This document shows, one piece after another, positions 1 to 64,000 of a stretch of 64,000 bases of DNA. The stretch spans positions 10,507 to 74,506 of the forward strand of contig CAMWYR010000005.1 of assembly GCA_947178505.1 (NCBI GenBank). The letters are read 5' to 3'. A program made the position numbers and the translations under genes. Each line of letters opens with the position of its first letter. Positions within the stretch are counted from its first letter, which is position 1. This DNA comes from an uncultured Muribaculaceae bacterium (lineage in GTDB: Bacteria; Bacteroidota; Bacteroidia; Bacteroidales; Muribaculaceae). Below the pieces are notes generated by a model. The model was given only the letters and a program-made list of their open reading frames with translations. It did not search any database and had not been told where the DNA came from.

Positions 1-99
1 TCCAAGATATTTTTTATTTAGTTAATTATCAATATCTTAAATTTTATAATAAGTCAAAAAGTTTTCCAAAATATAAATTTTAAAATTCGCTGTTAAAAA

Positions 100-131
100 T
101 TTGGTGGATAAAAAATTTAATCGTAATTTTG
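100..131 (+). promoter_or_regulatory. Bacteroidota-type promoter for nrdDG (TTTG 100-103, 20-nt spacer, TAATTTTG 124-131)
   Basis: Exact match to the -33 TTTG / -7 TAnnTTTG consensus, 38 nt upstream of the nrdD ATG, in an AT-rich region. Confidence 0.55.
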
Positions 132-168
132 CCTCCGTCTAACCAATCAACCCACAAATCACTTTCCC

Positions 169-2373
169 ATGATACAGACAGTAGTAAAGCGCGACGGACG
201 CATAGTAGACTATAACGAAGAGAAAATAAAGGAAGCCATCCGCAAGGCAATGCTTACTACTGAACTTGGAAAAGACGAGGCGCTCATCCAGAAGATCACT
301 GACCGGATAGGCACATACGGGAAATCTCAGATGACGGTTGAAGGCATTCAGGACAAGGTGGAGCTCGAGTTAATGAAGTCGGCCCGCAAGGACGTGGCGA
401 AATGCTATATCGCCTATCGCGATCAACGCAGCATTGCCCGCCGCGCGAAGACCCGTGAGGTCTTTCTTGAGATTATCGAGACAAAGAACAACGACATCAC
501 GCGTGAGAACGCGAATATGAACACAGATTCGCCGGCCGGCATGATGATGAAGTTTGCCAGCGAGACCACCAAGCCGTTTGTTGATGATTATCTGCTGACG
601 CAGGAGGCAAAGCAGGCAGTAAAGAACAACTACATTCACATTCACGACAAGGACTACTACCCTACCAAGAGCCTCACATGCGTGCAGCACCCGCTCGACC
701 GTATACTCAACAAAGGCTTTGTGGCAGGTCATGGTGAGTCGCGCCCGGCAAAGAGAATCGAGACTGCAAGCGTGATTGCCTGCATCTCACTTGAAACAGC
801 GCAGAACGAGATGCACGGAGGGCAAGCCATTCCGGCATTCGATTTCTACCTCGCTCCTTTCGTGCGCGCGTCGTTCGTAGAGGAAATGAAAACGCTAGAG
901 GCCCTCAGCGGAGAGGATTTGTCGACACTCTACGGCTACGAGTTAGACGACTACACAATGCGCCCCCTTGACGGGCTCAGCGGCCATGAGCGCTACATCC
1001 AGCATGCTGTCAACCGCACGGTGGAGCGTGTGCATCAGGCGATGGAGGCCTTCATTCACAATATGAACACCATCCACTCGCGCGGAGGCAATCAGGTGGT
1101 GTTCTCCTCTATTAACTACGGGACCGATACGTCGGCCGAGGGACGCTGTGTGATACGCGAGCTCCTCAACTCCACCTATGAAGGAGTAGGTAACGGTGCG
1201 ACCGCCATCTTCCCGATCCAGATATGGAAGAAAAAGCGGGGGGTCAACTTCATGCCCGACGACCGCAACTACGATCTCTTCAAACTTGCATGTAAAGTGA
1301 CTGCCCGACGCTTCTTCCCCAACTTCCTGAATCTTGACGCAAGCTATAACCGTCATGAGGAATGGCGCGCCGACGATCCCAAGCGCTATCTGCATGAAGT
1401 GGCCACGATGGGGTGCCGCACGCGCGTGTTCGAAAACCGATTCGGAGCGAAGACATCCGTGGGACGGGGAAATCTTTCATTCACGACAATCAACATCGTG
1501 CGTCTCGCCATCGAAGTGATGCAGATTGAGGATAAGGAAGAGCGCGTAAATCAATTTTTCGAGCGTCTCGACAAGGTGCTTGACATCACGGCACGTCAGC
1601 TCGACGAACGTTTCAATTTCCAGAAGACTGCTATGGCGAAACAGTTCCCCCTCGTGATGAGCATGCTCTGGAACGGTTCGGAGAGCCTCAAGCCGACTGA
1701 ATCAATTGAGAAGGTGATCAATCAGGGCACGCTCGGAATCGGATTCATCGGTCTGGCGGAATGCCTGATCGCTCTCACGGGCAAGCATCACGGCGAAGAT
1801 GAGGCTGCCCAGGAATTAGGAATCCGCATCGTTAGCCACATGCGCGACCGTGCCAATGAATTCAGTGAGAAATTCGGCCATAACTATTCCGTGCTCGCTA
1901 CGCCGGCAGAGGGTCTTTCAGGCCGCTTCACCCGCAAGGACCGCAAGACTTTCGGCACGCTCAAGGGCATCACTGATAAAGATTACTACACCAATTCCAA
2001 TCATGTGCCCGTCTATTATCACTGCTCGCCCCGTCACAAGGCTAAGGTAGAGGCTCCCTATCATAATCTGACCCGAGGCGGCCACATCTTCTATGTGGAA
2101 CTTGACGGCGATGCCACGCACAATGAGAAATCCATCATGCAGATCGTGGAGATGATGGATAAGTATGATATGGGTTACGGGTCGGTGAACCATAACCGCA
2201 ACCATTGCCCCGACTGCGGCTACGAGAATGCCGACACGTCGATGAAGGAATGTCCGAAATGCGGTGCTAAATTCGAGACCATCCAGCGCATCACCGGATA
2301 TCTCGTGGGCACCACCGACAGATGGAATTCAGGAAAACTTGCCGAACTTAATGACCGCGTCGTACACGAGTAA
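169..2373 (+). CDS. nrdD: anaerobic ribonucleoside-triphosphate reductase (class III RNR)
   Basis: 734 aa. N-terminal ATP-cone (VVKRDGRIVDYNEEKIKEAIRKA), C-terminal Zn ribbon CPDCGY...CPKCG and glycyl-radical motif QRITGYLVG. Followed by its activase. Confidence 0.96.
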   Translation: MIQTVVKRDGRIVDYNEEKIKEAIRKAMLTTELGKDEALIQKITDRIGTYGKSQMTVEGIQDKVELELMKSARKDVAKCYIAYRDQRSIARRAKTREVFLEIIETKNNDITRENANMNTDSPAGMMMKFASETTKPFVDDYLLTQEAKQAVKNNYIHIHDKDYYPTKSLTCVQHPLDRILNKGFVAGHGESRPAKRIETASVIACISLETAQNEMHGGQAIPAFDFYLAPFVRASFVEEMKTLEALSGEDLSTLYGYELDDYTMRPLDGLSGHERYIQHAVNRTVERVHQAMEAFIHNMNTIHSRGGNQVVFSSINYGTDTSAEGRCVIRELLNSTYEGVGNGATAIFPIQIWKKKRGVNFMPDDRNYDLFKLACKVTARRFFPNFLNLDASYNRHEEWRADDPKRYLHEVATMGCRTRVFENRFGAKTSVGRGNLSFTTINIVRLAIEVMQIEDKEERVNQFFERLDKVLDITARQLDERFNFQKTAMAKQFPLVMSMLWNGSESLKPTESIEKVINQGTLGIGFIGLAECLIALTGKHHGEDEAAQELGIRIVSHMRDRANEFSEKFGHNYSVLATPAEGLSGRFTRKDRKTFGTLKGITDKDYYTNSNHVPVYYHCSPRHKAKVEAPYHNLTRGGHIFYVELDGDATHNEKSIMQIVEMMDKYDMGYGSVNHNRNHCPDCGYENADTSMKECPKCGAKFETIQRITGYLVGTTDRWNSGKLAELNDRVVHE

Positions 2374-2810
2374 TGAGAGTGCTTGATATCATCCGGGGCA
2401 CAACGGTTGACGGTCCCGGTTTCCGCACGTCTATCTACCTTGCCGGCTGCCGCCATGAATGTCAGGGCTGCCATAATCCGGAGTCGTGGGATTTCGCCGG
2501 CGGCCGCGACATGACCTTAGAAGAGATAATGGAGATCGTGCGCGAGGAGGAATTCGACGTCACTCTGTCGGGAGGAGATCCGCTCTATCATCCTGATGAA
2601 GTAGAGGCTCTGACCGCACTAATCCGCGAGGCCGGATTCAAAACGTGGGTCTACACCGGATTCACCTGGGAGGAGATTCAGGCAGATCCTAAGCTGATGA
2701 AGGCACTCGTCAATGTAGAGGCAATCGTGGAAGGAAGATTCTTGAAGGCACTGCGCGATCCCGACCTACTCTACCGGGGCTCGTCGAATCAACGGATAAT
2801 ATACCTCTGA
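2373..2810 (+). CDS. nrdG: anaerobic ribonucleotide reductase activating protein (radical SAM)
   Basis: 145 aa. CX3CX2C cluster motif in AGCRHECQGCHNPESW. The start overlaps the nrdD stop (TAATG). Confidence 0.93.
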   Translation: MRVLDIIRGTTVDGPGFRTSIYLAGCRHECQGCHNPESWDFAGGRDMTLEEIMEIVREEEFDVTLSGGDPLYHPDEVEALTALIREAGFKTWVYTGFTWEEIQADPKLMKALVNVEAIVEGRFLKALRDPDLLYRGSSNQRIIYL

Positions 2811-2924
2811 AAGCCGGTTGCACCGCCTGCGACGAATGAGCGGTAAATCATCCGGGAAACTGAACCATAATTTAAATCTGAATGTTAAGATAATAAAATT
2901 AACTAAAAAAAGTAAATTTAAATT

Positions 2925-3491
2925 ATGAAAAACAGTTATAGCAACGGAGGCGTGAAGCTCTGGTGGGTGCCTCTGATAACGGGTATCCTGGCATTAGGCA
3001 TCGGCATATGGTGCATGTTCTGCCCTCTTGAATCAATGACAGTATTGGCGTGGTTTTTCGCCTGCGTGATCCTTGCTGCTGGCGTTATGAACGTGGCCTA
3101 CGGCATTTCCAACTCACATCCTCATTCCAACTGGGGCTGGAGTCTCGCTCTGGGCCTGATAGAAATTATCTGCGGCGTATGGCTGCTCGTAATGCCTGAG
3201 GCCCAGTTACTCACAGTGTTCATGTGGACCGTAGCCTTCTACCTGATCTTCGTCTGTATCAATGCCATCTGCGAGGCCTTCGTGCTCGCCGGCTATGCAC
3301 GCGACTGGCTTGGCTGGATGCTTATCTTCCTCTTCGCCACGCTCGTGTTCGCAGTAATCTTCCTTGCCGGTCCGATCGCAGGCGGCGTGGCAATCTGGCT
3401 CTACATCGGCATCTCATTCATAGCGTTCGGTCTCTACCGAATCATCCTCGCCTTCAAGTTGCGCAGAATCAACACCCGCATCCACTTCTGA
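2925..3491 (+). CDS. HdeD/DUF308 family membrane protein
   Basis: 188 aa with six hydrophobic helices. N-terminus WWVPLITGILALGIGIW is typical of DUF308. Confidence 0.75.
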   Translation: MKNSYSNGGVKLWWVPLITGILALGIGIWCMFCPLESMTVLAWFFACVILAAGVMNVAYGISNSHPHSNWGWSLALGLIEIICGVWLLVMPEAQLLTVFMWTVAFYLIFVCINAICEAFVLAGYARDWLGWMLIFLFATLVFAVIFLAGPIAGGVAIWLYIGISFIAFGLYRIILAFKLRRINTRIHF

Positions 3492-3553
3492 TAGCGGGAT
3501 CCGCACGACTCATCCAGAAAACTTCCCTTCTCCAGAGGGAGCCTTAATAACAT

Positions 3554-3586
3554 CCCCGGCAGCACGAGCGTGTTGTCGGGGATTTT
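3554..3586. terminator. bidirectional intrinsic terminator between convergent genes
   Basis: 12-bp stem CCCCGGCAGCAC/GTGTTGTCGGGG (2 G-U pairs), 4-nt loop, then ATTTT. Lies between the stops at 3491 (+) and 3604 (-). Confidence 0.7.
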
Positions 3587-3603
3587 CGTTAGTCATCAGA
3601 CTG

Positions 3604-4185
3604 TCAGTTGCGACTGATAAGCTTATATTCAGACATAAATTCGCGGAACTGGCGGTAGCCTATCGCGAGGCCGACAATCAGCCCGGCAATCATTCCGTAG
3701 ATGATGAACCTGTCGGTGATGAAAGTATAGGCCATAAGGCCTAACACGAGCACTACGAACGGAATCAGGAACATCATCGACTGCAGGTGTTTCTTTCGGT
3801 AGTAGACCGCTTTCTCGACGACCTCACTCACCGGCATCTCGTAACAGTTGATGGAGGAAACACCTTTATAAAGCCACCAGTCGATCGATGCACACGTGGC
3901 AAAATAGAGCATCAACAGCGCCGCTACCACGTATCTCATCGGAAACATCCCGAAGTGGTCGGGGCGGAAAATCCAGAACACCGACACAACGGTCATCAGC
4001 ATGCCGACAGTAGAGAAACGCTTGTATCTCGCGGCGAGCCGCTCAAGCGCAGTTTCCTTCTTTTCCCTGTACATATTTTCGAACTCTTCGGGTGTGGGAC
4101 GGTATATCTTTCTTGAAGCATCCTCCCATGTTTTTTTAATTTCTTCAGGTGTCATAATATTCAGTGATTTTAATGAATAATTCAA
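3604..4185 (-). CDS. 4-TM membrane protein downstream of an ECF sigma factor (possible cognate anti-sigma or partner)
   Basis: 193 aa. Charged N-terminal ~55 aa followed by four hydrophobic helices. Lies 33 nt downstream of the sigma gene on the same strand. No recognisable ZAS/RskA motif. Confidence 0.6.
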   Translation of the reverse strand: MNYSLKSLNIMTPEEIKKTWEDASRKIYRPTPEEFENMYREKKETALERLAARYKRFSTVGMLMTVVSVFWIFRPDHFGMFPMRYVVAALLMLYFATCASIDWWLYKGVSSINCYEMPVSEVVEKAVYYRKKHLQSMMFLIPFVVLVLGLMAYTFITDRFIIYGMIAGLIVGLAIGYRQFREFMSEYKLISRN

Positions 4186-4218
4186 TTTGATGGCCTTGTG
4201 AACGGAACGCCATGCCGG

Positions 4219-4815
4219 CTATTCCTTCAGCCGGCGGCCGAGTTTCTGCTTTATCCGGTTGATTCTCACGGCGACATTATTGCGCGAGATGCCCGTGACC
4301 TCTGCTATTTCCTCATATTTCCTCTCATCGAGCCACATCGTAATCACGGCCTTGTCGAGCGGTGAAAGGGTCGAAATCAACTCATGGAGCATTTCAATGT
4401 TTTCCAAATTGGAGTTACCCTCCTCCGATAGTTCGGAGATTCCTTCGAGCGGCACCATGGAAGGGCACCCGGACTTCTTTCTGATTGTAGACACGCACGT
4501 GTTGAGCGCGACACGATATATCCACGTCGAGAGGGAGGAATCCCCGCGGAAAGAGGCGATCCCTTTCCAGATATTTAACATTATGTCCTGACGGAGATCC
4601 TTCAGATCATCGGCGTTGTTGGCATAGGCGAAACACACGCCTGAAATCACCGAACCATAATCTCTGAGGATAGAAGCGAAACGCTGTTCCCTGTCCCTGT
4701 TATTCTCCTTCTCGCCCGTGAGCATGGCAAATAACATCCCTACCCTTTCGACCAGCCGCCAACGGAGCGGGATATTTATCGGAAGAAGGTCTATGGTGCT
4801 CATTTTTACGTTCAT
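4219..4815 (-). CDS. RNA polymerase ECF-type sigma-70 family factor
   Basis: 198 aa. Region 2 (DLRQDIMLNIWKGIASFRGDSSLSTWIYRVALN) and region 4 HTH (YEEIAEVTGISRNNVAVRINRIKQKL). The start could be a downstream Met. Confidence 0.88.
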   Translation of the reverse strand: MNVKMSTIDLLPINIPLRWRLVERVGMLFAMLTGEKENNRDREQRFASILRDYGSVISGVCFAYANNADDLKDLRQDIMLNIWKGIASFRGDSSLSTWIYRVALNTCVSTIRKKSGCPSMVPLEGISELSEEGNSNLENIEMLHELISTLSPLDKAVITMWLDERKYEEIAEVTGISRNNVAVRINRIKQKLGRRLKE

Positions 4816-4830
4816 CTCTTAATTTTTACA

Positions 4831-4838
4831 CAAATTTA
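4831..4838 (-). promoter_or_regulatory. -7 box TAAATTTG (minus strand) for the ECF sigma operon
   Basis: Plus strand reads CAAATTTA, about 16 nt upstream of the ATG at 4815. Confidence 0.5.
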
Positions 4839-4900
4839 GTCGCATTAATTTGAGGAAAGTTACACGCAGTAAAATTTTTTTCAATTTTTTTTGAAATTTA

Positions 4901-4932
4901 TTTGGTGGAACTAAAAATTTGATTTACCTTTG
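4901..4932 (+). promoter_or_regulatory. promoter for the ABC/GIN/GntR operon (TTTG 4901-4904, 20-nt spacer, TACCTTTG 4925-4932)
   Basis: Exact consensus match. Predicts a 5' UTR of about 86 nt before the ATG at 5025. Confidence 0.55.
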
Positions 4933-5024
4933 CAGTGTCTTAGTTCACTAATACACTAATTAAATAATAGACTAAGACAATCAAAAATTCAAAAACAGAA
5001 ATTGAATAATTAAACCAACCATCT

Positions 5025-5858
5025 ATGTTGACAATTGATAACGTAAGCTTCAGCTACTCGCGTCACACTCAGCTGATAGAGAACTTCTCGATGACCCTGC
5101 AGCCCGGCACTGTCTGCGGTCTGTTAGGAAAGAACGGTGCCGGCAAGACCACCCTGCTCTATCTCATATGCGGTCTCCTTGCTCCCAAGTCGGGCCTTAT
5201 AGACTTCCGCGGGATGCAACCGATGGAGCGAAGCACGGCATTCCTCAACGATGTCTTCATCGTGCCGGAGGAATTCTCGCTGCCCAATGTCGAGTTGAGT
5301 TCCTACGTAGAAGTGAACGCCCCCTTCTATCCCAACTTCAACCTTGAGCAGTTGCACCACTATCTCGAAGTGTTCGAGCTCCGGCCCGATCTCCACTTGG
5401 GGCGCCTCTCGATGGGTCAGAAAAAGAAGGCCTTCATGAGTTTCGCAATGGCCTGCAACACTTCGCTCCTGATTCTTGACGAGCCTACCAACGGACTCGA
5501 TATCTCATCCAAACGCAACTTCCGCCGGGTGCTCGCCGAGTGCATGACCGACGACAAGAGCATAATTATCTCCACCCATCAGGTGCATGATGTCGACAAA
5601 GTGCTCGACCATGTCATCATCACTGACCGCAAGGGCGTGATGCTCAACGCATCGCTCAACGACGTGATGGACAAGTTGACCTTCAGCTTCACCACCGACC
5701 GCGAACGCGCTGAAAAAGCGCTACTCGCGCTCCCCGTGCCGGGAGGTTTCAACATTGCCGAACCCCTACTCGACAAGTCCGACGAGACAGAAGTGAATCT
5801 CGAGACTCTATTCGAACTCGTTCAGAACGGTTACCGCCTCCCCGAATCCTCTAAATAA
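5025..5858 (+). CDS. ABC transporter ATP-binding protein
   Basis: 277 aa. Walker A GKNGAGKTT, signature LSMGQKKK, Walker B LLILDEPT. Confidence 0.93.
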   Translation: MLTIDNVSFSYSRHTQLIENFSMTLQPGTVCGLLGKNGAGKTTLLYLICGLLAPKSGLIDFRGMQPMERSTAFLNDVFIVPEEFSLPNVELSSYVEVNAPFYPNFNLEQLHHYLEVFELRPDLHLGRLSMGQKKKAFMSFAMACNTSLLILDEPTNGLDISSKRNFRRVLAECMTDDKSIIISTHQVHDVDKVLDHVIITDRKGVMLNASLNDVMDKLTFSFTTDRERAEKALLALPVPGGFNIAEPLLDKSDETEVNLETLFELVQNGYRLPESSK

Positions 5859-5889
5859 TCACACACTCTCACATCTAACCCAACCAATT

Positions 5890-6636
5890 ATGAAGACAAT
5901 AATCAGAAACACCATAATCCTCTCCGCCCTCTCCGCAGCATTCATCATCGGCTCCTCCAGCTGCTTCCGCATCGCAAAAGATAATTTCCGAGCCGGCTTC
6001 ACCGCCGGAATGGAAGACTACGGCCAGCAGGTCACGACTCCTGTTGAGGTAACCGACTCGTTCTTCTCAATCGATACCTACACCACGACTGACATCGAGT
6101 ATGTGAACGGACCGGTTTCAGTCACTCTCACCGCGCCCGAAAAGATCATAGGAAAGATTGAGGTGAAGGTAGAGAACGGAACCCTCAAGGTAGGTATCCC
6201 CGATAAGGAAGACAACCGTAATTTAGGAATGATAAAATCCACGCTTGTAGTCTCTGCTCCGGGTGTGAACAAGTTCATATCAACAGGTACGGGTGATATC
6301 GACATCAAGGGAGCCGAGTCGAAGGAAATCGTATTGAATACAACCGGCACAGGCGATATCGACGTGTCCCGCGCGAACTGCGTCAAATTCACCGCCAACA
6401 CATCCGGCACAGGAGATATAGAGGCTGAATACGTGAACTGCACGATAGCAGAACTCAACACATCCGGCACCGGCGACATCGAGATCAAACGCATCTCCGC
6501 AGAGAAGATCAGCGGTATGTCATCGGGTACGGGCGACATCGAAGTTAAGGGTGAATGCGATCAGGTAAACATATCCAAGTCGGGAATCGGTTCTGTAAAT
6601 ACCCGTGGCCTCGAAATCAGAACGACTGAAGAATAA
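5890..6636 (+). CDS. GIN-domain (DUF2807) beta-helix lipoprotein
   Basis: 248 aa. Signal peptide with a candidate lipobox (IGSSSC). Five (T/S)GTGDI(D/E) rungs at a 20-aa period. Confidence 0.8.
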   Translation: MKTIIRNTIILSALSAAFIIGSSSCFRIAKDNFRAGFTAGMEDYGQQVTTPVEVTDSFFSIDTYTTTDIEYVNGPVSVTLTAPEKIIGKIEVKVENGTLKVGIPDKEDNRNLGMIKSTLVVSAPGVNKFISTGTGDIDIKGAESKEIVLNTTGTGDIDVSRANCVKFTANTSGTGDIEAEYVNCTIAELNTSGTGDIEIKRISAEKISGMSSGTGDIEVKGECDQVNISKSGIGSVNTRGLEIRTTEE

Positions 6637-6686
6637 TCATCCAATCCCCACCCCACATCATCAATAACTATCTAAAGATAAATAAT

Positions 6687-7439
6687 ATGGAAACAAAGAA
6701 ATATACCACAGGCAACCTCAGGCTGATAATACACAAACTCCTCGTGGAGAAGCGCAAGACTCTGCTTTATGCTATTTGCGGCTTTCTGGGCGCGTGGATG
6801 GTGATTGGCATCTGGAGCGGCTGCATTATCGGAGGAGAAATCGGTGGAGGCACCACCTTCGGCTACATCGCGCTTTCGACGCTGATATGCACAGTCGCAG
6901 CCTCATTCACTTTCGCTGATCTCAAGACGAAAGAGGGTCGCATTTCATTCCTAATGACTCCCGGCTCGGCTGCTGCGAAATATCTTCCCCGGGTTGCAGC
7001 ATGTGTGTTCGGCACAATCATCATCTGCTTCATCGGCTACTACTTCTACATCGCCTCCATCATCATTACCCAGGGTCTCGTGACGGGCACATGGCTACCT
7101 TTCTTCACGGATGCCAATACTTTCACGCTCAACTATGAGGGTATCATTCTGCTTGCTGCAATCATCGCCGGCTTTTTCTTCACCGAAGGAGTCTACGTGC
7201 TGGGATCGGCGATATGGCCTAAAAAGTCGTTCATCAAGACCACCGGAATCTTCCTGCTCCTTCAGTTTGTGCTAAGTATCATCACGGCCTTCGTGGTGAG
7301 CCACTGCAAATTCAAACTCTACTGGTTCGCAAGCTACGGAGAAGCGCTCATCTGGAGCGTTATAGGACTTGTTTTCCTTATAGATTTCGCCCTCTTCTAT
7401 ATCGCCTATTGCAGAATCAAACGAATCACACTTATCTGA
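6687..7439 (+). CDS. polytopic membrane protein (uncharacterised; candidate permease partner of the ABC ATPase)
   Basis: 250 aa with about 6 hydrophobic helices. Operon position between the GIN protein and GntR. Confidence 0.65.
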   Translation: METKKYTTGNLRLIIHKLLVEKRKTLLYAICGFLGAWMVIGIWSGCIIGGEIGGGTTFGYIALSTLICTVAASFTFADLKTKEGRISFLMTPGSAAAKYLPRVAACVFGTIIICFIGYYFYIASIIITQGLVTGTWLPFFTDANTFTLNYEGIILLAAIIAGFFFTEGVYVLGSAIWPKKSFIKTTGIFLLLQFVLSIITAFVVSHCKFKLYWFASYGEALIWSVIGLVFLIDFALFYIAYCRIKRITLI

Positions 7440-7443
7440 CAAA

Positions 7444-7800
7444 ATGGATTTTAACGAAAATAAACCGATCTATCTTCAGCTGGCCGACCAGATAATGGAT
7501 GCCACGGAGCAGCCCGACTTCCAGGGAGGGGGCAGGTTGCTCTCGGTCAGGGAATATGCGGGGCAGACGGGTGTGAACGCCAACACCGTCATGCGCGCCT
7601 ACACCTGGCTCCAGCAGGAAGAGATCATATACAACAAGCGTGGAATCGGCTATTTCTACAGCGAGGATGCACAGAAAAAAGTATATGAGATGAGACGAGA
7701 GTATTTCGTAAAGAAAGAGATGCCCTATCTCATCGAGAGAATGAAATCGCTCAATATCTCCCTCGCAGAGTTTGAGAATCTTTATAACAGTTTAGACTGA
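7444..7800 (+). CDS. short GntR-family (YtrA-like) transcriptional regulator
   Basis: 118 aa. Winged HTH LLSVREYAGQTGVNANTVMRAYTWLQQEEIIYNKRGIGYF. No large effector domain. Confidence 0.88.
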   Translation: MDFNENKPIYLQLADQIMDATEQPDFQGGGRLLSVREYAGQTGVNANTVMRAYTWLQQEEIIYNKRGIGYFYSEDAQKKVYEMRREYFVKKEMPYLIERMKSLNISLAEFENLYNSLD

Positions 7801-7806
7801 TCGCAA

Positions 7807-10062
7807 ATGAAACACCTTCCCAGATATGCTTTCCCGGCCGCCATGCTGATGGGATGCGCCGCCTTCCCTACAGCCATCAAGGCGCAGACGCCGACAGAAG
7901 TGAGCGCGCAGAGTGAGGCCAATGACTCGATTCCAGACTTCACCGAACTGGATGAATTCGTAATAACTACAAGAAAAGAAGTGATAAAGAGCGACGGAGC
8001 CAAATTAAGTTATGACCTTGATGAGGATGACAGTTCGAAGGGACAGAATATGCTCGACGCCCTCAAGAAAGTTCCGATGGTGAGCGTAGACGGCACGGAT
8101 CAGATCCGCGTAAAAGGAAGCACTAACTTCAAGATTTACGTGAATGGTAAGGAAGAACCGATGCTTACCGCCAACGCCGGCCAGGTGCTCAAGTCAATGC
8201 CCGCGGAATCAGTGTCGAAAATTGAAGTCATCACCGAACCCGGCGCAAAATATGACGCCGAGGGCACCGGAGGCATAATCAATCTCATCACCGAACGCAA
8301 GCAGCGCAAGGATGGCTACACCGGTTCGCTGACAGCATCAGGAGGCACCAACCAGCAGGGCCTGTCCGCCTACGGCCGAGTGAAGTATGACAAGGTGACG
8401 GCCGATGCCAATATCAACTACGCCACAAACAGAGGCGTGGAAAGGACACAGGACTCCACGACCGACACCTATGACTTCGAGAATCAGTCGGCATACAGAC
8501 TGATTCAGAGAGTGAGGCAGAAGTTTGCCTTCGATTATATCGGAGGCGGATTCAACCTATCTTGGGAACCCTCCGAAAAGAATCTCTTTACCGCGTCCGC
8601 CAACATCTATTCAGTAGGCGCAAATGTCAGCGAACTCAATATTTTCGGAGAAACATGGTCGCAGGCCGGAGCGCTAACGGCCTCGTCACTACAGACCGGA
8701 CACGGGAAGATGGAAAACCTCGGATTGAGCAGCAACGCCAGCTACAAACGGACACTCGATGACAAGGGACAGAACATCATCTTAGCCTATGGCTTCAATC
8801 TCGGAAAGTCGCTGATGCAGATCGGGTATCTGAACGACTTCACGGTCGGTCAGCTCACAACCAACTCAAGCGAGGAAAACAGAAATGAAAACTACAACCG
8901 TGAGCATACCGTCACTGCTGATTACACCAACCCCATCGGAGGGAAACATAACCTTGAGGCAGGACTGAAAGGGATCTTCCGCCGCAATACAGGCGACGGC
9001 AAGCAATGGACCGGGCTCACTCCCGACGATCTCATCCTTAACGCAGACAACAGTATGCTGACCCGTCAGCTTCAGGATATCTATGCCGTTTACGCCAGTT
9101 ACACGTCGACATTCGGCAAACTGGGCGTGAAGGCCGGGCTGCGTTACGAGCACACATATATGGGTATGGACTTTCTTACCGGCACGATGAACAACTACCG
9201 CCGTAATCTCGACGATGTCGTACCGAATGCCGCTCTGACCTGGATGTTCGGACCCGCAACCAATCTGCGCCTCGCATATCAGATGCGAATCAACCGTCCG
9301 GGCATCGAGCAGATGAATCCCTATAGGTTTTCGATTGTCTCGACAGAGGTGCGGATGGGTAATCCCGATCTGAAGAGCGTGCATAACAACACCCTTACCC
9401 TCACCTACTCAAATTATGGCAGAATAGTCGGAGGAAACATCTCACTTGAGGCCTCACAGGCCGACAATTCCATCGAAGAATATATCTACTACGACGGAAT
9501 GGTGAAATATCAAACCTACGGCAATATCGGCAATATGCGTAGAATCAGTCTCAACGGGTTCCTGAACTGGAACATAAGCAACCGCTTCAGTTTAGGAGTG
9601 AACGGTGACATCTTCTTCACATCGATCAAGTCGACGTCTCCACGGCAGAGCAACCATTCATGGGACGGAACATACGGCGCGAACTTCAGCTACATGGCTC
9701 CCGCCAGATTCAAGATAAGCGGCTACGGAGGGCAGTCGACAGGCAATATCACCCTTCAGGGGCGCTGGAACGGATGGTATTATTACGGTCTGAGCATCGG
9801 GCGCTCCTTCCTGAAGAACGATGCGCTGACACTGACACTCAACGCCTCCAACTTCCTTACCAAATCTACGCACTGGAGCGGCAGGAATGCAACCCCCGGA
9901 CACCTGCAGATAAGCAAGGGCATTAACCCTCAATGGAATGTGGGGCTCAGCGTCAGCTGGAACTTCGGTCATCTCTCCGATCAGGTTAAGAAGACAGGAG
10001 CAGATCTTGATAACAACGATAAGAGCACATCGGGCAAACAGAACGGAGGCATCGGTCTCTGA
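7807..10062 (+). CDS. outer-membrane beta-barrel family protein with TonB-receptor plug-like N-terminus
   Basis: 751 aa. Signal peptide, plug-like DALKKVPMVSVDGTDQIRVKGSTNFKIYVNGK, long alternating beta-strand region with an aromatic-rich C-terminus. Confidence 0.82.
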   Translation: MKHLPRYAFPAAMLMGCAAFPTAIKAQTPTEVSAQSEANDSIPDFTELDEFVITTRKEVIKSDGAKLSYDLDEDDSSKGQNMLDALKKVPMVSVDGTDQIRVKGSTNFKIYVNGKEEPMLTANAGQVLKSMPAESVSKIEVITEPGAKYDAEGTGGIINLITERKQRKDGYTGSLTASGGTNQQGLSAYGRVKYDKVTADANINYATNRGVERTQDSTTDTYDFENQSAYRLIQRVRQKFAFDYIGGGFNLSWEPSEKNLFTASANIYSVGANVSELNIFGETWSQAGALTASSLQTGHGKMENLGLSSNASYKRTLDDKGQNIILAYGFNLGKSLMQIGYLNDFTVGQLTTNSSEENRNENYNREHTVTADYTNPIGGKHNLEAGLKGIFRRNTGDGKQWTGLTPDDLILNADNSMLTRQLQDIYAVYASYTSTFGKLGVKAGLRYEHTYMGMDFLTGTMNNYRRNLDDVVPNAALTWMFGPATNLRLAYQMRINRPGIEQMNPYRFSIVSTEVRMGNPDLKSVHNNTLTLTYSNYGRIVGGNISLEASQADNSIEEYIYYDGMVKYQTYGNIGNMRRISLNGFLNWNISNRFSLGVNGDIFFTSIKSTSPRQSNHSWDGTYGANFSYMAPARFKISGYGGQSTGNITLQGRWNGWYYYGLSIGRSFLKNDALTLTLNASNFLTKSTHWSGRNATPGHLQISKGINPQWNVGLSVSWNFGHLSDQVKKTGADLDNNDKSTSGKQNGGIGL

Positions 10063-10116
10063 TAAATCATTTGCCCAAATCGAAAAGATTTGTTATCTTT
10101 GTGTGTTATAACAGCG

Positions 10117-10149
10117 TTGCGGGCTTGGGCTCATTGCGCAAGCCCGCAA
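10117..10149 (+). terminator. hairpin after the outer-membrane barrel gene
   Basis: 11-bp perfect stem TTGCGGGCTTG/CAAGCCCGCAA with an 11-nt loop, 55 nt after the stop at 10062. A TATCTTTG -7-like box at 10094-10101 precedes it, so it could also sit in the ftsY leader. Confidence 0.55.
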
Positions 10150-10164
10150 CAAAATCATCTTAAT

Positions 10165-11127
10165 ATGTTCGGTAAATTTTTTTCAAAGAAGAAAAAAGAG
10201 ACACTTGACTCGGGCCTTCAGAAAACCAAGGAGGGAGTATGGAGCAAGATCTCGCGCGCCATTGCAGGCAAGAGCAAGTTAGACGACGAAGTTCTTGATA
10301 ATCTGGAAGAAGCGCTGATTACGAGTGATGTAGGTGTGGATACGACCGTAAAGATTATAGAGCGGCTGAGTAACCGCGTAGCACGCGATAAGTATGTTAC
10401 AAGCTCGGATCTCCGCAAGCTGCTCGTTGAGGAGGTGAGCGAGATGCTTGCCAAACCCGAAGATGCCGAGATGCTTGATGACTTCAAGATAAAGAAGAAT
10501 AGCGATGATCCGTATGTAATTCTGGTAGTGGGAGTTAATGGTGTCGGCAAGACAACGACGATCGGAAAGCTGGCACATCAATATAAGTCGGCGGGTTATA
10601 AGGTTGTGCTCGGTGCTGCCGACACATTCCGCGCCGCCGCCATCGATCAGCTCGTAGTGTGGGGCGAGCGGGTAGGCGTGCCTGTCATCAAGCAGAAGAT
10701 GGGCAGCGATCCCGCGGCAGTGGCGTTCGACACGCTGCAGTCAGCGAAAGCGCAGGGGGCGGATGTGGTCATCATAGACACGGCGGGACGCCTCCACAAC
10801 AAGACACACCTGATGAATGAGCTTACCAAGGTGAAGAAAGTGATGCAGCGCGTCGTACCTGATGCGCCACAGGAAATTCTTCTCGTGCTTGACGGCTCAA
10901 CAGGACAGAACGCATTTGAGCAGGCCGCTCAGTTCATGGCCGCTACGGAAATCAACAACCTTGCCATCACCAAACTCGACGGCACCGCCAAGGGCGGCGT
11001 GGTGATCGGCATCAGCGATCAGTTTAATATTCCGGTGAAATATATCGGTCTGGGCGAAGGTCTCGAGGATCTTCAGATTTTCCACTCCGAGGAATTCGTG
11101 CAGTCGCTCTTCGGCGATGCAATCTGA
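10165..11127 (+). CDS. ftsY: signal recognition particle receptor FtsY
   Basis: GTPase motifs GVNGVGKTTTIGKLA, DTAGR, TKLDG. I prefer the ATG at 10165 (MFGKFFSKKKK) because the TTG at 10090 would translate through the hairpin. Confidence 0.93.
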   Translation: MFGKFFSKKKKETLDSGLQKTKEGVWSKISRAIAGKSKLDDEVLDNLEEALITSDVGVDTTVKIIERLSNRVARDKYVTSSDLRKLLVEEVSEMLAKPEDAEMLDDFKIKKNSDDPYVILVVGVNGVGKTTTIGKLAHQYKSAGYKVVLGAADTFRAAAIDQLVVWGERVGVPVIKQKMGSDPAAVAFDTLQSAKAQGADVVIIDTAGRLHNKTHLMNELTKVKKVMQRVVPDAPQEILLVLDGSTGQNAFEQAAQFMAATEINNLAITKLDGTAKGGVVIGISDQFNIPVKYIGLGEGLEDLQIFHSEEFVQSLFGDAI

Positions 11128-11157
11128 TAACCTACCGGCACACAAAAGCGCTGAGAT

Positions 11158-12465
11158 ATGGGATTTAAAAGAAATCACGTTGATATCATCTCGATGGGAT
11201 GCTCGAAGAATCTGATTGATTCCGAACGCATGATCAGACGTCTTGAGGCCAAGGGCTATACAGTAGGCCATAATCCGGAGACTCCGGAGGGTGAGTATGT
11301 GATGGTGAACACCTGTGGATTCATCGGAGATGCCAAGGAGGAGTCGATCAATGTGCTTCTCGAACTTGCAGAACTAAAGGCCGCCGGCGAAATAGGCACG
11401 ATCGCAGCAATGGGCTGCCTCACAGAGCGTTACCGCAAGGATCTTGAAGATGAACTCCCTGAAATCGACAAAATGTACGGAAAGTTTGACTGGGAAGGCT
11501 TCGTCAACGAACTTCCTGATCTGAAAGCTGACCGCCGACCCAAGGATTGGGAACGCACCCTCACCACACCGCCTCACAGCGCATACGTGAAGATTTCAGA
11601 AGGATGCAACCGTTTTTGTGCCTTCTGCGCAATTCCTCTTATCACCGGGCGACATAAATCGCGCCCCGAGGAAGAAATACTCGAGGAGGTGCGCGATCTT
11701 GTGGCGAAAGGCGTAAAGGAATTCAATATTATCGCGCAGGATCTTTCAAGTTACGGACTCGACAGTAAACACGAGCATCGTCTCGCTCAACTTATCGACT
11801 GTATGGCCGATATCGAGGGTGTCGAATGGATCCGGCTTCACTATGCCTATCCGGCCGACTTCCCGATGGATGTGCTTGACGTGATGGCGAAGCGTGACAA
11901 CGTGTGCAAGTATCTTGATATCGCGTTGCAGCATATCTCCGATAATCAGCTTTTGAGAATGCGCAGGAAGATTACAAAAGAGGAAACCCTCAAGCTTCTG
12001 AGCGAAATACGCAGCAAGGTGCCCGGAATCAAGATCCGAACTACGCTGATGGTTGGCTTCCCCGGTGAGACAGACGAAGATTTCCGCGAACTTCTTGAAT
12101 TTGTCGAGACTCAGAAATTCGATCGTATGGGAGCGTTTGCCTATTCCGAAGAAGACGACACCTATGCCGCTCTTCATTATGAGGATGATGTTGACGCTGA
12201 GGAAAAACAAAAACGTCTCGACACGCTGATGGAACTTCAGCAGGAGATCTCCGACAGTCTGAATCAGGAGCAGGTTGGAAAGACAGTGCGCCTGATTGTG
12301 GATGAATATGAAGGAGACACGGCAATCTGCCGCAGCGAGTGGGATTCTCCGGAAGTAGACCTCACCTATCGCGTTTGTGGTACGACCGCCGCACCCGGCG
12401 AGATGATAGAGGCCACCGTGACTGAAGCGCTCCCATTCGACTTCATTGCCGAAGCCATAAACTGA
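11158..12465 (+). CDS. rimO: ribosomal protein S12 methylthiotransferase (radical SAM MTTase)
   Basis: 435 aa. N-terminal UPF0004 cysteines (SMGCSKN, NTCGF), radical SAM EGCNRFCAFCAIP, C-terminal TRAM-like domain. Confidence 0.9.
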   Translation: MGFKRNHVDIISMGCSKNLIDSERMIRRLEAKGYTVGHNPETPEGEYVMVNTCGFIGDAKEESINVLLELAELKAAGEIGTIAAMGCLTERYRKDLEDELPEIDKMYGKFDWEGFVNELPDLKADRRPKDWERTLTTPPHSAYVKISEGCNRFCAFCAIPLITGRHKSRPEEEILEEVRDLVAKGVKEFNIIAQDLSSYGLDSKHEHRLAQLIDCMADIEGVEWIRLHYAYPADFPMDVLDVMAKRDNVCKYLDIALQHISDNQLLRMRRKITKEETLKLLSEIRSKVPGIKIRTTLMVGFPGETDEDFRELLEFVETQKFDRMGAFAYSEEDDTYAALHYEDDVDAEEKQKRLDTLMELQQEISDSLNQEQVGKTVRLIVDEYEGDTAICRSEWDSPEVDLTYRVCGTTAAPGEMIEATVTEALPFDFIAEAIN

Positions 12466-12484
12466 CCAATCTGACATTTCCATC

Positions 12485-13546
12485 ATGAACCCTTCAAATC
12501 CTACAGAATTCAATACTGCACCGGCAGGTGGACACGGATTCTTTATCTACCGGCTACCCGGAAGCAATGTTCCCGATGGATATGCCGGACGCGTGAACTC
12601 CTTTACCGGACCGGAGAAGGGATTCGTGATTTATCCATTCACTACGGCCGACTTTCCTTCTGTCGTCGTTTCTCCCGACTCTCCGATCACGCCCGGAATC
12701 GGAGATGCAATTGTGGCTGAGATGCATGCTTCCGACAGTTGGACTACCCCGAAATGCCTGCTCAGCTGCACCTCAACATCGAAGGAAGAGCATAAGCGGA
12801 TGGTGGAGCGCACAGTAGAGGCAATCCGCGAGCACAAGCTGCTGAAAAGCATAATCTCCCGCACGATCGTCTCAGATGTGAGACTGAATCTAAGCAAGAC
12901 GTTCAATTCACTCTGCAGCCACTATCCCGGGGCTTTCGTGTTCTGGTACTACACCCCGGCTACAGGAATGTGGATGGGGGCTTCTCCCGAACTACTTCTT
13001 GAAAAGGAGGGAACCGCATTACGCACGATGGCACTTGCCGGCAGCCGCCCGACCGGCTCTGACGGCCCTTGGGATGAGAAGAATATGAACGAACACCGGA
13101 TAGTGACCGACTTCATCTGCACCCGATTCCGCGAAGCAGGAACGGAACCGATAGTGGAAGAGACTCGGAATTGCGCGGCGGGTCCGGTAACTCATCTTAT
13201 GACTCCGATTCACGCTACGGCGAGAGATAACGAAGCCCTGGATCTGGCGACGCGCCTCTCTCCCACTCCTGCCCTCGGAGGGATGCCTCAAAAGGGGGCG
13301 GTGAGCTGGATCTCCTCCACCGAACGCCACCCGCGCGGATATTACGGCGGATTCATAGGCCCGGCAGACAGCAATGGAGATTACAGATTCTTCGTGAATC
13401 TCCGAAGCATGCTCATTATGCCCGATAAGGTGTGTCAGTTTTCAGGCGGAGGCATTATGGAGGAATCTGTTGCCGATGACGAATGGGAAGAGACCGAGCG
13501 TAAGGCCGACACCCTGCGGCGCCTCTTCATAAGCACTGAAAAATGA
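12485..13546 (+). CDS. menF: isochorismate synthase (menaquinone pathway)
   Basis: 353 aa chorismate-binding fold. Motifs ALAGSRP, SPTPALGG, RGYYGGFIG. Confidence 0.85.
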   Translation: MNPSNPTEFNTAPAGGHGFFIYRLPGSNVPDGYAGRVNSFTGPEKGFVIYPFTTADFPSVVVSPDSPITPGIGDAIVAEMHASDSWTTPKCLLSCTSTSKEEHKRMVERTVEAIREHKLLKSIISRTIVSDVRLNLSKTFNSLCSHYPGAFVFWYYTPATGMWMGASPELLLEKEGTALRTMALAGSRPTGSDGPWDEKNMNEHRIVTDFICTRFREAGTEPIVEETRNCAAGPVTHLMTPIHATARDNEALDLATRLSPTPALGGMPQKGAVSWISSTERHPRGYYGGFIGPADSNGDYRFFVNLRSMLIMPDKVCQFSGGGIMEESVADDEWEETERKADTLRRLFISTEK

Positions 13547-13586
13547 ATTTAAAACAATCTATTCCCAACCTAAACAAATAACAACT

Positions 13587-15635
13587 ATGAATCTTAACAG
13601 CAAGCTTGCCTCCATGGCAGCCCTGTGCCTCACCCTCGGCACACTGCCGATGATGGCCGAAGAGCACACTAAGAGTCTGGATGTGAAGGGTCTCGACGCG
13701 AGCGTATCTCCCAAGACCGACTTCTATCATCACGTGAACAACAAATGGCAGAAGGACCATGCCCTTACTCCCGAGTATTCACGTTACGGACAGTTCAACA
13801 TCCTCAACGACTCAAGCAATAACCGCGTGAAGAGAATCGTGACCGGACTTTCAGCCACCAATCCGGCTCCCGGTACGAATGCCTTCAAAATCGCCACTAT
13901 CTACGAACAGGGTATGGACTCCGTGCGCCGCAACCGCGAAGGAGCAGCCCCGATCAAGGGCAAACTCGCTAAGATCGAGAATACCAAGCCTTCGGAAATG
14001 GGCGACCTCTTCCGTTATATGCACCGCTACGAGAGCGCTCCGTTTTTCGGCGTGGGCATGATGGAAGACCTTGCCAACAGTCAGGTTTATTCTATGTATG
14101 TCAGCGGTGGTGGCCTCGGCATGGGCGACCGCGACTATTACCTGCTCAACGACAAGCGCAACAAGGAAGTGCGTAACGCTTATGTGAAGTTGATCGAGAC
14201 CCAGATGGAACTCGCCGGCTACAGCAAGAAAGACGCAAAGCGAATCGCCAAGAATGTGCTTAAGATCGAGACAGAACTCGCTGACTCCGTATGGACCCGC
14301 GAGCAGAGCCGCAATATCCCCGCGATGTATAACCCGCGTACTATCGCACAGGTAGAAGAACTCTATCCTAATCTTCCCATCCGCGGTATGATCGAGGATA
14401 TGGGCATCGAGGTGCCTGAGACGGTTATCGTCACCGAACTCAACACCGTGAAGCAGGCCGACAACCTGATGAAGAAACTAACCGACCGCGAAAAGAAGGA
14501 CTACTATCTCTGGGAGATCGTGTCGGGAGCGGCCGGCCGTCTGAGCGACGACTTCGCAGACGCGGCGTTTGAATTCAGCAAGGTGAAGTCGGGCGTGCAG
14601 CAACAACGTCCCCGCTGGAAGAAGTCGCTCGGCGCAGTGGAAGGCGTTATGGGCGAAGGCATCGGCCAGCTCTACGTGGAGCAGTACTTCCCCGAATCAT
14701 CAAAGGAATATATGGAAGGGCTGGTAGAGAATCTCCGCAAGGCTCTCGGCAAACACATTATCCGTCTTCCTTGGATGACCGACGACACCAAGTTTGAGGC
14801 CCTTAAGAAACTCAACTCAATCACGGTGAAGATCGGCTATCCCGATAAGTGGAAAGACTATTCGCTCCTGAACATTGATCCTGAGCTCTCATACTACGAG
14901 AACATGCACAACGCAGGCATGTGGGCATACGACCGCGAGCTCGAGAAATGGGGCAAACCTGTCGACCGCAGTGAATGGGGTATGACTCCTCAGACAATCA
15001 ATGCATATTACAACCCGATGTTCAATGAGATCGTATTCCCGGCCGGTATCCTCCAGGCTCCCTTCTTTGATCCAGAGGCAAGCGATGCAGAAAATTACGG
15101 CGGTATCGGCGTGGTGATCGGTCACGAGCTTACTCACGGATTCGACGATCAGGGCTGCAACTTCGATGCTGACGGTAACATGGTAAACTGGTGGACGGAC
15201 TCTGACCGCGAGGCTTTTGCAGAAAAGACCGCAGGTCTGGTAGCTCAATTCAACGAGGTTGAGGTGCTCCCCGGCGTAAATGCCAACGGAGCCTACACTC
15301 TTGGCGAGAACATCGCCGACCAGGGTGGTCTCCGCGTCGCTTACACTGCATGGCTTGATGCACAGAAAAAGAAAGGCGTTGACGTGACCAGCGAGGAAGC
15401 CAAGATCGACGGTCTTGATCCTACGCAGGTGTTCTATATGAACTATGCCAATCTCTGGGCGAACAATATCCGCGAGGAAGAGATGCGCAATCTCACCACG
15501 GGCGATCCCCACTCCCTCGGTATCAACCGTGTGAATGTATCGCTCCGTAACATCGAGCCCTTCTTCAAGGCTTTCGATATCAAGGAAGGCGACGCGATGT
15601 TCCGTCCGGAAGTTGAGCGCGTGATCATCTGGTAA
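13587..15635 (+). CDS. M13 family zinc metallopeptidase (PepO / endothelin-converting-enzyme-like)
   Basis: 682 aa. Signal peptide, HEXXH in VIGHELTHGFD, ENIADQGG M13 signature. Confidence 0.92.
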   Translation: MNLNSKLASMAALCLTLGTLPMMAEEHTKSLDVKGLDASVSPKTDFYHHVNNKWQKDHALTPEYSRYGQFNILNDSSNNRVKRIVTGLSATNPAPGTNAFKIATIYEQGMDSVRRNREGAAPIKGKLAKIENTKPSEMGDLFRYMHRYESAPFFGVGMMEDLANSQVYSMYVSGGGLGMGDRDYYLLNDKRNKEVRNAYVKLIETQMELAGYSKKDAKRIAKNVLKIETELADSVWTREQSRNIPAMYNPRTIAQVEELYPNLPIRGMIEDMGIEVPETVIVTELNTVKQADNLMKKLTDREKKDYYLWEIVSGAAGRLSDDFADAAFEFSKVKSGVQQQRPRWKKSLGAVEGVMGEGIGQLYVEQYFPESSKEYMEGLVENLRKALGKHIIRLPWMTDDTKFEALKKLNSITVKIGYPDKWKDYSLLNIDPELSYYENMHNAGMWAYDRELEKWGKPVDRSEWGMTPQTINAYYNPMFNEIVFPAGILQAPFFDPEASDAENYGGIGVVIGHELTHGFDDQGCNFDADGNMVNWWTDSDREAFAEKTAGLVAQFNEVEVLPGVNANGAYTLGENIADQGGLRVAYTAWLDAQKKKGVDVTSEEAKIDGLDPTQVFYMNYANLWANNIREEEMRNLTTGDPHSLGINRVNVSLRNIEPFFKAFDIKEGDAMFRPEVERVIIW

Positions 15636-15673
15636 GATTCTCGCGCTGCATTTCTCCCATTCATTTTCTGATA

Positions 15674-16093
15674 ATGAAGAGAATCTCAAAATCTTTCCTG
15701 CTCGGAATCATGGCGCTGCTCATGGCCGTCATGATTCCGGCATGCGGAAAGGATAATGAACCGGAATCTGATCCGAATCACGACGCGGCACTGATAGGCA
15801 CCTGGGGCACCACACTCAAGCTGCAGACCTATCAGCTCGATGTGAAGCTGACCTTCGCCGCCGACGGCAAATTCAGCGGGAGCGCCATGGGAACGGTGCC
15901 TACAGTTGAATCGCCTGTGGATATCGACTTGACCGGCACGTGGGAAACTGCATCTGGCGTCATTAAGCTTGACCTCGACCAGTCGGACCTTCCGGAATTT
16001 TTGCCGCTCAACGATAACATAAAATATGAGATCATACTCGATCAGCTCTATCTTGAGGGCCTTCCCCTCTTCCCGCTCGACCGACTTGATTAA
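15674..16093 (+). CDS. small lipoprotein, lipocalin-like
   Basis: 139 aa. Lipobox MIPACG. Repeated GTW motifs (LIGTWGT, LTGTWET). Confidence 0.6.
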   Translation: MKRISKSFLLGIMALLMAVMIPACGKDNEPESDPNHDAALIGTWGTTLKLQTYQLDVKLTFAADGKFSGSAMGTVPTVESPVDIDLTGTWETASGVIKLDLDQSDLPEFLPLNDNIKYEIILDQLYLEGLPLFPLDRLD

Positions 16094-16108
16094 GTAATAA
16101 GGATAAAT

Positions 16109-16149
16109 AAAGATGGTGCATCCGACATGGGGTCTGATGCACCATCTTT
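16109..16149. terminator. bidirectional terminator between convergent genes
   Basis: Stem AAAGATGGTGCATCCGAC / GTCTGATGCACCATCTTT (17 of 18 bp) between the stops at 16093 (+) and 16178 (-). Confidence 0.75.
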
Positions 16150-16177
16150 ATAATCGCTTGACGTCTCAGCGCGTAAC

Positions 16178-17122
16178 TTATTTGAAAAGATACTGAGAAG
16201 AGATCGACTGGTTGTTGTGGATACGGCGGATAGTGTCAGCAAAAAGCTTCGCAACGGGAAGCACTGTGGCCTTGGGATTATCCTTGCCGTAGGGAATTGA
16301 ATTAGTGAAGATAATTTCCTCAAGACCGCAATCGCGCACGCGCTCGGTAGCAGGGTCGCTCATCACGGCGTGGCTGCAGAGAGCACGCACAGACTTAGCG
16401 CCGAAACTGAGAAGAAGGTCGGCTGCCTTAGTGATGGTGCCGGCTGTGTCAACGATATCGTCGATGAGGATAACGTTCTTTCCCTCTACCTCACCGATCA
16501 CAGTCATAGTCTCGATGACGTTAGCCTTGGCGCGGGTCTTGTGACAGAGCACGAGGGGCACATCGAAATACTTTGCGTAAGAGTTAGCACGCTTAGCGCC
16601 ACCCACGTCGGGAGAAGCGATAACCATATCCTTCAGTTTGAGGCTCTGAATATAGGGAATGAAGATCGATGATGCGTAGAGATGATCTACGGGCACATCG
16701 AAGAATCCCTGGATCTGGTCGGCGTGAAGGTCCATGGTGATGAGTCGAGTAATACCGGCGGCAGTGAGCAAGTCGGCCACGAGCTTGGCGGCGATAGAAA
16801 CGCGGGGTTTATCCTTACGGTCCTGACGCGCCCAGCCAAAATAAGGCACTACTGCAATGATGGAACCTGCTGATGCGCGCTTAGCGGCGTCGATCATAAG
16901 AAGGAGTTCCATAAGGTTTTCTGCTGAGGGGAAAGTTGACTGCACAAGGTAGACCTGTGCGCCGCGGATCGACTCTTCGAATCCAACTTCGAATTCGCCG
17001 TCAGCAAATTTTTCCTTTCTCATTTTACCCATTTCAATGCCGAGTTCCTTGCAGATGCTCTCGCCAAGGTAACGGGATGCCTCACCGGCAAATACCTTAA
17101 TCGGGGGAAGTAAATTTTCCAT
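16178..17122 (-). CDS. prs: ribose-phosphate pyrophosphokinase
   Basis: 314 aa. DLHADQIQGFF and PRPP-binding GKNVILIDDIVDTAGT. Confidence 0.95.
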   Translation of the reverse strand: MENLLPPIKVFAGEASRYLGESICKELGIEMGKMRKEKFADGEFEVGFEESIRGAQVYLVQSTFPSAENLMELLLMIDAAKRASAGSIIAVVPYFGWARQDRKDKPRVSIAAKLVADLLTAAGITRLITMDLHADQIQGFFDVPVDHLYASSIFIPYIQSLKLKDMVIASPDVGGAKRANSYAKYFDVPLVLCHKTRAKANVIETMTVIGEVEGKNVILIDDIVDTAGTITKAADLLLSFGAKSVRALCSHAVMSDPATERVRDCGLEEIIFTNSIPYGKDNPKATVLPVAKLFADTIRRIHNNQSISSQYLFK

Positions 17123-17163
17123 ACGGAATTTATTGAAATTGATTTTGATATCCTGCGGATTGT

Positions 17164-17188
17164 AACCGACGGAGCAGCTCCGTCGGTT
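17164..17188 (-). terminator. GC-rich hairpin between the GH13 gene and prs
   Basis: AACCGACGGAGC/GCTCCGTCGGTT. A TAATTTTG -7 box (plus-strand CAAAATTA, 17197-17204) lies upstream of it on the minus strand, so it may sit in the prs leader rather than only terminate the GH13 gene. Confidence 0.55.
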
Positions 17189-17226
17189 TCATATTGCAAA
17201 ATTAGGAAAATTTTTAAAAACGAGCC

Positions 17227-18954
17227 TTATTTCTCCTCATTTATTTTCACTTTATTCTTCTTCACGGGCTTGAAGACCGGAAGCGGAAGGATCAGCGCGT
17301 CGTACGCACCTACCTCAAAGTGAGTTGCTTTGTCGCGCTGCAGATCGAACGTAAAGTCCTTATCCCAGAGCAGATCTCGGGAGTGATAAATGCCTTCGTT
17401 GATTTTTGCCATGTCATAAGCGAGATCCGGAATTATAAGACCTACTTTGACCGGCACTCCGGAGAAATTCAGCAGGAAGAGGAGGATGCTGTCATCGGTG
17501 TAGCGGAGGAATGCGAACTGACTATGGGGATCAAACTCCGGATTACGGAGATTGACATACATCAGATCGAAGAAACTGCCGTCGCAAATGGCCTTCTGCT
17601 CATTGCAGAGATTAAGAACTTTCGAATATAGAGCGCGGAGCCATTTCTCCTGCTGAGTGAGACGGCGGAGATTGCATTTGCCGTCGTTGTACCAGCGGCG
17701 CAGCGTATCGTAGCTCCAGTAGTCGAAAATTGTCGAACGATTGTTATCTCCTGCGAAACCCTCGTTATCGTGGGCCATCTCTCCCAATTCCTGACCATAG
17801 TAAATCATGAACGGGCCGCGTGAAATCATTGCGCTTGCCACCAGATAGGGGGTGACCTTCGCAGGATTATCCGCAAACTCGCGCGAAGCGAAACGCACTT
17901 CATCATGATTTTCCAGGAAGTTAAGCATCGAGTCGCCGATGCCGTCAACGGTCTGCCAGCAACCGGTGAGCTGTGCGGCCGACCAATTATGGCAGCATAT
18001 TCCCTTCAGAGTGTCGTAGAGGTTTACCTTGTCGTAAAGATAATCGAAATGACAATAGTCGAGGAAGGGACGGTAGGCCTCCACTTCATAGATCTCACCA
18101 ATGAAGATTACGCCCGGATAATCCTGCTTTACCTGAGGAATCGCCCAGTGCCAGAACTCGCGGGGCACCATAAACACCATGTCACAACGGAAACCGTCGA
18201 TTCCCTTTGAGGCCCAGAAGCGGAGTATGTGGAGCATCTTGAGCCACGTATCCGGCACCGGTTCGTAGTGCGTTGACCAGTCGCCCGGATCGAAGCCGTA
18301 ATTGAGTTTTACGGTCTCATACCAGTCGTTGACATCACAGAAGGCGCTGTAGCAGTCGTTGCCCGTTGCCTTTGCCGGAAATTCCACATAGGGCTCGGTG
18401 CCTTTCTGCGCAATGTCGAAGTTGGGAGCAAAACGCTGGTTGGTGATATAATAATAATTATTATCGCGAGAAAAGAACTTGGAAAAATCATCATTGCGAC
18501 CGAAGTCTTCAATTCCCACAGGTGCTGAATCCGAATGATAATGACGGGCCGTATGATTTGGCACGAAGTCGATGATGAGCTTTAAGCCGGCCTCGTGCGT
18601 ACGTTTCACTACGGCTTCAAACTCCTTCATACGATCGGCCACTTCAGTGGCGATAGCGGGAGCCACATCATAGTAATCCTTAATTGCATAGGGAGAACCG
18701 GCTTCACCCTTCACCACATTCGGGTTGTCGGCAGGAATCTTGCCGTCGTCAAACGCCGTCTTTGTGGCCATCTCTATAATGCCGGTGAGCCAGAGACAAT
18801 TGATACCCATTTTCTTGAGCTGCGCGAGCAGCGTCGGGGTAATGTCGTTGAGTTTTCCCGAGCCGTTACGTTCGTATGTGCCGTTGGGCACGGGATCAGA
18901 GACAGTATTGGTTAAGATACGTGGAAATGCCTGATAGATAATTAATTTTTCCAT
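17227..18954 (-). CDS. alpha-amylase family (GH13) glycoside hydrolase
   Basis: 575 aa. GH13 conserved regions DFVPNH, GFRCDM, GEIYE, FLENHDE. No signal peptide, so probably cytoplasmic. Confidence 0.88.
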   Translation of the reverse strand: MEKLIIYQAFPRILTNTVSDPVPNGTYERNGSGKLNDITPTLLAQLKKMGINCLWLTGIIEMATKTAFDDGKIPADNPNVVKGEAGSPYAIKDYYDVAPAIATEVADRMKEFEAVVKRTHEAGLKLIIDFVPNHTARHYHSDSAPVGIEDFGRNDDFSKFFSRDNNYYYITNQRFAPNFDIAQKGTEPYVEFPAKATGNDCYSAFCDVNDWYETVKLNYGFDPGDWSTHYEPVPDTWLKMLHILRFWASKGIDGFRCDMVFMVPREFWHWAIPQVKQDYPGVIFIGEIYEVEAYRPFLDYCHFDYLYDKVNLYDTLKGICCHNWSAAQLTGCWQTVDGIGDSMLNFLENHDEVRFASREFADNPAKVTPYLVASAMISRGPFMIYYGQELGEMAHDNEGFAGDNNRSTIFDYWSYDTLRRWYNDGKCNLRRLTQQEKWLRALYSKVLNLCNEQKAICDGSFFDLMYVNLRNPEFDPHSQFAFLRYTDDSILLFLLNFSGVPVKVGLIIPDLAYDMAKINEGIYHSRDLLWDKDFTFDLQRDKATHFEVGAYDALILPLPVFKPVKKNKVKINEEK

Positions 18955-18982
18955 TTTTCGGTCGGTATAGAATTTAATTTTT

Positions 18983-19786
18983 TTATTTCTTTAATATCTG
19001 CTCAAGTGAGCGGCATGTCACCTCGTAGCCGATCTTAACCGACTGATCGAGCGATGCGAGGTCAAACAACTTCTGCCCCTCGAGTTCGGGAGGCGTAATC
19101 ACATAGTCGCAGAGCTTGATATCCTGGGCAAGATTCGACTTAGTGGTGAGGTGGTATGAGCGGAGCGCGATGTCGAGAAGAGCCGCCTTATATTTATAGT
19201 TCTTGTTCATCGGAGAGCAGTTGAGCCCATAGAGCACGTCACAGTACTGCCGGATAGCCCAGGCCGGAAGATTATGCAGCACACCTCCGTCGACATAATG
19301 CTGCCCCTTTATCGTGATCGGAGAGAAGACAATCGGAATGCTGCAGGAGGCGATGACGCGAGGCACGATCTCCCCCTTGCACCAGGCTACCTGTGAACCG
19401 GTCTCGAGATTTGTCGCACACACCACCGTGGGAATGGTTAGTTCCTCAAGATTCTTTACCGGAAGCCAGGAGTCGAGCAGGCGCGCGAACTTAGTAAGTT
19501 TGAAAAGTCCGGTCTTCGGCACATTCCATTCCCTGAAATCACCGAATTTATTTGAGTCGGCGAAGCAATTCCTGATATCGAGGGGCGACAGTCCGGCCGC
19601 ATAGAGCACAGATGCTATCGATCCGGCCGACACACCGGCGATAATGTCGGGTGATACACCGAATTTCTCCATTGCCATCAAGGCTCCTATATGCGTAAAC
19701 CCCCTGGCTCCTCCCCCGCTGAATGCAATTCCGATCGAATTGCGGCGGCGGAGACCGATACGGTCCATTATTCCTTCTATATTCAT
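18983..19786 (-). CDS. patatin-like phospholipase
   Basis: 267 aa. Oxyanion GGGARG, nucleophile elbow GVSAGS, catalytic Asp in YVDGGV. Confidence 0.9.
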   Translation of the reverse strand: MNIEGIMDRIGLRRRNSIGIAFSGGGARGFTHIGALMAMEKFGVSPDIIAGVSAGSIASVLYAAGLSPLDIRNCFADSNKFGDFREWNVPKTGLFKLTKFARLLDSWLPVKNLEELTIPTVVCATNLETGSQVAWCKGEIVPRVIASCSIPIVFSPITIKGQHYVDGGVLHNLPAWAIRQYCDVLYGLNCSPMNKNYKYKAALLDIALRSYHLTTKSNLAQDIKLCDYVITPPELEGQKLFDLASLDQSVKIGYEVTCRSLEQILKK

Positions 19787-19803
19787 CTGTATGTATCTGA
19801 TAT

Positions 19804-22800
19804 TTATTCCTTTTTTACACTATCTGATTTTTCTTTCCTGCGAAACATTCTCTTAAGGAATGTGAAGGGATGTTCGAACTCCTTTCTGTAAACAATTCCG
19901 ATACCCTGAGTGGTGAGCGCAGAGTTGAGATAATATGAGGCGTCGTTGAAATGGTTATACGCCTTCAGCCGGAGGCGTCCGTCGCGCGAAAGGAGGTATT
20001 CGAGATCAAAATCACCCACGAACGTTGTCTGAGAAGATGATTTATCGCGATATCCGAGATTACCGTTGAGCAGAAGACGGTTGTCGAAGAATGAGGAAGA
20101 GAGGGCAAGGTCGACCTCCATATCCGACAGGTCGCTCTTCTCCGACTTAAAGGAGGGAGCCACCATCACCTTGTCGGTGAGTGAGCCAATGATATTCTGG
20201 ATCTGCGATGAAAGTGTAGATGAGGCCACCGAAGCGAGTTCGCCGCCCTGCTCCGCTCCCATATACTCGGGTGTATAGAAACGGTTGAGAGCAAGTAGAT
20301 AAATTACCTGCCGGTTAAGCATATCTTCTGTAGAGACAATACTCCTCACCTTCCGCTCCACATCGGAAGTAACCGTCGGAAGTTCCATATCAAACTTAAT
20401 TTCCGGCGCATGGATATCGCCTGTCACCTTGAGGAGAGCCTCTACCGGCACAACCGTGCGCTTCAGATCCGGATCATTGGCAAATCCGGCATCAAGATCC
20501 TTAAGATTTGAGTTAACACGATAGGCTGCCGTGATATCCAGCATACCTCTCAGCGGATCGCCGTTGAAGGTGATATTGCTTCCCTCCCTTATCCTGAAAT
20601 TCTTAAGGATAAGGTCCTGGAGACTGAAATTATACACGCCGCTCAGAAGCGAATATTTACCGTAGATGGAGAAATTATCGGAAGCGGTCTGATAGTGCAT
20701 CTGGAGCGCCCCGGCACCGTTTGCCGTAATCTTATCGCCGGCCTTGGGATCCATCACGATGACCATCTTCGCATCAGGCGTGACGTCGAGGGCAAGATCA
20801 AGAAGGAAATTATCATGAGTGGTTTCCTCGTTGTTCTGGCTGCTGCTATAGAACCGGTCTTCAAACGAGAGCGTCACTTCCTCCTTCTCCCTGGCCTCGC
20901 GTGCATGGTCGGAGAACGTGAGGAAAGTATATTCGATTGCTTCTTCCGTCTCATCGAGCACGAGATTAAACTCCGTATCGGGAGCCGTGGAGGCATTAGC
21001 CGAAAGATGTATCAGGCCTGGTACGCCCTTAAGCGTTACCATGCCGTTGGCGAATACGCGCCCGTACCACTGAGGATTGAGCCGGCAGTCGGTGTCGAAC
21101 ACGAGGAGCCGCTGCATATCCGTCACCCTGAAATTAAAGGAGGCATCCTTCAGGAAATTATGTGTCACGTTGCCCTCCAGATAGGCCGAATGGCCGAATC
21201 TGTCGTAGAGTCTTATACCCGGAATGCTGATTTTCCCGGGCCTGAAGGAAAGCGAATCGGAACCATGATAGATTACGTTCGACTGATCAACAAGAATGGC
21301 AATATCATCAGCAAAGACATCACCGAAAAGATCGAGGTCGGAGAACGTGCCGTAGAGTTTCACATGCCCTGAGGCATGGCCCGCCACCTTTGAAGTGAAG
21401 CCGCTCATGAACGGCTGCAGAAAACGAATGTCGAGGTGTCGCGCGCCGAAATCAAAAGATAGAGAATCACGGGTCACGTAGACGCCTCCTCTCACAGTGG
21501 CGCTTGCAGAGTCGCCGTCCTGCACATCAGCATTTATGGCCACCATTTTCTCACCATGATCCCAGTGGCTTTCAATGGCCGCATCTCCGAGCACAGAGTT
21601 ATTGTAGGCGAGTTGCTTAACGAATAGATTCTTTGTAAACGCACGAGGCGATTTTGTGAAAAGTGATGTGACGTGGGCGCTACCGGTGGCGATTCCTCCG
21701 AAATCAACGTTATCAATATTGAGGATATCAAAGATATATGAAAGATCGATATTCTGCAACCGGACATTCAATGTGTCGCCGGGGAGTGCTGACGCATTGC
21801 CGGCAATAGCGATGAGCTGTTCGGGATTGCTGATACGCAAATGATCGACACTGATTGTGTTGTTGTCGTAGATCACGCTTGCGGGCTCAATTTTCCAGCC
21901 GATACTATTGAGCGAGAAGGATCCGGGCAGAAAGTTGACGATGGTACTTATCGCGTTGCCGGGGGTTTTCTTGTGAAGGCCTCCTAACAGCGACACGGAA
22001 CCTTTACTGTCGGGATTCGAAAGGGCGCTCCATCCGGCATCTATTCCTATTGAATCGTTGAGCGCCCTGACATTGAGATTAAGAAGCGCGCGATCATTCT
22101 TGACCGGGAAATCCGTGGTAAGCGAGACGAGAGCGGGATTGCCGCCGCTTTTGGAAAGAGAGAGGGCGCTATTGCGCAATAATTTATTCTTACCCTGAAT
22201 CAGGTAAGGAGCGTCGAGCCTGAAACTGAGACTATCTGCGCTACCGCCAATGTTTCCTGAAACCACCACCGGGACACCGGGACGGACTGGAGCATTCAAT
22301 GATGAGAAGAATTCATCGGCGGGTTCCACCACCAATTGGAAACGTACATCGCCGGATATATTGCGGCTCGCTGCGTTGACCTGCGGAAAAAATTCGGGCA
22401 AAACGTCGTGAAGTGCCTCCTTGACAATGCGAACCGCCGCTGAGGGTAATAGGGTAGCATATATGTCGCCATGGATGATATCGGAAGTAATATTATACTT
22501 ACGCTCTCCCTCTGCTTCAATCGCGGAAAGAGCCAACTTATTCAGGTTCAGGTTGATTTTCTTATTACTGACATTGATATGGGAGAGATCAAGCGTCCCG
22601 AGGAGATTGTCGGGATTATTGCCTCTGATTTCGGCATTAACAATTCCTGAAATCAGCGCATCGGGAGCGAAGCCTTTCAGACCAAGTTGGCCCGGGAGGA
22701 TATGTCGGAGATCCGCTGCGAGCAACCATTGTGAGGCTGATCCGTCAAGGCGTCCTTCGAACTCAGCGTTGACATCAAGCACATCAGCGGGAGACACTAT

Positions 22801-24309
22801 ATTTCCTCTGAAGTTCTTGCCTGTCTTAGTTAAGGAGGCTGTAATGTTTTGGAATTCCCGACCGTTCCAGACTATGTCGGGAATGCTCATATCAATTAGA
22901 CCTTCCGAATTCATTCCGGCCAAGGTCACTTTGGCCGTGGCCTCTATAGCGAACGCACCCAGCTGTGCGACGCCGAGAATCTCCCCTATAGCGAGTTGTT
23001 CGCCCAGGATTTTTGCCTCAATATGAGGAGTTTTTGAAAGGAGTCCGGTGGCGGATGCCTCTCCGTCGATCATACCTACTGATGTGGCCAGCGTCAACTT
23101 GCCTTCGGCTTCCCCGCGCGCGATATCGGCATTTCCGGCAACTTCAATCGCGACGTCGCCGGCCATTCCAATCTTAGTCTTGATATCCTGATTAAGATCA
23201 GGAATCACATCCGTGATTTTAGATATGAAATCACGGCTACCCTCAAAGGATAGCCACACATCATCGGCTGAGAGCCGGGTGAGGTTACGGAAATCCGAAA
23301 CCCTTCCTTTCAGAGACAGCGAGGAGGCTGTGCGGTAGTCTTCAAATTCAAGATTGCGGAGCGAAATACTGTTGAGATCGCCTGATGCTTCTACGGTGAG
23401 AGAGGCTGGATTAGAAAAAGCCTCAAGCGGTGGGAATAGGAAAGAGAATTCTGAGATGTTAAGGGGATTCGCCCGAAGCGTGACGTTGAAGTTGGACGTC
23501 TGGAGTGCGTCGGGAATATGGTCGTAACCGTTAAAGGCAAGATGCTGGTCGGAGAGTGAGATGTCGGTATCTTCGAGACGCAACCTGATATCCTTAAGCG
23601 TTATTTCGGAGGGAGAGATGTTGGCCTGCAGAGCAATTGAACTGACGGAGAGGCCCGATTGCTCACTGAATGCGAGGCGACGCAGATCGACATCGATCCC
23701 GTGGTCGGTGAGTCGGGGCAGTGCTATGTCGGCGCGTATATTTGTGAAGAGCAGATGATTAATGTCGAAACGGGGCCGATCCTTGCTTATAGGGAGATAG
23801 GTCTTATCGAAACTCAGGCGTGATTTGCGGATAACCACGTTACGCAGAATGACATCAAACTTTGAAGGGGGTTTATTCTTATCTTTGGGTTGAAAAGCGC
23901 GGATGATAAAGTCGATATTGAGTGGCGCGTCAGCCGCGGGCTTGACTATCCGAGCATCAAGAGATATTATTTCTGCATAAGTCACTTCAACGCGGCCGGA
24001 GGTAATGAGTTGCCAAAGCGATATGCCCGCTCCCAGTTTGGCTACTGACAGACAGCGGCTTCCTTCGGGAGTGTAGATGCCGACTTCATTCAGCCTAAGT
24101 TCGTTGAAGGGAAGAATTTCAACGACTCCGATCTCCACTTTTCCACCCAGGAATTCGGTGAGTTGTTTCTCGGCCTCGAGTCTGATTCGGTTCTGCACCC
24201 AGGGAATTGACACGGCGACGTACAGGCACACAAAAAGGCCTATCACAGTCAGGACGGCTGTGAAAAGTACACTTCTGAAGACTCTATAGACGGATTTTGA
24301 GGCCGACAT
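19804..24309 (-). CDS. tamB: TamB / AsmA-like translocation and assembly module protein
   Basis: 1501 aa. N-terminal membrane anchor (VLFTAVLTVIGLFVCLYVAVSI), very long beta-rich repetitive body, DUF490-like C-terminus (LLNGNLGYRDK...FDLEYLLSRDGRLRLKAYNHFND). Confidence 0.82.
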   Translation of the reverse strand: MSASKSVYRVFRSVLFTAVLTVIGLFVCLYVAVSIPWVQNRIRLEAEKQLTEFLGGKVEIGVVEILPFNELRLNEVGIYTPEGSRCLSVAKLGAGISLWQLITSGRVEVTYAEIISLDARIVKPAADAPLNIDFIIRAFQPKDKNKPPSKFDVILRNVVIRKSRLSFDKTYLPISKDRPRFDINHLLFTNIRADIALPRLTDHGIDVDLRRLAFSEQSGLSVSSIALQANISPSEITLKDIRLRLEDTDISLSDQHLAFNGYDHIPDALQTSNFNVTLRANPLNISEFSFLFPPLEAFSNPASLTVEASGDLNSISLRNLEFEDYRTASSLSLKGRVSDFRNLTRLSADDVWLSFEGSRDFISKITDVIPDLNQDIKTKIGMAGDVAIEVAGNADIARGEAEGKLTLATSVGMIDGEASATGLLSKTPHIEAKILGEQLAIGEILGVAQLGAFAIEATAKVTLAGMNSEGLIDMSIPDIVWNGREFQNITASLTKTGKNFRGNIVSPADVLDVNAEFEGRLDGSASQWLLAADLRHILPGQLGLKGFAPDALISGIVNAEIRGNNPDNLLGTLDLSHINVSNKKINLNLNKLALSAIEAEGERKYNITSDIIHGDIYATLLPSAAVRIVKEALHDVLPEFFPQVNAASRNISGDVRFQLVVEPADEFFSSLNAPVRPGVPVVVSGNIGGSADSLSFRLDAPYLIQGKNKLLRNSALSLSKSGGNPALVSLTTDFPVKNDRALLNLNVRALNDSIGIDAGWSALSNPDSKGSVSLLGGLHKKTPGNAISTIVNFLPGSFSLNSIGWKIEPASVIYDNNTISVDHLRISNPEQLIAIAGNASALPGDTLNVRLQNIDLSYIFDILNIDNVDFGGIATGSAHVTSLFTKSPRAFTKNLFVKQLAYNNSVLGDAAIESHWDHGEKMVAINADVQDGDSASATVRGGVYVTRDSLSFDFGARHLDIRFLQPFMSGFTSKVAGHASGHVKLYGTFSDLDLFGDVFADDIAILVDQSNVIYHGSDSLSFRPGKISIPGIRLYDRFGHSAYLEGNVTHNFLKDASFNFRVTDMQRLLVFDTDCRLNPQWYGRVFANGMVTLKGVPGLIHLSANASTAPDTEFNLVLDETEEAIEYTFLTFSDHAREAREKEEVTLSFEDRFYSSSQNNEETTHDNFLLDLALDVTPDAKMVIVMDPKAGDKITANGAGALQMHYQTASDNFSIYGKYSLLSGVYNFSLQDLILKNFRIREGSNITFNGDPLRGMLDITAAYRVNSNLKDLDAGFANDPDLKRTVVPVEALLKVTGDIHAPEIKFDMELPTVTSDVERKVRSIVSTEDMLNRQVIYLLALNRFYTPEYMGAEQGGELASVASSTLSSQIQNIIGSLTDKVMVAPSFKSEKSDLSDMEVDLALSSSFFDNRLLLNGNLGYRDKSSSQTTFVGDFDLEYLLSRDGRLRLKAYNHFNDASYYLNSALTTQGIGIVYRKEFEHPFTFLKRMFRRKEKSDSVKKE

Positions 24310-24388
24310 GATTCAAGAGAAAGAGTCTGCGGGGATCAGGAGCAACAGAATCAGCACTCATCTCCCACTACCCGGCAGTCTTTAAGTG

Positions 24389-24396
24389 CAAAATTA
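24389..24396 (-). promoter_or_regulatory. -7 box TAATTTTG (minus strand) upstream of tamB
   Basis: Plus strand reads CAAAATTA, about 80 nt upstream of the tamB start at 24309. Confidence 0.45.
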
Positions 24397-24561
24397 AGCA
24401 ATTTCCCTGAAAATTCACGCCCCTTTACCGCAAAAATTTAGATAATATGCGCCTACAACTTTATCTGAGATGTGATCCAGCCCACGGGTCTTCCCCCGGA
24501 GTTTTAAGAAATCTTATTCAGTGTTCTAAAGATTGGAGTGCCGGCAAAAAGCATCGCCGGG

Positions 24562-24591
24562 GAAGATGCCGAAATAACTTCGAGCATCTTC
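24562..24591 (-). terminator. hairpin terminator after the LytTR regulator gene
   Basis: GAAGATGCCGAA-ataac-TTCGaGCATCTTC, 12 bp with one bulge, 14 nt downstream of the stop at 24605. Confidence 0.6.
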
Positions 24592-24604
24592 GTAATAATA
24601 CTTT

Positions 24605-25321
24605 TCATTTTCTTGAGTTATTTTGTTGATACGAATTATAAAGATTACTGAACGCCTCTGTAAAGGTGCGCCCCACCGGGATCGGCCGGACATAATTTCT
24701 GAGGAAAATCTGACGCTTCGAGAATTTTTCGATTGCACCCAGAGCCACAATAAAAGAGCGATGCACTCTGACGAACCGATCGCCGGGAAGCAGACCCTCC
24801 ATCTCCTTCATCGTGATCTGCGAAATGACGGTTGGCTGGTCTCGACGGAACACCTTTACGTAATTATCCATCGCCTCGACATAAGCTATGTCGTTCACGC
24901 CGACCACTACTGTCTTGTATTCTACCTTTAGCGTTATCGTGTCATGCCTAGCAGCCATTAGACTCCGCGCCTTGGAAAGCATCAACGCCTTCCCCATCGC
25001 TCGCTCGAAGCGCGGATAGAACACCGGCTTATGAAGGAAATCGACCGCATCGACATCGAACCCGTCAAGGGCATATTGAGAATATGCTGTTGTAAAGATG
25101 ATGCACGTATCGGCAGGAATCTCCCTTGCAAGTTCCACGCCGTTATGCGAGTTCATCTCAATATCGAGGAAAACTATGTCGGGATGCTCCTCCCGCACGC
25201 AGGCCATTCCTTCAATCGGCGACGTGAAACACCGGAGCTCAATATCGCCAAACCGACTGCAATATTCCTCAATAATGCTCAAGGCGATTGGCTCATCATC
25301 TATTGCGACACATTTAATCAT
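24605..25321 (-). CDS. LytR/AlgR-family response regulator (REC + LytTR DNA-binding domain)
   Basis: 238 aa. REC (CVAIDDEP...FLDIEM) and a C-terminal LytTR-like region (VRVHRSFIV). 4-nt overlap with the upstream kinase gene. Confidence 0.9.
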   Translation of the reverse strand: MIKCVAIDDEPIALSIIEEYCSRFGDIELRCFTSPIEGMACVREEHPDIVFLDIEMNSHNGVELAREIPADTCIIFTTAYSQYALDGFDVDAVDFLHKPVFYPRFERAMGKALMLSKARSLMAARHDTITLKVEYKTVVVGVNDIAYVEAMDNYVKVFRRDQPTVISQITMKEMEGLLPGDRFVRVHRSFIVALGAIEKFSKRQIFLRNYVRPIPVGRTFTEAFSNLYNSYQQNNSRK

Positions 25322-26331
25322 GATTTAAGACAAATTTTAAGCGACACATCATAAATGCCGCTGTTACCGTTGGTGATCAGATGATATTTTCCCGGGAAGA
25401 GCAATTCCAGACGTTTGCGACAGTTGTCGATGCCCATGTGCTCACCAATCCGCCTGACGGGAAATATCCTGTTGGAAGTAGTAAAACTAAGATTGCCTCC
25501 GCGCTCAGACAGATGAATGCGGATCTCGCTATTCTCCACCGGAGAGACTCCGTGCTTGAAACAATTCTCCACAAACGTGACAAGAAGCATCGGAGGAATC
25601 ATCAGAGAGACGTCTTCAACGTCGATATCCAGCCTCACTGACGTCATTTCATTCAAGCGCAGCGACTGCACCTCCACATACTCCCTTATATATTCCGCCT
25701 CTTCATCAAGAGCCACAAGCTCACGATATGAAGATGTATGGATATATCGCATCATAGAGATGAATTTCTCAAGCGAGGGAAGAGCGTTCTTATTTCCGGT
25801 CAGGAAAAGGCCATAGAGAGAATTTAGGGTATTAAACATAAAATGAGGCTTTATCTGAGCCTTGTAAAGTTCAATCTCCGCTCTATCCCTCTCAGCTTCG
25901 GCCTCCCTGATCCGGGCTTTCTGGACATTGGTATAGACCAATAGCCCCACCGCGAAACTAAATGCCTCCACAATCATGAAGAGAGTCCAGAGTGCCTGCT
26001 GATATTGCTGAAACTGAGGCAGGTGTCTGACTATGTCGCTATCATGGATATTGGGTTTCGGATTGTATAGTTCAACACTTGAGAGAATGAATGTCACAAC
26101 CACGGAAGAAATGACAATCAGCACCCCTACGACCTTCTTACCTCGCGTGCCAAACAGAAAAGGAACAGTGAACAGTCGGTTGAGTATATAAACTGCATAC
26201 AGCCAAAGACCGGCCACTATCATATAGGCTGTAAAATGATGCACCCATCGCTCTACGGGCGAAAGAATCACCATTATCGGGAGGACGATAAAGCAGAATG
26301 CGAGATCTATGTAAAGTGCAAGATGTTTCAT
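25318..26331 (-). CDS. LytS/YehU-type sensor histidine kinase
   Basis: His_kinase motif KAQIKPHFMFNTLNSL plus an HATPase region, with multiple N-terminal TM helices. I prefer the start at MKHLALYIDL (26331). The ORF is open up to 26472. Confidence 0.85.
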   Translation of the reverse strand: MKHLALYIDLAFCFIVLPIMVILSPVERWVHHFTAYMIVAGLWLYAVYILNRLFTVPFLFGTRGKKVVGVLIVISSVVVTFILSSVELYNPKPNIHDSDIVRHLPQFQQYQQALWTLFMIVEAFSFAVGLLVYTNVQKARIREAEAERDRAEIELYKAQIKPHFMFNTLNSLYGLFLTGNKNALPSLEKFISMMRYIHTSSYRELVALDEEAEYIREYVEVQSLRLNEMTSVRLDIDVEDVSLMIPPMLLVTFVENCFKHGVSPVENSEIRIHLSERGGNLSFTTSNRIFPVRRIGEHMGIDNCRKRLELLFPGKYHLITNGNSGIYDVSLKICLKS

Positions 26332-26710
26332 TCTTTCCGAATTTAAGAAAAGAAGACGCTCCTGACGAGTGAACTTACAATCAGCAAACCTTAAGCAGCC
26401 AGGGGCACGACAGGTCACCATTTTGTAGAATGACTGAAATATGCATTGAAGGTTTAAGCGTAGGTTGTACATCAGCAGGCGGGGAGCCGGCCATAATATA
26501 GCATATATAAGGTATTGGCTTGTCTAAGGGTGCGATGAAGCACGACATTTACCCATCCATTTAAGCAGTTAGCCAATTTGTACCAAAACTTCAATTTTAC
26601 ATCTATTTAGATTTCAACTGCTTACAAGATCAATACTTACATTTAGGTATTTCACGGGTATGTTAAAGTTGCGAACTTTGCATAGAGAAAAATGTAAAAA
26701 CCCTAAAGAA

Positions 26711-29089
26711 ATGGCTAAATCCGCGAAATATATCTTTGCACTTCTAGCAGTATTCTTCCTCACCTTTCATGCGGCGGCAAAAGGACCGTCCGGTATGATT
26801 TCCGGGAAAGTATTTTCCACTGAAGGAGGACCGATAGATTACGCCAATGTCTATCTGAAAGGCACGACATACGCGGGAATCACCAACGAAGAAGGACTCT
26901 ACCACATCAACGCACCGGCCGGCAAATATACGATAATATTCTCGTACGTTGGTTTCGAGCAGCAGGAACATACCGTTACCATAAAAGCGAAGGAGCGCGT
27001 ACGGCTTAACGTGAAATTAAAGCCGGCCGCAGAGCTGGAGGAGGTTGTCGTAGTCGGTAACACATTAAGTAAGGTAAATAACTCAGCCTATAACGCCACG
27101 GCCTTAGATACAAAAGAACTTGCGAACACCGCCAAGACCCTGAGCGAGGCTCTGTCGCAGGCTCCGGGCATGAAGATCCGCGAGAGCGGAGGTGTCGGTT
27201 CCGACATGGCGGTTACGATGGATGGCTTCAGCGGAAAGCACGTGAAGATATTTATTGACGGTGTGCCCCAGGAGGGGGTCGGAACTTCTTTCGGCATCAA
27301 TAATATTCCCGTAAATTTCGCCGACCACATAGAAGTCTACCGCGGGGTCGTGCCGGTGGGCTTCGGCTCTGATGCAATCAGCGGCGTGATCAATATCGTA
27401 ACGCCAAAGCTGCAGCGCCGATGGTTTCTTGACGCCTCGTATTCCTACGGATCATTCAACACTCACAAGACCAACGTAAATTTCGGCCAGACACTTAGAA
27501 ATGGGTTCAAGTATGAGATCAATGCTTTCCAGAATTATTCAGACAACGACTACAAGGTGTTCGCTCCGGTGGAGGATTTTGCTACCGGAGGCATCAACAA
27601 GAACAAGCTTGAACACGTACGCCGTTTCAACGACACCTACCACAACGAAGCAGTGATCGCCAAAGTAGGCTTTGTCAACAAACCCTGGGCCGACCGACTG
27701 ATGGCCGGATTTACGTATTCGCACATGTATAAGGAAGTACAGACAGGCGTCCGCCAGGAGATCGTCTACGGCCGGAAACACCGTCACGGCCACTCGCTCA
27801 TCGGATCGCTCGAATATTTCAAGCGCGACCTGATCACACGCGGTCTAAATTTGGCCGTGACTGCCAACTACAACCGCAATATCACGGTGAACGTTGATAC
27901 GGCCTCGGTGAAATACAACTGGCGTGGAGAGACCGACCGGCTCAATTCACCCGGTGAACAGGCGTATCAGAACTCACGGGCCAACAATAACAACTGGACC
28001 GCTACAGCCACCGCTTATTACCGACTCGGTGAGAATCATTTCTTCACCGTCAACGATGTTTTCAACACCTTCAACCGAAACAACGATAATCTTCTCGCTG
28101 CAACGGTCAGCTCGGATGAGATCGGCAAAATCACGAGCAAGAATATCCTTGGACTCTCATACCAGTTCAAGCCGAACAACAAATTAAACTTTACGGCCTT
28201 CGGCAAATATTACTATCAGTATGTGTCGGGCCCGGTCGCAGCTACGTCGGCACAGGACACCTACGTGAAAAGTTCGAGTTCGGTCAATGCTCTCGGTTAT
28301 GGCGCGGCCGGTACGTGGATTATGCCGCTCGGCTTTCAGATGAAGGCATCGTATGAGAAAGCCTACAGGCTCCCCACAATTGAGGAGATGTTCGGCGATG
28401 AAGACTTGGAGATAGGTGACATGGCGCTGCGCCCCGAATCGAGCCAGAACGTCAACCTTAATCTCAGCTATAATGCTGCGTTCGGAAATAACATCGTCTA
28501 TGTTGAGGCGGGCCTTATCTATCGCGACACCCGCGACTACATCCAGCGCAACATACTGGCCCTCAGCGGAGGCAAATCAGCCGCTACCTACGTGAACTTC
28601 GGAAAGGTCGACACGAAAGGATTCAGCATCTCCGCGCGCTACAACTTCTCCAAATGGCTAAGCCTCGGAGGCAATTTCACGCAGATGAACGTTCGCGACA
28701 ACATGAAGACGGCCATGGGGAGCACTATGGCCAATGTGTCCTACCATGAACGTATGCCGAATCAGCCATTTATGTTTGCTGATTCCGACATCAGTTTCTA
28801 CTGGCATGGTCCGGGCGGAAAACGCAATGTGCTGACGCTGACCTATGACAATCAGTACACTCATAAATTCTGCTACTACGCCTCCAACATCGGATCGAAT
28901 AACAATGACTTTATGGTGCCCGATCAGTTTGCCCATAACATCACCCTTTCCTATTCCATCCGCAACGGTCGATATAACTTCTCTTTCGAATGCCGCAATT
29001 TAACCGACTCAAGGCTTTATGATAACTTCAGCCTTCAGAAAGCGGGACGCGGTTTTTACGGAAAGGTGAGAATATATTTCGGTAATTGA
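26711..29089 (+). CDS. TonB-dependent receptor with carboxypeptidase-regulatory-like N-domain (XusA-like)
   Basis: Signal peptide, ISGKVFSTEGGPIDYANVYLKGT Cna/CarbopepD_reg-like domain, plug, and a 22-strand-type barrel ending in an aromatic residue. I prefer the start at MAKSAKYIF (26711); the ORF is open from 26660. Confidence 0.9.
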   Translation: MAKSAKYIFALLAVFFLTFHAAAKGPSGMISGKVFSTEGGPIDYANVYLKGTTYAGITNEEGLYHINAPAGKYTIIFSYVGFEQQEHTVTIKAKERVRLNVKLKPAAELEEVVVVGNTLSKVNNSAYNATALDTKELANTAKTLSEALSQAPGMKIRESGGVGSDMAVTMDGFSGKHVKIFIDGVPQEGVGTSFGINNIPVNFADHIEVYRGVVPVGFGSDAISGVINIVTPKLQRRWFLDASYSYGSFNTHKTNVNFGQTLRNGFKYEINAFQNYSDNDYKVFAPVEDFATGGINKNKLEHVRRFNDTYHNEAVIAKVGFVNKPWADRLMAGFTYSHMYKEVQTGVRQEIVYGRKHRHGHSLIGSLEYFKRDLITRGLNLAVTANYNRNITVNVDTASVKYNWRGETDRLNSPGEQAYQNSRANNNNWTATATAYYRLGENHFFTVNDVFNTFNRNNDNLLAATVSSDEIGKITSKNILGLSYQFKPNNKLNFTAFGKYYYQYVSGPVAATSAQDTYVKSSSSVNALGYGAAGTWIMPLGFQMKASYEKAYRLPTIEEMFGDEDLEIGDMALRPESSQNVNLNLSYNAAFGNNIVYVEAGLIYRDTRDYIQRNILALSGGKSAATYVNFGKVDTKGFSISARYNFSKWLSLGGNFTQMNVRDNMKTAMGSTMANVSYHERMPNQPFMFADSDISFYWHGPGGKRNVLTLTYDNQYTHKFCYYASNIGSNNNDFMVPDQFAHNITLSYSIRNGRYNFSFECRNLTDSRLYDNFSLQKAGRGFYGKVRIYFGN

Positions 29090-29130
29090 TCCAATTAAAC
29101 CGAGAAACCAATAACTCAAACAATATAGAC

Positions 29131-30528
29131 ATGATGAAAAAAAATTTACTTTTCGGTGCATTAGCCTCACTGGTAATGCCCGTCGCACTGACCTCTTGTT
29201 CAGACTCCGACATCACTAATCCCGACAAGGATTCCCAAGAAAGCAAAGGTAAGTTTGTGTTTGCCACAACCGTACAGGGTTCAAATGCAACGTCGTACGT
29301 GCTTCTAACCGGAGATTCACTTGACGAAGGCACCTTGTCGCCCGTAAACAACGGTCTGCTTAATGATGGAGCCACACAATGGGTGTTCTACAAGAACTAT
29401 CTTTATGCCCTCACCTATAATCAGGGTAACGCCGCAACTACGCGCAGCTACCTGCTCGGAGATAACGGAGAGATGAAGGCCCGCGGCACAGAATACCGTA
29501 TCAGCCGCTTCTCATCGTATGGGGCATATAACGACGATATTCTGACCATGGCCACGGGTGAGTCGGCAGATGTCGTTGACGGCAACGGCTACCACGCGAT
29601 GATGCTCAACGTGACCTACCTTGACGTGGAGAACGAAACTGCCACTACCAACCAGGCGACTATAGTCAATCCCTACCTTATGGAGAATTTCCTCGGTAAC
29701 GGTGAATATGTGACACTTGCAGGCGCAGAGCAGAGCGGCAAGAGTCTCTACTGCGGTGCGATCCCGATGGGACTGAGTCAATATGGCGCCGCTTACGACA
29801 ACGGGAAATGGATCCGCAAAGGCTACGAGCATCTTGTGCACACTGAGGCCGGAGGTTCCGGATCCGGTTCTTATAAAGCAGGTGAACTCGTCGGCACGCA
29901 ATATCCCGATGAGTGCTGGGTGGCAATCTACGACAACGACGATTTCCTGAATCCCACGCTCGTTAAGACCGACCGTATCAGCACACCCGCCGGGCGCTAT
30001 CGTTCGCAGTACTACCAGACAATCTGGGCAGCAGAAAATGGCGATATCTATGTGTTCTCGCCCTCATACGCCAAATCAATGACCGACCCGCTGCAGCAGA
30101 CTACCCTCAACGCCGGCGTTTGTCGCATCCCTGCAGGCAGTAAGAAGTTTGATGACTATTATTGCGATATCGAATCTCAGGCCAACGGTAAATCATTCAT
30201 GCGCTGCTGGCCGGCGGGAGGCAACTACTTCCTGATGGTGATGTACGACCGTCCGCTTACGCAAAGTGGCTTCGCAGGCACCGACCTCGCGATCTTCGAT
30301 GCTGCCTCTAAGAAGCTTACATACGTGACGGGCCTTCCGTCGAATATCACGTCGATCGGCAAGACAGTGTTTACTCAGAACGGCAACGTCTATATCCCCG
30401 TGAATGTGCAGGATGGCTATCCCACCATCTACAAAATAAATCCCAGAACAGCTCAGGCAACAAAAGGCGTTGTTATCGAGGGAGCATCTGACATCACAGG
30501 CTTCGGATATCTTGAGCCTCAAAAATAA
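29131..30528 (+). CDS. DUF4374 surface lipoprotein (XusB-like)
   Basis: Lipobox ALTSCSD. Sequence and position (TBDT, then DUF4374, then PepSY) match the Bacteroides xenosiderophore locus architecture. Start at MMKKNLLF. Confidence 0.8.
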   Translation: MMKKNLLFGALASLVMPVALTSCSDSDITNPDKDSQESKGKFVFATTVQGSNATSYVLLTGDSLDEGTLSPVNNGLLNDGATQWVFYKNYLYALTYNQGNAATTRSYLLGDNGEMKARGTEYRISRFSSYGAYNDDILTMATGESADVVDGNGYHAMMLNVTYLDVENETATTNQATIVNPYLMENFLGNGEYVTLAGAEQSGKSLYCGAIPMGLSQYGAAYDNGKWIRKGYEHLVHTEAGGSGSGSYKAGELVGTQYPDECWVAIYDNDDFLNPTLVKTDRISTPAGRYRSQYYQTIWAAENGDIYVFSPSYAKSMTDPLQQTTLNAGVCRIPAGSKKFDDYYCDIESQANGKSFMRCWPAGGNYFLMVMYDRPLTQSGFAGTDLAIFDAASKKLTYVTGLPSNITSIGKTVFTQNGNVYIPVNVQDGYPTIYKINPRTAQATKGVVIEGASDITGFGYLEPQK

Positions 30529-30535
30529 AAAGAGC

Positions 30536-31705
30536 ATGAAAATATTCCGTAAAATACATCTCTGGATTTCCGTTCCGTTCGGAATTATCATCACGCTGAT
30601 CTGTTTTTCCGGCGCGATGCTGATCTTCGAACCGGAAATCACGCGCAGCGTAAAAAGCGACGTTTACTACGTAGGTTCATCCAACGGCACTCCCCTGCCA
30701 ATGAGCGAACTTATGGAAACGGTGAAAGCCACACTGCCCGATTCGGTGTCGATCACGGGAGTGACAGTCTTTTCCGACAAAGACCGGACTTACCAGGTCA
30801 ATCTGTCGAAGCCCCGCCGTGCCTCCCTTTTCATAGATCAGTACAGCGGAGAGATCACCGGCAAGTACGAACGACTCGGCTTCTTCTCGACGATGTTCAA
30901 GCTTCACCGATGGCTTCTCGACAGTGCCAATCCCCATGGCGATGGTGTCCAGGTAGGAAAACTCCTTGTAGGCATCTCCACGCTTGTTTTCGTTATAGCA
31001 CTTATCTCCGGTGTAATTATATGGTGGCCCCGTGCACGGAAAAGTTTCCGCCGCAATATGACCATCTCGTTTAAGGATGGCTGGCGCGGTCTGTGGAAAA
31101 GTCTTCACATTGCGGGCGGTATGTATGCCCTTATCTTCATGCTCGCCATGTCCTTGACAGGCCTAACCTGGTCGTTCAACTGGTACCGTGCGGCCTTCTA
31201 TGCCGTCTGCGGTGTGGAGCATACTCCCCGCAATGCATGCAATCAGACGGCCGCCGGTTCTGAAAATCGCGACGAGGGCCGTAGTGAAGGTCGAGGTGAA
31301 GGTCGTCGTGACGAAGGTCGTCGTCATCATTCGGAATTCGGACGCTGGCAGCAAGTGTATGAGACATTAAGAGCTCAGAATCACGAGGCTCCGCAGATTA
31401 CTGTGGGAGAACAAACGGCAAGCGTATCTTTAGGAACAACAGGCAACGGCCGTGCTTCCGACAAGTATGAGTTCAATAGAAGATCCGGTGAAGTCACGCC
31501 GGAAAGCAAGTATGCCGATTCGCTGCCCGCCGATAAACTCCGCGGCTGGATATATTCCGTACACACAGGCGGCTGGGGCGGAATCGTGACACGCATCCTC
31601 TGGTTCCTCTCAGCTCTTCTCGGTGCTTCTCTTCCCCTCACCGGATATTACATCTGGTTAAAGCATCTCGGCAAAAAGAAAGCCCATCACACCGCCACAA
31701 GATAA
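30536..31705 (+). CDS. PepSY-associated TM-helix protein (PiuB/XusC-like, putative siderophore-iron reductase)
   Basis: MKIFRKIHLWISVPFGIIITLICFSGAMLIFEPEI is the typical PepSY_TM start. Four TM segments. Contains an (E/D)GR low-complexity insert. Confidence 0.85.
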   Translation: MKIFRKIHLWISVPFGIIITLICFSGAMLIFEPEITRSVKSDVYYVGSSNGTPLPMSELMETVKATLPDSVSITGVTVFSDKDRTYQVNLSKPRRASLFIDQYSGEITGKYERLGFFSTMFKLHRWLLDSANPHGDGVQVGKLLVGISTLVFVIALISGVIIWWPRARKSFRRNMTISFKDGWRGLWKSLHIAGGMYALIFMLAMSLTGLTWSFNWYRAAFYAVCGVEHTPRNACNQTAAGSENRDEGRSEGRGEGRRDEGRRHHSEFGRWQQVYETLRAQNHEAPQITVGEQTASVSLGTTGNGRASDKYEFNRRSGEVTPESKYADSLPADKLRGWIYSVHTGGWGGIVTRILWFLSALLGASLPLTGYYIWLKHLGKKKAHHTATR

Positions 31706-31719
31706 TTCGGGACCGGTTA

Positions 31720-31748
31720 CTGACGTACTGCTCCCCGCAATACGTCAG
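31720..31748 (+). terminator. hairpin after the PepSY gene
   Basis: CTGACGTA..TG / CA..TACGTCAG, 15 nt after the stop at 31705. Confidence 0.6.
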
Positions 31749-31755
31749 GGCAAAT

Positions 31756-31791
31756 GAAAATGGGACGCTCCTTCTGAAGCGTCCCATTTTC
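31756..31791. terminator. bidirectional terminator
   Basis: 14-bp perfect stem GAAAATGGGACGCT/AGCGTCCCATTTTC with an 8-nt loop. A U-rich tail follows in either orientation. Confidence 0.75.
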
Positions 31792-31877
31792 ATTATATGA
31801 TGAGAAAGATTATTCTGCGATGCCGGCAATCCAACCGAACAGATCATCAAGATTATAGTCGCCGCTTTGCGGACGGT

Positions 31878-32063
31878 TCAAAGGGAGGAAGAATCGGTAA
31901 AGGCACCATCCATCGGAGGAAGATCGCCGAAGTTGGGCTTTACACAATATTTTATAATTCCGATTGTGTCAGGGATCTCGCAACCCTCCTCGAGAGCCTT
32001 GTGAGCAGATGCAATAAGGAATTTCTTAAGATAGTCCCTATAGTTATCGGCGGTAGAAACCAC
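31878..32063 (-). CDS. candidate small ORF, possibly a frameshifted remnant, of unknown function
   Basis: 61 codons from a GTG, in the same frame as msrAB and separated from it by one TAA. Protein-like composition (DYLKKFLIASAHKALEEGCEIPDTIGIIKY). A second frame continues to a TAA at 31813-31815, just before the terminator. Confidence 0.25.
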   Translation of the reverse strand: MVSTADNYRDYLKKFLIASAHKALEEGCEIPDTIGIIKYCVKPNFGDLPPMDGAFTDSSSL

Positions 32064-32081
32064 TTGCAGAATGGAATTCTC

Positions 32082-33023
32082 TTAATTTTCGAGCAAGGGG
32101 AGATATGCTCCATAACCCTCCGCTTCCATTTCTTCGACGGGAATAAACAGAAGCGACGCCGAATTAATGCAGTATCTGAGCCCTCCGTCAGACGCAGGTC
32201 CGTCAGGGAACACATGGCCTAAGTGGGCACCGCTGGAAGCGGAGCGAACTTCAGTGCGCTGACGTCCGAAAGATGTGTCTGAGTGCTCGCTGATCAGCGA
32301 AGGATCGATCGGGCGGGTAAAGGCAGGCCAACCGCAACCTGAATTGTATTTTGTGGAGGAAATAAAGAGAGGCGTACCGTCGGTAATATCCACATAAATT
32401 CCTTTTCTGAATTCATGGTCATATTCGTTGGTAAAGGGGCGTTCGGTGGCACCGTTCTGTGTCACCTCCCACTGGAGCGGAGTAAGGCGTTTGCGGAGAT
32501 CGGACTTATCATTACGGCTCACCTTCCGAGTCTTCACTTCCGCAAATAAGGAGGTGTCGATATGGCAATAACCCCCTGGATTCTTGTAGAGATAATCCTG
32601 ATGATAAAGTTCAGCCGGATAGAAATTGACCAGAGGCTCCACCTCCACGGCGAGGGGCTCTGAATAGCGGCGCTGCAGGGTAGCCATGACTGCATCGATC
32701 ACCTCCACGTCCGCAGGGTCAGTATAATAAATACCGGTGCGGTACTGAGTGCCTATATCGTTACCCTGACGATTGAGTGAAACCGGATCGATGCTGCGGA
32801 AATAGATCATCAGTAGTTCTGTAAGGCTCACGATCTCATCGTCATATTCCACTTCGACAGTTTCAGCAGCACCGGTGCGTCCGGTGCAGACCATTTTATA
32901 GGTTGGATCCGGCACCTTGCTGTTGGCGTATCCCACCGTCGTATTCTCTACGCCCTCTACGAGCGAAAACAAGTGGTCAGTGCCCCAGAAGCATCCGCCC
33001 GCCAGATATATTTTCTTTCTCAT
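32082..33023 (-). CDS. msrAB: bifunctional peptide-methionine (S)- and (R)-S-oxide reductase MsrA/MsrB
   Basis: 313 aa. MsrA GGCFWG at the N-terminus. MsrB GCGWPAF and RYCINS in the C-terminal half. Confidence 0.94.
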
Positions 33024-33202
33024 CCTTTCAATCTTTTTAAATAAATATTGGAGTTTATGTCAGGATAAGGAAGTGCGACCGTAATGTGACGGCCCGGCAT
33101 CAAACCCTTAATCCATCCAGATAATTAAACAATCAATAACGACGAAATGAACATGCACGCAAAGAAATAAGCGAATTTAGCGGCATATATAAAAAAAAGT
33201 AT

Positions 33203-33210
33203 TAACTTTG
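33203..33210 (+). promoter_or_regulatory. -7 box TAACTTTG upstream of tsaD
   Basis: Exact TAnnTTTG, 32 nt before the ATG at 33242. Confidence 0.5.
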
Positions 33211-33241
33211 TGGGGAAAAGAGGAATGGGGAAATTATAGAA

Positions 33242-34258
33242 ATGAGAGAGATTATCTTAGGAATAGAATCAAGCTGCGATGACACGTCGGCGTCCGTCCT
33301 CATCGACGGGCTTCTGGCGAGTAATGTCATAGCCTCGCAGGAGGTGCATGAAGCTTACGGCGGAGTTGTTCCGGAGCTTGCCTCACGCGTGCATCAGCAG
33401 AACATCGTGCCCGTGGTGTCGGAAGCCCTTCGCCGCGCGGGAGTGGATAAGAGTGAATTGTCAGCCATTGCTTATACTCGTGGCCCCGGACTTCTCGGGT
33501 CGCTTCACGTCGGTACGTCTTTTGCAAAAGGAATGGCGATGGGACTCCAGATTCCCCTAATTGACGTGAATCATCTTCATGGCCACGTGCTCGCCCATTT
33601 CATAAAGGAAACCGAGACAGACGAAGTGCCCGAATTTCCATATCTGTGCCTTCTGATTTCCGGAGGTAATTCGCAGTTAGTGCTCGTGAAAAGCGCTGAG
33701 GAAATGGAAATAATCGGACAGACCATCGATGATGCTGCCGGCGAAGCCTTCGATAAATGCGCAAAGGTGATGGGACTCCCCTATCCCGGCGGTCCGCACA
33801 TCGACCGGCTCGCGCAGGAGGGCGATGCCTCCCGATTCAAATTCAGCAAACCCCATATTCCGGGGCTCGATTACTCTTTCAGCGGCCTCAAGACCAGTTT
33901 CCTCTACACCCTTCGCGATAATCTGAAAGATGATGCCGGTTTTATTGAGAAGAATAAGGCCAATCTCGCCGCTTCACTACAAAAGACAATCATAGATATT
34001 CTTCTCGACAAACTGAAGAAAGCGATCCATCAGACCGGCGTGAGGCAAGTGGCCATCGGAGGGGGCGTATCGGCCAATTCCGGCGTGCGGAAGGCCGTAG
34101 AGGATCTCTGCAGGAAAGAGGGTGTTAAGGCCTGGATCCCGGCGAGAAAATTCACTACCGACAATGCCGCGATGGTGGCAATCGCCGGAAGTTTCAAATA
34201 TAAGAATAAGGAATTCAGCGAACTCGGGCTTCCTCCGTTCGCTCGGGTGACGGTCTGA
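33242..34258 (+). CDS. tsaD: tRNA N6-adenosine threonylcarbamoyltransferase
   Basis: 338 aa. GIESSCDDTSASV, the HxxxH-type metal site (HLHGHVLAH) and the Kae1/TsaD fold pattern. Confidence 0.95.
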   Translation: MREIILGIESSCDDTSASVLIDGLLASNVIASQEVHEAYGGVVPELASRVHQQNIVPVVSEALRRAGVDKSELSAIAYTRGPGLLGSLHVGTSFAKGMAMGLQIPLIDVNHLHGHVLAHFIKETETDEVPEFPYLCLLISGGNSQLVLVKSAEEMEIIGQTIDDAAGEAFDKCAKVMGLPYPGGPHIDRLAQEGDASRFKFSKPHIPGLDYSFSGLKTSFLYTLRDNLKDDAGFIEKNKANLAASLQKTIIDILLDKLKKAIHQTGVRQVAIGGGVSANSGVRKAVEDLCRKEGVKAWIPARKFTTDNAAMVAIAGSFKYKNKEFSELGLPPFARVTV

Positions 34259-34289
34259 ACCCTCATCCCAAGAAATACCATGACGCAAT

Positions 34290-35093
34290 ATGGCAGAAAA
34301 AGATACAACTAACGTGGACGGAGCCGACAAGAAGGAACAGAAGATGTCGCAGGAGTCACGACATGTGGTGATTTATGGGTATACCAAAGACGAGTTGCGT
34401 AATATCATGCGCCACTTTGAGGCTCAGTTGCCCGAATTCGTAAAGATTTCAATCGACTCCGACAATCTTGTGACGCGCATCTCGCTCACGGGCGTGAACA
34501 GCGGCGTCGAACTTCTCCGCTTCAAGATCAACAAGTACCATCAGACACTTCAGGATATGTTTGAGGAGGAGGTGGTGACGACCGAGAATAAGACCGTAGC
34601 ACAGGTGCTCGGCGAACTGCTTCAGGAACGTGAGCTGACCATCTCCTGCGCAGAAAGCTGCACAGGAGGCAACATCGCGCACAACATCACGCGCAATCCA
34701 GGCAGTTCGGCCTACTTTTTAGGGAGTGTCGTGAGCTACAGCAACGATGTCAAGGCCAACGTGCTCGGAGTGTCACGCGCCGACCTTGGGCGCTATGGCG
34801 CCGTGAGCCGTGAAGTAGTCACGGAGATGGCCAACGGCGTCGCCCGTCTTATGCAGACCGACTGCGCCGTGGCTACGAGCGGTATTGCAGGCCCTGACGG
34901 AGGCACGAAATTCAAGCCTGTAGGCACCGTGTGGATGGCCGCGAAATATGGAAATCAGACCGTTTCCGAACTTAAATATTTCCCCGGCGACCGCGACACC
35001 GTGATTGAAAGCGCTACGAATCATGTAATGGTGATGCTCATCAAGTTACTTAAAAACAACTATACTGAACAGGAAGACATTGCCGACGACTAA
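34290..35093 (+). CDS. CinA-family protein (C-terminal PncC-type nicotinamide-nucleotide amidohydrolase domain; lacks the MoCF N-domain)
   Basis: 267 aa. LTISCAESCTGGNIAHNIT...ATSGIAGPDGG is typical of the CinA C-terminal domain. Confidence 0.85.
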   Translation: MAEKDTTNVDGADKKEQKMSQESRHVVIYGYTKDELRNIMRHFEAQLPEFVKISIDSDNLVTRISLTGVNSGVELLRFKINKYHQTLQDMFEEEVVTTENKTVAQVLGELLQERELTISCAESCTGGNIAHNITRNPGSSAYFLGSVVSYSNDVKANVLGVSRADLGRYGAVSREVVTEMANGVARLMQTDCAVATSGIAGPDGGTKFKPVGTVWMAAKYGNQTVSELKYFPGDRDTVIESATNHVMVMLIKLLKNNYTEQEDIADD

Positions 35094-36015
35094 ACCCCCA
35101 TCGCTAAAACATATTGTCAAGCGGCTACTATCCGGATACGTGCGGATAGCGGTTGGCATCCGTCTACTTCCGAAATTAATTATCCTCGCTTCCGATGGCG
35201 GTATCTGCTCTCAGATGCACTTTTACCTTATCGGAAGGATTCTTGAGGCATCAGGCAACCAGGTAGAGTATGATTTAAAATGGTTCGAGAAATGTGGAAA
35301 AGATCTCGACGGGCGATTCGAACGAAATTATGATTTGGAAAAACTCTTTCCTGCCCTGCATCCCTCGATTTGCCGGTCGTCATTATTAAGAAGGCTTTAC
35401 ATAACGGCCTTCCATCACCGGAACAATTATGAGGATACCACGCAAGAGGAATGGTCCGGGTTGAAGGCGCCGCTCTATCTTGACGGCTATTTCAGAGATA
35501 GTGTCGGGATGATGCGCGAAACGTTTCGTGAGACTTTCTGCCACTTGCAACCGGGCAAAGAAGCCGCCGAGGCGGCTGAACGCGAGATTAGCCCGGACAA
35601 GATATATTGTGCTGTTCACGTTCGCCGCGGGGATCTGGCAAGATTCAACCCTGTATATGGTGAGCCGACTCCCGTGGAATATTTTAAAGAGGCTATAGAT
35701 AAAGTTGAGCATAGTGACGAGGGGTGTGACGAATATCTGGTATTTTCAGATGAGCCGGAATGGTGCATCAGCCACATCATGGGACTCTTCCCGACCGGAC
35801 GCGCGCGACTGATGAAAGCGAATGGCTCAGACAAAGGCTACATAGACCTCTGGCTTATCTCACGCTGCCGACATATAATCACCTCGCAAGGGTCGATGGG
35901 TAAATATGGAGCATTGCTGCGTGCCGATAAAGACCACGCCGGACTCGTAGTGCTTCCCCGCGAAGAACGAAACCGGATATGGCCGGAAGTCTTCCAAAAT
36001 TGCGTCGAGATATAG
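35080..36015 (+). CDS. GT11-like alpha-1,2-fucosyltransferase family glycosyltransferase
   Basis: 311 aa. Signature HVRRGD plus the downstream YLVFSDEPEWC motif. Diverged N-terminal DGGICSQMHFY (compare GGLGNQMFQY). The TTG start is uncertain and overlaps the cinA-like stop by 14 nt. Confidence 0.7.
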   Translation: MPTTKPPSLKHIVKRLLSGYVRIAVGIRLLPKLIILASDGGICSQMHFYLIGRILEASGNQVEYDLKWFEKCGKDLDGRFERNYDLEKLFPALHPSICRSSLLRRLYITAFHHRNNYEDTTQEEWSGLKAPLYLDGYFRDSVGMMRETFRETFCHLQPGKEAAEAAEREISPDKIYCAVHVRRGDLARFNPVYGEPTPVEYFKEAIDKVEHSDEGCDEYLVFSDEPEWCISHIMGLFPTGRARLMKANGSDKGYIDLWLISRCRHIITSQGSMGKYGALLRADKDHAGLVVLPREERNRIWPEVFQNCVEI

Positions 36016-36035
36016 ATGTAGAAAAGGAAAATAAT

Positions 36036-36084
36036 GAAGTTGTCTAAACTAATTTGAATTGTGAAAATTAGTTTAGACAACTTC
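36036..36084 (+). terminator. very strong hairpin after the GT11 gene
   Basis: 20-bp perfect stem GAAGTTGTCTAAACTAATTT / AAATTAGTTTAGACAACTTC with a 9-nt loop, beginning 21 nt after the stop. Confidence 0.75.
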
Positions 36085-36126
36085 TCTTGAAAAATGCCAT
36101 AATTACTAATCTTCAAAATCTTCCTT

Positions 36127-36558
36127 ATGAAAAATAATATACTCTCAGGTGTAACCATCGCCTTCATCATTATACAGATTGTATTATCAATCGTGGTGGT
36201 AGTGTCCGCCAAGACAATACCTACCCATTGGAACGCGTATGGGGAAATTGATGCTTACGGCAGCTGTTATAATATTCTTTATGTCACTGCTTTCAACGTC
36301 CTAATCTACATCCTGTTACGTTGGACAAGCAACCATCCGGAATATTGCAATTTTCCTCAACCTTTCAAAGATAAGGAAGTTGCGTACGCCAATCTTAAAA
36401 GATTTAGCCAATGGATTGAATTATGGATGAGCGCGATGTTCCTCTATATCACCATCGGAACACTTTACCACCATCTATGGATCTGGGTCATATTTTTAAT
36501 TGCAGGCGTCATAATCTACACTTCAATAGTGTGGATAATAAAATTAGCAAAGTCATAA
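36127..36558 (+). CDS. DUF1648-domain membrane protein
   Basis: 143 aa, 4 TM. PTHWNAYGEIDAYGS matches the DUF1648 signature (HWN..G..D). Confidence 0.7.
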   Translation: MKNNILSGVTIAFIIIQIVLSIVVVVSAKTIPTHWNAYGEIDAYGSCYNILYVTAFNVLIYILLRWTSNHPEYCNFPQPFKDKEVAYANLKRFSQWIELWMSAMFLYITIGTLYHHLWIWVIFLIAGVIIYTSIVWIIKLAKS

Positions 36559-36689
36559 CCCGGATGGCTCAATGAGATTTCCAGAATAAATCTGAACTGC
36601 AAAACGGTGAATTGCTGTTAATGACAGAGGGCGATAATCGTTAAATAGTTGAAAATTTAGGGATAAAACAGAAAGAGGCGTAAAAGATA

Positions 36690-36721
36690 TTTGGAAAATA
36701 GCGAAAAAATAAGTAACTTTG
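36690..36721 (+). promoter_or_regulatory. promoter for rpmB-rpmG-DUF4295 (TTTG 36690-36693, 20-nt spacer, TAACTTTG 36714-36721)
   Basis: Exact consensus. Implies a leader of about 110 nt before the ATG at 36837. Confidence 0.55.
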
Positions 36722-36836
36722 CACTCGTTTTGTGGCACATCCTTTAAAGTCACTGAAAAAGATGCGTTTAGTGGCGATATGAGAACTGCGATGGCGTCAG
36801 AACACTCAAGTAAAATTAAAAGAATTTAAAATAGCC

Positions 36837-37100
36837 ATGTCAAAAGTTTGTCAGATCACAGGCAAAAAGGCGCAGGTAGGCAATAATGTGTCTCACTCAA
36901 AGCGTCGCACCAAGCGCAAGTTCGAGGTAAACTTGCATACAAAGAAATTCTATTGGGTAGAAGAGGACATGTGGATTGAACTTCGAGTATCAGCACGCGC
37001 ACTTCGCACCATCAATAAGATCGGCTTGAACGCTGCCATCAAGAAGGCAGAAGCCGAAGGCAATCTCGATATCAAAGACATCAGAATTCTTTCCTTCTAA
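36837..37100 (+). CDS. rpmB: 50S ribosomal protein L28
   Basis: [33 protein letters not shown] is the canonical bL28 N-terminus. Confidence 0.96.
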
Positions 37101-37115
37101 ACAGCAGAAGTTATT

Positions 37116-37304
37116 ATGGCAAAGAAAGCAAAAGGCAATCGCGTACAGGTAATCCTGGAATGCACCGAACATAAGGCAAGCGGAATGCCCGGTATGTCAC
37201 GTTACATCACCACAAAGAACCGCAAAAACACTACAGGCCGTCTGGAGTTGAAGAAATACAACCCCATCCTGAAGAAAGTAACCGTTCACAAAGAAATCAA
37301 ATAA
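37116..37304 (+). CDS. rpmG: 50S ribosomal protein L33
   Basis: 62 aa. [20 protein letters not shown]...[10 protein letters not shown]. Confidence 0.95.
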
Positions 37305-37314
37305 GCACTGACCC

Positions 37315-37464
37315 ATGGCAAAGAAAACCGTGGCCTCTATCCAGAAGGGTGAAGGCCGTACATATAGCAAAATCATCATCATGGAGAAATCTCCCAAGAC
37401 CGGCGCTTATGTATTCCGTGAAGAAATGGTGCCCAATGATGCAGTAAAGGATGCTCTTAAGTAA
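37315..37464 (+). CDS. DUF4295 small protein (49 aa; missing from the ORF track because it is under 60 aa)
   Basis: My own translation: MAKKTVASIQKGEGRTYSKIIIMEKSPKTGAYVFREEMVPNDAVKDALK. It occupies the conserved Bacteroidota position right after rpmG and is followed by a terminator. Confidence 0.8.
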   Translation: MAKKTVASIQKGEGRTYSKIIIMEKSPKTGAYVFREEMVPNDAVKDALK

Positions 37465-37485
37465 GACTCCTTAAGATATACCCTT

Positions 37486-37522
37486 AGAGGGTCGGGATTT
37501 TTCCCGACCCTCTTCTATTTTT
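37486..37522 (+). terminator. rho-independent terminator of the rpmB-rpmG-DUF4295 operon
   Basis: 12-bp stem AGAGGGTCGGGA/TCCCGACCCTCT with loop TTTT, followed by TCTATTTTT. Confidence 0.85.
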
Positions 37523-37675
37523 ACCTTTCCTTTTTACCTCACAAGCTCTTTCTTCCGCTATTCAACGAGTTACGCTATACTTATCCCCCCTTTGAGCGTT
37601 ATACAATAAACTTCATTCATTTTTTTTCCTGAATCACATACTCTCCCGTCGGGAATACCCGATCCCCGGCAAACT

Positions 37676-37683
37676 TAACTTTG
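37676..37683 (+). promoter_or_regulatory. -7 box TAACTTTG upstream of nadE
   Basis: Exact TAnnTTTG, 10 nt before the ATG at 37694, implying a short leader. Confidence 0.45.
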
Positions 37684-37693
37684 GAATTTACTT

Positions 37694-39649
37694 ATGAATA
37701 ACTACGGATACTTCAGAACAGCGGCCTGCTCCCCTGCCGTGCGACCGGGAGACATCTCGCTAAATATCTCCGGCATTTCCGCCCGGATCAAGGAGATCAC
37801 GGCTAAGAATGTGGATCTTGCGGTATTTCCCGAACTGTCAATCACCGGATATACATGCGCCGATCTCTTCGATCAGACGCTTCTTATAGAAAAGGCCGGG
37901 GCCGCTATGTTTGAACTGGCAGAAAAGCATAAGTCGGACCCGATATTATTCGTAGTCGGCGTTCCGGTGCGTGTCCGTGCACGCCTTTACAACTGCGCAG
38001 CCTTTATCTGCCGCGGGAAGGTGCTCGGACTTGTGCCGAAGACCTATATCCCCAATTACGGTGAATTCTACGAAAAGCGCTGGTTCGCGTCAGGCAAGGA
38101 TTTGCATGGTGAGATCTCATTGCTCAACCCTTCGACCGGCAGAGAGGAAAGCATCCCTATCGGTGCGGATCTGCTTTTCAACGCCGGAGGCGTACTGATT
38201 GGGGCAGAAATATGCGAGGACCTCTGGGTGCCGAATCCCCCGGCAGTCGGACTCGTGGAGGCGGGCGCCGATATCATCGTGAACCTTTCCGCCACCAACG
38301 AACTGATCGGCAAGCACGCCTATCTTCTCGATCTCGTGCGCAGTCAGTCGGCCCGATGCCGCTGCGGTTATGTATACGCATCGGCCGGAACGGGAGAATC
38401 ATCCACCGACCTCGCCTTCTCCGGCAACTGTCTCATTGCTGAAAACGGCACCCTGCTTGCTGAAAGCGAGCGCTTCACGATGGGCGCGAAATCAGTAATA
38501 GCCGACATCGATGTCGAGATACTGCGACGCGACCGTCAGCACTTCGACACCTTCAGCGACCACACTGATAATTGCAATCTGAGAATCGTTGACTGCAACT
38601 GCCTCCCGCTTGCTTCGGGAGTCGCACAGGCAGCGTTCAGGACAGTGAATGCGCACCCATTCGTCGATTCAGATCCGAAACGACTCGAAGAGAGATGCGC
38701 GGAGATTTCATCCATTCAGGCCTGGGGGCTCGCAATAAGACTAAAGGCAATCAACTGCCGGACAGCGGTGATCGGGATCTCTGGCGGCCTCGACTCAACG
38801 CTCGCCCTTCTCGTCACGGCCAAGGCATTCGATATGCTCGGTCTTGACCATAATGGTATCATCGGAGTGACAATGCCCGGATTCGGCACCACCACGCGAA
38901 CGAAAAGCAATGCCTCGTGCCTGATGGAACTTTTAGCTACCACCCAGCTCGAAGTGCCAATCGGCGATGCAGTGCGTCAGCACTTCAGCGATATCGGCCA
39001 TGACGGCATCACTCCCGACGTGACTTTCGAAAACAGTCAGGCCCGTGAGCGCACTCAGATACTGATGGATATCGCCAATAAACATAATGGCATAGTGATC
39101 GGCACCGGCGACCTTTCCGAACTTGCCTTGGGCTGGTGTACATACAACGGTGACCAGATGTCGATGTACGGCGTGAACGGTTCGATCCCCAAGACACTTG
39201 TGAAATATCTCGTGGCCGGATACGCGGAAGAAACCGATAATGAGCAGTTGCGGAAGGTTCTCCTCGACATTATCGACACTCCTATCAGTCCCGAACTTCT
39301 TCCCCCGTCGGAAAAGAATGAAATTCAGCAAAAGACCGAAGACCTTGTCGGTCCATATGAATTGCATGATTTCTTTATCTATAATATGCTCCGATATGGA
39401 ATGCCACCGAGAAAAATCTATCATCTTGCCTGCAAGGCGTTCGCCGGAGTTTATGACGGCGCGACTATCCTTCACTGGTTGCGCACATTCTACCGCCGCT
39501 TCTTCAACCAGCAGTTCAAGCGGTCGTGTATGCCCGATGGGATAAAGGTGGGGAGCGTCACACTCTCCCCGCGTGGCGACTGGCGCATGCCGAGCGATGC
39601 GTCAGCTGCCTTATGGTTGGCCGAACTCGACGGAATCAACGCTGAATAA
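37694..39649 (+). CDS. nadE: glutamine-dependent NAD+ synthetase
   Basis: 651 aa. N-terminal CN-hydrolase domain (AEICEDLW) and C-terminal PP-loop GISGGLDSTLAL. Confidence 0.93.
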   Translation: MNNYGYFRTAACSPAVRPGDISLNISGISARIKEITAKNVDLAVFPELSITGYTCADLFDQTLLIEKAGAAMFELAEKHKSDPILFVVGVPVRVRARLYNCAAFICRGKVLGLVPKTYIPNYGEFYEKRWFASGKDLHGEISLLNPSTGREESIPIGADLLFNAGGVLIGAEICEDLWVPNPPAVGLVEAGADIIVNLSATNELIGKHAYLLDLVRSQSARCRCGYVYASAGTGESSTDLAFSGNCLIAENGTLLAESERFTMGAKSVIADIDVEILRRDRQHFDTFSDHTDNCNLRIVDCNCLPLASGVAQAAFRTVNAHPFVDSDPKRLEERCAEISSIQAWGLAIRLKAINCRTAVIGISGGLDSTLALLVTAKAFDMLGLDHNGIIGVTMPGFGTTTRTKSNASCLMELLATTQLEVPIGDAVRQHFSDIGHDGITPDVTFENSQARERTQILMDIANKHNGIVIGTGDLSELALGWCTYNGDQMSMYGVNGSIPKTLVKYLVAGYAEETDNEQLRKVLLDIIDTPISPELLPPSEKNEIQQKTEDLVGPYELHDFFIYNMLRYGMPPRKIYHLACKAFAGVYDGATILHWLRTFYRRFFNQQFKRSCMPDGIKVGSVTLSPRGDWRMPSDASAALWLAELDGINAE

Positions 39650-39672
39650 AAATATTAAGATTGAATTAAACT

Positions 39673-40329
39673 ATGAAAACAGAAGAAGCGGTTAACCCCG
39701 ACAGAACAGTCAAGAGTCCTCGCAGCAAGCAGGGCGAGCCACGGGATTTAAAGGAGACGCCGCGTTATGAGGCGAATGATATGGCCCGCGCCCTTGAGAT
39801 CATACGCAACGGCGGAATCATTCTTTATCCCACCGACACGGTGTGGGGCATCGGTTGCGACGCTACCAATCCGGAGGCCGTAAAGAAAATCTATGACCTG
39901 AAACAGCGTGACGATGCCAAGTCGATGCTTGTGCTCATCGGCAGTCAAGGAGAGCTGCAGCGGCGTGTGGATGAGGTGCCGGAGGCTGCATGGATGCTGC
40001 TTGACGCCGCAGTGAATCCCCTGACAATTATCTACGATCGCCCCAAAGGGATGGCCCCGAATCTGCTTGCAGAAGATGGAAGTCTGGGTATCCGTATCAC
40101 TGACGAACTCTTCAGCCGAACGCTATGCCAGCGTGCAAAGGTGCCCATCGTGTCGACATCAGCCAATATAAGCGGACGTAAAACGCCACGCACTTTCAGT
40201 GAAATCGAACCCGAAATACTCGAAGGTGTGGATTATGTGGTGACATACCGGCGCGATGATACAACTAAAGCAAAGAGCAGCAACATAATAAAGGTTTCGG
40301 ATTCAGGCATCGTGAAGATAATCAGATAA
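39673..40329 (+). CDS. tsaC: L-threonylcarbamoyladenylate synthase (YrdC/Sua5 family)
   Basis: ILYPTDTVWGIGCDATN, SMLVLIG, STSANISG. The true start may be the Met at 39781 (MARALEII). Confidence 0.88.
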   Translation: MKTEEAVNPDRTVKSPRSKQGEPRDLKETPRYEANDMARALEIIRNGGIILYPTDTVWGIGCDATNPEAVKKIYDLKQRDDAKSMLVLIGSQGELQRRVDEVPEAAWMLLDAAVNPLTIIYDRPKGMAPNLLAEDGSLGIRITDELFSRTLCQRAKVPIVSTSANISGRKTPRTFSEIEPEILEGVDYVVTYRRDDTTKAKSSNIIKVSDSGIVKIIR

Positions 40330-40347
40330 GACTCCCGCATTAAAAAT

Positions 40348-40378
40348 TTTGTTTTCCGTCTGATTTTTCTTAAATTTG
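40348..40378 (+). promoter_or_regulatory. promoter for the sugar transferase gene (TTTG 40348-40351, 19-nt spacer, TAAATTTG 40371-40378)
   Basis: Exact consensus. Leader of about 85 nt. Confidence 0.5.
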
Positions 40379-40466
40379 TAGTTGAAGTTTCTTCAAACAG
40401 GTGAAATCATTTTCACATCACGCAATAAGTGAAAATGAAAGAAACAGATGAGCGGCACTAACCAAG

Positions 40467-41915
40467 ATGATCGGGAAGCATATATCGAGAACCAAACAGA
40501 GAGCCAGATATGTCGTGATGGATTATGTCACGACATCTCTGGCTTTTTTCATTTTCAATATATTCCGCTTTAATATGCTCGATCTCGAGCATTTAGGCTA
40601 TGATTCGCTGTGGGAATTCATTTTCTCTGATAAGCTTATTATTGAACAGGGCATGGTGCCCGTGGCGTGTCTCGCCATTTACTGGATCTCAGGTTATTAT
40701 AACGAACCATTGCGAAAGTCACGCTTGTCGGAACTGATTACTACGGTCGGTTCTGCACTGTTCTGCACCCTGCTTCTCTTCTTCGCCCTGCTGATAAATG
40801 ACACGACAGGCGTCAAGCTGCTTGATTATGAAATACTTCTCACGCTTTTTGGATTACTCGTCATCTTCGTCTACGCCGGACGGCGGATACTTACCCGCAT
40901 AACGCTCCGTCAACTCAAGGAAAGACGCTGGCTATATTCCTCGCTTATAGTGGGACACGGCCCGAAAAGCCGGAAGGTTTACAGGACACTTAAAGAGAGC
41001 GGTTCGGTCTGGGCATACGACGTGATTGGATTCGTCGACCTGCATTCAGAATTCGGGGGCTCACCGATTGAGATTGATGCTTCCGAAGGGCTACCTGTGT
41101 GGAAATGGGATCAGATAGAGGAAGTGGCAGCCAATCATGAGATCGATCAGTTCATTCTCGCACCGGAGGCACTTACAGATGATCAGCTGATGCAGCTGCT
41201 CAAGCCTCTTTTCCCGCTCAACAAACCGGTGAAGATCGCCCCGGACACTCTGTCGTTCGTAACCGGAAACATTCGTCTTGACGATATCCATGCCGTGCCG
41301 TTCATCGATCTCACTTCTCCGCGCATCAGCGAATATCAGCGCAATGTGAAGAGAACCCTCGATGTTTTGCTCTCCGCGCTCGGACTTATCATTGCATCCC
41401 CCGTGATGCTGGTAGCCGCTATCGGTGTGAAGTTATCATCGCCCGGACCGGTGGTCTACCGGCAGGAGCGAATAGGGAAAGGGCGGCGCGCATTTAAGAT
41501 TCTGAAATTCCGGTCGATGCGTAATGATGCGGAGAAAGACGGGCCGCGATTGTCGTCAGACAATGATTCACGCATCACCGACTGGGGGCGCATAATGCGA
41601 AAATACCGCATTGACGAACTTCCGCAATTGTGGAATATCATAAGAGGCGAGATGTCGCTCGTCGGCCCGAGGCCGGAACGGTTATACTATATCGAACAGA
41701 TAGTGGAGCGTGCCCCCTACTATGGGCTTGTGTTCCAGGTGCAGCCGGGCCTCACGAGCTGGGGAATGGTGAAGCATGGCTACGCTTCGACAATAGAGGA
41801 GATGGTTGACCGCTCACAATATGATCTTCTCTATCTGAACAATATGTCGCTTACTACTGACTTCAAGATAATGCTCCACACCATCAATACCGTTATCAAA
41901 GGGAAGGGTAAGTAG
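40467..41915 (+). CDS. polyprenyl-phosphate glycosyl-1-phosphate transferase (WbaP-type initiating sugar transferase)
   Basis: 482 aa. N-terminal TM bundle and C-terminal bacterial sugar transferase domain (SPGPVVYRQERIGKGRRAFKILKFRSM, DELPQLWNIIRGEMSLVGPRP). Confidence 0.9.
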   Translation: MIGKHISRTKQRARYVVMDYVTTSLAFFIFNIFRFNMLDLEHLGYDSLWEFIFSDKLIIEQGMVPVACLAIYWISGYYNEPLRKSRLSELITTVGSALFCTLLLFFALLINDTTGVKLLDYEILLTLFGLLVIFVYAGRRILTRITLRQLKERRWLYSSLIVGHGPKSRKVYRTLKESGSVWAYDVIGFVDLHSEFGGSPIEIDASEGLPVWKWDQIEEVAANHEIDQFILAPEALTDDQLMQLLKPLFPLNKPVKIAPDTLSFVTGNIRLDDIHAVPFIDLTSPRISEYQRNVKRTLDVLLSALGLIIASPVMLVAAIGVKLSSPGPVVYRQERIGKGRRAFKILKFRSMRNDAEKDGPRLSSDNDSRITDWGRIMRKYRIDELPQLWNIIRGEMSLVGPRPERLYYIEQIVERAPYYGLVFQVQPGLTSWGMVKHGYASTIEEMVDRSQYDLLYLNNMSLTTDFKIMLHTINTVIKGKGK

Positions 41916-41960
41916 GCCGTCAGGAAAGGGGAGCAGGGAAATATCAAAAGATAAAGAGAC

Positions 41961-43760
41961 ATGGCATATAAAGAAAGACATAACCGTCTGACAGACTCAT
42001 GGCTGAAATTCGTGATCTGGCGTGAGCACCATATCAAGGAGCGGACGTTCCTGATACTGCTGTCGCTGGTGGTGGGTGTGCTCTGCGGGGCGGCAGCCCA
42101 GTTGCTCAAATATCTTATTCATCTGATAGCCGGCACTCTCACGGCACATTTCAGCTCTACTAATGAGAATTATCTCTACCTGGTCTACCCGGTTGTGGGT
42201 ATAGTGCTGACGGTGCTGTTCGTGAAGTATGTGGTAAAAGAGAACATCGCCCATGGCGTGACGAAGGTGCTCTATGCGATTTCACGGCGCAAGTCGCGGC
42301 TAAAGGTTCGCAATATGTATGCATCGCTTATTTCCTCATCAATTACAATCGGATTCGGCGGATCAGTCGGAGCCGAGGGTCCGATCGTATACACCGGAGC
42401 GGCCATAGGGTCGAATGTTGGTCAGGCGTTCCGCATGTCTCCGAAGGTGCTGATGATTCTTGTGGGATGCGGCGCGGCGGCCGGTATCGCAGGCATTTTC
42501 CGTGCCCCCATCGCCGGAATGCTTTTCACGCTCGAGGTGCTGATGATCGACTTCACCGGAATGACGGTTATGCCGCTTCTTGTCTCCTCTATCTCGGGCG
42601 CCACGGTGGCCTATATCCTCGAGGGTTACAACGCGGAATTCTTCTTCGCGCAGAGCGAGCCCTACTTCACGAGCCGCATTCCCTGGACAATCGCTCTTGG
42701 TGTCGTATGCGGTCTTATGTCATTCTACTTCACAAAGGTGATGTTCATGATGGAGTCTATGTTCCGAAAGATCAAGGCTCAGTGGGCAAAGATCATAATC
42801 GGCGGAATCATCATCGCCGTCCTCGTATTCGTGTTTCCTCCCCTCTACGGAGAAGGCTACGGGGCGATCAATAGTCTGCTCGATGGCAATGTTGAGGCCA
42901 TAGTGAACGGAACCTTCTTTTACGTCGACCGCCACAGTATATGGTTCCTGACGCTCTTCATAGCAGCCGTGACGCTGATGAAGGCCTTTGCGACCTCCGC
43001 CACTAACGGAGCCGGAGGCGTGGGCGGTACATTCGCGCCCTCCCTCTTCGTGGGCGCACTTACAGGATTCCTATTCGCATTCATCATCAACAATCTGAAT
43101 ATCGGCGTAGAGCTCTCACAAAAGAATTTCGCGCTCATGGGCATGGCCGGGGTAATGTCGGGCGTCATGCACGCACCTCTTATGGCAATCTTCCTCACGG
43201 CGGAGATGACCGGAGGATATCAACTGTTCCTGCCTCTCCTCATAGTCTCCACCCTCGCCTACTTCACCATTCAATATTTCTCACCCTACAGCATCTACAC
43301 GATGCGACTTGCCAAGGCCGGCGACCTTATGACTCACCAGAAGGACAAGACAGTGCTGACCATGCTCAAGATCGGCAATGTGATAGAGACCGATTTCAAG
43401 GAGGTGCATCCCGAGATGAGCCTGAAGGAGATGGTGGATGTGATTTCAGTCTCCAACCGCAACCTCTTCCCCGTGACCGACGGAGAAGGAAATCTCAAAG
43501 GCGTAGTGCTGCTCGATGATATACGCAATATTATGTTCCGCACCGACCTTTACCCCAAGATGCACGTGTCGCGCTTTATGGCAGCGGTGCCTGAAGTGAT
43601 CGATGTGAATATGCCTATGGAGAAAGTGATGGATATTTTCGATAAGACCCACGCGTGGAATCTGCCTGTCGTTAAGGATGGCAAGTACGTGGGATTCGTG
43701 TCGAAATCAAAGATATTCAATTCCTACCGCAAGGTGTTGCGGCATTTCTGCGATGACTGA
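41961..43760 (+). CDS. ClC-family chloride channel/antiporter with C-terminal CBS pair
   Basis: 599 aa. GGSVGAEGP and GGTFAPSLF selectivity motifs. Two CBS-like repeats at the C-terminus. Confidence 0.9.
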   Translation: MAYKERHNRLTDSWLKFVIWREHHIKERTFLILLSLVVGVLCGAAAQLLKYLIHLIAGTLTAHFSSTNENYLYLVYPVVGIVLTVLFVKYVVKENIAHGVTKVLYAISRRKSRLKVRNMYASLISSSITIGFGGSVGAEGPIVYTGAAIGSNVGQAFRMSPKVLMILVGCGAAAGIAGIFRAPIAGMLFTLEVLMIDFTGMTVMPLLVSSISGATVAYILEGYNAEFFFAQSEPYFTSRIPWTIALGVVCGLMSFYFTKVMFMMESMFRKIKAQWAKIIIGGIIIAVLVFVFPPLYGEGYGAINSLLDGNVEAIVNGTFFYVDRHSIWFLTLFIAAVTLMKAFATSATNGAGGVGGTFAPSLFVGALTGFLFAFIINNLNIGVELSQKNFALMGMAGVMSGVMHAPLMAIFLTAEMTGGYQLFLPLLIVSTLAYFTIQYFSPYSIYTMRLAKAGDLMTHQKDKTVLTMLKIGNVIETDFKEVHPEMSLKEMVDVISVSNRNLFPVTDGEGNLKGVVLLDDIRNIMFRTDLYPKMHVSRFMAAVPEVIDVNMPMEKVMDIFDKTHAWNLPVVKDGKYVGFVSKSKIFNSYRKVLRHFCDD

Positions 43761-43823
43761 CCGGATAACTGACCGGATCTATGAAGGTCGGACGAAAAGG
43801 GCAGACAGTAACTAAAAGATATT

Positions 43824-44774
43824 ATGGAAAAAAAGAAACCAAGAATAATATTTTTCGGCACCCCGGAATTTGCGGTAGCAAGTCTCGACAGGCTTGTGTC
43901 GGAAGGATATGATATAGCAGCCGTGGTCACGATGCCCGACAAGATCGCAGGCCGCGGCCACAAGCTCCTGCAGAGCGACGTAAAGAAATATGCCGTAGAG
44001 AACGGGCTCCCCGTGCTGCAGCCCGAGAAACTCAAGGATCCCGCCTTCGTGGAGACGCTCCGCGGGCTCAACGCCGATCTCTTCATTGTAATAGCATTCC
44101 GGATGCTTCCGGAAGTTGTGTGGGCGATGCCCCCCATGGGCACGTTCAATCTTCACGGCAGCCTCCTGCCCAAATATCGCGGTGCGGCTCCGATCAACCG
44201 TGCGATAATGAACGGTGAGACCGAGACCGGCATCACCACATTCTTTCTGAAGCATGAGATAGACACCGGCGATATGATCGAGCAGCGCTCTACACCAATC
44301 AGCGATGAGGATAACGCCGGCACGATTCACGACCGTCTTATGGAGATGGGGGCAGAGATGGTGGAATCGACTGTTGCTGCTATCGCCGCCGGTTCACTTG
44401 CAACGCGGCCTCAGCCGGAAGGAGAGTTTATAGGCGCTCCAAAGATCTTCCGCGAGGACTGCGCCATCGACTGGACCCGCAGCGCGAGGGATATTCATAA
44501 TCAGGTGCGCGGACTGTCGCCCTACCCTGCCGCTTACACCATGATTGATCAGGTGGCGGGCAAACGACTTGAGGCAAAGATCTTCACCACCGCAATGACG
44601 GATATCCCATCTTCCGGAAAAGAGCCCGGCGAGTGCGTGACCGAAGGAAAGCGGCTGCTCGTTGCGACTGGCGATATAATGCTTGAGATCAAGGAACTGC
44701 AGCCCGCAGGCAAGAAACGTATGGAAGCAAAGGCATTCCTTCTGGGCTATCATCCCTCAAAGATGCTGAAATGA
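43824..44774 (+). CDS. fmt: methionyl-tRNA formyltransferase
   Basis: 316 aa. IIFFGTPEFA, HGSLLPKYRGAAPI. Confidence 0.95.
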   Translation: MEKKKPRIIFFGTPEFAVASLDRLVSEGYDIAAVVTMPDKIAGRGHKLLQSDVKKYAVENGLPVLQPEKLKDPAFVETLRGLNADLFIVIAFRMLPEVVWAMPPMGTFNLHGSLLPKYRGAAPINRAIMNGETETGITTFFLKHEIDTGDMIEQRSTPISDEDNAGTIHDRLMEMGAEMVESTVAAIAAGSLATRPQPEGEFIGAPKIFREDCAIDWTRSARDIHNQVRGLSPYPAAYTMIDQVAGKRLEAKIFTTAMTDIPSSGKEPGECVTEGKRLLVATGDIMLEIKELQPAGKKRMEAKAFLLGYHPSKMLK

Positions 44775-46507
44775 AAGATACGTCGAATGCTAACTGCCGC
44801 GAGTTGCTCGACGTGCTGACCGCACAGGGAGTGCATGACGTCGTGGCCTCGCCGGGGAGCCGTAACACTCCCCTGCTGCTCGGAGCGTCTGCACGTCAGG
44901 ATCTCAGGCTCCGGATGATCAACGACGAGCGCACGGCCGGGTTTTATGCCCTGGGGCTTGCAATGGCGACGCAATCTCCGGTTGCACTGATGTGCACATC
45001 CGGAACGGCCCTTTACAATTATGCACCGGCAGTGGCCGAGGCATTCTACCAACGGGTACCGCTCATCGTCATTTCCGCCGACCGCCCCGCGCAATGGATT
45101 GATCAGGATGATTCGCAGACCCTACACCAGCCCGAGGCATTGGATAAGATCGTAAAGAAATCTTTCGACATTCCTCCCGAAACGGGCATGTCGGCTCCTT
45201 GCAGAAATCCGGGGTATCTGACAGAACGGGAATGGTTCGTCAATCGGATTGCCAATGAAGCCGTGCTGACCGCCACCGGCGGAATGCCGGGGCCGGTGCA
45301 TATCAACATTCAGTTTGGCGAACCTCTCGGCACCACTTCCGACTACCTCCAATGCTCTCCGCGCACAATTAGAGTAATCAGAAACACATCGGGACTTCCA
45401 CCCCATCTGCTGCGCGAGATCTGCTGCAGGCTTATGGAGAAACGTGTCATGGTAGTGGCCGGTTTCATGCCTCCTGATCATGAGCTTAATAAAGCGATTC
45501 TGGAGTTTGCCAATATGCCCAACGTGACGTTGCTCTGTGAAACCCTTTCGAATATTCACACCGACCGATGCGAGTTTATGATTGACTCACTGCTCTGCGG
45601 AATGAGCAATAAGCAGAAGGTAGACCTTATGCCTGATATCGTAATCACCATCGGAGGTGCATTAGTGTCGCGTATGCTGAAGGAATATTTACGTGGAGCC
45701 TCCACCCTCGAGCACTGGACCCTTAATGACACGGATCTCTCGGTAGATGCACTTCAGCATCTCACCACCCACATTGATATTGCGCCCGCTAAATTTTTTA
45801 GAGGAGCGGCGTCTATGATGCGTCATCTTTCGAGGAAAGGAGTCAGAACCCTTTATCCTGAATATAACCTGGCCTGGAAGGATATGCGTGAAGACGGATC
45901 CGGGCGCCTCCGGCGTTACGTGGAGGCTGCTCCCTGGTCGGAACTGAAAGGCCTCGACATCTTCTTCAGGAGGCTCGACCCGCGTGTCAATCTCTTCCTG
46001 TCGAACGGCACATGCGTGCGTTATGCCCAGCTTCTTACCGAACGTCTATGCCATGCCTGCTTTTCCAACAGAGGAGTGTCTGGTATTGACGGCACGAATG
46101 CCACGGCTGCGGGTATAGCCGCCGGATTCAAGGGGACGACCATCCTGCTCACCGGCGATGTGTCGTTCGCATATTGCCCGGAGGTGCTTAATCCCAAGGT
46201 CACTGACAGCGACCTGCGCATAGTCGTTGTCAACAACAACGGAGGAGGCATCTTCCGCTTCATCCGCACTACCCGCGATCTCGACGAAAGGGAACGACTT
46301 TTCTGCAGTCCGCCCGCCCTCCCGCTGGAAAAACTGGCCGAGGCATATGGGTGGAATTACATTCCGGTGAATGATGAAGTTGGTATGCAGGAGGCCATGA
46401 CAAGGCTTCAGTCAACCCCTCGCACGATTGTGGAACTATTTGCCGATGCCGACATAAGCGCCGCGGCGCTGATCTCACTCCTCGCCCCTCAGTCTCACAA
46501 AATCTAA
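44771..46507 (+). CDS. menD: SEPHCHC synthase (2-succinyl-5-enolpyruvyl-6-hydroxy-3-cyclohexene-1-carboxylate synthase)
   Basis: 578 aa ThDP enzyme. SPGSRNTPL, GDVSFAY...NNNGGGIF. 4-nt overlap (ATGA) with fmt. Confidence 0.9.
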   Translation: MKDTSNANCRELLDVLTAQGVHDVVASPGSRNTPLLLGASARQDLRLRMINDERTAGFYALGLAMATQSPVALMCTSGTALYNYAPAVAEAFYQRVPLIVISADRPAQWIDQDDSQTLHQPEALDKIVKKSFDIPPETGMSAPCRNPGYLTEREWFVNRIANEAVLTATGGMPGPVHINIQFGEPLGTTSDYLQCSPRTIRVIRNTSGLPPHLLREICCRLMEKRVMVVAGFMPPDHELNKAILEFANMPNVTLLCETLSNIHTDRCEFMIDSLLCGMSNKQKVDLMPDIVITIGGALVSRMLKEYLRGASTLEHWTLNDTDLSVDALQHLTTHIDIAPAKFFRGAASMMRHLSRKGVRTLYPEYNLAWKDMREDGSGRLRRYVEAAPWSELKGLDIFFRRLDPRVNLFLSNGTCVRYAQLLTERLCHACFSNRGVSGIDGTNATAAGIAAGFKGTTILLTGDVSFAYCPEVLNPKVTDSDLRIVVVNNNGGGIFRFIRTTRDLDERERLFCSPPALPLEKLAEAYGWNYIPVNDEVGMQEAMTRLQSTPRTIVELFADADISAAALISLLAPQSHKI

Positions 46508-46528
46508 CTATAACACAATAAGATACAA

Positions 46529-47344
46529 ATGTATAACTGGACCACAATCAAAGAATATGAAGATATTCTCTTCGACCAGTTCGAGGGAATCGCCAAAATC
46601 ACCATCAACCGGCCGAAAGTGTATAATGCATTCCGTCCGAAGACCAACATGGAAATGCTCGATGCATTTCATATCTGCCGTGAGCGTCAGGACATTCGCG
46701 TCATCGTGCTCACGGGTGCCGGCGACAAGGCGTTCTGCAGCGGCGGCGACCAGAATGTAAAGGGAGAGGGGGGGTATATCGGTGAAGATGGAGTGCCGCG
46801 CCTCAACGTGCTCGACCTGCATCAGATGATCCGTTCGATTCCGAAACCTGTGATAGCGATGGTAAACGGATATTCTATCGGCGGAGGCAACGTGCTGCAG
46901 GTGATATGCGATCTTTCTATTGCATCGGAAAATGCAAAATTCGGACAGACAGGTCCGAAGGTAGGAAGTTTCGACGGCGGATTCGGCGCGAGCTATCTCG
47001 CCCGATGCGTTGGACAGAAGAAAGCACGCGAAATATGGTTTCTCTGCAAGCAGTATACAGCCGCTGAGGCGCTTGAGATGGGCATGGTGAACATTGTCGT
47101 TCCTTTTGATAAGCTGGAGGAGACTACTGTGGAATGGTGCCGCACGATTATGAAGCGTTCGCCCCTCGCGATACGCATGATCAAGCGCGCACTCAACGCC
47201 GAACTCGACGGTCAGCATGGCCTTATGCAGTTTGCAGGCGACGCTACGCTGCTCTATTACATGCTCGATGAGGCGCAGGAAGGTAAGAATGCGTTTCTTG
47301 AGAAACGCAATCCTGACTTCGACAAATTCCCTCAGTTTCCTTAA
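46529..47344 (+). CDS. menB: 1,4-dihydroxy-2-naphthoyl-CoA synthase
   Basis: 271 aa crotonase fold. [20 protein letters not shown]-terminal [10 protein letters not shown]. Confidence 0.95.
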
Positions 47345-47368
47345 TCCTGACCATTTCAGAAGGTACTC

Positions 47369-48427
47369 ATGAGACTTCAATTCGCTCCATACGTACTTAA
47401 ATTTAAAGAACCTGCCGGCACATCACGAGGCATACTGACGGAGAAAATCACGTGCATAATGCGGGTGTTCGACGAGAATGATCCCACCCATTTCGGTATC
47501 GGTGAGGCGGCAGTCTTTCCCGGATTGTCGCCCGAGGCCGATGACCGCTTTTTCTATAAACTGATGGAACTGCAGGCCAATGTGCGTCTGGGTCAGGCTA
47601 CCGATCTTGAGAAATTTCCGTCGCTTCAATGCGGATTTGAGCAGGCCATCAGAGATTTTGCAGCAGGTTGCAGCGGAATTTATTTCGACTCTCCTTTTGT
47701 CGAAGGGAATCAGGAGATAGCAATCAACGGTCTTGTGTGGATGGGCAATTTTGAGGAGATGCTCACGCGCCTTGAAGCAAAACTTGATCAAGGATTCAGC
47801 TGTATCAAAATCAAGATCGGAGCAATCGACTGGCAGAAGGAGATCGACCTGATAGAATATATTAGGAAACGCTATTCAAGAGATGTTGTGGAGATCCGGG
47901 TGGATGCCAACGGTGCGTTCACGATGGAAAATGCGTTGGCTCGTATGCAGAGACTGGCCGATTTAGGAGTCCATTCCATTGAGCAGCCTATCCGCCAGGG
48001 CACTCCGGAGCTGATGCGCTTCCTGTGCGAGGCGTCACCGCTCCCCATTGCCCTCGATGAAGAACTTATAGGACATTTTACTACTGACTCAAAGCGTGAA
48101 TTGCTCGACGCGATCCGTCCGGCCTACATAGTGCTTAAACCGACTCTCGTCGGCGGATTCAGCGGTGCGCAAAAATGGATATCCCTTGCCGAGGAGCGAA
48201 AGATCGGCTGGTGGGTGACGTCGTCGCTTGAGTCGAATATCGGTCTGAACGCTCTCGCGCAATGGGTTGCGACACTCGACACACATATTCCCCAGGGACT
48301 CGGTACGGGCGCTCTCTATACCAATAACTTTACAAGTCCGCTTGAACTCAAAGGTCAGTTCCTAAGCTACAATCCGGCACGCTGTCTTGACCGCGAAGCT
48401 CTCAACACCCTCGACTGGCGCGAATAG
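47369..48427 (+). CDS. menC: o-succinylbenzoate synthase (enolase superfamily)
   Basis: 352 aa. KIKIG, RVDANGAF, IEQP, ALDEE metal-ligand pattern. Sits in the men cluster. Confidence 0.85.
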   Translation: MRLQFAPYVLKFKEPAGTSRGILTEKITCIMRVFDENDPTHFGIGEAAVFPGLSPEADDRFFYKLMELQANVRLGQATDLEKFPSLQCGFEQAIRDFAAGCSGIYFDSPFVEGNQEIAINGLVWMGNFEEMLTRLEAKLDQGFSCIKIKIGAIDWQKEIDLIEYIRKRYSRDVVEIRVDANGAFTMENALARMQRLADLGVHSIEQPIRQGTPELMRFLCEASPLPIALDEELIGHFTTDSKRELLDAIRPAYIVLKPTLVGGFSGAQKWISLAEERKIGWWVTSSLESNIGLNALAQWVATLDTHIPQGLGTGALYTNNFTSPLELKGQFLSYNPARCLDREALNTLDWRE

Positions 48428-48436
48428 TAACACAGA

Positions 48437-49375
48437 ATGACGTATCACGAGTTTTTGAAGGAGTGGAGGGATGAGACGAAGGAGGTAAAATGCCATACGT
48501 CAGGATCTACCGGAACACCGAAAGATATTTATCTGCCGAAAGCAGAGATGGCGCGTAGTGCGAAGCGCACTATCAGCGTTTTCGGGCTAAAGGAAGGGAG
48601 TATCCTTCACTCCTGCATTTCTCCCGACTATATCGGAGGCAAGATGATGGCTGTGCGTGCGGAGATCTGCGGTGGAGTTCTCCAGTGGGAAACGCCCTCC
48701 AACCGGCCGCTTGATAATTACGACGGAGAGCCGATAGATCTGCTTGCAGTGGTGCCGTCGCAGATGATTTTCATTCTCGATCACCCGGAACTGTGGAGCC
48801 GTATCCGCCATGTCATTATCGGCGGTGCACCTATTCCGCGCGAGATTGCCTGCCGTATTCAGGAATCATCCATTGACGCTTGGGAAACATACGGTATGAC
48901 CGAGACTGCCTCCCACATCGCACTGAGGAAGGTGACTGTGCCGGAGCAACCGTTTGCAACTCTGGAGGGGATAGAGATCTGCTGTGACTCCCGCTGCTGC
49001 CTCTCAATCCACATGGAGGGCTGGCAATCTGTGAATACCAACGATATAGCGGAGATAAATGCTGACAGGACATTCAGGATTCTCGGCAGGATCGACACGG
49101 CAATTATTACCGGGGGAAAGAAAGTGTTTCCAATTCCGATCGAGCAAATGCTGGAAGATAAGTTCGGCCGCGATATTCTCATTACGTCTGAACCCGATAC
49201 GAAGTGGGGTGAGAAGATCGTGTGCGTCGTAAGCGGAGAAGCTGTCGATGGGCTGCCGGAAGAGATCAGCGACTGGTGCAGGGAAAGCCTTCGACCCGAG
49301 GAGCGGCCGAAGGAGATTCGATTCGGGGCAATACCCTGCACTCCGAATGGTAAGAAAAAACGAGGGAAACTCTAA
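48437..49375 (+). CDS. menE: short-form o-succinylbenzoate-CoA ligase (AMP-binding)
   Basis: 312 aa. TSGSTGTPKDI near the N-terminus, YGMTET. Last gene of the men cluster. Confidence 0.8.
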   Translation: MTYHEFLKEWRDETKEVKCHTSGSTGTPKDIYLPKAEMARSAKRTISVFGLKEGSILHSCISPDYIGGKMMAVRAEICGGVLQWETPSNRPLDNYDGEPIDLLAVVPSQMIFILDHPELWSRIRHVIIGGAPIPREIACRIQESSIDAWETYGMTETASHIALRKVTVPEQPFATLEGIEICCDSRCCLSIHMEGWQSVNTNDIAEINADRTFRILGRIDTAIITGGKKVFPIPIEQMLEDKFGRDILITSEPDTKWGEKIVCVVSGEAVDGLPEEISDWCRESLRPEERPKEIRFGAIPCTPNGKKKRGKL

Positions 49376-49465
49376 AAAAACATATTAAGAGATTCAAAAA
49401 GTCATAGAAACCTGCTTTTTTCGAAAAAAAAAGAATTTTATTGCAATTATCTCGTAAAAATGTTG

Positions 49466-49473
49466 TAAATTTG
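49466..49473 (+). promoter_or_regulatory. -7 box TAAATTTG upstream of crp/fnr
   Basis: Exact TAnnTTTG, 50 nt before the ATG at 49524. Confidence 0.45.
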
Positions 49474-49523
49474 TGTTATAAAACATTACCCCCCTCTTTT
49501 CCTCATTCCTCGCCCGAGCTGAT

Positions 49524-50225
49524 ATGATAAAGAAAAGTACCCTGGAAAGAATCATCGGTGATGACCTGGCAGAATTATGGAACGCCCTCACGCAGGACGA
49601 GAAGCGAGTGATTGCTGAGAATTTCCATTACGAACGATATAAGAAAAATCAGATAATCTATGCGGAGAACGAATCTCCGGAAAACCTTTATTGTCTACTT
49701 GAAGGGAAAGTGAAACTCTACAAGAGCGGTATCGGCGACCGAGTGCAGATTCTCCGGTTGTATCGTCCGGTGCAATATTTCGGTTACCGTGCGTATTTCG
49801 CGCGCGAGGCATACGTGTCGTCGGCCGCCGCATTCGAGCCTTCCGTACTCGGAATCGTGCCTATGAAGATTGTGGAGGACATCATTCACAAGAATAATGA
49901 TCTGGCGCTTTTCTTCATCCACGAGCTCTCGCGTAATCTCGGAGGGTCTGACACGAAGATCATCAACCTTACTCAGAAACACATCCGCGGACGCCTCGCG
50001 GAAGCATTGCTTATTCTTGCCGACAACTATGGTTATGAGGCCGACGGGGCGACTCTGAAGATTTACATGAGCCGCGAGGATCTGGCTAATCTGTCGAATA
50101 TGACGACTTCCAACGCCATCCGCACGCTCACCACTTTCGTTAATGAAAAACTGATCCTCGTCGACGGCCGCAAGATCCGCATCATCAACGAGCCTCAACT
50201 CCGCAAGATCTCCAAATTCGGTTAA
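49524..50225 (+). CDS. Crp/Fnr family transcriptional regulator
   Basis: 233 aa. cNMP-binding beta-barrel and C-terminal HTH (REDLANLSNMTTSNAIRTL). No N-terminal Fnr-type Cys cluster. Confidence 0.88.
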   Translation: MIKKSTLERIIGDDLAELWNALTQDEKRVIAENFHYERYKKNQIIYAENESPENLYCLLEGKVKLYKSGIGDRVQILRLYRPVQYFGYRAYFAREAYVSSAAAFEPSVLGIVPMKIVEDIIHKNNDLALFFIHELSRNLGGSDTKIINLTQKHIRGRLAEALLILADNYGYEADGATLKIYMSREDLANLSNMTTSNAIRTLTTFVNEKLILVDGRKIRIINEPQLRKISKFG

Positions 50226-50255
50226 CGCAACATTAGTGGATGGAGCCTAAGTAAA

Positions 50256-50289
50256 TGCGCCAATAGACTATGCGGAGTCCATTGGCGCA
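50256..50289. terminator. bidirectional terminator between convergent genes
   Basis: TGCGCCAAT-a-GACT / AGTC-c-ATTGGCGCA (13 bp plus one mismatch) with a 6-nt loop. Confidence 0.7.
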
Positions 50290-50344
50290 CATTATATCTG
50301 ATGATATTTCAATCTTCCAAGATGATAATCCGGAAAAATGGCGT

Positions 50345-50926
50345 TTATGAATTCCTATGAGAATTCATCTGGCGGTCGCGTGCATCTCGCGATGATTGAG
50401 AGGAATGTTTTGAGCCATCATTTGCAATGTAGTTCCCGGCATTGTCACGACGCATAATTGCATTGCCGAATGGCTTACCGAATATTATGCAAATTCCAAT
50501 AATTGTTGCAATCACAGGAAGCATTTCCAGAATTAAGGAAAAGAACGCCACAATCAGATAAAGCAATGTCACAAGCGCTGATGCGCAGAGAATGAAGCTG
50601 ACGACACTGAAGGCAAGCCCTGTCTTCGCTCCGACAGAGGTGACATTATTTATGCCTGAATACACCGCAGCCCCAATTACGCCTACTCCGGCTATTATAT
50701 AGAACCATAAGTTGCCTGCAAAAATGGAAACTATAATTGCAACAGGAACAATCACCAAGAGCGCGATAAACTGGGTCTTAACCGAGAGGGTCGTGACGTC
50801 AAGATAGGCATCCATCATGAATTTGTAGGCAAACGGAGCAGCCATCTGTGCTATTAGAAAATGAATAGCAGCCAATATGGTATGGCTGAGGTCAAAAATA
50901 ATTCCTTCATATATTGACTTCCTCAT
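50345..50926 (-). CDS. polytopic membrane protein, unknown function
   Basis: 193 aa. About 5 TM helices and a polar, basic C-terminal tail. 20-nt overlap with the upstream gene. Confidence 0.6.
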   Translation of the reverse strand: MRKSIYEGIIFDLSHTILAAIHFLIAQMAAPFAYKFMMDAYLDVTTLSVKTQFIALLVIVPVAIIVSIFAGNLWFYIIAGVGVIGAAVYSGINNVTSVGAKTGLAFSVVSFILCASALVTLLYLIVAFFSLILEMLPVIATIIGICIIFGKPFGNAIMRRDNAGNYIANDGSKHSSQSSRDARDRQMNSHRNS

Positions 50927-51326
50927 TATCTACTTCCTGCTCATCGTAGGCTGCAACGTATGAATTATCAGGACGGCTAAGCACGTAGATGATCGACATT
51001 AAGGGATTGGTCTCGATCGTATCATTCTTTCTATTGATCGAGGTATAAGTAATCAATATACGATCACCAATCTTCTGTTCGGTTCTTATCACATCGGATG
51101 GCAGGGTATCCTTCAGAAAGTCTTGGACTGTGGACAACGTAGAAACGATAAAATCGGGTCGGGTAGAATGATACATTGCATCCGTTATTCCCGCAGCCTG
51201 AAATTCTTCTGACACCCCTTCCTCATAATCAGGAGCAATGTCTACAAAAAACGGGAACAGAACTGCAGCGTTAACGCTGACAGCAGAACCAATCATGATA
51301 AATACAGAATATAAAAATCTTTTCAT
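50907..51326 (-). CDS. secreted small protein, unknown function
   Basis: 139 aa. Cleavable signal peptide (FIMIGSAVSVNA) and an acidic C-terminus. Confidence 0.6.
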   Translation of the reverse strand: MKRFLYSVFIMIGSAVSVNAAVLFPFFVDIAPDYEEGVSEEFQAAGITDAMYHSTRPDFIVSTLSTVQDFLKDTLPSDVIRTEQKIGDRILITYTSINRKNDTIETNPLMSIIYVLSRPDNSYVAAYDEQEVDNEEVNI

Positions 51327-51364
51327 GGAGATGGTTATTTCATAGTTTATATTTTAGTTATATT

Positions 51365-51406
51365 CCCCTGAATGGGCTTCTAACCGAAGCATAAATCATT
51401 CAGGGG
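51365..51406 (-). terminator. two-tier hairpin between the lipoprotein gene and the next two genes
   Basis: Outer stem CCCCTGAATG/CATTCAGGGG (10 bp), inner stem GCTTC/GAAGC. Confidence 0.55.
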
Positions 51407-51420
51407 AACATAGCTGACTT

Positions 51421-52089
51421 TTACATTTTGGAAACGTCAAGCGACAGTTTAACAGTCTTGACCTTCACGTAGTCTTCATAACTGTTTTTGTTATATGATA
51501 CAGTCTGGAGCTCAGCCTTTGAGCCTGCGGGAAGCACAACCTTGCCGTCAACAACCTTGAAACACTTGCTGAAACAGCCGATTCTATCTTTAGTAACTTC
51601 TGCCCCATTCTCATCACATCCGATGAGCAACAGAGGGAGAAAAAGATATTGCACATCATGAGACTTCAGCCATGGTTCTGTTACATCTATACTTACATCT
51701 CTCACCGCTTCAATCTCTCCATTGACATCAAACACGGAATTTAGATTGATAATATTTTTGAATGTCAGGTTAATTGGCTGTAAGACCTTGAAATCATCTC
51801 CCGGCTCTACTTCAACGGCCTTACCATTGAGGCTCATAGCGGCTTCTTCGATTTTTGCCTCATATTTAGCCTTCAGTTCATCAATTTGAGCAGAAGCCTT
51901 TTTGAAGTCTGTTACAGATTTATCAGCCGATTCTTCGATTTTGTCGCGCTGTGCCTGATAGTCTGCATAGAGACCCGGAACTTCACCGAAAATCATGCAA
52001 TCCTCAGTGGAACTGCCTGAGCGGCCACATGATACCAACGTGGCAATAGTGAGCAGGCACACGCCTTTCATAAGATGCAAAAGTTTCAT
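51421..52089 (-). CDS. lipoprotein, unknown function
   Basis: 222 aa. Lipobox TLVSCG, predicted coiled-coil segment (DFKKASAQIDELKAKYEAKIEEAA), then a beta-rich domain. Confidence 0.65.
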   Translation of the reverse strand: MKLLHLMKGVCLLTIATLVSCGRSGSSTEDCMIFGEVPGLYADYQAQRDKIEESADKSVTDFKKASAQIDELKAKYEAKIEEAAMSLNGKAVEVEPGDDFKVLQPINLTFKNIINLNSVFDVNGEIEAVRDVSIDVTEPWLKSHDVQYLFLPLLLIGCDENGAEVTKDRIGCFSKCFKVVDGKVVLPAGSKAELQTVSYNKNSYEDYVKVKTVKLSLDVSKM

Positions 52090-52108
52090 ATATTTATTTT
52101 TTTAGGGG

Positions 52109-52780
52109 TTATCGTTTAACGCCTGATTTTTTCAAGTATCCTTTTCCAATTGCCTTGACAATCAGGTCTACTCCATTAATAGCTCCGAGTTTAGAAAAAA
52201 GAGCTTTTCTGTGTGCTTCCACGGTATTCTCGCTCACAAACATGGCAGCGGCTATTTCTCGGGAGGTTTTGCCTTGTGCTATTTGATAGAGCACCTCAAG
52301 CTCCCTGTTAGTGGGATGTAATGAATTGTCGCCAGCCGCCTTAAGGGTTTCATTAACGGCTTCACAATAATAATTACGACCATTAAGAATCTCATCAATA
52401 GCAACGACAAGTTCATTGCCATCTCCAGATTTATAGATAATTCCATTTACTTCCCGAGCAAGCAACTTGCGCAAAGTCCAAATTTCATCATGAACCGTGC
52501 TGACAATAATATGCGCCACCGGATTACGGGCGCGAATCATCTCTATGAGGACAAATCCATCCAGATCCGGCAACTCAATATCGATTATATAGAAATCGTA
52601 TGATAGCCCGGCATCCATAGCCGACACCAACTCCATAGCCGTGCGATATTTGTCAACACACTTTACACCGTTGTTTGTCAGTATTGTGTTGACTCCCTCA
52701 CGAACGAGATCGTGGTCATCGACTACTGCAATCTTCATTTTCGATAAGACGGATTTATCCGGTTCATTATTAGCGGTCAT
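52109..52780 (-). CDS. NarL/FixJ-type response regulator (REC + LuxR HTH)
   Basis: KIAVVDDHDLVREG, DFYIIDIELPDLDG. HTH ELEVLYQIAQGKTSREIAAAMFVSENTVEAHRKALFSKLG. ATG at 52780 (the track's TTG is at 52786; an alternative ATG is at 52738). Confidence 0.9.
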   Translation of the reverse strand: MTANNEPDKSVLSKMKIAVVDDHDLVREGVNTILTNNGVKCVDKYRTAMELVSAMDAGLSYDFYIIDIELPDLDGFVLIEMIRARNPVAHIIVSTVHDEIWTLRKLLAREVNGIIYKSGDGNELVVAIDEILNGRNYYCEAVNETLKAAGDNSLHPTNRELEVLYQIAQGKTSREIAAAMFVSENTVEAHRKALFSKLGAINGVDLIVKAIGKGYLKKSGVKR

Positions 52781-52887
52781 AACCAATTGTGGTTTTGCGG
52801 TTTATCAATACTGCAAAATTACAAACACAATTAATACGCGTCAATTACGGAAATCCGTGATTTTTAACAATGTAGAAGATCGATGAT

Positions 52888-54642
52888 TCAAATTTTCACA
52901 TTAAGTGTAACTTTTGTTCCACTATTATCATCTGTAAGTAATTCAATTACTCCATTTATAGAGCGCGCCCGGCGCCGCATCGAATCCAGACCCAATCCTT
53001 TGCGTCCGTTTGATTTATAATCACCATTGTCAGAAATTTCAGTTGTCAAGAGACCATTCCTAAATCCGAGCGCCACTGATATTTCTGTCGCACCCGAATG
53101 TTTTATGGCGTTTCCTACCGCTTCCTGAACAATTCTATACACTTCAAGAGCAGTAGAATCGGGCACTATTTGCCAGTCAGCAGGGTCAGCAGCATACGTG
53201 AAATTAATTTTCCCATCGTTAGCCCCGGCCTGTTTAACGATGAAGAAGCGTATAACTTCATCAATCGTAGCATAGGCAAACTCGGGAGGCATCAGTTCGT
53301 GGGAGATCCGACGCACCGATTCCCGGCAACTGTCAATCAGTGCGGCAGTACTTTCTATCGGTTTGCCTCCGGAAATATTCATTTGTATGGCCAGAAGGTC
53401 ATTGCACACGCCGTCGTGCAATTCTCGCGACATTCGCTGACGTTCATTTTCAAGACCCTCGACATACTGTTGCGTCAGCTGTCTGCCTATATCCGCCCGT
53501 AAGTTGGCAAACTCGATCTCACGCTTCATGCGTTGACGTCGCTGACGGTTGGCATAGGTTACAAATATAATGACAGACACAAGCAGCAATCCGACTGCCG
53601 CGAAAAGCCACATCAGTGTATAACTTCGTTTCGCCTCACTCTGAGCAAGAGCCAGTTCAGTTTCCTTAGTCTCATATTTTACGGTAAGATCGCGAAGGCT
53701 TTCGGCCTTTTCTTGTGCCCAAAGAGAGTCTCGAAGTTCATTTCCCTTTAATAAAGAGCTATAAGCGTTCCTGAAGTCGCCCATTCCGGCATAGGCGATA
53801 TGCAGGTTGTTGTAGCAATCAAATTTAATATAAGGAAGATTATCAATTCCATCTGACTCAAGAATTTTATTGAACCATATGATGGCACCTCTAGGATCGT
53901 TATTTTTCAGACATATTGAACATTCAGCCTGATAATACACCAACCTTGCCATGATTGAATTAATGTCAGGCAATAGCTGCTCGCACTTCCGGCGCCAGGA
54001 TTGAGACTCCTCTTTCTTCCCGAGACGATCAGAGATAAGCATTGTATATGCGGCTGCCCTGAATGCTGCCTCCTTATTATCTGATGCAACCGCATCTTTA
54101 TATGCAAGACTTTGATAGTCCAGTGCTTGCTCCAGGTTGCCGCATCCGGTCAGTACGGATCCAACCACACCATTTATAGTGCTTCTCAACTCCGGGTCGT
54201 TACTTTTTGATATCCACTCCCCTGCCAATTCTGCATTTTTCGATGCCAGTTCTTTGTGTTGCGTATCAAGATTCAGGACTGCAAGGTTGATATATAGCGA
54301 TGCAATCTCTTCAATTGCTTCCTGATCCGGATTTTCTCTGAATTTCCCGGATGTGATGATCGCGAGGGCTGCATCATAACAGTTCAGGGCCTCATCTATT
54401 CTCCCCAGTGAACGCAGAAATACCCCCTGCGTAGCATACGCGCCAACAATTTGAGTCGGATCATCAATCTCAATCGCAAGGCGCACTGCCTGATCACCCA
54501 CTAAAGCGGCTGAGTCGGTGCGGCCTATACTGTGCAGACTATCGGCTGTTGCCCGCAGTTCGACTATTCTATCAACTTCTTTCGATGCGAATGCAGGGAT
54601 CAGGCCCATTATAAAAGAAAGGGCAAAAACTAAGAATCTCAT
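52888..54642 (-). CDS. TPR-repeat sensor histidine kinase (HisKA_3 + HATPase_c)
   Basis: Signal peptide, about 330 aa of TPR-like extracytoplasmic repeats, a single TM (LMWLFAAVGLLLVSVIIFV), H-box RELHDGVCNDLLAI, G-box GLGLDSMRRRA. ATG at 54642 (the track's TTG is at 54660). Confidence 0.88.
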   Translation of the reverse strand: MRFLVFALSFIMGLIPAFASKEVDRIVELRATADSLHSIGRTDSAALVGDQAVRLAIEIDDPTQIVGAYATQGVFLRSLGRIDEALNCYDAALAIITSGKFRENPDQEAIEEIASLYINLAVLNLDTQHKELASKNAELAGEWISKSNDPELRSTINGVVGSVLTGCGNLEQALDYQSLAYKDAVASDNKEAAFRAAAYTMLISDRLGKKEESQSWRRKCEQLLPDINSIMARLVYYQAECSICLKNNDPRGAIIWFNKILESDGIDNLPYIKFDCYNNLHIAYAGMGDFRNAYSSLLKGNELRDSLWAQEKAESLRDLTVKYETKETELALAQSEAKRSYTLMWLFAAVGLLLVSVIIFVTYANRQRRQRMKREIEFANLRADIGRQLTQQYVEGLENERQRMSRELHDGVCNDLLAIQMNISGGKPIESTAALIDSCRESVRRISHELMPPEFAYATIDEVIRFFIVKQAGANDGKINFTYAADPADWQIVPDSTALEVYRIVQEAVGNAIKHSGATEISVALGFRNGLLTTEISDNGDYKSNGRKGLGLDSMRRRARSINGVIELLTDDNSGTKVTLNVKI

Positions 54643-54686
54643 GATTACTGATAAAAACAAATGAGGATATAATTATCTATCAATAG

Positions 54687-54694
54687 CAAATTTA
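54687..54694 (-). promoter_or_regulatory. -7 box TAAATTTG (minus strand) for the TPR kinase operon
   Basis: Plus strand reads CAAATTTA, about 45 nt upstream of the ATG at 54642. Confidence 0.5.
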
Positions 54695-54775
54695 CAGTTT
54701 TATTTTGATATTCCCATATCAAATGCAAAGAATCTTATGATTTCTCCTATTAATTGATAAGAAAATCGGAATTGT

Positions 54776-54817
54776 AACAAAGGCTTTCAAGTTGGGAGCA
54801 ACCTGAAAGCCTTTGTT
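54776..54817 (-). terminator. strong hairpin terminator after the M48 peptidase gene
   Basis: 14-bp perfect stem AACAAAGGCTTTCA/TGAAAGCCTTTGTT with an inner GTTG/CAAC extension, 63 nt downstream of the stop at 54880. Confidence 0.75.
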
Positions 54818-54879
54818 TAGGATTTTGTGAATTCTAATTGTAGAAATGGATGTTACTATTTAAGGTGATAGCTGACAGA

Positions 54880-55665
54880 TCAGGGCTTCGCGATGCCTTC
54901 TTTCGTGGCGCGCTCAGTCATACGCTTTATGCGCAGGTCGAGATCGGGGTGAGTGGAGAAAAGCTGATTGATCTTGCTGGTCTTGGGGGTGTTTTCCTGC
55001 ATGGATTTAAGCTTTTCAAATGAGAGTGCCATCGCCCAGGGATTCTTGCCCGCTTTCTTCAGGAACTCGTAACCATAGTCGTCGGCTTCCTTCTCCTGTT
55101 TCTGCGAGAATTTGGCTGAGGCAAGGCTCTCACCCAGGTCGCCAAGCTGAGAATCTGTAAGCACCGCAACCTTCGATGATGCAGAAGAAACGGCATCGCG
55201 TAATGCTGAAGTAAGGAGTGACTGCTTGAATGCATTTTTTGAATGGCGGTTGGCAACGTGACCCACCTCATGACCGATCACGCCGAGAAGTTCCTCGTCG
55301 CTCATGATGTCCATCAGAGAGGAGAACACACGCACACTTCCGTCAGGACATGCGAATGCATTTACGTCTATAACATCATAAACCTTGAAATTCAATGGAA
55401 TACCCTCGGCGTCAGTAAGGCCCTCAGTCAGTTTGGCAAGACGGATCGTGTAGGGATTATCGGCAGGTGTTACGGGATTGTTCTTATCCATCCAGTCAAT
55501 ATATTCCTTCACATAAGCGGCCATATCCGCATCGGATATGGTCAGAGCCTTCACGCCCTTGGACACGGCACTGATGCCTTTCTTGAGATTGAACTGAGCG
55601 TTGGCCGGAATAGCCATGCAGAAGCAGAGGGCAATCAGTATACTACCGAAAATTTTCTTTTTCAT
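54880..55665 (-). CDS. M48 family zinc metallopeptidase (exported)
   Basis: 261 aa. Signal peptide. HEXXH in IGHEVGHVANRH. Confidence 0.88.
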   Translation of the reverse strand: MKKKIFGSILIALCFCMAIPANAQFNLKKGISAVSKGVKALTISDADMAAYVKEYIDWMDKNNPVTPADNPYTIRLAKLTEGLTDAEGIPLNFKVYDVIDVNAFACPDGSVRVFSSLMDIMSDEELLGVIGHEVGHVANRHSKNAFKQSLLTSALRDAVSSASSKVAVLTDSQLGDLGESLASAKFSQKQEKEADDYGYEFLKKAGKNPWAMALSFEKLKSMQENTPKTSKINQLFSTHPDLDLRIKRMTERATKEGIAKP

Positions 55666-55721
55666 TTTTGATATTTTGGTTTGTTAAAGGTATTATGCTT
55701 TCTGTTAATTATTTAGAGTCA

Positions 55722-57596
55722 TCATTCAAGACGCTTCACCTCGTCTACGCCGGGGATCTCACGGATATGCTGCGTGATGGTCTGAAGTTCGGCATAAGAA
55801 TGCACGGAAAATGAGAGGTGCATCGTGACAATATTATCCTGCGTATCCGTATTGATTGAATCGATAGCAAGATGCAGCTTATTCGAGATGCAATCCACAA
55901 GGTCCATGAAGAGGTGGTACCGGTCGACCGCTCGTATAACAATAGTGACCGGATATAATGTTTCGTCGGATTTGAAATCGACCGACACGATATTGTCACC
56001 ATACTGCGAGGCGAGTTTCACGACAATCGGACAATCACGCTTATGGAGCGTTATACTGCCGTCGGTTTCCTTGAACCCTATCACCTCCTCCCCCGGAATC
56101 GGCTTGCACGAGCCGCAACGGTTATACTCAGGCTTCGGGAGCGACTGGAGATACGTGCGGATAGCCTTCTTCGCCTTATACGTCACGACAGCCTCGAGCC
56201 AGTCGGGATTGGGATGCGTGTCGGCGTCGGTAAAGATCTCAACGACATCACCGCGACGCAACGGAGCCTTAACCGACGACAAGAATCCGTTCACACGCGC
56301 ATACTTCGCCTTCGAACCTAGAGCAGGGTGCACCTCGTAAGCAAAGTCAAGCACGGTTGCCTTCTGAGGGAGAATGATCTCACGGCCCTTTGGCGTAAAG
56401 GTCATGATATCGTCATTATAGAACGACGACACCACATTCTCAATGAAATTCGAGCCGTTCTGCCCATGCTTAGCGATGTCGCGCAGCACGCTCCTGAACT
56501 TCTCTATCCAATGCACTATGTTATCATCATTTCTTGAGGCCACGCAACCGAGTTGCGAATCGCGGATCATCCGCCGGCTGCTGATATGCACCTCCTGCCA
56601 ACGGCCGAAGTCGGCCAGCAGTTTGACATGAAAGCTCTGATAGCCGTTCTCCTTAGGGGTGTCGATATAATTGGAGATTCCTCCCGGCTTCTCCTTGAAC
56701 CTGTCGGTAAGCACGGCATAGATGCGCAAAGCCATCAGCTTTTCCGACACGCCCTCCGGCGTATCGAAGATGATCTCTGTGAAATGGCGGTATTTCAGAT
56801 GATTGAAGTCATCCCCATACTTCTGCATCTTTCTCCAGATGCTGTAGGGCCGGCGATACTCAATCTTCACCTCCACCTTTATATCCGCAGCCTCCAACAC
56901 ATCCCTGATTTCATCTGCAAAGCGCGTCAGCCTCTCCCGCTGTGCCTTCTCATCCTGCTCGATGAGCGAAACGAGTTCGGAATACTCATGGGGGCAGCGG
57001 AAGCGGAAGCTGAGATTCTCAAGTTCGGTCTTCACGTTGTAGAGGCCGAGGCGGTTTGCAAGCGGAGCATAGAAATAGTCTGTCTCCCCGGCGATTTTCA
57101 TCTGCTTGTCGGAGCGCATCGAAGAGAGTGTGCGCATATTGTGCAGACGGTCGGCCAGCTTCACAAGGAGCGCGCGGATGTCGTACTGCACCGAATTAAG
57201 CATCTGACGGTAATTGTCTATCTGCTTCGACTCATCATATTTCTTCTTTTTCTTCTTCGTGACGACACTCACCAGGAAAGCGACATCATCGCCGAAACGC
57301 GCGCGGATATCTTCGACGGTGTAAGGCGTATCCTCCACCACATCATGCAGGAAGGCTGCGATCACCGGGTTTGCGTCGAGATTGAGTTCTTCGGCTGCGA
57401 TGTTGGCCACGGCGATGGGATGCAGTATATAAGGCTCTCCCGTCTTGCGTTTCTGCTCGGAATGAGCCTCCTTTGCGAGCTCAAAGGCGGCGTGAAGGCG
57501 CTGCATATCCTCTTCGCTGACCCGCGGCGCAAGCACGTCGAAGACGTGGGCCGCGCGGTCGGCAATCAGTTTGTCATATTTTGTGTCATCGTTCAT
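55722..57596 (-). CDS. rsh: bifunctional (p)ppGpp synthetase/hydrolase, RelA/SpoT homologue
   Basis: 624 aa. HD domain (HPIAVA...FLHDVVEDT), synthetase (RRPYSIWRKM, ENGYQSFH), TGS (IMTFTPKGREIILPQKATVLDFAYEVH), C-terminal ACT-like domain. Confidence 0.92.
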   Translation of the reverse strand: MNDDTKYDKLIADRAAHVFDVLAPRVSEEDMQRLHAAFELAKEAHSEQKRKTGEPYILHPIAVANIAAEELNLDANPVIAAFLHDVVEDTPYTVEDIRARFGDDVAFLVSVVTKKKKKKYDESKQIDNYRQMLNSVQYDIRALLVKLADRLHNMRTLSSMRSDKQMKIAGETDYFYAPLANRLGLYNVKTELENLSFRFRCPHEYSELVSLIEQDEKAQRERLTRFADEIRDVLEAADIKVEVKIEYRRPYSIWRKMQKYGDDFNHLKYRHFTEIIFDTPEGVSEKLMALRIYAVLTDRFKEKPGGISNYIDTPKENGYQSFHVKLLADFGRWQEVHISSRRMIRDSQLGCVASRNDDNIVHWIEKFRSVLRDIAKHGQNGSNFIENVVSSFYNDDIMTFTPKGREIILPQKATVLDFAYEVHPALGSKAKYARVNGFLSSVKAPLRRGDVVEIFTDADTHPNPDWLEAVVTYKAKKAIRTYLQSLPKPEYNRCGSCKPIPGEEVIGFKETDGSITLHKRDCPIVVKLASQYGDNIVSVDFKSDETLYPVTIVIRAVDRYHLFMDLVDCISNKLHLAIDSINTDTQDNIVTMHLSFSVHSYAELQTITQHIREIPGVDEVKRLE

Positions 57597-57613
57597 AACA
57601 GACTATTTGGAAG

Positions 57614-57621
57614 CAAAGATA
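57614..57621 (-). promoter_or_regulatory. -7 box TATCTTTG (minus strand) for relA/spoT
   Basis: Plus strand reads CAAAGATA, 17 nt upstream of the ATG at 57596. Confidence 0.45.
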
Positions 57622-57646
57622 ATTAAAAAAGATGGGATGTGCAATA

Positions 57647-57678
57647 TTTGGCTGATTGAAGGGATTTTTGTAATTTTG
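57647..57678 (+). promoter_or_regulatory. promoter for the DUF1846 gene (TTTG 57647-57650, 20-nt spacer, TAATTTTG 57671-57678)
   Basis: Exact consensus. Only 5 nt separate the -7 box from the ATG at 57684. Confidence 0.55.
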
Positions 57679-57683
57679 CAGGC

Positions 57684-59159
57684 ATGAAACTCGGATTTGA
57701 CAACGACAAGTATGTGCGCATCCAGTCGGAGCACATCAAAGAGCGTATCGCTCATTTCGGCAACAAACTCTACCTCGAGTTGGGAGGCAAGCTATTCGAC
57801 GATCATCACGCGAGTCGCGTGCTGCCCGGATTCGAACCCGACAGCAAGCTGCGGATGCTGAGCCAGCTCAGCGACAGGCTTGAGATCGTGATAGTGATCA
57901 GCGCCAAGGATATCGAAAAGAACAAAGTGCGCCAGGATCTTGGCATCACTTACGATATGGACGTGCTGCGCCTCCGCGAGGAATTCATGAAACGCGGCTT
58001 CCTCGTGGGCTCGGTGGTGATCACTCATTATGACGGTCAGAAGAGTGCTGACGCATTCCGCGAGAAACTGAGCCGAATGGGCATCACATCCTACTACCAC
58101 TACACCATCGAGGGCTACCCCAACAATGTGGCGTTGATCGACAGCGACAATGGCTTCGGCCGTAATGACTATGTAGAAACGTCGCGTCCGCTCGTAGTGG
58201 TGACGGCTCCCGGCCCGGGCAGCGGCAAGATGGCAGTGTGCCTCAGCCAGCTTTACAATGAGCATAAGCGTGGCATCCAGGCCGGTTACGCTAAGTTCGA
58301 GACTTTCCCGGTGTGGAACCTCCCGCTCAAGCATCCCGTCAATATCGCCTATGAGGCAGCCACGGCCGATCTTAATGACATAAATATGATCGACCCCTTC
58401 CACCTCGAGGCATACGGCAAGACGGCCATCAACTATAACCGCGACATTGAGATCTTCCCAGTGCTCAACGCACTCTTCGAAGGCATCTACGGCGACAATC
58501 CCTATAAATCTCCCACGGATATGGGAGTCAATATGGTGGGCTTCTGCATCAGCGACGACGAAGTGTGCTGCGAGGCTTCGAAAAATGAAATCATCCGCCG
58601 CTATTTCACAGCGCTCAACCGGTTTGCCGAAGGAGATTCGAGCGATGCGGAAGTGAATAAGATCGGCCTTCTTTTCAACCAGGCAAAGATCAATATCGAC
58701 TACCGCCGCACCGTTGCCGCAGCGCGCGAATATGCTAAAGAGACAGGCGTGCCCTGCTCAGCGTTGGAGCTCAGTGACGGCACGATCATCCGCGCGAAGT
58801 CAAGCGACCTTCTGGGCCCGAGCGCAGCGCTCATCCTCAACGCCACTAAGCATCTCGCCGGCATCGACCATGGCGTGAAACTCATCCCGCAGTCGATGAT
58901 CGAGCCGATCCAGCAGATGAAACTCGACTGGCTGCGCGGTCATAATCCGCGTCTGCACACTGATGAGGTGCTCGTGACATTAGCAGTGCTCAGCCCGATC
59001 AACGAGCAGTGCCGGCAGGCACTCGAGATGCTTCCAAAGCTGAAGGGTTGCCAGGTGCACAGCACGGTGATGCTCGGAGAAGTCGACCATAAGATCTTCA
59101 AGAAACTCGGAGTAGGCCTCACGTGCGATCCGGCCAAGAAGCCGGCGAAATCGAAATAA
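57684..59159 (+). CDS. DUF1846 (UPF0371) family protein
   Basis: 491 aa. The N-terminus MKLGFDNDKYVRIQSEHIKERI...KLYLELGGKLFDD is what I recall as the UPF0371 signature. Confidence 0.8.
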   Translation: MKLGFDNDKYVRIQSEHIKERIAHFGNKLYLELGGKLFDDHHASRVLPGFEPDSKLRMLSQLSDRLEIVIVISAKDIEKNKVRQDLGITYDMDVLRLREEFMKRGFLVGSVVITHYDGQKSADAFREKLSRMGITSYYHYTIEGYPNNVALIDSDNGFGRNDYVETSRPLVVVTAPGPGSGKMAVCLSQLYNEHKRGIQAGYAKFETFPVWNLPLKHPVNIAYEAATADLNDINMIDPFHLEAYGKTAINYNRDIEIFPVLNALFEGIYGDNPYKSPTDMGVNMVGFCISDDEVCCEASKNEIIRRYFTALNRFAEGDSSDAEVNKIGLLFNQAKINIDYRRTVAAAREYAKETGVPCSALELSDGTIIRAKSSDLLGPSAALILNATKHLAGIDHGVKLIPQSMIEPIQQMKLDWLRGHNPRLHTDEVLVTLAVLSPINEQCRQALEMLPKLKGCQVHSTVMLGEVDHKIFKKLGVGLTCDPAKKPAKSK

Positions 59160-59177
59160 ACCGCTTATTAGAAAGCA

Positions 59178-59969
59178 ATGATAGATCTCAGGCGCGAGAA
59201 TCTTACAAGATACATACTTCCGCTTCGCGAGGGGGGTTCATTGCCCGGCCTTGCCGAAGCGGAAGATGGTTTCCGCTATGTCGTGAAGATGGCAGGCGCA
59301 GGCCATGGCAAGAAGGCACTGATCGCCGAGTTCATAGGCGGGATGGTGGCCAAGGCGTTCAAATTTAATGTGCCCGAACTCGTGCTTCTTGATCTTGACG
59401 AGGCATTCGGAATCACGGAGCCCGACGAGGAAGTGCAGGAACTTCTCCGCAAATCAGAAGGGCTCAACTTAGGTCTCCACTTCCTTGAGGGGGCGGCCAC
59501 GTTCGACCCGGCGGTGAACGAAGTGGATGCGCTGACAGCCTCGAAGATTGTCTGGCTCGATGCGTTTCTCACCAACGTGGACCGCACTCGCCTCAATCCG
59601 AACATGATGATATGGGACCACCGTCTCTGGCTCATCGACCAGGGGGCCTCCCTTTACTTCCATCATTCCTGGCGCGACCCGGCGCAAGCGGCCCTTGATC
59701 CATTTCCATACATCAAGACTCACGTGCTGCTTCCCTATGCCGACCGTCTCGAGGAAGCCGACCGTCTCATGCGGCAGGCTATCACGCCCCGCACGCTGTC
59801 GAAGATCGTTGATATGATTCCCGAAGTCTGGCTTGACGAGCCGGAATCCGGTATCTCAGTCTCCGAGCGTCGCGATGCCTACAGGAATTTCCTTATTACG
59901 CGCCTTGCCGATAGCCGTATCTTCACGGAAGATGCCATCAGGCAACGCAAGCAACTAATGATGAAATGA
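59178..59969 (+). CDS. standalone HipA_C-like (PI3/4-kinase-fold) protein kinase
   Basis: 263 aa. RYVVKMAGAGHGKKALIAEF (nucleotide-binding Lys region), catalytic-loop-like LTNVDRTRLNPNMMIW, LIDQGAS (metal-binding Asp). No HipA N-terminal domain. Confidence 0.7.
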   Translation: MIDLRRENLTRYILPLREGGSLPGLAEAEDGFRYVVKMAGAGHGKKALIAEFIGGMVAKAFKFNVPELVLLDLDEAFGITEPDEEVQELLRKSEGLNLGLHFLEGAATFDPAVNEVDALTASKIVWLDAFLTNVDRTRLNPNMMIWDHRLWLIDQGASLYFHHSWRDPAQAALDPFPYIKTHVLLPYADRLEEADRLMRQAITPRTLSKIVDMIPEVWLDEPESGISVSERRDAYRNFLITRLADSRIFTEDAIRQRKQLMMK

Positions 59970-60367
59970 TGGCGGAAGATAAGGAAAAACTCATATATGA
60001 ATTCTGTGTGCTACGCTACGTTCCGGATGTGGAACGTGAAGAATTCGTGAACGTAGGGTTGCTGATGATGTGCAAGCGGATGCGCTGGATGCGGGCCGAA
60101 GTAGTTTGCGACGCAGAGCGTCTGTCGGTATTCGGCAATAAGGCCAATTGCCGCCGGCTCTCCACTCAGTTAGGGGTCTTTACCCGCAAGGATGTGCCGG
60201 CTCCGGATCTCCCCGTCGAAGAGCGCTACCGCTGGATGGCGGCCATGAAAAGCGCGATTATCCAGACCTCGCAGTCTCACCCTGGCATATTATTCACCAC
60301 CCTCTCCGATGCGCGCCGTGAACTCGACTTAAAATTCGATGAACTCCTCTGCCGGCTCGTGAAATAA
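59966..60367 (+). CDS. DUF3037 domain protein
   Basis: 133 aa. YEFCVLRYVPDVEREEFVNVGLLM matches my recollection of the DUF3037 N-terminal signature. 4-nt ATGA overlap with the kinase gene. Confidence 0.7.
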   Translation: MMAEDKEKLIYEFCVLRYVPDVEREEFVNVGLLMMCKRMRWMRAEVVCDAERLSVFGNKANCRRLSTQLGVFTRKDVPAPDLPVEERYRWMAAMKSAIIQTSQSHPGILFTTLSDARRELDLKFDELLCRLVK

Positions 60368-60413
60368 GATTTCAGCGCGTGGACTCTACTACGCTTCTCT
60401 CAAAATTCTGCTG

Positions 60414-61286
60414 ATGGTGAAGCTTTATCCCGACACAACTGTATCGATCGTGACTCACGGCAGTCCGGTTGACGAACTCCGGCGCGCAGCCGAATGCGTG
60501 CTGCGGAGTCCGCGTGTCGGCCGCCTGGAGATACTCGACAACTCCGGCACTGACCTGCCGGATCGCTATGAAGAGTGCCTGAGTGAATACGGCGAGCATA
60601 TACGGATTCGTAGGATACCAAACGACGGCTACGGAGCAGGGCATAATGTGGCCCTACGGGAAAGCCTCGATGACGATGTCACGTATCATCTCGTGATGAA
60701 TGCCGACGTCTACTGGGATGGAGATGTGATCAGCCGCTTATGCGATGTGATGGACCGGCGTCCGGAGATCGGCCAGATCATGCCGAAGGTCTATTATCCT
60801 GACGGCGCCCTTCAGCTCACGGCCCGCCGCCTCCCTACCCCGCTCGATCTCTTTGCAAAGCGATTCCTCCCCTCCTCGTTCACCCGAAGGCGTATAGGCC
60901 GCTATCTGCTTGAGAGGGCCAACCATGACGTGGAGATCAACTGCCCCTATCTGCTCGGCAGTTTCATGCTGCTGCGCACCGATGCGCTGCGCGACGCAGG
61001 CATCTTCGATGAGAGATTCTTTATGTATCCTGAGGATATTGATCTGACGCGGAGAATACACCGAAAGTATAAGACCCTGCACTACCCCGGCGTGAACATC
61101 ATCCATGCCCATGCTGCCGCCTCACGCAAGAGCCTGCGGATGCTCAGGATCCACGTCGTGAATATGATCCGCTATTTCAACAAGTGGGGATGGCTGCGCG
61201 ATCGGGAGCGAAGGGAAATGAACAAGGCACTTGAAGCGGGTATAGAACTTCTGCCTCTGTCGGCAATCCCCCCCTCCCGAGGATAG
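60414..61286 (+). CDS. family 2 glycosyltransferase
   Basis: 290 aa. SIVTHGS...LDNSGTD, GYGAGHN, the DxD-like EDIDL and rhamnosyltransferase-like layout. Confidence 0.82.
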   Translation: MVKLYPDTTVSIVTHGSPVDELRRAAECVLRSPRVGRLEILDNSGTDLPDRYEECLSEYGEHIRIRRIPNDGYGAGHNVALRESLDDDVTYHLVMNADVYWDGDVISRLCDVMDRRPEIGQIMPKVYYPDGALQLTARRLPTPLDLFAKRFLPSSFTRRRIGRYLLERANHDVEINCPYLLGSFMLLRTDALRDAGIFDERFFMYPEDIDLTRRIHRKYKTLHYPGVNIIHAHAAASRKSLRMLRIHVVNMIRYFNKWGWLRDRERREMNKALEAGIELLPLSAIPPSRG

Positions 61287-61347
61287 TCCTCCTGTTGTGT
61301 GGCAGCTGACGCCCGGAAGAGCATTCGGAACATGACCCCTTTTATTA

Positions 61348-62055
61348 TCAGAGCACGTCGAGAAGAAACGTACAGATTGGTCCGGCAAGAAATGCCGTGA
61401 GGATTCCGTTGAGAATAAGTCCTAATGTAGCATAGGCACCGTAGCGTTCCGATACGATGCTGATTCTGTTGGTACCCATCACGTGAGCGGCTGTCCCCAT
61501 ACTCAGCGAGCGAGACACGGGCCTCCCCACACGGCAAACATCCATTACCTTGAGGCCCAGAACGGCTCCGATGATTCCTACTACCACCACGATAGCCGAC
61601 GTTAGGGCCGGTATGCCTCCTATCTGCTTAGAGATTTCTATTGCAATCGGCGTAGACACAGACTTAGGCGCAAGCGAGCAGATTACAGCCGGAGACGCAC
61701 CGAGCCATTTAGCAATGGCAACCACGCTCACGATGCCGACCACGCAACCCACGAACTCAGTAATAAAGAGGGTGAGAAACTGCGAGCGGATATGCTTCAG
61801 TTCGTTATAGAGAGGCAGTCCAAGGGCGACGATCGCCGGCTTGAGCCAGAACTCAATGAGATGGCCCGACTCGTAATATTTCTCGTAGGAAATACCGGTA
61901 AGTCGCAGGTAAGCGATAAGCACGATAATCGTAAGGAGCATCGGACTCATCCATGTCTGCCGTGTCTTCTTCTGCAACCATCCGGCGCCCCAGTAGACGA
62001 GGAACGTCAGGGAGATGAGCGCCATCGGCGAGCTAAGCTGATCAATGATGGCCAT
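61348..62055 (-). CDS. lrgB: LrgB-family membrane protein
   Basis: 235 aa polytopic protein. Typical LrgB sequence (SLAPKSVSTPIA, MGTAAH). Overlaps lrgA by 14 nt. Confidence 0.9.
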   Translation of the reverse strand: MAIIDQLSSPMALISLTFLVYWGAGWLQKKTRQTWMSPMLLTIIVLIAYLRLTGISYEKYYESGHLIEFWLKPAIVALGLPLYNELKHIRSQFLTLFITEFVGCVVGIVSVVAIAKWLGASPAVICSLAPKSVSTPIAIEISKQIGGIPALTSAIVVVVGIIGAVLGLKVMDVCRVGRPVSRSLSMGTAAHVMGTNRISIVSERYGAYATLGLILNGILTAFLAGPICTFLLDVL

Positions 62056-62410
62056 GGGGATGATTGTGATGCTTGAAAAGTTTGTGGAGATACTGGTGGA
62101 GGCGTCCCGTAATCAGGAATACAATTACGATGGAAACAACGGTTGCAACCGTGATGGGGAGCCATTCGGCCGCAATCAAGTCGAAGTAGAGCATGAGGGC
62201 CACACCTGGAGGGATAAAGAAGAATGCCATATTGGCAATGAGAAATCTACAAAAGGGTTTTATCGTTTCCGGATTTACTATCTTTCGCTCGAGCAGCACC
62301 GTAAGAAGAAGCATTCCGAGAATGCTTCCGGGAATGCCGAGCCCCGGAATCAGGGCGAGTAGCTCGCCGAGAGCCAGACATCCGAAGATGATACCGAATT
62401 GTTTAGCCAT
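62042..62410 (-). CDS. lrgA: CidA/LrgA-family membrane protein
   Basis: 4 TM. I prefer the start at MAKQFGIIFGC (62410), because a TATCTTTG -7 box at 62443-62450 abuts the upstream ATG at 62440. His-rich C-terminal tail HHNHPHGHH. Confidence 0.88.
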   Translation of the reverse strand: MAKQFGIIFGCLALGELLALIPGLGIPGSILGMLLLTVLLERKIVNPETIKPFCRFLIANMAFFFIPPGVALMLYFDLIAAEWLPITVATVVSIVIVFLITGRLHQYLHKLFKHHNHPHGHH

Positions 62411-62606
62411 AACTGGGGTATCGTTTGTTAGCAAAATCATCGCAAAGATAACTAATTTCTGTTATTAATCACACATGGACGACTGATTTCTTTTTCATAT
62501 TTGATCGTGCAAGGCCGGAGTCTCAAATGTTAGAATATGCACACGGAGTACTGATTCCAAGTGGAATTTTTATTAAAATTTCGAAATTTTTGGTTACTTT
62601 TGCAGT

Positions 62607-63539
62607 ATGATTGACCGAGAGAGAGGCTATCAGCCCACTAATACGATGCGCGAGCTAATCCGCGACAACAACATGCTTCTACACGTGATCAGCCGGTTTA
62701 ATATCCCGTTCGGCTTCGGCGACAGCGAGATAGCGGACGTGTGTGAAACGCACGGCATCCATCTGCCCACATTCCTGGCCGTGTGCAATATCGTAAGCGG
62801 GCTCCCCTTTCCAGGAGGAGATATTTCGCTCCCTTCCCTCATTGCCTATCTGCGCAGGTCGCACCGGCATATCATCGACGTGACTCTCCCCCACATCCGC
62901 CATCATCTCATGGAGGGAGTTGTAAAATCATCGGCGGATAAGGTGGGGCTGATGCTTCTGAAATTTTTCGACGAGTATATGGAGGAAGTGCGCCAGCACA
63001 CTGAGATGGAGGAGCGTGATATTTTCAGGACTGCCGAGGAGGGAAAGGCTCCGGTATATTCAATTGAGCACGAGCCGATGGCTGAAAAACTCCATGAACT
63101 TAAGGATGTCTTCATCTACCATTACAAGCAGCAGGACGACGGCATTCTCAGTTCGGCGCTTCTCGACATCATTCTTTGCGAAGAGGATCTTGAGACGCAT
63201 TTTAAGGTGGAGAATCAGTTGCTTTTCCCGTTGCTTGAGAAGGAATGTGCGACAGTTGGGCCCGAAGAAAAAGAGGCGGAGGAAGGGCAAGATGGAGCAT
63301 CGGAAACCACTGAAGACTCGCTGCCGAAACTTGGCGAACGAGAGAAAGAGATCGTGACCTATATCGCGCGCGGCCTTACGAATAAGGAAATATCTGAAAA
63401 GCTCTTCATTTCGTCGCACACCGTCGCGACTCATCGCCGCAATATCTGCGCCAAACTCGACATCCATTCAGCCTCGGGACTCACACTCTATGCCATCACC
63501 CACAAACTGATCGACATCTCCGAACTGACTGACAGGTAA
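62607..63539 (+). CDS. hemerythrin-like sensor domain fused to a LuxR-type HTH (one-component regulator)
   Basis: 310 aa. HxxxE/D motifs (QHTEME, HELKD, THFKVE) and an H-rich helix (RRSHRHIIDVTLPHIRHH), an acidic linker, then the C-terminal HTH EKEIVTYIARGLTNKEISEKLFISSHTVATHRRNICAKL. The start may be M14 (62646). Confidence 0.75.
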   Translation: MIDRERGYQPTNTMRELIRDNNMLLHVISRFNIPFGFGDSEIADVCETHGIHLPTFLAVCNIVSGLPFPGGDISLPSLIAYLRRSHRHIIDVTLPHIRHHLMEGVVKSSADKVGLMLLKFFDEYMEEVRQHTEMEERDIFRTAEEGKAPVYSIEHEPMAEKLHELKDVFIYHYKQQDDGILSSALLDIILCEEDLETHFKVENQLLFPLLEKECATVGPEEKEAEEGQDGASETTEDSLPKLGEREKEIVTYIARGLTNKEISEKLFISSHTVATHRRNICAKLDIHSASGLTLYAITHKLIDISELTDR

Positions 63540-63545
63540 TTATTG

Positions 63546-63570
63546 ATATCCAAGGATGGATATTGTTTTT
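63546..63570 (+). terminator. rho-independent terminator after the LuxR-type regulator
   Basis: ATATCC-aaggat-GGATAT followed by TGTTTTT. Confidence 0.6.
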
Positions 63571-63675
63571 CGGTTCAGTTGACTCTCTTTCCAGGGCAAC
63601 TACGTTGTGCATCCGGGCCAGTCTAATCACAGGTTTATAAGCATTTTGCATGAAATATATGATAATGGTATTAAA

Positions 63676-64000
63676 ATGATAAAGAATCGGATATTCAGTC
63701 TGTTGCTCGTGGTTCTGATGCTGATCGCAGCGTCGGTCACGGTAAATAAGGCTTTGTTCGGACGCAGTCTTGCGGATAATTCGGCCTCAGAAGCGATTGA
63801 GGCGTGCAAGGCGCAGCCGGTCGAGATATTAGCCAGGGATGAGACAGTGATCCATACGGCTGACGTGCCCGGCACTATAAGCGGATATGCCGGGCCGGTA
63901 GCTCTGGATATCCGGATCTCCGGGGGCAAGATATCAGAAATAACTCCACTCCCTAATGCAGAGAGCCCATCGTTCTTTGACCGTGCCACCGTGGTCTTAA
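63676..64000 (+). CDS. exported FMN-binding-domain-like protein, 5' partial (runs off the window)
   Basis: My own translation: MIKNRIFSLLLVVLMLIAASV... then GTISGYAGPVALDIRISGGKISEITPLPNAESPSFF, resembling the FMN_bind domain (GY.GPI...V.I...GKI). The track only shows its antisense shadow, 63627..63989. Confidence 0.55.
   Translation, partial: MIKNRIFSLLLVVLMLIAASVTVNKALFGRSLADNSASEAIEACKAQPVEILARDETVIHTADVPGTISGYAGPVALDIRISGGKISEITPLPNAESPSFFDRATVVL

Follow-up and report, generated by a model that had tools for sequence, protein, structure and literature searches.

The window, that is, the whole stretch of 64,000 nucleotides analysed here, carries two adjoining genes on its + strand: a putative toxin gene encoding a 263-aa Ser/Thr kinase core of the HipA_2 family (59178..59969), and a gene for a 133-aa protein that consists of a DUF3037 domain only and is a putative antitoxin or regulator (59966..60367). 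The two reading frames, which the first-pass annotation had proposed and which were found as claimed, share the tetranucleotide ATGA (59966..59969, + strand). There, as read from the sequence, the stop codon TGA of the kinase overlaps the start codon ATG of the partner, an arrangement suggesting translational coupling. The surrounding genes are of the housekeeping type, as had been described, and no tRNA, mobile genes or Rfam families were detected within the window. A DUF1846/UPF0371 gene (57684..59159, + strand) ends 18 nt before the kinase; we regard it as context outside the module, and it may be co-transcribed here. The nearest Bacteroidota-type −7 promoter motif on the + strand is TAATTTTG (57671..57678, a pattern match only). 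No further + strand −7 motif occurs between this position and 62595, and a scan for sigma-70 promoters and terminators gave nothing above the shuffled expectation. The motif is a possible promoter for a DUF1846-kinase-DUF3037(-GT2) unit in the window genome, and in 48 of 80 other loci a −7 motif closely precedes the kinase gene.

The kinase matched the Pfam family PF20613 (HipA_2; E = 7e-16, 58.7 bits against a cutoff of 27 bits) and the PADLOC profile PDC-M66A (E = 1.8e-20). Neither PF07804 nor a HipA N-terminal domain was matched in Pfam, which confirmed the earlier description of a stand-alone catalytic core. The Pfam families expected at first were PF07804 and, for the partner, PF11236; the latter was found, and the place of the former was taken by PF20613, which belongs to the same kinase clan (10.64898/2026.09.18.752743). 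The motifs quoted in the first-pass annotation are all present and fall on positions that are invariant in the family: VVKMAGAGHGKK contains K37, NVDRTRLNPN contains N133, D135, R136, N140, and N142, and LIDQGAS contains D154. The codon for K37, the ATP-binding lysine, lies at 59286..59288 (+ strand) and is followed by the Gly-rich loop AGAGHGKK; the catalytic loop (N133-V-D135-R136-T ... N140-P-N142) is encoded at 59574..59603 and the metal-binding segment (L-I-D154-Q155-G-A) at 59631..59648, both on the + strand. In a family alignment of 32 sequences, K37, N133, D135, R136, N142, and D154 were invariant, and K37 was at least 95% conserved across 81 Bacteroidota sequences. Position 155 is histidine with at least 95% conservation; it is glutamine in the window kinase and in the related locus L069, and asparagine in L010. 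The catalytic loop lines up with NADRT...NVN of HipA, the validated kinase from a phage. The AF2 model of the window kinase (pLDDT 95.6) resembles CtkA, Fam20, PI4KIIalpha, and HipA in Foldseek searches, the best match being CtkA (3akk; E = 1.6e-5, TM 0.55), with HipA (4pu3) also matched. The profile and structure searches thus bore out the predicted kinase fold. Many homologues carry the label "aminotransferase class I and II", and these annotations need correcting.

The partner matched PF11236 (DUF3037; E = 1e-21). Its match to PDC-M66B (E = 2.5e-12) covers only positions 4–67 of the 281-position profile, and judging from this short span the coverage filters of PADLOC might miss the window locus. 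Alignment with hhalign placed residues 13–132 of the partner on residues 7–125 of the 275-residue HipD protein with a probability of 97.2%, and profile comparison revealed a second motif common to the two proteins, F-R-W/Y..T....S..Q.S. The window protein ends at the boundary of the DUF3037 domain, where a conserved C-terminal helix is located. Among 81 Bacteroidota sequences, about 20 residues of the partner, many of them polar, are at least 95% conserved, and there is a conserved Q-x-S/T-S segment. The absence of an HTH motif, noted at first, was supported. The AF2 model has a pLDDT of 91.3. No DUF3037 relative with a solved structure was found by sequence or profile, nor by fold (the best Foldseek match had E = 0.17, with TM values of at most 0.27), and a fold search of BFVD returned uncharacterised phage proteins only. 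Apparent kinase-DUF3037 fusions, seen in about 14 of 150 cluster representatives, were rejected as natural fusions; their Arg/Pro/Ala-rich linkers are out of frame, as is typical of frameshifted high-GC metagenome reads. The rejected ORFs merely show that a short DUF3037 also follows the kinase in high-GC genomes.

Related loci were gathered using an alignment of eight closer sequences. In all of them (87/87, mostly from Bacteroidota), a short DUF3037 gene of about 127–145 aa lies directly after the kinase, on the same strand and overlapping or abutting it, so the co-conservation anticipated by the first-pass annotation was observed. The spacing between the called genes is tight, with overlaps of up to 4 nt and gaps of at most 11 nt. 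The same form occurs in Streptomyces (249 + 131 aa, 4-nt overlap), and hundreds of Bacteroidota species have the pair, among them members of the gut Muribaculaceae, of Bacteroides, and of Parabacteroides. Carriers include B. finegoldii JCM 13345, P. distasonis, and Pedobacter heparinus. Pairwise identities of the kinase and the partner are correlated (r = 0.88), that is, the two proteins are co-evolving. The partner evolves faster, with a mean identity of 51.5% versus 65.7% for the kinase and a dN of 0.36 versus 0.16; antitoxins usually evolve faster than toxins. The kinase dN of 0.16–0.17 is near that of RelA/SpoT (0.13). Synonymous sites are saturated (pS 0.75–0.90), and therefore dN alone, not dN/dS, can be compared. 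Both genes are under strong purifying selection. The adjoining DUF3037 gene in 87 of 87 loci, together with the low non-synonymous divergence at saturated synonymous sites, indicates that the pairing is far beyond chance, and we conclude that the pair is genuine, a member of a kinase/DUF3037 family. Decay of a former HipAD system, which would leave a truncated HipD as the partner and a module out of function, is already a very unlikely origin for the locus. Two features might suit such a remnant: the partner has only half of HipD's length, and the window kinase has glutamine at the near-invariant H155. However, the short partner is the rule in the 87 loci and in Streptomyces, it stops exactly at the DUF3037 boundary with a conserved helix, all the catalytic residues are kept, strong purifying selection acts on both genes, and other intact homologues likewise have glutamine or asparagine at position 155.

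The genomic settings of the relatives gave a mixed picture of mobility. Their flanks consist of metabolic genes, and no third conserved gene was found beside the pair in the related loci. Nearest neighbours within the clade belong to the same order in 72 of 78 cases, largely tracking taxonomy, and the locus is syntenic across 17–19 Flavobacterium species. In closely related Muribaculaceae, the cassette occupies differing chromosomal sites, empty sites exist, and some of the relatives' sites adjoin McrBC or a large helicase. Plasmids almost never carry the clade. A search of 2.9 million viral contigs with two peptide patterns derived from an alignment gave no hit for the window clade; by a different method, a search for close relatives of a single protein, HipA was found on 45 of the contigs.

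The neighbours in the window genome raise another explanation, in which the enzyme would be a small-molecule or glycan kinase working with cell-surface genes (a CotH-like kinase and GT2 downstream, DUF1846 upstream) and DUF3037 would be an accessory enzyme or a carrier. We consider this improbable. The window lineage does have a same-strand run of DUF1846, the pair, (CotH), and GT2 with very short gaps, no promoter motif stands directly upstream of the window kinase, and the Foldseek matches include lipid and secretory-pathway kinases (PI4KIIalpha and Fam20). Against it, the nearest families by sequence are HipA-type protein kinases, CotH is absent from the window, and DUF1846, CotH, and GT2 stand beside the pair in one Muribaculaceae lineage only and in none of 80 other species. 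The adjacency of DUF1846 and the kinase was seen in the window, L001, L092, and L143, all of this lineage, and in none of the 80 species loci. DUF1846, considered as a third component in view of the 18-nt gap, was rejected since its adjacency is limited in this way and it occurs without the pair; a functional link to CotH and GT2 was rejected on the same distribution.

The literature and databases place the pair in a family with a published function. PADLOC lists HipA_2 + DUF3037 pairs as the candidate system PDC-M66A/B, and the window proteins match both profiles. In a study of Retron-Sda1, the HipA-like/DUF3037 pair embedded in the retron proved to act in defence on its own; deletion of the kinase abolishes defence and deletion of DUF3037 is toxic, and the study reported a strong association of DUF3037 with HipA-like proteins across genomes (PLoS Biol 2025; PMC12548924). 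DefensePredictor (DeWeirdt, Mahoney & Laub, Science 2026) validated DS-6, renamed HipAD, in E. coli; catalytic mutation of DS-6A abolishes defence, a complex of DS-6A with DS-6B is predicted by AF3, and a toxin-antitoxin-like abortive-infection system requiring kinase activity was proposed (PMC13092281). That paper credits an independent discovery of HipAD to Brenes & Laub 2025, Cell Host Microbe. Annotated HipA and HipD genes are also carried by Escherichia phage PhiR5_1 (PV340545.1). The initial view that neither protein had an assigned function and that the system was undescribed must therefore be withdrawn at the family level, and the suspected resemblance to kinase-type toxin-antitoxin modules agrees with the experiments on homologous pairs.

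Comparison with these systems showed both a common plan and clear differences. HipAD of E. coli prophages combines a PF20613 kinase with a partner containing PF11236 in the same kinase-then-partner order with a 4-nt overlap, and the catalytic motifs align; however, HipA of PhiR5_1 is only 26% identical to the window kinase (E = 6e-12) and scores 258 bits on PF20613, versus 59 bits for the window kinase. HipD (275 aa) has a further C-terminal region of about 150 aa, whereas the window partner lacks that half, and HipAD lies between the cI and kil genes of a lambdoid prophage, whereas the window clade is chromosomal. DS-6 likewise consists of two genes, for a HipA-family kinase and a DUF3037 protein without similarity to HipB, but DS-6B joins DUF3037 to DUF1829 and is predicted to bind DNA, while its window counterpart consists of DUF3037 alone. 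In the Sda1 partner, the C-terminal region, which the window partner also lacks, resembles a retron DNA-binding protein, and the Sda1 pair has an HTH gene and a retron RT/ncRNA on its flanks. Of the features that characterise HipAD, DS-6, and PDC-M66, the window thus has a PF20613 kinase with intact catalytic residues and a directly downstream DUF3037 gene. It lacks a partner of about 275–281 aa with a C-terminal domain after DUF3037, and a setting in a prophage, mobile element, or defence island, which is typical but not strictly defining. The window pair is a divergent variant of this family, in a short-partner form with the partner reduced to the bare DUF3037 domain. No experimental test of the short-partner chromosomal variant was found in the literature.

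More distant systems have the kinase in common. HipBA and HipBST possess a HipA-type catalytic core of the same Pfam clan, and in both a growth-arresting kinase is held by a small partner, as proposed for the window pair. HipT of HipBST lacks the N-terminal subdomain, like the window kinase, whereas HipA carries N-terminal domains. Their antitoxins, the HTH protein HipB or HipS, come from upstream genes and contain no DUF3037, while the window partner is encoded downstream. The window departs from canonical HipBA in its 263-aa kinase core, its upstream DUF1846 gene, and the absence of an HTH protein, and from HipBST in having two genes with a downstream DUF3037 partner that has no structural relative in the PDB. 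The partners described in a 2021 survey of Hip kinase families include HipS, HipS-HIRAN, resolvase-like, and Stl-like proteins (PMC8262856), and this survey was not among the matches of a full-text literature search for DUF3037. CtkA of Helicobacter pylori (3akk) is a compact stand-alone kinase without HipA N-terminal domains, like the window kinase, but the identity is only 11–13% and the likeness is in fold only.

We consider it most likely, with a confidence somewhat above even, that the window pair is a minimal chromosomal HipAD-type module composed of a kinase toxin and a DUF3037 antitoxin. The bases of this reading in our analysis are the homology of both proteins, the intact catalytic residues, the obligate pairing, the co-evolution, and the purifying selection; from these and the relatives we infer toxicity, neutralisation by binding, a trigger, and a target for the window pair. 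The 263-aa protein would be an active Ser/Thr protein kinase able to arrest growth, and the 133-aa protein, made in step with it through translational coupling, would bind the kinase and hold it inactive. Loss, titration, or displacement of the partner, which phage infection would bring about in the validated relatives, would free the kinase to phosphorylate an essential host target. HipA and HipT suggest by analogy that this target may belong to the translation apparatus, with aminoacyl-tRNA synthetases as the predicted candidates, and the resulting growth stop would abort the infection. Since the window partner is the DUF3037 domain only, neutralisation of the kinase would fall to DUF3037, and the predicted DNA-binding C-terminal domain of HipD and DS-6B would be an extra that the window variant dispenses with.

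In favour of the toxin-antitoxin reading, we counted the matches of both proteins to the profiles of a single PADLOC system and to the Pfam families of HipA and HipD, the HipA/HipD-like gene order and 4-nt overlap, the 87/87 pairing, and the Streptomyces pair. To these we added the published toxicity and defence results on homologous pairs, the kinase fold with the invariant K37, D135, N142, and D154, the alignment of the whole partner to the DUF3037 domain of HipD, the r of 0.88, the faster-evolving partner, the lack of a third gene, the own promoter motif in 48 of 80 loci, the shifting sites, and the McrBC and helicase neighbours. Counted against it were the missing C-terminal half of about 150 aa, which is present in every validated or modelled system, and the 26% identity to HipA with 59 versus 258 bits on PF20613. 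The same holds for the behaviour as a resident gene (taxonomy, Flavobacterium synteny, metabolic flanks, no hits on the viral contigs, and near absence from plasmids), the kinase dN near that of RelA/SpoT, and the roughly 20 conserved partner residues, more than a simple binding role requires.

Several of these counterpoints lead to the main rival, which we judge possible but rather unlikely: in this clade of Bacteroidota and Actinomycetota, the kinase would be a resident regulatory Ser/Thr kinase, not a toxin, in a domesticated signalling module that governs some part of ordinary cell physiology (stress or the control of growth rate, for example), with DUF3037 as its regulatory subunit, sensor, or main substrate. 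A phylum-wide distribution that largely follows taxonomy, a kinase about as slow-evolving as RelA/SpoT, the housekeeping neighbours and the synteny within Flavobacterium, and a clade not found on the viral contigs and nearly absent from plasmids are consistent with such a role. So are the absence of the DNA-binding-type C-terminal domain that the defence versions typically have and the many invariant polar residues of the partner, whose Q-x-S/T-S segment could be a phospho-acceptor or ligand site. In contrast, the closest characterised relatives are toxic kinases restrained by DUF3037 proteins, and no conserved neighbour gene points to a pathway. The cassette also occupies differing sites in related genomes, and one locus that is syntenic in other respects lacks it, as is typical of autonomous toxin-antitoxin-like cassettes, and long-resident chromosomal toxin-antitoxin modules that track the host phylogeny are known, for example from a preprint on Legionella HipBST.

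The distribution also allows a tentative and, taken as a whole, doubtful proposal, in which the short-partner clade may have been a resident of the chromosome since ancient times, as a module that serves mainly in something other than phage defence. The clade spans Bacteroidota and occurs in Actinomycetota, and its inheritance may be largely vertical. The invariant polar patch of the partner (E12, R17, R24, E26, N29, R89, W90, S96, Q100, S102, and H105) would be a sensor or pseudosubstrate site, through which DUF3037 would gate the kinase on a cellular or phage-derived signal instead of acting as a passive plug, and prophage HipAD would be a mobile derivative with an added C-terminal DNA-binding domain.

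The validation of HipAD/DS-6 dates from as recently as 2025–2026, and for the study of its trigger, its target, and the control of the kinase by DUF3037, this locus offers a natural minimal version, a kinase core with a bare DUF3037 domain. Under either reading, existing annotations need correction, and PADLOC-type tools may miss the short partner. If the two genes are a toxin-antitoxin pair, neutralisation of the kinase would need no more than DUF3037, and the C-terminal domain of HipD would have a different function, for instance in DNA binding, autoregulation, or sensing. The pair would then also be a small, well-folding one (pLDDT 95.6 and 91.3) for structural work on a family with no solved structure for either protein. 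Should it be a resident signalling pair, a defence-type kinase module would operate in host physiology, or such a resident module would be a source of defence systems.

The two open reading frames of the first-pass annotation are present on the forward strand at 59178–59969 (263 aa) and 59966–60367 (133 aa), and in the sequence the stop codon of the former overlaps the start codon of the latter in an ATGA at 59966–59969. Pfam assigned the second protein to DUF3037 (PF11236, E 1e-21) as anticipated, whereas the first, for which a PF07804-like match had been expected, instead matched the sister family HipA_2 (PF20613, E 7e-16, 58.7 bits against a 27-bit cutoff); both kinase families belong to the protein-kinase-like clan CL0016 (10.64898/2026.09.18.752743). 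The catalytic residues are intact: K37, N133-x-D135-R136, N142, and D154 are invariant in a 32-sequence alignment with identity down to approximately 35%, and the three kinase motifs quoted previously fall on invariant positions of this alignment. The AlphaFold2 model (pLDDT 95.6, pTM 0.93) most closely matches H. pylori CtkA in the PDB (E 1.6e-5, TM 0.55), and Fam20, PI4KIIα, and Shewanella HipA are among the further best matches. The invariant motif positions and the model with its structural matches led us to conclude that the first protein is a HipA-type kinase core lacking the HipA N-terminal domains, as had been proposed. In its metal-binding motif IDHG, the histidine, which is at least 95% conserved, is replaced with Q155 (codon at 59640–59642); glutamine also occurs at this position in the related locus L069 and asparagine in L010, indicating that the position tolerates amide side chains. 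For the partner (model pLDDT 91.3), no related solved structure was found (best Foldseek match E 0.17, TM ≤ 0.27), and its BFVD matches were uncharacterised phage proteins only.

The earlier statements that neither family has a function and that the system is undescribed have been overtaken, since homologous pairs are now known to act in phage defence (PMC12548924, PMC13092281) and the pair is a member of this recently characterised HipA_2/DUF3037 kind (HipAD, DS-6, PDC-M66). The kinase and its partner match PDC-M66A (E 1.8e-20) and PDC-M66B (E 2.5e-12), respectively, the pair of profiles that defines a single phage-defence candidate in PADLOC. Retron-Sda1 contains a HipA-like/DUF3037 pair whose defence against phage Bas51 does not depend on the retron; deletion of the kinase abolished defence and deletion of DUF3037 was toxic, and the authors' conclusion was that the kinase acts as a toxin and DUF3037 neutralises it (PLoS Biology 2025, PMC12548924). 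DS-6, a kinase with a DUF3037–DUF1829 protein, was validated by DefensePredictor; its catalytic mutant lost defence, a DS-6A/DS-6B complex was predicted, and the system, independently discovered elsewhere, was renamed HipAD (Science 2026, PMC13092281). In Escherichia phage PhiR5_1, genes annotated as HipA (249 aa) and HipD (275 aa) overlap by 4 nt and lie between cI and kil. The 2021 Hip kinase family survey was not among the results of a full-text search for DUF3037, and the partners described in the passages retrieved from it are of other kinds (PMC8262856).

The window kinase belongs to a divergent subfamily, as judged from its 26% identity to PhiR5_1 HipA (E 6e-12) and its PF20613 score of 59 bits compared to 258 for the phage protein. 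The match of the window partner to PDC-M66B is limited to positions 4–67 of the 281 in the profile. In a profile–profile comparison, its residues 13–132 align to HipD residues 7–125 with a probability of 97.2%, including a second conserved motif (ERFRW..A.RS..IQTS in the window, FFRYFT....S..QFSS in HipD); the window partner thus corresponds to the DUF3037 domain of HipD and nothing else, and the remaining ~150 residues of HipD have no counterpart. The pair therefore differs from HipAD, DS-6, and PDC-M66 in lacking the long two-domain partner that is an architectural feature of those systems, and it also differs in lifestyle.

The partner is ~127–145 aa long in all relatives, and the short form is the standard one in this clade, not a truncation. 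The source names of the closest homologues place the window itself in Muribaculaceae (Bacteroidales). The kinase has 2,447 homologous cluster representatives (E ≤ 1e-3) among 1.84 billion proteins and at least 596 matches among species-representative genomes; 79 of the best 80 of these genome matches bear Bacteroidota names, the genera including Bacteroides, Parabacteroides, Flavobacterium, Pedobacter, Chitinophaga, and Spirosoma. The sole exception is a MAG labelled Paenibacillus (L034, JAMPHR010000002.1), whose 581-kb scaffold carries a Bacteroidales-type pair with a kinase 73% identical to that of locus L027, reflecting either a wrong bin or a recent transfer. Many NCBI MAG records give kinase homologues the name 'aminotransferase class I and II', apparently a misannotation that has spread between records; in RefSeq PGAP records the name is 'HipA family kinase'. 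The pairing recurs and is obligate: a DUF3037 ORF of ~127 aa on the same strand overlaps or abuts the kinase 3' end in all 87 loci examined, and no third conserved gene was found beside the pair in related loci. Streptomyces has a pair of 249 and 131 aa with a 4-nt overlap. The actinomycetotal short pair of Streptomyces sp. 2P-4 (L144:2921–6551) is flanked by phosphopantetheinyl transferase and crotonyl-CoA carboxylase/reductase genes, with a polyketide synthase gene adjoining. Apparent kinase–DUF3037 fusions from the 50%-identity representative library (P0263, P0268, P0343, P0374, and others) were rejected as artefacts of frameshifts in high-GC metagenome assemblies; among cluster representatives, chimeras of this kind seem to be over-represented.

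The two proteins co-evolve (r = 0.88 between kinase and partner identities, 81 pairs), the partner evolving faster (mean identity 51.5% versus 65.7%). In syntenic comparisons, dN was 0.06–0.07 for DUF1846, 0.13 for RelA/SpoT, 0.16–0.17 for the kinase, and 0.35–0.38 for DUF3037 with synonymous sites saturated, indicating that both genes of the pair are under purifying selection. Because the short form occurs throughout the clade and is under selection, the reading of the pair as a decaying remnant was rejected. The Bacteroidota −7 promoter motif TAnnTTTG closely precedes the kinase in 48 of 80 loci, against a chance expectation of ~7% estimated from the motif density in the window, which indicates that the pair is normally an autonomous two-gene operon. 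The motif is enriched across the window (43 matches versus 25.6 ± 5.1 expected). One match (57671–57678, + strand) stands just before the start of DUF1846, and none follows on this strand up to 62595. The DUF1846/UPF0371 gene (57684–59159, + strand, 491 aa) ends 18 nt 5' of the kinase. Its product is 84–93% identical across Muribaculaceae and matches phrog_30143 over its full length, and its adjacency to the kinase occurs in one lineage only. A role as a metabolic kinase linked to CotH, GT2, or DUF1846 was rejected because these neighbours are confined to one lineage. Farther downstream, a hemerythrin HHE cation-binding domain and a C-terminal LuxR/GerE HTH are encoded in a single ORF (62607–63539, + strand, 310 aa), the product of which could be a transcription factor that senses O2, NO, or iron.

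The evidence on the lifestyle of the clade points in two directions, partly to a resident gene and partly to a cassette. On the resident side, the nearest kinase neighbour comes from the same taxonomic order in 72 of 78 sequences, flanking genes are common to 17–19 Flavobacterium species, ordinary metabolic genes lie directly beside the pair in ten diverse loci, and the window is housekeeping throughout. Among 2.9 million viral contigs, the peptide patterns that yielded at least 596 genome matches detected no relative; a phage HipA control gave 45 matches, although by a different method (a single-protein search, which finds close relatives). A homologue was present on just seven of 72,556 plasmid records, all very large and six typed non-mobilizable. 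One PLSDB record, P. distasonis 'plasmid 45' (L145, NZ_OY725790.1), has pyrE, argH, gltA, groES, and recX around the pair and resembles a chromosomal fragment; the plasmid counts for the kinase family are therefore overestimates. The main rival explanation, in which the members of this old chromosomal clade are resident signalling pairs, draws on inheritance that follows taxonomy, on the slow evolution of the kinase, and on ~20 partner residues with conservation of at least 95%, a set that includes many polar residues and goes beyond the needs of a simple plug; we consider it possible but rather unlikely.

On the cassette side, Muribaculaceae with 75–82% identical kinases place the pair in at least four neighbourhoods: after DUF1846 (the window, L001, L092, and L143), after NrdDG–CYTH (L005 and L090), after RmuC and before a 1,121-aa helicase (L089), and beside BlaI/BlaR (L091). 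In addition, the pair is missing from one genome (L140) that retains the RelA/SpoT–DUF1846 block, and NrdD–NrdG in the window (169–2801, + strand) has no pair beside it; of the genes located after NrdG in L005 and L090 (CYTH, DUF2007-like, and bPH_5), none was found in the window. A McrBC restriction module separates the pair from the bPH_5 gene in L005 (9317–12457) and is missing from the otherwise syntenic L090 (7236–7721), showing that the site adjoining the pair is variable. In L089 (6001–11995), the AAA_11/AAA_12 (Upf1/DNA2-like) helicase lies 1 nt downstream of the pair and precedes an AAA_14/DUF4143 ATPase, a type of gene that also follows the pair in L091; the surroundings in L089 may be a defence-type neighbourhood.

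We slightly favour the interpretation, by analogy with the characterised systems, that the window pair is a minimal HipAD-type module. The analysis itself establishes homology, intact catalytic residues, obligate pairing, co-evolution, and selection. Judging from the relatives, for toxicity, neutralisation, trigger, and target alike, the first protein would be an active Ser/Thr kinase able to arrest growth, and the co-translated DUF3037 protein would restrain it. The DUF3037 domain would then be the neutralising part, and the C-terminal domain absent here, which is predicted to bind DNA in DS-6B (PMC13092281), would be accessory. The value of the window pair lies in offering a natural minimal system with which to work out the role of DUF3037.
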